A stretch of DNA of 64,000 nt, from contig CM106585.1 in assembly GCA_048013815.1 (NCBI GenBank), positions 4,030,001-4,094,000 on the forward strand. The letters run 5' to 3'. This DNA is from Setoptus koraiensis. Lineage: Eukaryota; Animalia; Arthropoda. Both the position numbers and the translations under genes were made by a program. How positions within the stretch are numbered: position 1 is the first letter of the stretch; every line of letters starts with the position of its first letter. Below the pieces are notes generated by a model that saw nothing but the letters and a program-made list of their open reading frames with translations, had not been told where the DNA came from and searched no databases. Of the stretch, positions 1 through 64,000 are shown piece by piece.

Positions 1-432
1 TAAATGATAATTAGTTTTGCGTAGTTTGTGGCGCATCTTTTCGCACAGCCATATCGCACACGACTAGCGGCAACGAGTGGCACCTATGTGGGCGCCACTC
101 GTTGCCGCCAGCTGGGGGGGGATCTTGGTGGGCGCAGTTGTGCAGTCTATTTTGAGAGCAGTTCATTTTAATTGCAATGTAATCTGGCGCTTTTGCAGTG
201 GCGCTAGATGCCAAGCGCGACACATCTGATCAGATGTGAGTGGATAGTGGTTGCCCGATGGTTGAACAGGGCCAACATTTGGGCGGCCACGAGCGCGCAT
301 TTATTACATGTGTGCGCAATTTATAATATAAATCGTCACATATACACACATATCACGAACGAATAACGCGCTAATATATACATATTGCTGACAACTTCCG
401 GTTGTTTGCACGCGCCCAGCACAACAGTTCCG

Positions 433-504
433 GGAACAGACAGATATTCTGGAAACAGACAGATATTTCGGAAACAGACAGATATTTCGGAAACAGACAG
501 ATAT
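433..504. repeat. Tandem repeat, about 4 copies of the 19-mer GGAAACAGACAGATATTTC
   Basis: Units at 451-469 and 470-488, partial unit 489-504, degenerate unit 433-450; head-to-tail with no spacers. Confidence 0.85.
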
Positions 505-1470
505 GCTGCTCTTATAGTATGTGGTCGGGTACATTCGATCAGAGTTATTATTGACATTGGCATTTGCTGATCGGAATAACGCTGTCGGCACAACACGAGC
601 TGTGTGCTGTTGTTGTTGTTGCTGGTCGCGTTATCCAATCAGACACGCCGACACTGGAGTGTACAATTACCGTTAACTTTTCTCGCGACTCGCTAACTGC
701 ACTACACACACCAGACGCGATTCACTGTAACAGCTCATGAATATACACTGACAACTTGTGAGTGCGCCGTATGTTTCAAATTGGTACCTCGAGCTTGCCG
801 GCTCGACGATCGGCCGGCTGGCGAGCTAAGCCAAAACTGCATCTTGTCGTGAATGTCGCGTGAATGTGGCTGCGCGATCCGATGCGACTCGCTCAAGGTC
901 ACCCCAGCCAATCAGCCAGCTCGATCAGCCAATGCTCACAGAGCGATCGAGAGGTGCGTGCCTCAAGTCCAATTGTTACTCGCTCATCATTGGCAAGTTA
1001 CGTCATTGGTGTCAAACTGTAACGACATGCCGCCTTGTACATATGGCATAACGGTCACACGTTAGCTTGTGCAAGACACACGGCTTGTTGTGCTCGTTGC
1101 CAGATTTGCCAATGCGGACCAATAAGTATGTCAACACCCATAATGTACCAATTAAATTTAACAAGATTGACATCTGTCGGATAACGATGACGACAATAAA
1201 TAAATTCTAAAATGACCTTTAGACTCTGATCATTACTTATCTATTTCTGGGCCCAGCCCCAGCATACGCACAACAAATAAATGTGTAATGGTGGTTGAGC
1301 ACGGCACACAATTGATTGCACGAGCAACGAAAAAACAATTCTCCTCGTCGGCAACTAAACACACACTTATCGGGCCTCGCCACGCCAACGTCGCCGCTTC
1401 TTTTTGGTGGCGCCCCCTAAACATGACAGATTGCATTTTTGTTGGCGCATTCTCTCAATTTTTCACTCCA

Positions 1471-1895
1471 TTAAACCGGCCGCACCGCAACCTGATCTCT
1501 CGAAAGTCCGACCAGATTCTCTGTTACACGATGCTCGCTTGTCGTCCAAATTACCTTGTCTCTTGTTTCGCGCTCGCGGCCCGAATCGGGCGTAAATGCA
1601 ATAGTTTGCCGCTCTCCATCAACTGGCTTTCGATCAAATGCACTTGGCCTAATTCCTCGATGGCCTTCCGCCGAATTCGGAGCCAAGTGCCCAAAGTCCG
1701 CGAGCTTGTCCCATCCGGCGATGCCCGCAATCATCAGCTGCCATCGAAACGGCACAACATGAGAATGGCGCCCAGATTTCATTGATTCGAGTGCTCACCT
1801 GTCCTATATGGCACGAACGAACGCCAACATCTGCTACTGTCTTATCATCTGCTGCTGTCCTTCGAATCGGAATTTGGGGCCCCAGTATCTCGCTC
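1471..1895 (-). CDS. Putative last two coding exons of an unidentified gene (exons about 1895-1799 and 1737-1471)
   Basis: CAG|GTGAG donor at 1799/1798 and GGCAG acceptor at 1738/1737 join two open frames in phase across a 61-nt intron, giving ...VADVGVRSCHIGQ|LMIAGIAGWDKLADFGHLAPNSAEGHRGIRPSAFDRKP...VAVRPV*. Sequence is not low-complexity but I do not recognise the family; upstream exons were not located. Confidence 0.35.
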
Positions 1896-2967
1896 CTTGT
1901 GTTTATATATGTATGTGTGTGTGTGTGTGCTGTTGTCGAAGTGGGGCGTGGGCGCCTCATACATGTGCGCCATTATCACTACATACTGTATACATTAATG
2001 ACAGTATCGGCACGCGAAGGCTCAAAGCCCGGCACGTCCAATCGTTCAAGGTAACAGAATAAGCGATGATTTGCTGACCTCGAATTGTGTGCGTGCGTGT
2101 GTGTGGGCACATCCGATGGCCTATATTGGTAGTGGTGGGGGATATGATCAATGAGACTCGCCACTTGTATTAATAAGACGTAATAATGGACAATAGCGTC
2201 AGGTGAGGATTATCGATCACTTGGCCAACACCATTATCAGTGTTCACACTGAATGACACTCTCTGCCTGCGATGCGATCATATCCAATAACTCGAATAAG
2301 AAGTAACAATAATGAATAATATCAAGCTTGCACGTAGCACATTATCATTACTGAATGGGGCCGTTTGTTCGAAAGTATTAATGATAGGGCCGAAGAAAGA
2401 ACATAATCACATCATTGACCACTGTCATCAGTCGCTGAAAGGATTCTTGTTTACACGCTAGAATAATGATGGACAGTAATAATATCAGCATGCTCACTGC
2501 ACCTAATCAAGCCGAGTCATAGTTTGCGAAAATCAAATATCTGACGAATCATAGCCAAATATTCGCTGCAGCTTTTCTTTTATTCTATTATTCTCTCAAG
2601 TTGAGGACAAATCAACTTTGTTCATCAGTGCGAGACAGCGTCCGTATCTATTATCAACATGGGGCTACTTGTAATCGTCGGAAAATTTGATAGCTCATCG
2701 CATCAGTAAACTATACGAGTTATCCGAGTTGTCGTCAAACAAAAACACGCAATTATTCTTCTGATATCATCCTGATTCCGACAGTTGTTTACTTTTTTAG
2801 CTGTTGATTGGTACTAGCCTGATTATAGTGTCAATGAGACGCTTTTGAGTCACTTCTCAGGAATGTCTCAAATTGTACTAATAAAAGGATGGCCCGCTTG
2901 AGTACAGATGCATCACACCTCACTAAATACCAAATGGAGGTAGTCAACTTGCCGGTGCTGTCACTGG

Positions 2968-5106
2968 TCATCCCAAAAATCTAGTTAGATAATTCACGGC
3001 TCCAGAGATTAATTCGACAATTTTCTGGATGTTGGTAGGCTCAGGAGTAGACCAGTTACCTGAAATCAAATTCTCATATTGTTCATCGGGGAGACGCAGT
3101 TCCTTGATGCGGCCTATCAAAGACCTTACCCATTCTATGTACCTAGGGTTCGATGTATCGATGCCTTGATCTTTTCCGTGCAATACTGTTGCCTCTTCAA
3201 GATCTGTTAAGCTGGATAATCGAAGTGATAAACATTTGTTGACGACATCGATTACTTGTTTATTCTGAGTACAAAACCTTTTTTTATCCTCTTCCCGTAC
3301 ACAGTTGAGGCTGAGATTTTTCGGCGTGGCACTGAGTATTGCTAGAGCAATCAAGCGTATTGTAGGGATATGAAAATAATTAATAAGTAGATAGCACCCC
3401 TTTGCTCTAGCCCAATCCGGATCGTTTTCCTTTACATCGTCGTTTTTGACAATCAGAGCTTTAGCTAAGATCTCATCTACGCTTCTTCGAGGGAGCCATC
3501 GATTTTTGCTGATTATTTTTTTATTGAATTTTCCCCCCATCGGGGATTTAAATTCAATAAGAGAAAATTTATGACTACAGAATTCAATTTCTTCCATGCA
3601 ATCGTATATATTAGAATGCTCGTTGGTTTGCTTGTTTTTTCTTGGCATGCCGATACTGTCCATAAATTTGGCCCCAATTTCAGCATATTTCACAGCATTA
3701 TCTTTGCTCATTATTATTACCGAATCATCACCACTGATTTTGCCTCCATAATTTATCGAATGACCTCTGGTCAAGCATTTCATTGTCCAAGAATGCATGT
3801 CATTTACTTTAACACCTTGACTATAAGCAGCTCGGGACATTGTTACAACAATATTTGTGATGGTGTTCATTGAGTAAGTTACTCTTCGACCGGAAGCGAC
3901 TTGCCCTTGTTGACGAAAGATTACCCATTCGTTTCTGCCCTGATCATCTGCTGGTCTCTCTATTTTCGTTAGAGGATACGCATACAGTCTATACATGGCA
4001 TGAATTTCTTTTTTGTAACTCTCGTCACTAGTTAGTAATTGCAAAAATTGAGCTTCCATGCACAACATCGAGTAGCTGACCTTTGTGTCCCACCCGGAAA
4101 CGTCATCGCAAACTGCCCTGGCACTTGGTATTTTCGTAAAAATATTGTTGAGTTCTTCACCATAGTCAGTTTGAGGTACTCCACTGATACTATATGGCAA
4201 TTCTTTCAACAAAGTGTCCAAGTTACCAAATAATTGATTTTCGTATATCCTTGCAGTGCCACATAGTGCCCAAATAAGTCTGCCTTTCTTGACGGGCCCT
4301 TGCGTCGGTTCCTTCTTAACCTCTGGCTTTGGACTTAGGCTAAAAACACTGGTCTTCGATTTGCCCATCAGTAGACAGTTCTTTAAATCTTGAACTCTTG
4401 GCTTCCAACAATCTACGTCGTTAATGTACTCCTCCATAGAGTCGTAACCAAGTCTTGGCCAACCAAGAGATCCTTTCTTGTTTGTTTTTCCTATGACTTC
4501 ATTGTCCGTTAAACGTCTCAATTCGCATCCACGTTTCTTGACAAGAAAAGACGCTATAGCTTTATAGCATTGCCACATTCGCTCAAAATGTTCATGATGT
4601 TCACAAGGCGCTTTGTCTATTTTAGATTTGACGATTGCATAGGAATCCCTTGGATCATCAGATGTGATCTGCCATTTTTCAAAGTTTTCTATCAAAGGCA
4701 AGATCGGTTCAACGATATTGTGAATCAATGCACTCTTTCGCGTTGAGCGCTTACTCTTTTTCTTCTTCTTCTTTCCTTGATGGATTCGACCGATCTCCAC
4801 AAGAAATCCGGTCTCTTGGGTGATAGAACTTAGCCACGCGCTGGACTGATATCCGCTTTCAGCGGCAGAGATAGATTCTATCTCTTCATTAATGTCGAGC
4901 ATAGCAAGCTTAGTCACGCCAACCGGCAGAGTTCCTATCGACGGCCATTTTCTTCTGACCGTGGGATATTTGTTGCCAAAACCCGTAGTGTCTACATCTT
5001 CCATCTGACATACTACTACCGGTGGCTTGCTTTCGGCGGTGCCCGGGAGAAACCATTTTTTTGCTAACTTGATCACAGTCAAAATCGATTTTCCCAGTGG
5101 GGCCAT
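2968..5106 (-). CDS. NS5: Endogenous viral element: jingmenvirus-like (Flaviviridae-related) NS5 RNA-dependent RNA polymerase, intact 712-aa ORF without the methyltransferase domain
   Basis: Flavi-type RdRp motifs in the correct order: G (KGSLGW), F (KPEVKK...KGRLIW), A (DDVSGWD, 4087-4107), B (QVASGRRVTYSMNTITN), C (SGDD, GDD at 3724-3732), E (EFCSHKF), thumb (PRRSVDEILAKA; LINYFHIPTIRLIALAILS). YRLYAYP, GQVASGR, DYGE and NYFHIP resemble jingmenvirus segment-1 proteins as I recall them more than classical flavivirus NS5. First ATG is 5106 (context AAAATGG); the ORF track start at 5145 is a TTG. Confidence 0.93.
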   Translation of the reverse strand: MAPLGKSILTVIKLAKKWFLPGTAESKPPVVVCQMEDVDTTGFGNKYPTVRRKWPSIGTLPVGVTKLAMLDINEEIESISAAESGYQSSAWLSSITQETGFLVEIGRIHQGKKKKKKSKRSTRKSALIHNIVEPILPLIENFEKWQITSDDPRDSYAIVKSKIDKAPCEHHEHFERMWQCYKAIASFLVKKRGCELRRLTDNEVIGKTNKKGSLGWPRLGYDSMEEYINDVDCWKPRVQDLKNCLLMGKSKTSVFSLSPKPEVKKEPTQGPVKKGRLIWALCGTARIYENQLFGNLDTLLKELPYSISGVPQTDYGEELNNIFTKIPSARAVCDDVSGWDTKVSYSMLCMEAQFLQLLTSDESYKKEIHAMYRLYAYPLTKIERPADDQGRNEWVIFRQQGQVASGRRVTYSMNTITNIVVTMSRAAYSQGVKVNDMHSWTMKCLTRGHSINYGGKISGDDSVIIMSKDNAVKYAEIGAKFMDSIGMPRKNKQTNEHSNIYDCMEEIEFCSHKFSLIEFKSPMGGKFNKKIISKNRWLPRRSVDEILAKALIVKNDDVKENDPDWARAKGCYLLINYFHIPTIRLIALAILSATPKNLSLNCVREEDKKRFCTQNKQVIDVVNKCLSLRLSSLTDLEEATVLHGKDQGIDTSNPRYIEWVRSLIGRIKELRLPDEQYENLISGNWSTPEPTNIQKIVELISGAVNYLTRFLG

Positions 5107-5739
5107 TTTCTCACAATCAGTAATCTTCAAATGCGATAAACCCAAGTTAAAAAAATATATACAATATACAAATATGATAATACATACAAATGCGTTCGAT
5201 TTATGTCAACAGGTCTTAGGTTGACCACTCATAATACTTCATCGCAAAAAATGCAATATTTCATTCGCGTGTCACCAAATAAAACAATTTACTTAAAATG
5301 ATGACTCATTCTGCATTCTATAACTTCCAAAATTAGCTTTACATAAACCGTCTAACCCTATCATATTCACAGACAATAGATATTAATAAACAGAATATGA
5401 CGTGGCTTTGTTTATCTTCAATCTGTCCACAGTAGTTTGTTGATCTAATCAACTCCATCCATCTGATTCACTTTTATTGCTCTAGATTAGCTATAAAAGG
5501 CTTGTCAATCGTCGTGCAACAATTGATAGACATACAGATCGTGTTGTTGATGCTTCTCGAACAATCCGCTCTATGTGTCCTCTTGCCAGTTCAAACTTCG
5601 CAAGCAAGTGCTAATTAGTGTATTTTGCCGCATCTAGGTGGAATCATCATTTTGTCAGTGTCTCACCGATTCTACCAACATAGTTCACGGTATCAACCAC
5701 GCATATCAGCAATTCGAATCTATTCAGACGCTGCTCACT

Positions 5740-5789
5740 GTGGTGTTTTATTAGTTAATTAAATAGTTAATTAACTAATAAAACACCAC
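5740..5789. repeat. Perfect 23-bp inverted repeat with a 4-nt loop
   Basis: GTGGTGTTTTATTAGTTAATTAA (5740-5762), loop ATAG, exact reverse complement TTAATTAACTAATAAAACACCAC (5767-5789). Confidence 0.95.
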
Positions 5790-6211
5790 TTAGTTCATTA
5801 AATATCAAATTGTAAGTACTCAAGATCGACCACTCTAGCCTCTCATCATGTTTCATCGGACATACTTTTCGAATTAACTTGATCTTTAATTATGTTTTAG
5901 TTCCCTCAACTCTATTTATGCTCAAATGGCCATTTTGATGCTTGGTACTGGTGTTGAAAATAAATTGATACCATTCGACAGAATAGAAAGTTTCGTTTAC
6001 TTGCATCGAATTGGTATTGAGATGAGACGTATTCTTTTACAAGACGTCAGAATTGGTGGTCGAAACCACTCATGATTATTTTTCCTAAGTTCATAACGCG
6101 AGATTTTTCGTTTTTCACCTGTCGAAATCGTGCATATCCAGGTTATTTTATATCATTACTCAGTTTTTTCCTAAAAATAGACTACCCACCTAACAAGATA
6201 TCTCGATTAAC

Positions 6212-6683
6212 ATGTCTGTATTTCGGTTACCGAGCTCGATATTCATTGTAGCTTGTATTGGTAGCTTTATTTTAAACAACGAAGCTCCTCCAACACAAGA
6301 TAGGACCATGTAAAAAAATTAATGTGTAGAAGGTCGCGAACAATCGATTCAGTGGACGAATTCTTAGACTTCAACAATGATTTGGAACTAGTACTAGCGC
6401 ACAGTAGAATCAATCAACAAATAATCGCGCAAAATATCAACCAATGTACGCGGAATGCTGATAGTCTGAGGGATTTTGGAGAATTCGAGCACATTGTGCA
6501 ACTATTGGAAGAAATTTATTTCGTTTGTGAACCATATTTTAGCAGCAAATTTATCGATTAGTTTTTTGTGATCATGCATTAGTCTAATACATCGGGCAGC
6601 GCTTGATTGAGGGCTGTCGTGATATCAAAGGCAGAGTTTGTCTGGAGGTCTACATTATGTTGCGACATTTATGTCTAGCTCTA
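6212..6683 (+). pseudogene. Degraded paralogue of the secreted protein at 51151-52227
   Basis: ATG 6212 gives MSVFRLPSSIFIVACIGSFIL (compare MSVNKVLSFLLIVGVVSCFL), then TAA at 6311 and a frameshift. Frame 6322-6561 CRRSRTIDSVDEFLDFNNDL...INQCTRNADSLRDFGEFEHIVQLLEEIYFVCE aligns by eye with CKDRVKSLDSVSKFIEFANEL...IDDCLNSYDGVGDVREMKEMVQALPTYHSVCE. Further stops follow 6559. Confidence 0.7.
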
Positions 6684-6863
6684 CCATTGTATTCGGCCAA
6701 TATCGAAGGTCAGTAAAACAATAGAAAAGTTGTTGCGATATATGGAATTCTTCAATTTCACGGAAATAAGGTCGAAGGGAGATGGTCCAACAAATGTTTG
6801 TAAATATTTAATCAAAAATCTGAGTTAGTTTATTGACTGTGATTAATAAACTATAATTTCAGT

Positions 6864-9800
6864 CTATAATACATTATCACCGTTCATTATGAGCATGACC
6901 TGTTGAAGCTTAGATGACAGTTTGCCTTTTCTGGAGAATTCATCTTCTTCTAAGGTCTGTATAAGTTGCTCTTTGTATTTAATGGCATATTTGTAGAGTT
7001 CATTCAAAGAGACATTAGTGTTGAACTCATGTGCATGCTGGCGAGATTCCTCGGCTAGCATAGCATTCATATCATGTTCGCTTATCGGAGGCATCATTCC
7101 AATATCATTATAATACCTCTCTACCCAATCCTTGTATATTGGTATGTCTTTGGCATAGAGCAACTTGCTGCTAGGAGAGTCCTTGCCCAAACGATGTTCC
7201 GATGTCGAGCAGGCATCCATAAATGTTTGGGCAACAACTGACAGGCACGAGTCCACAATATTGGCTTTGTTGATGTCGAAAACAAAGTTTGGATTCTTTA
7301 TGAGGTTAACCCAGAATCTCAGAGGTAGACTGTTGGATTTCCATGTGTGAACAACTTCGGGGTCCGTTATTCCTGTTTATGAGAGATGCAAGATGCGATA
7401 CATTCAGTTAGACTATCTGTTCTAAAATACGAAGGGGAGTAGTTTTGCCTTTGTGAGAATCAACAACTTACCATGACCTCTGGCCTGATCATCTAGAAAA
7501 TCGAACATGTATTTTATTGCCAAAGGCAACGAGGATCCTCGACCTGCAGTGCTAAATATCGTCTCAAAAAGATCATCGACAAATCGCTGAAGAGTTCCTT
7601 TTGTGGCTAGTAGTCTCGTTAGGTAAATTTCGCTAACCATTTTACCCGATCGCTCGCCCTCTTTGTAATCATTATCGTGGTGTCTCACTAAATGCCAATA
7701 CTTGCATCCATTATCTGCATCGTTGTTCAGAGGTGATGTTGCTCTGCTCATGGGAGGCGAGCACGTTTTACCGAATCCAAAGTTGAGTGTTTCATAACGA
7801 TGCTGCTTATCATATTTATCAGACAGTATTGTTAGATTATATAGCGAATTCTGTCGTGTGACAAGCGTCAGGTTAGCTCCATCTGGGACTCGATAGTGAG
7901 CCAAAGTATTCAATCTTCTCCACTCTCCTTCCGATTTGGAGGTATGATCTTCGTCCGACATGATGATTCTAATTGACGCGTTCGCTCTCCACTCTATGTC
8001 CAAGCTCTCTTTGGAAAGTCTCTGTGAATAAGGTGTACTCTTGTAGATGGCATCAATTGCTTTTTCTTTGACTTGACTAATAGTGTCACAATCCAAAACC
8101 TTGACTGGAGTCTCCAGGTTATCTGTTTGGAGATCCACTCCGGAGAGGTATGCGGTTTGCGTGGATATTGAGACGAAAACTGTCATAGGCTTGTAATCGA
8201 TAGACTGACGGATGAGCTTCTCCTCTGACAGAGAACATCTGGCTTCATTAGTAATAGAATCGACAGGTCCCTTATTCACTTGATGTTTAATAGACTGGTA
8301 CATGAGGAAGAGAGGTTCACCGGCACATTCTCTCAGGAATTTGTAGAGTAAGAATGTGAACCAGGATGAAAGCATTTTTTCAGCCACTGACTCAGTCCTT
8401 CTTAATAAGAGTTTTGGGTGACTACGGCTTTCCATGCTCTTTTCAATTAATTCTGCCAAAAGTGTTTTTAGAATATCAGTACAATATTCCATTTTCCCTT
8501 GGAGGGTTACCATAATCAAGGAGGCTACGTTCACTCTATCGCGCATGGAAAAGTACCTGTTTGATTCTAATGTTCTGATGAAGAGGAGCAAGAATGTTTT
8601 GTTCAGCATGAGCTGTCCAAACAATCGTAGACCAGTCTCGAGGTTAGCTCGGATGGCAGGATCCACCTGCATCTCACTCAATACCGGATGATCGTCCATG
8701 TTTGGAAACAGAACTTTCATGGTATATATTCTGTAATCTAAGTACGGGATTCCACCAGCTTCTAAATCGTCCGTCAGATCTGTCATTTCCGTCTGTAATT
8801 CGGTGAAAGCTTGTTTGGCCTCGCTGGCTACTTTCATCTCAAGAACGTCCATTTGTTCTTGCATTGTCTTTACAACACGGTTGCTTTCACTGGTCTTGCG
8901 CTTGTAAGCGATCAGTATTACTATGACTACTACTATCAACAGGCAACTACCAATTATCACAACTAGAAGTAATGGTTTAGGTAATACTCGATCTGCAGCA
9001 TTCAAAGAATCATAGCTTAGTTTTCCGATGGTAAAGTTAAGCGAATTTCCAACCGTGACAGTGACATCAGGCAATTTACCAACATCTATGTTTCCTTGCC
9101 ATGTTAAAGCCGCCGGTTGGGTCGGCGGGGGTCGACAAGTTAATTGAGTACGACTTAATGAAGTTACGTTGCATATACCATTGCCAATTTTCACGATCAC
9201 ATCGTTTTCTGAAGAGGCTCTATCTAAATTTTTACCATTGATTGTAAGGTAATCACTCTTATAGTACTTTATATGACTTTCTTCAGGGAACGGCTTGTAT
9301 TCTGGATTAACATACATGAGGAACATGGGCAAACGGTTTACTTTACGACTAGCCAAATTATGTACGCTGTCTACATGATCCATAATAAAACCGTAATCCA
9401 GCTCTATTGGATCTTCTGCAGATGTTTTGAATGGGTCCAATTTCTCTTGAGGCACTGCTGGGCTGGCACACTTCATTTCAGTGGAGCTGTCGACATTACA
9501 TTGGCTAATGTATTTGACGCCATCCACTATTACGTACATTTTTGGATCTTGTATACACATAAGATTTTTTCCTTTCACATAAACGTTGATACCACCAGCT
9601 GGAATACCTCTAGGTTGATTCAGAGTGTTTCTAGATGAAGTGCCCTGAGTTGGATGACTTGATGATACATAATCGACTTCAGGATCTTCAACATATAAAA
9701 AGTTGTAGTCAGGAAATGATCTTAGACCGTTGTCGAATCTTATTGATACTGCCTGCTGTTCAGATTTATCACTGCGACTAGTAATACATTCAGCGACGTT

Positions 9801-12800
9801 GTGTCTACGAGATGTTATCGTACATGGAGATGAGCCAACTTCTGCTTCAGCATGAGATCCCGCGTTCATATCTATGCCCCATATAACAAGCTTAGTGCCA
9901 CCAGACCTAGGGCCTTTACTTGGTATAATAGACAATAGTTTGGGATTTACGAAGGTATATTTTTCCTCGGAACGTGCAACATAATCGTTTGTTACCCGAA
10001 CCACGATTTGTGCTGATACTGGGGATAATGATACTGGGGATAATATCTCTTCAGGAATCGTAGAGTTTAATGGCCCTCCAACCTGACAAGTTATCTGGAC
10101 GGTCTTGATGTACAGTTCCTTGAATGGATTACAACTGATGGTTCCGATCATGGCATCGGCGTGGTATAACTCTAGAGAGACCCCATTTTGAATATCCTCG
10201 AAATTTCTACCTAAATTAATGCCTTTAATAGTAATATTAGTCCCGCCTTCATAAGGTCCTGTTGCTGGTTCAAATGAATGTATTAGAGGATTGGGACAAG
10301 TGTCAGAACTTGTCAAGAACATTGGCTGTGAAACGCGGCAATGATCCTGAACCTGACAAGATTTAAGATCTTTGCACCAGCCACATCCATATTTCTCGGG
10401 TAATTCCAGACAAAACCCACAGTTTGAGGCCATGGCGGAGCAGGAATAGACTGATATGTGAATATTATCGGGATTGTCCAGCGGTTTACTTCCGTCCCAT
10501 ATAACAGCGAAAGCCGCGGAGACATTCGGTGTGCTAGCGCTATAGGTAAACTCCATTGGATCACAATAGACAGTTTCTCCGAGTAACTGAGCATTGACCT
10601 GTCTCACTCGACCCTCAATGTTAAATTGACATACAAATCTATTGGTGACTATGGCAGGAGGTATTTCGTAGACCTGCACCTGGATTCGTCTGGGCAGCCC
10701 GGATGAAACAAGAATTTCGTTTGATACTCCGTGATTATTCTGAGTTGTGTTAACGCGAGGACAAAACTTGGGCCCTGATCGAATGCTAGGACCGATTGAC
10801 TTGACGCCAGTGACTAGAACATCATTGCGACAATTTTCGCCTGTGTCATGAGTGCACCTATGACCAACAACACACCAATCACATGGGTATGGACTAGACA
10901 CACATTGAGTACATGTTGTGTAGGAGCTGCAATCGAAAAAGGTGAAGTTTGTGGCCACAAAGTCTGGTCCCTGATGTATTCTCACAGATAGCTTTGTTAC
11001 AATGTCGTGACTTAATAAGCTGGATTGAGGTAATATGTCTGTTGGCGGTGTTGGACATGTGACTCCTGATACAGATCTACTAGCACTAGTTATTTCTGTT
11101 TTTCCCTGATTGGCAAAAGTAAATGCACATAAAATTTGTCCTTCAATTTGAGGCAAGTTGTCGATGGCCAAGGCCAGTGTTCGGGTAGTTGTTCTCTGTA
11201 TTTGCGCCGGATTGACACTAGTTATCGTTGTGCACTTTCCACTTCTGTAAGATAGCCAGTATAGGGCATCTTGAGTAGCTCCGACGCAATCACTTCTCAA
11301 GGAGCATTTGTTTTCTAGCGAACACCAACCACAGTAAGGATTGTGAGCCCCCAAACATTCGGAACAAGTACGATGCATGTTACATTCTTGAACTCTGAGC
11401 AATACAACTTTCTTTTCATTCATGGCGTAGATATAACTGGCTGAGTCTCCGCTCTTATCAAGTCTCATGTCGGCACTGATGGCGAGCCTCTGCTCAGGAT
11501 CAACAATCGAATCCGAGTATTCAAAGGCTAGTCTGGCATCTTCAATCACTAATCTTTTCAAGTGGCCGTCTGATGTGCCTAGGAAAGCTACAGTGAAATC
11601 GTATGTTGGGCTTGCTACCACTGAGGTCAAAAGAATGTTGGAGTATGTCTTAACAGGACTCGTTTCTATGGGAGAAGATCCACTGATGAAATTGTTGACA
11701 TCCATACCGCAAAAATCATCGGTAATTTGCACTTGGGTGGGTATGCATGATTCAGTTGGACTCAGAAAATCAAGACCTTGGTTCCCGTAACCATTGAAAC
11801 AGTGTTGGATGTTTTGAGTGAAAGTCCTATGGACGTTTGGTAAGCCATAGACACACATGGCTGAATTGTGGCTTGGCTCATTGAAAATATCACGTTCATC
11901 CTTGGATTTTGCAAAAACAACAAATAAGACCTCATCTGATTGTGAAATACCCATTGAAATAGCTAGGTTGGTTCCGGGTGTGCCGACATAAGCAGCTTGA
12001 GCAAGATTATAATCAATTCCGGATTCTGTCCTGCACACAAGAGGTACTTCAACATAGGAATGATAATTGATGTCTTTTTGGCAAATCCTGATTAATTTTG
12101 ATATGAATGGCCTAGGAGAAGATGCCGATTTTCTCTGAACAGTAAGGAAGTAAGAAAATCCTCTAGAGGCAAAACCATAAATGTAGTTGATAGGAAATCT
12201 TTCACGTGACAATGAATTTATAGTCAATCGTGTTCCAGAGGCGACGTTAGAAGACGCAAATGCAAACATTGATTCGGGATGCAGTGATCTACTACTGACA
12301 GCCGGAACTTCATTATGATACAGTCCATTTCCTGGATATGTTGAGCCAACATATAACACAGGTTGTTGTCTAGATAAAGATTGCTTTGTAGGCCCTGGCG
12401 CAATATAAACAACTGTGGATGCTAATGGATTATTGGCAACAACAGACTCGTTAGATGGTAAGTCAAAATTAGTTATATTATCTAAATTATGCAATGCACA
12501 TGATCCTTGAAATGATGTTCCACATGATATGAGGTAAGATGCTTGTTGAGTTTGAAAAATGACCAATGCCTTGTTGTAATAAGGCAACAATCTCCTTTCG
12601 TTATCGGCGCATGTTCTAGATGAATAACACTCACTAAATGGTCCCATATCCACTTGTGCCTCTAGTTTTAGACTAGGAGATAATTGATAGATTTTATTTT
12701 TTCCACCAACAAAAACCTGACCGGTGTGTTCGTTAACAATTAATTTAAGTAATTGAGCTTCTGGATCGTTTGGTTCCCAAAATGTTGGCGATGTGATCAG

Positions 12801-13391
12801 TTTAGCAGAATGATGTGGCAATATTAGTGGTAAAGGTGGTAGCGATTGATGTTGGTGTAATAATGCCGTTTGTTGGAAATCCGATGGAAAGCTATGTGAT
12901 TGATATACCATATTTAACACAAAGAGGAACAAAAATATCAAAGAGACTATGGGTGGTGGACGGTTAAACAAGTAACATTTTAGAAGATTTGATGATGAAG
13001 ATGGTGGCCTTTTTGGATTCAACCATTGGTAAAGGAGGCGACGGCTTTTAGTTAAATGACTCATAGTGATATGCTGATAGTTTTTTTGCAAATAGGTATC
13101 ATCATGTGTATAAGTAGTAATAATATCTTGGTGGTTGTTGTGATGGTGGTGGTGGCGGTGGCCTTGGCAATTGATAATAATATTTTGGTTGATCGGAGTA
13201 TCTGATTGACTACTGGTTGTTGTTGTTGCTGATTGACACACTGGAGGCTCACATTTCTTTTTCTTTTTCCTATTGTAGGCCATATTGTTATTATTGTTTA
13301 GGTCTAAATGTGCAGGATTGGTTAGCCGGCATGAGGAAGTGGTCCAAATAGGAGTGTGTTCCCAGGCTGTGGTGGCACCATTGGGTGGCAT
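6864..13391 (-). CDS. PlexA: Plexin A (semaphorin receptor); exons 13391-7472 and 7372-6864, one 99-nt intron
   Basis: Sema domain, PSI repeats (CGWC...C), IPT repeats, TM ([26 protein letters not shown]) and cytoplasmic GAP domain ([12 protein letters not shown]). GTAAG donor at 7471 and AAACAG acceptor at 7373 restore [29 protein letters not shown]. Start is uncertain: first ATG 13391, alternative 13064 nearer the hydrophobic signal segment. Confidence 0.95.
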
Positions 13392-16300
13392 GGTGAGGTT
13401 GGTGAGTGATGTTGGTGTATGTTTGTGTGTCAATCAATTGTTGGACCCAATAATGGATTGGTGATTATGGTATTTGATGATGTTTGATTGCTGTTGCAAT
13501 ATGTGAGGTTGTTGTTTGTAGTAATTTGAGAGTGATAAGACGACGAAATAGACATTCTACTACAATGATTTGATTACTGATAAATCATGCCTGATAGATT
13601 TTTCAAAAAATTGATCAATTGACGATAATAATAATAATTCTAATGGCAATAGTGATATAATATAATAGAACAGAATAGTGCGTTCGTTAAATTTTGGAAC
13701 ATCTGATTGTGATTGTGTGTGTGTGTGTGCTCTTGGGTGAGAGAGAATGTATTGTTGTTGTTATTATTATTATGTTTTGTTGTCGGGAAGGATTGGCTAA
13801 ATTGCATGATGACTCCTTTCGTGATAATAGTTGTTGTTAGACATAGTTGTTTCACAGTATAGTGTTGTTGTTGATGTTCACAATTACTGAATTTGATGCA
13901 ACGTTTACAACGCCCTGATTGGTGGCATCTAGATAACACATTAGTGGCTTTGTCGGCATTGGTGGCGGCGATACAACAACAGCAACGCACACACACAGTG
14001 TGGCGATAATGCTAATTTGATAATAATAATAATAATAATGCAACAATTTCCTGATATTTGTTTGAATGTTCTCTGTGTCTCTCAATTGTGAATGGTGCTG
14101 CTGGTGCCGAAACAATGCTATTGATACGAATTGTTGTTGCTCGCTGCGGAATTGAGACCTCTCTGGTTTGATTTTGTCTTTGTTTTGGCTCGAGGTTGCT
14201 ATTGTTGCGCTATGAGCATTGGCTAATCAGCAACGGCGACGATTACATTGTTATTATGTGACATTGTTGCAAAGACAACAACTTCAACGACAACTGACTT
14301 GTGAGACCAACTCATCGTCTTCATTATAAATAGTAACCATTGTCTTGTGGGGCTAGCAGCGAGCAGTGATTGTGTGTGTCGTCGTCATTATCTGTCGGTG
14401 TGTTGTTGTTGTTGTTAATTACTATCTTATTGTCGTCGTCGTCGTCGTTTGCAACATCATCAATTTTTTGACTTTACTTCACTTTAATTTTATCATTTGT
14501 CTCACAAGTGATAACAGCGCCGCAGCGAACAGTAAACAGTATCGATATTGTTGTTGCCGTTGTTGTTGTGCTTGTGCAATGTTGGGCATGCCAAGATGAG
14601 CGCTGGCCGCAGTGGCTGTTGTAGTTGCTGCTGTTGTTGCTGTTGCCGTGTTGTAGTCGCTGCTGTAGTTGCTGTTGCAGTTGTGGTGCTGCCGTAGTTG
14701 CGCTGGCGACGACTGTGCGCTGCAGTGTGCGCTGGCAATTCGCTAATAGTGGCTGCCAGTTCGCTACTAGTGCCAGCGAGTGTGTGTGTGCGATCGTCAT
14801 CAACCGTGTCTTCCCCCTCGTGTTCATTGTAGTCGTCGTTCGGCGTATGTGAACGCACACACACACACACTCAAGTGCGCTATTCATGGCTGGGCAGCTC
14901 TCTTACGCTCTACTGCCAAGTGTGCCAGTTCTTCACTCGGCCCGTCTGTCTGTTTCGCCCCCAGCGCGCGCCCGTCTGTCTGCCGTTCGAACTTTGAACA
15001 GTTCGGCTCGCACTGTCCGCTCGTTCGCTTGTTCGCTCGTTCGCTGGTTTGTTCGCTCGCTTGTTCGCTGGTTCGCCAGTTCGCCTGTCCGGTTCGCCAG
15101 TCTCGCGCTTTTGTTCTATCCTCCAGCGGTGTGTGCCGCGCACAAATTGTTCGGTGCACACACTGTGCATTCACACACCGAGGGAGAGTGTGCGAAATTG
15201 CGCACACACTTCACACTGTGTCACAGCGTCGTGTGTGTGTGTGTGTGAGATCAGTGGCGTAACTGTGCCGACCCAACCCTGACCAGCCTGACCTGACCAA
15301 CACTGACTGCCCAGCAGGTTGCTGGCCGCCGCCGCCGCTGCATCACACAGCATAGGTTACGTAATGACGGCCGCTGTCACTCTTGTTGTGCGCCCACCCA
15401 TCTAAATTATGCCCCACTCATTTCGTCATTCACTTAGATTGGTCGCTGTCATGCCTCGGCCGCCATGCGTCGGCTACCTGTGTCTACCTGTCGACGGCGC
15501 AACATGATTGCCGCAGTTGTTGCTGTCGTTGTTGTTGTTGCTGTCTTTGTTGTTGTTGTTGCTGCTGTCGCTGTTGTTGTGTCGTCGAGGCCGCTGTCAA
15601 AAAAGTATCTGCGCTGGCGTGCGTTTGTTTGTGTTGGCCGATAATCTCGTTTGCGCGTACCAATTGCCAATGTAAAACGGCTGCCAACAAGCAGGCAGGC
15701 AGGCGCACAGGTGAGTGTCGACGTCACAACGCCTTATCGTTCAATCGCATCGATTTGGGCTGACATCGACATAGCGCACACAGCCGACGCTGAAATTGAC
15801 TCGCTCGCTACAGCGAGCGGCTCGCTGAATTTTGATTGATACAATCAGCTGGCTCATCACCGGCCCGACACAACAATGACATGACGTTGCGCTGCGTTGT
15901 GCGGCCACAGCGGACAGCGCCGCCACAAACATAAAGCGGCCAGGTGAAGGCCGTACCAAGACGAATCGAGCCGAAATCGAGTCGAAATGTCGTCGGACCG
16001 CCGCCGTTATTTGATTATCGCCAGTTCAATTAGGCAATTGAAGATAACGGTTGTTGTTTGGCGAAATTGTGCAGTCGAGCCAGGGTATTGTTGCCACCGT
16101 TATTGTGTTTTGAGCCGCGCTTATTACGCTGTCTGGCTGGCCGGTCGGCCGACCGGCTATTATGTCGTTGATGATGTTGTCGTTGGTGGATATAATTACC
16201 AATGGGCACGATCAGTGGCGAATCGCACACACGCCGCTCGACGCTGGCAAATATAGCGCCCAAATATCTCGGCCGTCTGGGCGCTATCAAGTGACGCCAA

Positions 16301-19300
16301 ACGGCGCCAAACAACATCGAGCGACGCCAGATAACGCCAAATAACGCCGAGCGGCGGCCGGCCCGGCGAGCTAGACAGCGACAGTGTCTGGCACTGGCTT
16401 TGCGCTGGATTTGAGCGGACAATTGATGGCCCGAGCGGGTACTCGCTGCCCAGCTCGCAGCTTGCTAGTCCAGACACGCTCTAAACAATGGCCAGGCGTG
16501 GGCGCCGGTCAGCGGGCGTGTGGGCGGTAACCTGCGTGGCGCCCGCTGCAGGTGAAGTTGATGCTTAAAATTAAATGGACAAAACTGGCGCTGGCCACTA
16601 CTCAACACACAGTGCGGCCAACGTGCCGGGATTATTACGCGTTGCTGCTCATACGCGCGCCGCGTGCTGGTACGTGTTTGCTTTGGCTCGTGGCCGCTCG
16701 GCATTGCTACACCATGTTGCGCCGCCATGATAATGATGTAACGTCATGACGGCAGCCGCGAAAACCGCTGCCAGCTTTCTGGCGCATTGTGGTGCCCGAC
16801 GGTGTCACCGTCGAGAATGCGCCAGATGAAAAACAGGAGAGAGAGAGAGAGAGACAAAATTCTTATCACACTCGAACACTGTCTTAGCTGTGACTTTTGT
16901 CCGCTGGCGACAGCACCCACCGAGTACCGACCGACAGAGTGCGCCGCTGCAAACGCAACTGGGCCCACCGACAACAATCGTTTACTGCTGCCCCAAATAT
17001 AGCGGCTAATAGCCCGGCGGCCGGCCCGCACTCAAGATAGATAGTGGCAGCGATAGCAAATAGTGTGGTTATGTCACTTATTATTGTTGTCGCACGCACG
17101 TCGCCCGGCTAAAAAACGGCGTGCTGCCGCACGCCCAACTCAATCTCATCTCGTCAGTCTGCACAATATCCGCAGCGTCCGCAGTGTCCGCAATATCCGC
17201 GCCACGCTGCGGCCACCCTGCAGCGGCGGAGCCAAACGGAAACGGGCGTTAAATCAAACAGTCGCATTGTTAAAATGGCCACCGCACGCCACTAACAACT
17301 AGTAACAACGCCCCCGGTTGGGCCGCCCGGCGAGCCCGGCGCGGCATTGTGTGGCACGGAGCGCGCGGACGGAGCCCGCAGAAGCGCTGGCTGTGAGCGA
17401 CCTGGCCAGTTGACAGGGCGGACAGCGCGAGCAGGGCCGCTCTGTCCATCAATCTGGCGGACGGACTCTTTGGGCCCAGGGCGACAGACGGGCCGAGACG
17501 AGCCGAGACGGGCCGAGATGGACGGCGCCGCGCCGAGCCAGTGCGGGCCATCCGCTGCGAACCGTCGGGTGCGGATTGTGCGCTTGTGTCGCTCGCGCCC
17601 TCACAAGCGGCCGACATTGTGCGTGGGTGCACTCTGTATCTGGGGGCTCCCCCGAATGATTCTGGCGCAATCTAGACGCATGCAGACGACGAGGATAAAG
17701 TGGCCGACACACTAATTGATGGTTGGCTACGCGCATACGCTCCACGTGCGGCGCGCCCCATTGAATCGTCTATCCATTGCCACTATTTATTGCCGCCAGA
17801 CGCGGGCCACCGCACACTGCCAGACGCTGCGAGACGCCCCAGACCCCGCCAGACGCCGCCAGATACTGGAGATACGACTAATGGAGGCTCCGTGGGCGCG
17901 CCGCGCACTCACAACAGGAAACAGCGCGGCTGGCAAATGGCGACGCGTTCATTCAGGCGCTGCCGTCGGGCCGACGGACCCGACTTGGGCGCGGGGCCGC
18001 CGTGACGGGCCAATGGGACGGCGGGACGGCTGGTGCGGCGTGCGAGCGCATGCGGTTATAAGTTGGGCGAGTTGTTCTGCTCTGGCTGCACGGCAACAGT
18101 GTCAGTGTATCGCTCTGATTTGATTAGTTGGGCGCCAGGTTGCGCCCGCACCGGCGCACCTAATGCACTGCTGGCGGGTTCAAGCGGCGCGCCCGAGATG
18201 GGGCCCGCGCACTGTAGTGTGTCTGGCTGGAATTAGTTTATATCTGAGAGTTTCAGAGACCAATCAGGGCGCCAGACGGGCGAGGGGGGCTTATCTGGCG
18301 ACAAGAGAGCGACAAGAGGGTGCGAAATTCGCGGCCTCTATTTGCATCCGCATTGACAGATAGCTAGCGCACTTGAGCATTTGACACACTATATATACAT
18401 TTGGCTATATATGCATTTGGCTGTGTGCCGACACCAGCGCAATATTGCCGACGCGCCCGCCTCAAACCCCCAACAACACATCGAAGGTGTGTTGTTGGTT
18501 TGAGTTGTCAACAAGAGCTCGCGGGGGCGCGCAACCTGGAGACGGGATCGCGAACGGGATCGCGAACGGGACCGGGATTTTGGCTTGACTGGAAATGCTC
18601 GCCGTCTGGCAGCGCATTTTTAGTTTTATCCGCTGACGCGCCATTAGCCCGTTGCAGCGCTGCAACCAGTCACATTACACACCGAGGCTCTACATTAACG
18701 GGCCCCCGGTTTGTTTTCGTCGTGTTTGCATTCGGGGCCCCGTTTGAGCTCGCACACACTCATATACGCATACACTCACATACGCATACACTCATATACG
18801 CATATACTCATATAGTCGCAGTCCGCAAACTCGTATATTGGTGTGCGCGTCGGGCCGACATACGATCGACCGATATTGCCATGTTCGACGGGGCGCGTAT
18901 CGCGAGTCGCGCCCCTCATGAGTTGGTGGCACGAGTTTGGCTTTCTGCGGCCATGGTTGTTTTTTATTTTTCACTCTCGAACACTTTTTCAGCGCTGCCC
19001 GCAGCAACATGCCAGCTAGCCGACTATGGCGCTCGACTATGGCGCTCGACTACGGTGTAGTGTTGCGTTGCCAGAAACAGTAAAGCACCGTCGGCCGAAT
19101 GTAATCAAAAATGAAGATAAGAGAGATGGCAGATATTCTATTGGAGCATGAAACAATCTCGCTCACTTGGCGCGCCAACACGCGCAACATTATTTAAGTT
19201 TACAGTTGACAAACTCGCTGCTCGTGGCTGCTCGCCTTGGCTGTTGCACTGGCTGTTGCAGTGGGCGCCGCCGCTCCGACGATACACACGACGCGCAACT

Positions 19301-20239
19301 GATACACTGCGCTGCCAGCAGCCAGCGTGATGTAACGACATTACGTAAGAGCGCGAGCATGTAAAAGGAAGGAAATTGATGCTTCCTCTCGCGCTCGCGC
19401 TCACTCTCGCTCTCTCTCGCGCTCTCAGCGGCTCTCTCGGCGGCTCAGCGGCTCGCGGGCTGCTGTTTGCGGCCCTGGCGCGGGCAAACAATAAAACTCT
19501 CAGCGTATCCGCGAGCTCGCAAACTATTGGCTATTCATGTGAACATGAATAGCCAGAGCATTATGTAATAGTGTCGACGGGCGCTAGGTTAATTCTGGCG
19601 CCCGCATCAGTAACCCGCATTATGATTGCCAGTGGCGCCACTGGTAAACACACACACACACACACACACATACACTGTCGGTTGGCCCGCCAAACTAATG
19701 GCCTGCACACACGACCAGCACCGACGGCGACACCGACAACAACGACGCGCCGACAACAACAACAACGGCAGCAACAGCGACAACGGCAGCAACAGCGACA
19801 ACGGCAACAACAACGACGCTGCCAGGTACAGCCAACAACAAATATGATGACAGGCACCCATTGGCGCAGTGTCCCGCAACCGGATGCGCCCTCTCATCCC
19901 GTTGTGCACTGTCGTGCAACTACGCTAGTCTCACACAACTAGTTATGTAACTGTGTGCAGCATACAGTTAACAGTTATATAACAGCAGTGTTATATAACT
20001 GTACGGTGTGCTGGCAGCGTGCCGGCAACGCGTGTGGTGACGCAATGTTATGTAATGTCGATTACTGGCACTACTACTGCTAACAAGCGACTGGTCGCTG
20101 GCATGCTGACGACGCTGGCAATTGCCAGCTCGCAATTGCCAGTTAACTTGAGCTTGTCAACTGGCGCTAATTCAACTCGCTCGCTCACTCATCGCTTGTT
20201 GTCGTTGATGTTGCAAACTGCGACCGGTACCGAGCGCTC

Positions 20240-20292
20240 GTTGTGCGCCCGTTGTGCGCCCGTTGTGCGCCCGTTGTGCGCCCGTTGTGCGC
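20240..20292. repeat. Tandem repeat, about 4.8 copies of GTTGTGCGCCC
   Basis: Four perfect 11-mers from 20240 plus a partial copy. Confidence 0.9.
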
Positions 20293-23200
20293 TCGTCGTG
20301 CGCGCCCGTTGCGGTGGCCGACATTTGGCAACAAACTACAAATACCTCTGGCCCACAAATACTGTCGCTGGGCGCCACCTGAGTGGCACCCAGTGACAAG
20401 CTCGCAACCGTGGCCGCGGTTAACTGCAGCAGCGGTAACAGTTGCTGTGCGGCAGTTGCCAGCCGCGGTCGAACGGGGCCCGCGCGCTCTCAGGGAGTTT
20501 GTCTGGGGCCGGCGACGATTGGCGGCCCAGAGAGGCCAGAGCGGCCCGAAGGCCAGAGAAGCCCGAGAGACCGAGCAGCCCGAGAGCCAGAGAGGCCATA
20601 GAGGCCACGGCAGCCAGAGTGGCTGATGGGGGCGACCATTGTGCCGCAACTAGCGGGCACGGCGCGATACGGGGGGGGGGCATGCAGAGGCGCGCGCTGC
20701 AGATGGAGAGATAGCGAGAAATCAATCAAGCAAATTGCGGCACACAATTGGATATACGCGGCTCGCAATTGGATTAGCGCCGGCCGGGCCAAAGTGACTT
20801 AATCAGAGGGCCGAGCGACATGATTCAATTAGATGCCCGATGCGAGTTACTCGCGGCGAGTGAGGCCCGCCAGCCGCCGGACAGCTTGTGATTTGCGCGC
20901 CATTCGCGCGCGCGCCCCTCATTCGGCCCTCGCTCAATGGGCACTCGCCGGCGATTCGATGCCCACTGAGAGCGCGGCCGACTCCACTACTCGCTGGCCG
21001 GCCAGCCAATCGGCCGGTCGGTCGGCCGGGCGCACTCAGCCGCTTGTTTGCTGGCCGCTAAGCTGCCTATAACAGGGCTGCGTTGTTATTATTATATCCG
21101 CTCGCTTGTATATTATTATTGTTGTTATTATTATATCGACACATCCACACATTCATACATGGACATATCGCTTATATCGTTATACGTCCACATGCAACTG
21201 CGCCCGCTAATCTGGCCAGCGGAGGCCAGCGGCGGCGGCAACGGAGGTCGCGACCAGCAAATGTAATTGACTGCCACTTGCCAGGCTGTGCTGTTCGCGT
21301 TGCGTAATTGGCTAGTCATTGAAGCAAATTAGTTTGATAATAGTTGTGTCTCTACCGTTGCTCTCCCTTTCTCTCTCTCTCACTCTCTTTCTCTCTGGCC
21401 GTCGGCTGGCCAGCGAGCGAGCATCCCGCTCCTTAGCTGGCTGTTATTTCGCTGTTATTTGGCTGTTACTTCGCTGTTGCTCAGTGCATTCCGTGTGCTC
21501 GGTCTCGGTCGCTACTGGTCAGCGACCAACAACAACTAAATATAACAGACAACAACAACAACAATCGCTGATATTCACCCGCTCAGCTGATAAAACTTGC
21601 CAGTGCCATACACACACAAGATTTATAATATAATTCGCCTGGATACGAGCCGCTCGCAGCTGATCGCGGCGCGCCGACTTGCATCATGTGGCCGCCGCCT
21701 CTGATTGGAATAGTCGACAAGTGGCAAGTTGACTCATTGCCATTCATTGCGTTGTTGCGCAACGTGAGATACCAGCGACACACACACACACACTGTGCGC
21801 CGGGCACCAGCGGCGGCTATTACGCAATCGCTCGCTAATTTCATTGAGTCATATGCAGCCGATGAGTCAGGCGGCGTCGCTGTTGCTGTTGCTGTCGCTG
21901 TTGCTGTTGCGGCGCAAACACAGAGCGAGCGCACAGTGCAAAAGAATGGCCGCGCCGGCATGAGAATCGAGGAGCCGTCAGTGCGGCCGCTCGGCGACGA
22001 TGCGCAACAACAGCGCCGGCCATAACACGCCAGATTGTTATGCAATAAAACGACAGGACGACTTGACACACGACTGCATTCTCCGCTCGGCTTCTGCGGC
22101 CGGCCCGGCCCGGTCCGGCCGGCACTGCGCACATTAACATTAATAAAGACTTTCGTTTTGCATTTGTGCTCGCCGCCGTCTTGCTGTCGTGGTTGCCGCT
22201 GCTGTCGTGGTTGCCGCTGCTGTCGTAGCCGCTGTTGTCGGCGTTGCCGTTGTTGTCGTCGCTGGCGCTGTCGTTGTTGCTGCCGCCGGAGCCGCGCTGG
22301 ATGCGGCCCGGCCGGTCGCCGGGCCGGCGAGATGCCGCTGCGAGGTTGCGGGACGCAAGTTGGCAAGAGTTGGCCAGAACGGCCGAGAACGGGCAACCTA
22401 CGATGAATGGGCTGCGACAGGCTCGGCAGCGTGCGATCGGCCGGCCAGAAGCCATGTCATGTGTGCACTTACGCAACAGTATTCGCAGGCAGCCATGAGA
22501 GCGCCGGCAGCGGCAGCAGCACATACAAATATATGGATATAAATGCGTGGAAAGAACACGAGAATTCAATTTAATTCATAAATTATCGTCGCCGGGCTCG
22601 GCTCATCTAATAAACTCGCAGCCTGCCCATTATGAGTCACACTGCTCATAATGGATCCTTGTCGTATCTATTATTCCTCGTTCCTTCGTTCTTTCGTTCT
22701 TTGGCTGTTCGTTCTTTGGCTCGTTCTTTGGCTCGCTCCTTCGGTCGTTCGCTGGCTCGCTCTTCGGTCGTTCGCTGGCTCGCTCGTCGCTCGTTCGCTG
22801 GCTGTTCGGCGTGCCTCGGCAGACGGGAAACATGTTGTTGTTGTCGCTGCTGCCGGCCGACAACATGTTATTGTTGTCGCAGTCTGTTGCGTCATCGTGC
22901 CGCTGCTGCTGTCGCACTGGCAAATCTGCTCTCAATGGGACTATCATCTCGCTATTCATGCATTGTGATGCTGCTGTTGTCTCATTCAGCGCCGGCCTCA
23001 CACATCGAGCAGGCGAGCGGCTCTCGTCATCAACAGGCCAACCGCCAGATCCGGGCGTCACGATGCGCCGCACAATGGCGCTCACTGACAGCTCGACAAA
23101 CTCGGCTCAACAATTGTCGTCCCGACCCGACACAACCCGAGCGTCCGCACACCGTCTCTGGCGGCACACCGTCTCTGGCGGCACACCGTCTCTGGCGGCG

Positions 23201-24387
23201 CACCGACTCTGGCGGCGCACCGTCCGCATGCTGCACCGCGGAGTCCAACCAGAGTCACCATAATTGCGCGGCTGGGCGTGCCCGTCCGCCGGCGAGGCTC
23301 CGCGCCGCTCGCCGGGGCAAGTTGTTAGCGAGCGTATGGCAGCCAGATCGGATTCGATCGGACACGGCGCGAAGCGCTCGGGCATCCACTGCATTCACTC
23401 TGCCCGACGTATTCACCATGTCCGACGTGTTCGCCGCATTCAATGTATTCACTATATTCCAAATACTCGCCAGATATACAAATGCGTATGTGTGTTTGCA
23501 TAATGTATAATGCGCCTAATGATCGCACAGCACAGCACAGCACAGCACTCACAAACAATTGCATAATGACGCAATCAATTTATATGGGCATCTCTTAGCC
23601 GTTGATCGCAACCGTTGGTAATTATTGGTTTAACAATGTTGGCCCCAATTCGCCAATACCCGCCAGTTCCAAAAATAACCGCCACCAGTTGTCAGCGGTT
23701 ATTTGCGGACTGTTCAGGCACGATTGTGGGCGCCATCACGATGCTATTATCTACTGGCGTCTATTGCCATATTTGTTCGCTTGGGGCCCGCGCTCCATGC
23801 GGCCCCATTCCCGACACTCACACTGGCTTCGACGGGTCACGAGCGGGTGGCGTCAATTGCGTCGCATTGAAATAAATTCGACCGCTGTAATCGATCATCT
23901 TTGTCCAGCGAGTCTCACTCTTAATATCTGCTTGTTTTACACTCTGCGTGTTTGCATCGCAGCGCTCAACTGGCAAGCTCAACTCAAAATGTTCAACTCG
24001 CAATGGTCATTTCCGAACGTTCCACTGTCCGAGTGGCGAATGTTCCACTGTCCAAGTGGCGAATGTTCACCTGTCAATGTGGCGAATGAACACACCGAAC
24101 ACGTTACTTACGTAACATTGCTAGTGCTGCCTGTAACATTGGCGGTTGAAAAAGTTGCTCACAGAAAGGGATTAACAAACAGTGACAGGTACCTGTCCGA
24201 CTCAAGCGCCCCGTCGCATGAGGGCACCAAAAACGATTCGGCCAGCATGCAACGTGTTGTGCTGACCAATGCCACTGATGTCACGGCCCGCAGTGGATAA
24301 ACCAATGGAACCAATGAACTAATTTGAGGCCCCGTTCTGCGTGCAAACTCTGTCGTGCACACTCTGGCGAGCGAATTTCGTCGCGAA

Positions 24388-24440
24388 AATTCCGTCGCCA
24401 GAATTCCGTCGCCAGAATTCCGTCGCCAGAATTCCGTCGC
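24388..24440. repeat. Tandem repeat, about 3.8 copies of AATTCCGTCGCCAG
   Basis: 14-mer units at 24388, 24402 and 24416, partial at 24430. Confidence 0.9.
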
Positions 24441-27400
24441 GACTCGCGCAAGCCGACCGAGAAGCCCGAAAAGGAGCGCGTCCTATTTGCATTGGGGCGC
24501 CAATTGGCACACACCGGCAACAAACTGGCGACGAACGCGTCGTTTGTCATGCAAACAATATATGCCAGTCACTTGTTATTCACTTGTTCACAACAACAGT
24601 TAGATACAACATCTTGACAGTGGCACCAACGCGATTGTTGGCACACTCATTGTTGCGTTGCGACGAGTGGCCCCGATCATCTCTATTGCGTCCATTGCGT
24701 CACTGTCCACTGCGCCGCTGTCCACTGGGCCACTCGTCCGACGGCCCCACGGTGCAGCGGCCCGACGGCCCCACGGTGCAGCGGCGCAATGGTGCCACGG
24801 TGCAGCGGTCTAATGGTCCAGTGGTCTAGCCAGAGATCGTCTGGCACAATATGCGTGTGTATGATATCGGTCGGGGGAGGGCGAGATAGTCGAATGGTCG
24901 CTTGAGCGATAATAAATCACTGGCGACGGACCCATGATGAATCAATTGGCGTTGCTGCGCGACTCGAGTTGGCATGTCGTCGCCCACAAGGCCCGCTTGT
25001 GATGCAATTGTGGTGCTTGTGACGCAATTGTCGTGCTTGTGCCATCTGAACATGCCATACAAACATCGCGTCGTGCCAGCATAGGTGCCGAGCGCTCGAT
25101 AATTGAGCTGTGCTGTGTTGAATGTATCAACAATAAGTTGAAAATTAATTGTTTCTCTCCCGCTGTCTCTCTGTCTGCGTCGCTGTCTCTCTGGCTGCGC
25201 CGCTGTCGAGCCGTTGCGGAAAGGGCTCTCGGGCCGTCGGTTGGTCGCGCTGTCAAGCCGTCGGGCCGTCGGGCCGTCGGGCCGTCGAGCCGTCGAAGGG
25301 CGGATAATGGCGAGCACAAGTTTGTTTGTGCACTTGTGATTTGTCGAGAGTTCGCAACTCGTAATGAGAATGGCGCCGTTTCCAATTCGACATTGGAATC
25401 TCGTTTTCAGCTCGGTTCGTTAGCTGCAAATGTTGCATGCCATCTCACACCACTACACTAACCTCCGCTAACTGCCGGTATGCTACACGGCCGCCACACT
25501 GTTGCCTGTGCTGAGGGCATCAATTGGTCGCAATCGACAACCATCAGCAAACACAAACACCAACACCGAATACCAACAACAACGACAACAACCAAAGCAA
25601 CAACAACAACAACCAAAGCAACAACAACAACAACAACAACAACAACAACGGCAACAATCACGGCAGCGCACAAGTGAGACAACAACAAATCAATGTCAAT
25701 TCGCTCACTTCCTTGTAACAAAGTTGCCAGGTTGCTGGCACAAGCGTGCAAGCAAATGTGTAGCATGTGCCAGCAACAAATCGAAAGTAGCTCGCCATTA
25801 TGCCGCCCACGATTCGGCAATCCGACCATTCGCTGTGTGTGTGTTAAATGTGCGTTCGTAGCGTGTTCGAAAGAACACACTGCGAGAACACACTGTGAGT
25901 CTCAGAGTGTGAGAACAGCCAGACAGAACTACCAGCGAACAACTGACTGCGAACGGATTGCGCAAGCGGCCAGCGACAGTGATGCGATCCGGTCGGGTCC
26001 GAACGCAAGCAGTGCGTTCGGTGCCAGTGACAGCGTTCGTTTGCGCTCGTTTCTTTAATTCAAATTAGAAGCGGCTAAAAAATTCAAATCGATCGCTGCC
26101 CATGAAAGGCAACGACGACACACTGTCAATAGGCTCATGTGCTCATGTGTGTTCTGAGAGTGTGTGCCTTCTCGCTTGCCCACCTTGCAACTTATCCACC
26201 GCTGGCCACTCTGGGCCGGCTTCGCAGTTCGCAGTTCGCTGTTCGCGGCTCGCAGATCGAAGCTCGCAGTTCGCGGCCCGCAGTTCGAAGCTCGCAGTTC
26301 GAAGCTCGCAGTTGCGAGCTGGAGCCGGCAGCACTCGACAGCGAAGTGGCGAGAATCGGATTGCATTCAGCTCGAATTGTTTTGTTTTTGCCAACTCCAT
26401 CAACTGTTGACTCTTCACCTGTTAGGCCGGCGTGTCGCTGCCGTTGTTGTTGCTGTTGCCGTTGTTGTTGCTGTTGCCGTTGTTGTTGTTGTTGTTGCTG
26501 TTGTTGGCGTTGTTGTTGCCGGGCAGCTCCTTTAACGGGATCGCCCCCCACGTCACACGCACGCCGTGAGTGTGGCGCGAGGGGCAGCGATTGTCTGGCC
26601 GCTCGCAAATCTCGCTCTCTCTTCAATGGCGAGCCAGCCAGCCCCAAAGAGCCGGTCTAATCGGATCACTTCGCTGGCTGGCCGTTGCACCGGCCGAACG
26701 CCGGCCAAATCGACGCACCGATTGAGACTGGCCAAACGCGTCCGATTGACCGGCTCGCTGCTCTCAATCCAACAGGTAGTGCCGGCTTGATCGGCGCTCG
26801 AGTCGGCGGATTCGGTTTCGGTTTCAGTTTCGAATCGGGTCTCGGTTTCGCGTTCGGTTTCGCTTTCGCTGGCACATGGCGCGCATTGTAGCTGTTGTTG
26901 TGTAGCTGTTGTTGTGATTAATAACCAGTGGCCATTAGTCATGGCGCGATACATTGATGAGTAGAGTGCCATTTGCATGTCGTCGTTGTTGTGATTTATT
27001 CGCTCTCTGCACACAAGCAGGCTGTTTGTTTATTGCTGCTGCTGTTGCTGCTTCTTTTAATTTCAATTCCGCCATTCAATTGGCAATTCTTGCGCTCGAG
27101 CTTAACACTGGCCAACGCCGGCCATCGCGTTGCCAGTGGCCAGCGGCCAGTGGCCAGCGAAACGGTCGCCAGTTGAGAGCCGGTGCGACGGTCGCCAGAG
27201 CGACGGCTGCAAAAAGAAGCACAAGTTGGCAAAAAGAAGAAGAATGTTCGCTTCGATCGGCCGACGCACAATGCTTCGAAGTTGCGCATTGCAGTGATTG
27301 AAATGGGCCAGTTCTCGCTTCTCGCTGCTCGGTTGCCGGCTCTCTAGGTTGGCCGTTCGAAGTTCGCGATCGGCAGTCGCCAGTTGGCAGTTCTCAATTT

Positions 27401-30070
27401 CCAATTCTCGGCTCTCGGTTCGCGGTTGCCGGGCCGGCGAGTGCGATTGGCAGCTCGCTTTGGATCGGCTGCTCTGATTAGCGCACGACGGCCAACGAGC
27501 CAGTCAAGGCCAGCCTAACGAACGGCCCGGCCGGCCAGCAATCAAAGTTGATAATGGCTGATAATGACCATTCAATAGCAATGATGGCCGGACGATAATA
27601 GAGCAGCTGATTTGCGCCGACCCGCGCCGATTCGCGCTGATTCGCGCCGATTCGAGCCGGCCGGCCGGTCTGGCCAAACAGTCGGAGCGACAGTCGGGCG
27701 GCAAGAGCGACGGTCGGGCAGCGCGGCCGACAGCGAGAGTCGGACGGCGCGAGCGAGGGATGGGGAGGGCGCAAAAAAGTAAAACATTTGGTAACATTTT
27801 GACGCCGAGAAAGCGATCGGCCGATCGGCGCGACTGTTAATAACAAACTGCTAATAACAGACTGCTAATAACAGACTGTTGTTGTTGTTGTTGTTGTTGC
27901 AGCCAATCAGCGCCAACTGCCGGCTGAAGGGCTTATCCGGGCGGCCGATTGGAAACACTGGCCAGACGCACCATTGAGCCCAACAGTGTCTTTCAGAGCG
28001 AGCCTATAAATATTATGATTGCGCAATTAATCATTAGCTCAACTCTTCAATTTAAACTCATTCTCGCCGCCCGCTTGTAATCGAGTTATATTGACAGCGA
28101 CACCAACACCGACAGCTACACCAACAGCCGCGCCAGCAACAACAACAACGGCGCCAGCAACCACGCCAACAACAACAACGACACAGCGGCAACAACAACA
28201 ACAGCGTCAACAACAACAGCGTCAACAACAACAGCGGCAACAACAACAGCGCCAGTGCAACAATGGCCCAATTGTGAGCGCGCTCACATCATCCGATCGT
28301 ATCATTCCTTCGCCCATTCAGCGAGCTGGCAATTTCTCGCAATTCCCCCACTTTTCGGCTCGCTGCCGCCCGGCCGGCCCGACTCGCAACTTGTGACGCG
28401 CAACTTGTGACTCGCAACTTGTCAGCGGCAAGGGCGACTCCGCGCGCTGCGTGCGAGCTGCGTACGGGCCGGCCGGGCGTCGTCTCGCGGGGCGCCATCT
28501 CGCGAGGCGCGTTTCGCGCTACCCAACGCATACGCAACATGCGCAACGCACGCAGCTTGAGTAATATAAATTTATAGCGCCGCTAATATCCAATATAATT
28601 GATATAAATAGCTTGTGTTACTTTGTCGAGTCGACAACAGAAGCGCTGACTTTCGGCCCGAGCGAGTCAACTGCGTCTCATTAATGGCGGGCGTTCGCGA
28701 ACGTTCGCCGGCAGCGCCGAACGCTCTCTGGCCGCGTCGAACGCTCCGCCGGCGAACGCTCCGTCGTCGAACGCTCCGTCGTCGAGCGCTCCGCCGGCGA
28801 ACGCCATCCGTCTTGCGAGGGCCGGTTGCGCAGAAGTAAGCGGACATGGCCTCGAGAAGAATTCCGCGGCCGGCGCTGGACAGCATGATTGATGCGCGCT
28901 GGCATGTATAAATATAAATTTGCAGCCGCATGCGGCCCTCTCGCGGAGATATTGATTTATTGGCGCAACGCAAACTGTGCCGGCGCTGGTGACAATATTG
29001 GCCGAGTCAACACCAACCGGCTCGCATAGTTATGTAAGGCCGGCTCACGGGCTGGCAGCCTTGTGGCTCGCAAGTTGTGAGCTCTAGTGGTCAGCGGTGA
29101 AAGTTGTTTGTGTGTCGGGCCGGAATGCGCGCGATCAGTCGGTGGTTTGACATTGAACGCAGCGCTGCGATCGACCTGCTGAGTTCATTACGAGCGCGAC
29201 ACGACACCGACGACGTATATTTATATCCGAGTTGACACGACCAGCCCGTCGCGGCCGCTCACCAAACTGCGTCCAGCCATCGGCAAACGGTGAGCAGCAA
29301 ACTGGCCGGCAAACTGGCCGGCGAACCGACCGGCAAACCGGCCGGCAAACTGGCCGTCAAATTGGCCAGCAAACGGTGGACAGCAAACGGTGGACAGCAA
29401 ACGATGGACACCAATTGGTGGCCAACAGCGAAAAGTTCAGTGCAAAGTGCAAGAGGTGAAAACGATGACCAAAAGTCGCCAACAGTTGAGTCGCGTTACG
29501 TAACAACGTCGGCTGTTGCTGGTTGGTGGCGAGCACTTGTCAGCTGACTGGCGGTTGCAGCGCCGCACACCGGCGACAGTTACGATGTTGCGTCGGACGA
29601 CTCTGACAGAATCGTTCCATTTGAGCGACTAATTCGAGCCACTTATTCAAGCGACCGCTTCAAGCGCCCAGTTCATGTGTTGTATGAGTACACGACGAAT
29701 GATGACCATATGATACACGCTCGGTCTATCCATGGATAAACTTGGATGGATAAAAGCATTAGGTGCTAATGATTGCGCGACCAAATAAGTCACTACACAC
29801 TCCGTAGTGCAGAGGGCGCAGCGACCGAGGGCCAATGAACAAAAAAAACACTAGACGCCAGCCTCATCTATGCAAATGGGGCCGCTCGCTAACGACTCTG
29901 GCGGGCCTTTGTTTGCTGTTTGCACACACACACACACACACGCCAGCGTTAGGGCAACGGGCTAACGAGCCAGCCAAAGAATGGACTCGAATTAATTAGT
30001 GTGTGTGTGTTCGTCAGCGAAGCCTCGCAGTCAGCAAAACAACACAAGCGAACACAAGCGAACGCAAGAG

Positions 30071-30110
30071 AACGCGAGAGAACGCGAGAGAACGCGAGAG
30101 AACGCGAGAG
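30071..30110. repeat. Tandem repeat, 4 copies of AACGCGAGAG
   Basis: Four perfect 10-mers with degenerate flanking copies. Confidence 0.9.
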
Positions 30111-31506
30111 AACGGGCGAGATAACAACAGATTGGGCAACCTGTCAAGGCCGGTGCTTTCCAAACAAATCAGACAGCAACCGACAACAATAGCAACAATG
30201 GCCACGGCAATCATAATAATAACAATAATCTAATTACTCACCTGTTTGCGTCTGGCGCGTCTAACGCGACCCGCTAATTGGGCGATAGTTGGCCGCACTA
30301 ACCCAATTAGCGGGTCCCCTGAATGGATCAACGCCGACCGACGTTTGATGCCGATTGACTCCCAAAGCAACTGGCCGTTAATCTGTTAATCAGAGGGCCG
30401 GATTAGCGGGCGCCAGTTAGCCAGCGATCGCTCTCGCTGTCTCGCTGCCAATTAGCTATTTGCATAATCAAAATATCAAAATGTGTCCACGCTCACCTAC
30501 GCTACTCAACTGACTGACTCACAACATTGTCAGTCAGAGTGAGCAGTCAGAGAGTGCAAACGCAAACCAAAAGTTAACATTTATTATCATTAGCGCCGAG
30601 CCATGTAAACAAGCGACTGTTGCAACAAACAACAACGGATCAGATAGGCACGACCCACTGTTTGGCTAGCTATTTTGCCAGCTATTTTGCTCTGGCTATT
30701 GCTTGCTGGCTAGCCAAAGAGCCGGTAATATGATATTGCGCATAATGATCATTGGCGGTTGTTGTGGTGTCACCGACAAGTGACGCCATCTGTGGGCCAA
30801 AGTTCCAGCTACTATTGGCCCTTTTACATTTGTATAAATAACAGTGAAAGCGACTGAATTGATTACATCAGCACAACTAGTTTAATTATTTAATTATTCT
30901 AATTAGCGGTATGCTAATTACTGTGATGGATGACCGGCCCGAATCAGCATACGGCGGCACATTGTAGCAGTGCAATGATATGGCATTATAATGATATAAC
31001 AGTATAATAATATATTATAACATGGGATTATTAGACAGGATTACCATGCTAATACCGTCACAATTGAGCTGGCCTACCAAGCCAGCAAAATAGCTGGCAC
31101 CGGCAACATTTACAATTGTTAGTGCCGGTTGCACGAAACCAGGTGGCGCACCATGAGCATACTAGTACTACTTTACTAACTGCTAGTAGTAGATTACATG
31201 TATAGTAGATGTGATTGTGTTGCGTATGCGATTGACGAGCGAGCTTACAAGAGTTGACTTGTTAATCAAGACTCTTCATTTGAGAGGCCCGAGCGGTGAC
31301 GCCAGCTGGCGGCCGATCGAGCAATCAGCGGCGAGTGTCATCGCTGTTGAGAGAGTGAGATCATTAGCAGTGATGGCTAATTAATTATAGTCACAATTGG
31401 CGATTGTTTGATCAGGTTCGAGTTTGTCGGGCCGGCCGAATCCCGTTCGCGCCGGTTCGCGCCAGTTCGCGCCGGTTCGTGGACAGCGGGCCAGTTTCGA
31501 CACCAA

Positions 31507-31588
31507 ACAACAAACGACGAACAACAAACGACGAACAACAAACGACGAACAACAAACGACGAACAACAAACGACGAACAACAAACGAC
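31507..31588. repeat. Tandem repeat, about 5.9 copies of ACAACAAACGACGA
   Basis: Five perfect 14-mers plus a 12-nt partial copy. Confidence 0.9.
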
Positions 31589-33461
31589 AGACAGTGTTAA
31601 CGTTCGGCAGTATGACTGACAAAGTCAACAGAACAATGTTTGTTGGCCCGTCGGCGACGACACAGTTTGTCTAGCAATCAGTCAGTTTGTAGATCTAAAT
31701 CAAGGTCTCGAGCATCATCGTGGATCGATTGTGTGCGTGCCTACATGTTGATATCGCTGCTCATTATCATATTATCATATTGCACACGGCGCATTGGCAG
31801 TGTGAGCGGGCCAAACAATCATTATCTTGACACTGTCATCTAAACACTGCTCATAACACTGGCTGTAACACTGGCTATAACACTGGCTATAACACTGGCG
31901 ACAGTAATGTAATATAATCAGCGAGACACAAAGCCAGTCGCTGTGCAATCAATCGCTGTCAATCGTCACAATTGTCCCATATGGCGCCAACAACAACAGC
32001 AGAATAGGTATTTGTCGTTTGCCGGCCGGGTATTTGTCGTTTGCAGCGACGACAACCTTGAGCTTGTTGCCACTAGCGCCGTGCGAGCCAGCTAGTTGCG
32101 ATAAGACGCAATAGGACGATTGAAGATCGTTGCAGTTGACGTGCTCTCACATTACGCAATGTGGCTCGCAATAGCGGCCAAATACAGCGTTTTACTGCTC
32201 AATGCGCCGCTGTCTCATAGCACAGATTCATGGCTCTATGTCTATGTCGAGATCTCGTGAGCTCGATACACGTAGACGAGCCACAGACGAGCCATTGTCG
32301 GCGAGCGACTTGCGCTATTTGTGCGATATGTCGCCCGGATTAAAATGTTAAATAAACTCATGTTACCACGACATGTATCGAGCTTGCCAGTCGTGTGAGC
32401 CGCTCGAGCGGCTCACACGACACCTTTGGCTCGCTGGCTCGCCGCCGTCTCGTTTCGCGACATTGTCAGCCAGTTCCGGCTGCGGTTCCCCGAACTGTGA
32501 CTATAATTAACAATTGCAGCGACTATTGGTTCGGCGCGGCGCGGCGGCCTTGTTGCCGCTCTTGTCGCTGATTACATAACAAAGCGAGCGTGCAATATCC
32601 GATAATGATTGTTTGTTTATCAGCACTCGCTGTCTCTGTCTACGTACTGCACCAAGACTGCCATTGAAGCCAATGTTTATTTGGCGCGCAAATAAGCAGC
32701 ATTGGCACAGAGTGCGCGCTGTTCGTCGCGTGAGTTTGCTGGCTCGGCGCACTCGTCTCGGCACAATGGCGCGTCTGGCCGGCGCACATGCGCACGCCAA
32801 AACAATACATAACCATATCATTAAAAACCCCAAAATAAACATGTGCGTGCTGGCCGGCGAAAAAAGCGCCGGCACAGCGCGCTATCGACAGCTAAATCGC
32901 AGGCTGTGCGCGCCCGGACGTGGTGCGCAGACTCTGTGCCTAGCGCTCCGCGATGCCTAGCTAGTGCAATTTGCGAGTTGACTCGGTAAGAGCGGCGGCG
33001 GCGCCATCGAGTAAACTCGCAAACCATAGCATTACTCATATATCGCATACTAATATCGCAATTGGCAAGACCGACATCTGCTACACTAATGAGGCTAACA
33101 CATGACTGCGAAAAAGATTTATTTACTATATAAATCACGGCCTTTCGAGACAAAAACATCACACACCAACTGTCTGTCAGAGCGATCACACTGACACACA
33201 CAACGATATTTGTCAAACTTCAAACAAAATTTTCAACAGCGACACGCCAGCGACCAAAAGCAACCTAGCATCGACCATCTAAATTACAGTATCATCGACA
33301 ACGGCACCCAGCCAGACTCGCATCGACACATCAGACAACAATACACTCGTTAGTTTGAATTCATCTGTGTGGGCTGCTTCAAGCCGAGATTAGCGGTTAG
33401 TTTTAGTTTAATTATTATTATTGTTATTGTTAGGCAATTTGGCACTTAATAGGCAATTAAT

Positions 33462-36400
33462 ATGCACACAACAATAGCGGACACCAACGGCGACATGGGA
33501 GATATGGGGCCCATGAGCAACGGCGAAACCACAATTAGCGAGCACGGGGAGGCCTCCCTGGGCAACGGACAGCCGACAATGACCAACGGACACACTCCTC
33601 AGGACGCTCAGCCGGCTTTGGTGGGCGCCATCGACCAGGGCACAAGCTCCACGCGATTTCTGGTGTTTGTGGCGGAAACGGGCGAACTGGTGGCCCACGA
33701 TCAAATTGAGATCACCAAAATTGTGCCTCAAGAGGGATGGGTAGAGATCGACCCGATGGCCATCATGAATTCCGTGTACAAGACCATCGAGACAGTGGAG
33801 CAGCAACTGAGCTACAAGCACATCGACATCCGCCAAGCGGTCAAGTGCATCGGTATTTGCAATCAGCGCGAGTCCACCGTTGTGTGGGACCCGGTCACCG
33901 GCGTGCCCCACTACAACGTTATTGTTTGGATGGACAACAGGACCAAGGACATCGTGGACAAGCTCATCGACTCGGTTCCGGGGCGCGATTTCAACTGTTA
34001 CAAGGTGAGTCGTCGTGTGAATCTCTCGACCCAACTCTCAAATCCGACGCGCTTTTTGCCGATTCTTCTCGTTCATTTTTTGCTCATTCTTCTTGATCAT
34101 CTTTAGCTGATTCTTTTCACTCATTTTCATTAATTTTTATCCACTCTTCATCAATCTAAACAGAGCAAAACGGGCCTGCCCCTGTCCACCTACTTTTCGG
34201 CCTTCAAGCTAAAATGGCTGCTCAACAACGTGGAACAAGTGCGAGAGGCGGCCAAAAACAACAGGCTCATGTTTGGCACTGTCGACACTTGGATCTTGTG
34301 GAATCTGACGGGTAAACATTTGACTGACGTCACCAACGCAAGCCGCACATTCCTGATGGACCTAGAGACACTGCAATGGGACAGAGAGTTGTGCAAAAAG
34401 CTATCCATTCCAATGAAGTTATTGCCCGAAATCAAATCGTCTGCCGATGACTTTGGTCGCATCATCCACGGCCCCCTCACGGGCCTGCCCATAACCGGCG
34501 TCATTGGCGACCAATCGAGCTCGCTAATCGGACAAAATTGTTTGAGGCTCGGACAAACGAAGGCAACTTTCGGTGAGTGAATACGTGAATACGAGTGTGC
34601 AAGCACTTGCGTGGCTTCTCAATCTCTCGAGCTATCTCAAGTGTGTATTGATGTCGAGTGTTTCACAAGCTGCCTCACATACGTCACTAATCACGTTAAT
34701 CAGCTAAAATCAGTAGAATTGCTTAGCTAATGTTTGCCGAAACAACAACACTTGTTATCGCATCGGGCCAGCTGACAATGGCGCTTATATCTCGATACTA
34801 ATCAACAGATATTAATGACAAGATCAAATGATCCAACGACACCGGCACAAACAGCACACGGTGTCATTTTATGTAGATTGCGCTGGTTGTGGATTCTCTG
34901 GCATGATTACGTGAACAGTTTGCCAGCCAATATTCACACAATTACTCATTTGTGTGAATATCAGTAATTAGAGTTGCAATTTGACACACACACACACACA
35001 CAATCGAGCTTGTTTGTTTAGTGGATTCGCGGCTTGCGATCTCAAGTGGCAGATAATCACAACTCTTCGATGTGTGACCAATAACATGCTAAGTTGGCTG
35101 AATTTTAATTAATTGCCCGGCTTATCTCGCAATGCAATCTGGCGCGATCAGCAAGCGATGTCAATGTTTGCCGGCGGCATCTATTCCTGCTCGCATTAAA
35201 CTCGCAATAATATTCGAAATGATACTCGAAATGATGCTCGCAATGATGCTCGCAAAGTGACTGCTCACACGCTAATCTCCACTTGAGACGCTCGGCAAAT
35301 ATCGGCGCTCCAAGTGGGACAACACTGAACAATGGGACCTGTTTGATCGTGTTGCCCTCAGCAACGCATTAGCATACGTTAGATCCGACGAGATTAGTTG
35401 ACCAGTTCGGGCCGGTTCGCTCGGTGTTTGTCTCTGACCGTCAGAGTCTGGCCGTCAGAGTCTGGCCGTCAGAGTCTGGCCGTCAGAGTCTGACGTTAGC
35501 TCGATTGATTTTGAATCGAGCTAACGTCAGCGAGTCCCAATCTTAATTTCCAGTCACATGTTTTGCCGGTGTCACATTTGTGCGCGTGAGCCAGCTTAAA
35601 TGTCGCACCACATTACAATTTGCAATTCGCAAACATGAACTGACTCATTTTTTTATATTTTTACATATGTTTCTCATACACATCATGTTTGTCGCACACC
35701 AGGTACGGGATGCTTCGTCATGCAGAACATCGGCCCGGGGCCCCTGCACGGCGCCCTCAAGAACGTGTCGCGAAAGGCCAAACGGGGCCTCATCACGACG
35801 GTCGCGTACAAGCTCGGCAACAGGCCCGCCTGTTACGCCCTGGAGGGCAGCGTCAAAATAGCGGGCGCCGCAGTCACTTGGCTCAGGGACAACATGGAAT
35901 TGATTAGTGATTATCAAGAATGCGACGAACTGGTCAACAAGACATCACACTCGGCCGGTGTGTTCTTTGTGCCTGCCTTCGGTGGATTATATTCGCCCTA
36001 CTGGGACCCCAATGCCGCTGGTCTGTTTATTGGTTTGTCTCAGTTCAGCCGGAAGGAGCACATTATGCGCGCAACACTGGACTCGATTGCCTTTCAAACG
36101 AACGACATTTTATCCGTTATGCGCGGCGTCACGCACGGCCTCATGATAGACGGGGGCCTGTGCAACAGTTCCAATATGTGCCAGATTTTGGCCGACGTAA
36201 CAGGCTGTGATATTGTGCGTCCCTCAATGACAGAAACAAGTGCCCTGGGAGCGGCCATGCTGGCCAGTTTCGGCGCCGGCCTATGCGACCTGTACGATCC
36301 CCTCTGTAGTCCGGCATCAATCACCAACATCAACGACAACAGTCCCAAGGCATTGATCAAAGAAGCGGAAGTTTGTCGGTCGCAAATATCGTCAGAACAT

Positions 36401-36574
36401 CGAGAGGATCTGGTTGATACCTGGCATCAGGCCGTCAAGAGATCAATGAGATGGAACAAAGATGTTGAGCCCGAGCATCACGATTATCAGCGTCTGTCGT
36501 CGTTGCCCATCACCATGTATATTTTGCTGTCGCTTGGCATGACAGCCCTAAGTGGATCCATTGCACAGGTGTAA
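33462..36574 (+). CDS. GK: Glycerol kinase, copy 1 (FGGY family); exons 33462-34004, 34164-34572, 35703-36574; about 607 aa
   Basis: AIDQGTSSTRF, NQRESTVVWD, GTVDTW, TDVTNASRT, GDQ, KATFGTGCF, ALEGSV, VPAFGGLYSPYW, DGG and a C-terminal hydrophobic tail. GT-AG sites keep the frame (introns 159 and 1130 nt). Confidence 0.95.
35438..35492. repeat. Intronic tandem repeat, about 3.9 copies of CCGTCAGAGTCTGG
   Basis: Three perfect 14-mers plus a 13-nt partial, inside intron 2 of GK copy 1. Confidence 0.9.
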
Positions 36575-36918
36575 AAGAGGCCAAGTGTTGTTATTAGCTT
36601 ATTTAAACGCTTATTTGTACAAATTCAATGTTGATGGCTCAACCATGTTGTTATTTTAGGAAATTAAAAAACATTATTTTATTACGTATTATAACGCGCT
36701 GGCGCTAAGCAATGGCCCGAAATGTAAACTGTAAAATAAACTTGTTGCACTCTCATGAATTCTTTCAATTAAAACAGCAAAAAGATTGCCGATAAGTTTG
36801 TTTTCTTGCCAGGAGACACCTTGACAATCTCAGCAGCCGATGCCGGTTTTGGCCTGACTCTGGTCTTGTCGAGTTCTACTGTATCATACAAATTGTTTGT
36901 GAGCAGGGAGGAAACATG

Positions 36919-37495
36919 ATTCGTTTTCCGGGAAAATGCTCTGTCTTGGAGTTACCTGGCCCCAAAAAAACCATGCGCATTCTCCCATGTATTCGAGGCC
37001 AAGCTGGCGCACTAAATGGGAAATTGTGAATTGTTGCGAAATTTTGCAAAACTAGGGCGCATGCCTAATGCCCCTAACCAGGCTTCGGCACGAACGAATT
37101 GCAGATTTTTTTTCTGAATTCGAGATTTTTTCGATTGTTGCAGAAACTGTTCGTTTACCGGATTTTCAATAGAATTCTTCTCGCTCACAAGGTGAACCCT
37201 CTTCCCGATGACATCGGTTTCGAAAAATCTCTATACCAAATCGATAGTACTCATCGAGCATTGTGAGCACGAAAAAGTCTATCGGAAACCCGGAAGATGA
37301 ACAGTTTCGGCAAAAATCGGAATTTTCTGAAAAAATTCGTGCCGAAGCCTTGTTTCGCATCAGGCATGCGGACGTTTCGCAACAATTTCCTATATAGTGC
37401 GCTTGCTTAGCCTCGAATACATGGGAGAATGCGCATGAAATTTTTTTTTGAGGCCAGATATCTCGAAAATAAAGCATTTTCCGAGAAAACGAATC
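36919..37495. mobile_element. MITE/foldback-like non-autonomous element with long imperfect terminal inverted repeats
   Basis: The left arm (about 36919-37160) matches the reverse complement of the right arm (about 37270-37495), including an exact 28-nt match (36972-36999 vs 37410-37437). No transposase ORF; the target-site duplication could not be resolved. Confidence 0.7.
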
Positions 37496-37932
37496 TCCAT
37501 TCCTTGCCCCTCAGAAACAGGACCAGATTCAGATCAAAAGCGGTGTTCAGGGGGTTCCCCTTGTCAGCTCGATCAGGGCAATCGATTCAGTGTGAGATTT
37601 CGTTGAAATCGACGTCACCTTGATAGTCTAGATTTTGTTGTTGTCTCGTACACTATTGTCATCCTCGGCTTGGTGACGTAGCTGCGAGACAAGGCCGACG
37701 ATGACGACTTGGCGTGTTTCGTGACATAATGTTTGTTTATTATTGTTTATTATTATTGTTTGGCTTGATTACAATGGTGCGATGATTGTTTTGTGGCGCC
37801 ACTGTGAGTGCGTAAAGTGAAATGAAGAAGAAAAAATAAATACACTCTAGCTGGAGCTGGCCGACGGGGGCACGCAACCGGGCGAGGACGACAAGTGAAA
37901 TGATACAAAAATAAATAATTCCTATGATTCGC

Positions 37933-60515: not shown

Positions 60516-63500
60516 TGTGTGTGTTAATTGGGTTGATTTGTTTGTTTTGGGCGAATGTGTTGCTGTTGGTAGATTGCACCTCGGTATTGACTACTCAATG
60601 TGTTGACTGTTGATTGTGTGTCGTGCTCGGTAAACAGTTCGGTGTCTGGATGACGAATGACAATTGACGACAGTTGAAAAGAAATGTTTGAGAGGAGATA
60701 TTTGAGAGGAGAGAGATAGATGGATGTTAGTCGAGTGACTGGACTGAAATGACTGGACGGTGATGGATATGATGATAGCTTTGATAGGGATCATTAGAGT
60801 ATTGGCAACTCACTCACACTGATATATTTGTGACTTTGAAAAGGGGCTCTTATATGACACTATTAGTTAAGAAGATTTCCTATTTGTCGCTGGCTGTCTC
60901 TGTTGTTGTTGTTGTTGTTGTTGTTGTTGTCTAACTGTAAAACTGTCGCACACGATTCAGACTGGCTGACAAACCGACTGCTGCTCAGGTGAGTAGGTGG
61001 TAGCCTAAAAGTTTGCCAGTGAGCGGCTATTGTTTTAGCAATGGACAAAACAATGATGTGACTGTTATAATTTGTTTGTGTAACCGACACTGCCAGATAC
61101 ACTGACACATGGGCGGGTTCACCTGTTGTTGTTGGCTAATTTTTGACTAAACTACAACTGCTGCTACCTAACAGTGCAAATATTTGCTGGCTTTCATATA
61201 TCTGACTGGTCGGTGCTGCTGTCAAACACTGACTGCTTACAGTGGCAGCAATATAATTGATTTGTTCATAGGAGTCACGAAGCATCAAGCATCACAAACT
61301 GGTTGCTGCAAGTGGGGCGCACAGTCGCTCCGAGGTGTATCTATGTCACTTACACAGGTATGCTGTTGGTGTCGCTGTTGTTGTTGCCGTTGTTGTTGTT
61401 GCCGCTGGATAGTTTACATACGGCCTAGTGATGCAATAGTTGCAATTGTTGTTGTGCTGTGTCGAAATATTGCATACATACATATATATATTATATTGTT
61501 TTCTTCTCTGCTTGCTGCTTGCTATACATAAGCTACAAGCTCGCAAGCGATAATTACCTGTATATCGGAGTGCATTGAACATGACGTTACGTCTTGGGCC
61601 AGCCCCCGAGCATCGGAGAGAGTTTTTACCTGCGACTCTGTCTCACACCGCCACTTTGCCTCCTTGTTTGTGTGTGTGTGTGTGTGCGTTTTGGAGAGAG
61701 AGAGAAGAAATTTACAAACAAGTGGCAGTTTATCTAGTTCATTTAGAAGAAGAAGAGAGCCTGCAATGTTGCGGGATTTTGTGTGTGGTGGCGCAGCAAA
61801 ATTTGCAAATATATCTCTACTTTCATATCGCCGTTGCCGTTGTTTGGCCACATTCGAAGCGGCGACACCATGTCAGACACCACACACAGTTACACAACAG
61901 CAACAACAATAATTATAATAGTCGCTGTTGTCACCATCATTACTCAAGCCAAGCAAGTAGCTCGAGAGGCCGAGCGATAGCTTCTTCTGACTGCAGCGGC
62001 ACAACAGCAACAACAGCCACAGCAACAACAACAACAACAACAACGACAACGACAACAACAACAACAACAACAACGACGACGACTAGCAAAAGCAGCGGCG
62101 AAAAACTGGTCACCTTTTTAGCCCCAGCAGCAGCTCTCCGAATTCTTCTTTGTTCGTTCGTTTGTTTGTTTGTCGCTGCTGGCGTTGTTGTCGTCGTCGT
62201 CGTTATTCAGTGCGACAGGTGAGCTAAACTGACAAGCTTGTCAGTTTCAGTCGTACACACACATACATGCAGCGAACACAGCGAACACAGTGACAGTTAC
62301 AGTTACTGGCCAGCGAACAGGCCAGTATTGATCGTTGAGCGAGATAAGCTAACTCAATGATCCAAAGAGACTGTACTACTCTACTATCATCAAGAGGGGT
62401 TCTCCGGCGAACACTTGTCTCGCCGGTGCCTTGCCTCGCCGGTGCCCTCCCTCACCTGTGCCACACTCACCTGTGTGCAACAGTGTCTCAACTTGAGTTA
62501 CCGTTACTCGTTCGTTGCGACGAAAACAGAGTTGCCAATAGTGGCAACAGCAACACTTGTTGCACACATGGTCACACACCATGGGAGAATCTATCCATCA
62601 TCATCATGTAAAATCATCATTGTTTGTATTCACCGTTACCGTTTTTGCAGTAGCGGCCTCCAGCGCACTGCCACCGCTTGCAAGCTACACAGCGGCCAAT
62701 CGCTACTCAACCAACTGACTTTATGTAAAGCTATTCACCTGGCCAGTGCTTTACATAGAGCTTTACATGGAGCTTTACATAAAATAAAGTTGAGCGCATT
62801 TTCTTGAAACGATTCTATACAAACATAAAGTGATATTGCCCAATGTTGAGCACTGCAACAATGATGACGGCAACAAGCCCACGATGCTGCTGCGGTGGAC
62901 AGTTACACAAAAACGTCGTTTAATATAGCAACATCTTGCCCACTCAGCTCACTACTGTCACTCTGACTGTCACTCTGTCTGCTCAGGTAATAGGCAAATT
63001 TTACCACCATTTGTCTGATACTAATGGACCAGTTGAAAAGAATTTTGCAGTTTACATATTACACACTGTTAGTAGTGGTAGTCGTGGTGGTGGTGGTGGT
63101 GGTGGTAGATGTAGCAAGCGCACTAACGGTAGTAGCAGGGCCAGCAAAGGCAGAAATAGAAGTGGACGCAAGTGGCAGAAGTAAAAGTAAAAGTAGCACT
63201 CATACAAGTAGTTGTAATGGTGGTCATATACAGCCGTCGTTGTTGTGCTCAACAACAACACATGCGAATTATTTTATTTGAGCATTTGAGCATCTGAGCA
63301 TTTTAGTATTTGAGTAAACACGGCCAGCTAGCCAGATTTGTGCCTCTAGTTGTTGTTGTTGTTGTTGCTGCTGCTGCTGCTGTTGTGAGCACCACCAATA
63401 AGGCAAATCTTCATTACTACCACTGAGGTATCTATGAGCGGTTGTTGACGCCACTGTTACGCTACTCTCAACTAGCTAACTGCAAGCAACCAGGCTAGCC

Positions 63501-64000
63501 AATGACCATGTTGTCGGTTACGTAATTGTCCTGGCTACCTGTCTAGTGAGACATTATAATAACAGTTTGTACAACATTGTAGGAGGCACAATCTATATAA
63601 AATTTCTTCTATTTCTTATCCTCTGTGCGCTGCGTTCGAAATACAAACAATGATTATGGACACAACAGGGCATAAGCCGTTGCAATAACTACATCATCAT
63701 TATTATTATATACATCATCATTATCGCCATAGTTCTTCGCTGGTGTTGCTCGACAAAAGTCATGTGTGCGGGATCAACAACAGTAAGCCAGTAATAATAG
63801 TAACAACAATGTGCAAACGCAAATAGTATCAAACCAAACCTCTCGCTCAAACCGATCACTTGTCTCGATCTATTATCAGGTAATAATATAACAGTAACTT
63901 GAACTCGAGTCACTTCAAGTCACTCACCAAAATACATGATGCTCGAGCAAACATTGTTGCATGCGGCCGCGGTCTACACAAATCATAATTTGAGTGACCT

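Follow-up and report, generated by a model that had tools for sequence, protein, structure and literature searches.

Endogenous DNA derived from jingmenvirus segment 1 (EJP elements) has been described in the arthropods Chironomus and Gerris (Bamford 2022, PMC9752770) and in Ixodes ricinus and I. pacificus (PMC9501327, PMC13155725), and the gene considered here is of the same general origin. As far as those accounts extend, EJP elements differ from it in being either short (table values 248 and 45) or more than 76% identical in nucleotides to Alongshan virus, and the parts of this literature that we draw on describe no mite element, no loss of the methyltransferase (MTase) and no long-kept ORF family. 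A bat endogenous bornavirus L gene, eEBLL-1 (Horie 2016, PMC4865735), is likewise reported to have an intact RNA-dependent RNA polymerase (RdRp) ORF with catalytic motifs and has been proposed to be co-opted. The article describes a full-length element from a negative-strand source for which orthology, selection and transcription have been shown, its function being unknown (PMC4865735). Jingmenvirus NSP1/NS5 itself (Jingmen tick virus, JMTV, 8WIL, 8WIM and 8WU2; Alongshan virus, 8WU3) shares with the protein described below the RdRp fold, the linker/N-terminal extension and motifs A-G.

A jingmenvirus-like polymerase gene in host DNA

Within the window, the whole 64-kb stretch of DNA analyzed here, the RdRp gene (2968-5106, minus strand, as are all of its features below) is an intact 712-codon ORF encoding a jingmenvirus-like NS5 RdRp domain without MTase and without an N-terminal membrane anchor. 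Its product, P0001, starts at an ATG at 5106 (context gagaaaATGG), and the frame is free of stops down to 2968. Pfam Flavi_NS5 and the thumb family both scored above cut-off, viral RdRp families were the only Pfam matches, and the best PDB match was a jingmen RdRp (E 7e-77). The predicted structure is that of a jingmen RdRp fold, with TM scores of 0.82-0.86 (normalized by target length) against the JMTV and Alongshan enzymes. The hydrophobic N-terminal segment is absent from P0001, with a maximum 19-aa hydropathy of 0.95 compared with 1.67-2.63 in seven viral proteins.

Motifs A, B, C, E, F and G align with those of viruses, and motifs A-G are kept. Motif A (DDxxGWD, 4087-4107), motif B (SG...T...N, 3865-3894) and motif C (SGDD, 3724-3735) are intact, and the motif F region (4267-4344) keeps its conserved K/E/R residues. 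Two residues, G275 in the motif F region and S337 in motif A, are common to P0001 and the related proteins P0004 and P0005; S337 occurs in none of 45 viral rows, and neither site is strictly virus-invariant (S275 differs in 2/45 and A337 in 3/45 viral rows). The priming-element region of the thumb (3268-3321) has diverged and lacks the tryptophan found in 44 of 45 viral relatives.

Upstream of the RdRp gene and on the same strand lies the nearly intronless host plexin A gene (6864-13433, minus strand). The window plexin groups with Fragariocoptes setiger at 100% support, by which the host is likely placed among the eriophyoid (gall) mites. In data set X1, from which the window itself may derive, one contig spans 1939-5632 at a depth of 105.4, and the plexin contig has a depth of 112. 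The RdRp locus also occurs in X2/X3, which appear to be a single data set, and no indel is listed where the ORF is covered. Intergenic DNA is evenly covered, the flanks of the RdRp gene are non-viral and at host-level depth, and the join to plexin runs through a 30-bp repeat. The RdRp gene is thus chromosomal, a virus-derived sequence in host DNA rather than a ~3-kb RNA segment. Its flanks hold no evident poly(A) tail or target-site duplication, and a dispersed repeat without assigned strand (5595-5917), at which contigs break, lies upstream with a perfect 23-nt inverted repeat at 5740-5789. The GC3 of the ORF (0.41) lies within the 0.37-0.71 of host ORFs, and base composition gives no date for the insertion. 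The same sequencing run contains a second copy (4,022 bp, depth 100.6), which matches 4030-4121 around motif A, is ~13% different over the best-matching 92 bases and is in frame where visible. Over 38 bases (3231-3268) the gene also matches a multi-copy contig, which we attribute to chance.

Loss of the methyltransferase

The capping domain has been lost from P0001. The first-pass annotation had reported no MTase-like ORF upstream, and this was borne out by the searches: Pfam FtsJ was found in P0002, P0003 and P0007 and not in P0001; tblastn of the whole 64 kb with 22 jingmen-like MTase domains had its best match at E 0.29, and no hit among the top 15 lay in 5107-6863; an MTase HMM run against the six frames of the window reported nothing; and stop-free frames in 5107-6863 extend to 85 aa at most. 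In a positive control, MTases were recovered with two of the MTase queries from 33 and 34 fetched loci at E<=1e-3. The frames of 5107-6863, tblastn and the HMM likewise yielded no MTase exon within the window. A look-alike of an MTase remnant in the first 52 aa (TAE...D.DTT) was rejected, since it did not stand above shuffled sequences (22-291 of 300 shuffles scored equally high against three viral MTases). At ~25 nt ahead of the ATG, an AG that follows a T-rich tract is a possible splice acceptor in the 5' UTR.

The N-terminal ~50 aa (4957-5106) are new, being unalignable to viral MTase and modeled with low confidence (pLDDT 26-44). The profile alignment of P0001 begins at aa 51, and homology starts with the linker end and N-terminal extension of the RdRp (aa 53-71, 4894-4950), which includes KWPSIGTLPVGV (aa 53-64, 4915-4950); the earlier observation that the ORF begins ~50 aa ahead of the RdRp N-terminal element therefore holds, with the ATG at 5106 and homology from aa 51-53. 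This start, in the MTase-RdRp linker, lies near the boundary of the MTase-less JMTV D307 construct. According to the structural report (PMC11014250), an MTase-less JMTV construct beginning at about this position still synthesizes RNA.

A basic index-finger loop and a small net insertion

The first-pass annotation described about 55 extra residues carrying a polybasic NLS-like insert between GVTKLAM and HNIVEPIL, two elements it took to lie close together in NS5. Its placement of KWPSIGTLPVGV and of the polybasic tract KKKKKKSKRSTRK (aa 112-124, 4735-4773) agrees with ours; the length does not. Alignment of 48 relatives leaves only ~14 extra aa, and the two anchors are well separated throughout: the D71-W145 distance is 74 aa in P0001 and 57-70 aa in 48/48 relatives (mostly 60-61), and in a separate alignment it is 65 aa in four orthoflavivirus-like rows. 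The net extra length comprises ~10 aa at about aa 78-87 (4846-4875; D71-G106 35 aa vs 22-31; pLDDT ~51), with edges that vary with the alignment, and ~4 aa at about aa 107-110 (4777-4788; G106-N130 24 aa vs 20-22), right ahead of the basic tract.

The tract itself is unusual. Between G106 and N130, P0001 has 11 K/R compared with 0-6 in 48 other proteins (0-7 in a second comparison with 29 others), and its 10 K/R per 13 aa compare with a maximum of 6 among 11 further ORFs of the window. AAG encodes five of its six lysines, and the tract looks like a small repeat expansion. It is not an insert, however: it stands in place of a conserved index-finger loop (pLDDT ~52) and aligns gap-free with the viral loop, including the basic KIAKKKGSEGTRK of Jingmen tick virus, whose equivalent residues 359-361 are unresolved in the crystal. 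Tick jingmenviruses are already basic in this loop, and in flavivirus NS5 an NLS helix sits in the same region of the index finger, as described in PMC11014250. A K[KR]x[KR] core is present in the tract, which the model (pLDDT ~52) places in an exposed flexible segment; since the same motif occurs one or two times, at other places, in each of 10 relatives tested, it discriminates little by itself. In the remaining three MTase-less proteins the loop region contains 0-3 K/R, and the tract therefore does not define the remodeling. We regard it as copy-specific in these comparisons and as a possible NLS or RNA-binding patch; that it adds RNA affinity or nuclear/nucleolar import is a tentative suggestion, to which we give clearly less than even odds. 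As the tract is mostly a substitution in a loop common to all relatives, the argument from an NLS insert is weak, and that claim taken alone would be of modest interest.

MTase-less relatives and altered constraint

The MTase is present in 44 of 49 near-full-length relatives and absent from P0001, P0004, P0005, P0006 and P0146, the last being a likely 5'-cut fragment on a 2,253-bp contig. Among viral rows, 44/45 carry the MTase and the exception is again P0146. The contigs of P0004-P0006 measure 7.9, 8.2 and 17.9 kb, compared with ~3.1 kb for viral segments. Each of the four complete MTase-less proteins starts at the boundary between the domains, behind a new N-terminus led by an ATG; three align to the profile from position 300-302 onward and the fourth from 272, and the N-termini are mutually unlike, that of P0004 retaining a hydrophobic segment like that of viral NS5. 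At ~41-56% mutual identity, the four keep the catalytic aspartates and motifs B and F.

P0001 was placed with P0002/P0003 (100/99, 97/96, 99/97) inside the segmented flavi-like viruses, and its nearest viruses are 40-41% identical (P0002/P0014 cluster; Plasmopara viticola lesion-associated Jingmen-like virus 1, 41%). P0001, P0004 and P0005 grouped in 4/4 trees (96/98, 87/84, 90/85 and, with the fragment P0194, 94/92). Joining P0006 to them was less stable: the four-member clade had 97/95 in a 24-row tree without the insert columns, 68/66 in a 17-row tree, and was unresolved in a 31-row tree, where a figure of 92/97 covers labeled rows only and gives the clade no support. It was lost once fragments were added, when the MTase-bearing fragment P0225 fell in a polytomy beside P0006. 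Some members of the group may be broken, as P0194, with 101 aa, ends just past motif E. None of 12 matches was an eriophyoid-labeled protein (e.g., F. setiger), and a profile search with the four MTase-less proteins returned the same 12. No MTase-less group member was found in viral contigs searched with P0001, P0005 and the four-protein alignment or in prokaryote genomes, both by weak pattern searches, or in IMG/VR with the pattern CDDV[SQ]GW. As compared here at the protein level, P0004-P0006 are putative orthologs of P0001, and the family may be old.

P0001 keeps 76 of 93 columns that are invariant in seven near viruses, compared with a background identity of 38%; it loses 20% of near-virus-invariant columns and the distant tick virus L007 19%. 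Across the four MTase-less proteins, 33/236 virus-conserved cells are changed versus 51/1157 in 19 viruses (Fisher p 5e-7, the cells not being independent), about three times the viral rate and without a stop, the branches exceeding those of P0002/P0003 only modestly in length. Neutral decay sufficient for the excess in P0001 would predict 3.7-6.7 stops, with a probability of no stop of 0.025-0.001. In the C-terminal 170 codons, 4 of 12 SNPs are silent (pN/pS ~0.57, p 0.27) and SNP density equals that of flanking DNA, so no significant current selection is seen. This shift in constraint, with no decay of the ORF, is consistent with an RdRp family that is old and co-opted.

Possible function and alternative explanations

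We put a probability of about 0.5 on P0001 being co-opted and belonging to an old family without MTase, in which case it would act as a soluble RdRp, likely producing dsRNA for mite small-RNA pathways. Segment-1 RNA would have been reverse-transcribed and then integrated, the capping domain and membrane anchor, required only in viral replication, would have been dropped, and the catalytic core would have been retained by selection. The enzyme could then copy viral, transposon or host transcripts into dsRNA for processing by Dicer and AGO/PIWI. By analogy with the HCV and dengue polymerases, the altered priming element may favor primed over de novo starts, and the basic loop, on a flexible part of the surface, would have changed late and in this copy only. 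Loss of capping and a possible NLS had earlier been said to fit remodeling for a host role. The capping loss stands, and the host role gains support because of the MTase-less, motif-complete relatives, the second copy and the altered constraint without ORF decay, whereas the NLS-insert argument contributes little. The link to RNA silencing is circumstantial, as RdRP loss comes from another species, Aculops lycopersici, in which the genome report (PMC7738191) gives Dicer as present, AGO/PIWI as expanded and cellular RdRP as absent. A more ambitious version, in which eriophyoids without an RNAi RdRP domesticated a jingmenvirus polymerase once, without capping domain and membrane anchor, as a silencing-amplifier family and the lysine loop sends P0001 to the nucleus, appears improbable.

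It is rather unlikely, while deserving real weight, that the genes are instead young, functionless or small-RNA-only insertions, that is, several 5'-truncated integrations of segment 1 of an unsampled, divergent mite jingmenvirus lineage, with odd residues of viral origin and an ORF that has had too little time to decay. With the nearest viruses at 40-41% identity, the lineage of origin is indeed unsampled, pN/pS does not fall significantly below 1, the four-member clade lacks stability, one member (P0194) is short, and jingmen polymerase insertions are common in ticks and insects in the accounts cited (PMC9501327, PMC13155725, PMC9752770). This reading sits poorly, however, with 4/4 complete proteins starting at the domain boundary behind a new ATG-led N-terminus, with the threefold excess of conserved-site changes on modestly longer branches, with a second copy already ~13% diverged over 92 bases and yet in frame where visible, and with the failure of CDDV[SQ]GW to find a group member in IMG/VR.

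A failing enzyme might equally well account for the lost priming-element tryptophans and index-finger GS. P0001 might have been kept as a non-catalytic or dominant-negative protein that binds viral RNA, helicase or, through the basic loop, host RNA and blocks related jingmenviruses. Losing capping, membrane anchor and priming aromatics would cripple viral replication and leave binding surfaces, and related MTase-bearing viruses exist (the P0002 cluster and the Plasmopara-associated virus). We nevertheless consider this improbable, given that a pure decoy need not keep the catalytic aspartates and motifs B and F found in all four proteins and that ~40% identity to known viruses makes specific interference less likely. 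Also improbable, in our estimation, is an exogenous MTase-less virus lineage, cap-independent or with its MTase on another segment, of which P0004-P0006 would be viral members and the window an integrated copy. Both the common boundary and the common residues would follow from a single loss in a virus, and P0004 keeps its NS5-like hydrophobic segment, but 44/45 viral rows carry the MTase (the exception a likely fragment), contigs of 8-18 kb far exceed ~3.1-kb segments, the four N-termini are mutually unlike and viral contigs yielded nothing of the group.

Comparison with known systems

Compared with jingmenvirus NS5, P0001 is chromosomal, lacks the MTase and the hydrophobic N-terminus, has ~14 extra aa, a diverged priming element, G275 and S337, and carries a stronger version of the basic index-finger loop of tick viruses. 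Compared with eEBLL-1, it has a positive-strand, flavi-like source, its capping domain is cleanly gone and at least two copies exist, its orthologs and transcription being putative. Eriophyoid mites have extremely streamlined genomes with little junk. The polymerase of a positive-strand virus, cut back to precisely the catalytic domain, present in more than one copy and accompanied by relatives at ~45% identity, would be a strong domestication candidate, and the question whether a viral RdRp can be recruited by an animal for antiviral defense or RNA silencing becomes directly testable. With the cellular RNAi RdRPs of mites, nematodes and plants, the proposed role of making dsRNA for silencing is the sole likeness; those enzymes have a double-psi barrel and viral RdRps a right-hand fold, and P0001 stands outside the cellular family. 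Under the more ambitious and improbable version given above, an animal RNAi enzyme would have been replaced by an unrelated viral one.

A jingmenvirus-like polymerase without its methyltransferase

The RdRp gene is a single open frame of 712 codons (2968-5106, minus strand) with an ATG start in good context, and its product, P0001, matches Pfam Flavi_NS5 (E 1e-18) and Flavi_NS5_thumb, with jingmenvirus polymerases as its best solved relatives (E 7e-77). The fold predicted by AlphaFold2 (mean pLDDT 79.7; input alignment of 13 rows) best fits the Jingmen tick virus (JMTV) and Alongshan RdRp structures (Foldseek E ~1e-41; TM 0.82-0.86 by target length), and the top viral-library match of this model is an NS5 from a segmented flavi-like virus. 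The gene is an endogenous viral element (EVE), and, judged from its sequence, P0001 should work like a jingmen RdRp domain; it is not a complete NS5.

The first-pass annotation had described the capping methyltransferase (MTase) as missing, and this was borne out: 22 jingmen-like MTase domains searched by tblastn against the 64 kb gave a best E of 0.29, Pfam returned no methyltransferase, and a profile built from jingmen-like MTase domains reported nothing in six frames of the 64-kb window. As a positive control, two of the 22 queries readily detected MTases in fetched viral loci. The first 52 aa of P0001 scored no higher than shuffles against three MTases and have a predicted pLDDT of 26-44; the hydrophobic N-terminus found in all seven viral proteins tested is absent. 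Among P0001 and the MTase-less relatives P0004, P0005 and P0006 (hereafter the four), homology to a full-length viral profile begins at position 300-302 in three and at 272 in one. Position 300-302 marks where the MTase-RdRp linker ends, close to the start of the MTase-less JMTV D307 construct, which is reported to retain RNA synthesis with more short intermediates. P0004 lacks the MTase and retains a hydrophobic N-terminal segment like that of viral NS5, an arrangement that would fit an internal deletion of the MTase.

Genomic setting and a second copy

A nearly intronless plexin A gene adjoins the RdRp gene upstream. In a 45-row tree, its cytoplasmic region clustered at 100% support with Fragariocoptes setiger and 25 others, with other mites and chelicerates outside, so the host is likely an eriophyoid mite. 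About 25 related plexins (P0015-P0044) on 6-67 kb contigs, grouping with Fragariocoptes, are likely eriophyoid by-catch of plant sequencing runs and offer a resource for an orthology test of the RdRp gene.

In sequencing run X1, possibly the source of the window, one contig spans 1939-5632 at depth 105.4, compared with 112 for the plexin contig; the junction of the two falls in a 30-bp repeat, and the link between the genes thus rests on assembly. The locus is also present in runs X2 and X3, whose identical figures we counted as one further sample, with no indel listed within the covered ORF and no coverage at 3482-3577. Reads, from libraries of unrecorded type, cover intergenic DNA evenly. 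Compared with the window, X2/X3 diverge by ~2.2% over 1939-3481 versus <0.3% over 3578-8500, which suggests a divergent haplotype block ending within the RdRp ORF. A dispersed repeat (5595-5917) carries a perfect 23-nt inverted repeat (5740-5789), and both its ends recur at another locus with 477 different bases between them; position 5757 is C in all three runs versus A in the window.

A second, diverged RdRp copy is also present, on a 4,022-bp contig at a host-level depth of 100.6 in X1 and on one of 808 bp in X2/X3, with 12 differences in 92 bases from window positions 4030-4121. Five of these are listed, two silent and three giving two conservative changes, and the loose bases flanking the match, 30 at either end, are, by eye, in frame, free of stops and similar to P0001. 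Judged on this short visible stretch, the copy is nearer to the window gene than P0004-P0006 are.

Elsewhere in the window, two intron-containing FGGY-family (glycerol-kinase-like) genes (33453-36574 and 44458-46484, plus strand) flank a 2OG-Fe(II) oxygenase that looks EGLN-like by eye and contains long poly-Q tracts (37933-39516). A minus-strand cluster of orphan ORFs (47061-47618, 49334-50200, 51151-52263, 53003-53563 and 54503-55315), most of which start signal-peptide-like by eye and two of which are near-identical duplicates, gave no Pfam match for the four searched; these are candidates for proteins that a plant-feeding mite secretes or carries in its saliva.

MTase-less relatives

A word-indexed search returned 12 relatives and an exhaustive search 105; P0001, eight word-indexed matches and 40 of the next 48 exhaustive matches, those 650-1150 aa long, made up 49 near-full-length proteins. 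The MTase was present in 44 by a profile partly built from such proteins, and absent in P0001, P0004 (749 aa), P0005 (731 aa), P0006 (691 aa) and P0146, the last likely cut at its 5' side (Leu first, 2,253-bp contig). The P0004-P0006 contigs measure 7.9, 8.2 and 17.9 kb, versus ~3.1 kb for viral segments.

P0001, P0004 and P0005 grouped in every tree (96/98, 87/84, 90/85, and 94/92 with P0194, a 101-aa fragment on a 903-bp contig that joins this group, stops just past motif E and may be broken or cut). All four formed a clade in a 24-row tree without insert columns (97/95) and in a 17-row tree (68/66); the clade was unresolved in a 31-row tree (18 of 49 rows removed as near-redundant) and once five fragments were added, with the MTase-bearing fragment P0225 in a polytomy beside P0006. 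The sister group comprises the Plasmopara viticola lesion-associated Jingmen-like virus 1 cluster and an Amarillovirales sp. The P0225 cluster, an MTase-bearing relative of this group on three 2.5-kb contigs, has proteins that all end at 503 aa, at motif G. P0202, a fragment of a jingmen-like RdRp annotated on a 166-kb contig of the nematode Teladorsagia circumcincta, is likely another EVE.

The basic tract

An insert of about 55 extra residues had been proposed, and the alignment refutes it: D71-W145 spans 74 aa in P0001 versus 57-70 aa in 48/48 relatives of the wider set, and 57-67 aa in 29/29 relatives of a smaller set with letters there (one further row is empty). The extra residues amount to ~10 aa past the N-terminal extension and ~4 aa ahead of the lysines. 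The polybasic, NLS-like character itself is exceptional (11 K/R versus 0-6 in the wider and 0-7 in the smaller set; AAG in five of six lysine codons), but the tract aligns with an existing index-finger loop, which in JMTV reads KIAKKKGSEGTRK; in the 914-aa tick-virus protein L007 the tract maps to residues 354-365. Residues 359-361 are reported as unresolved in the JMTV crystal, and the same source names an index finger/NLS helix in flavivirus NS5 (PMC11014250). The tract is peculiar to the window copy, since P0004, P0005 and P0006 have 0, 3 and 2 K/R there, and most plausibly arose late, on a flexible surface. It may act as an NLS, at less than even odds; the weight of the finding rests on the MTase-less family, not on the NLS.

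Constraint and competing explanations

The motif A aspartates, motif B, GDD and the motif F arginine are kept in all four, and P0001 retains 76 of the 93 columns that do not vary among seven near viruses, versus 38% background identity; beside these motifs, a protein serving as a decoy appears improbable. Virus-conserved columns are altered in 33 of 236 cells in the four versus 51 of 1157 in 19 viruses (cells are not independent). Positions 275 (motif F) and 337 (motif A) are changed in all four and fixed in the 19 viruses; in a wider set, 2/45 and 3/45 viral rows vary at these positions, none having the S or Q that the four carry at 337. A priming-element tryptophan kept in 44/45 viral rows, P0004 and P0006 is absent from P0001 and P0005; two conserved priming-element aromatics reported as important for initiation in dengue (Wang et al.) presumably correspond to the tryptophans lost here. 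Read as neutral decay, the excess departures of P0001 (8-14%) would predict 3.7-6.7 stops, with a probability of none of 0.025-0.001. Against this selection argument from a stop-free ORF weigh the distant L007, which departs from near-virus columns as often as P0001, and the last 170 codons compared between X1 and X2, where 4 SNPs are silent and 8 change the residue (pN/pS ~0.57, p 0.27; three further ORF differences are unlisted), at the density of flanking DNA. Among the rival readings, young insertions out of an unsampled virus lineage are the most likely, at well under even odds. An exogenous lineage itself lacking the MTase, viewed beside the longer contigs and the 44 MTase-bearing proteins, is the least probable of these explanations.

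The earlier proposal of remodelling for a host role keeps the MTase loss and the MTase-less, motif-retaining relatives in its favor and loses its insert. Integration, truncation and ORF retention are evident or strongly implied, and we give a probability of about 0.5 to a co-opted, soluble, non-capping RdRp, the most likely reading, for which we infer age, expression and activity. Such an enzyme would produce dsRNA feeding Dicer and AGO/PIWI, in a pathway that would be directed at viruses or transposons. The genome report on Aculops lycopersici describes Dicer, expanded AGO1 and PIWI/AGO3 and no identifiable RdRP, its authors suggesting RdRP loss in Eriophyoidea (PMC7738191); a viral enzyme replacing the cellular RdRP is therefore conceivable, although such a takeover would be a long shot.

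Comparison with known systems

Jingmen polymerase EVEs are reported from Chironomus and Gerris (PMC9752770, whose main text does not contain the word "mite") and from Ixodes (PMC9501327; PMC13155725). We found no eriophyoid or MTase-less jingmen EVE in the literature covered, which included few subscription papers; supplements of PMC9752770 and PMC13155725 could list some. The RdRp gene is a candidate, unproven domesticated gene, to be compared with a planthopper toti-like EVE reported as co-opted (PMC10636211) and with a bat viral RdRp gene described as intact, selected and transcribed (PMC4865735).
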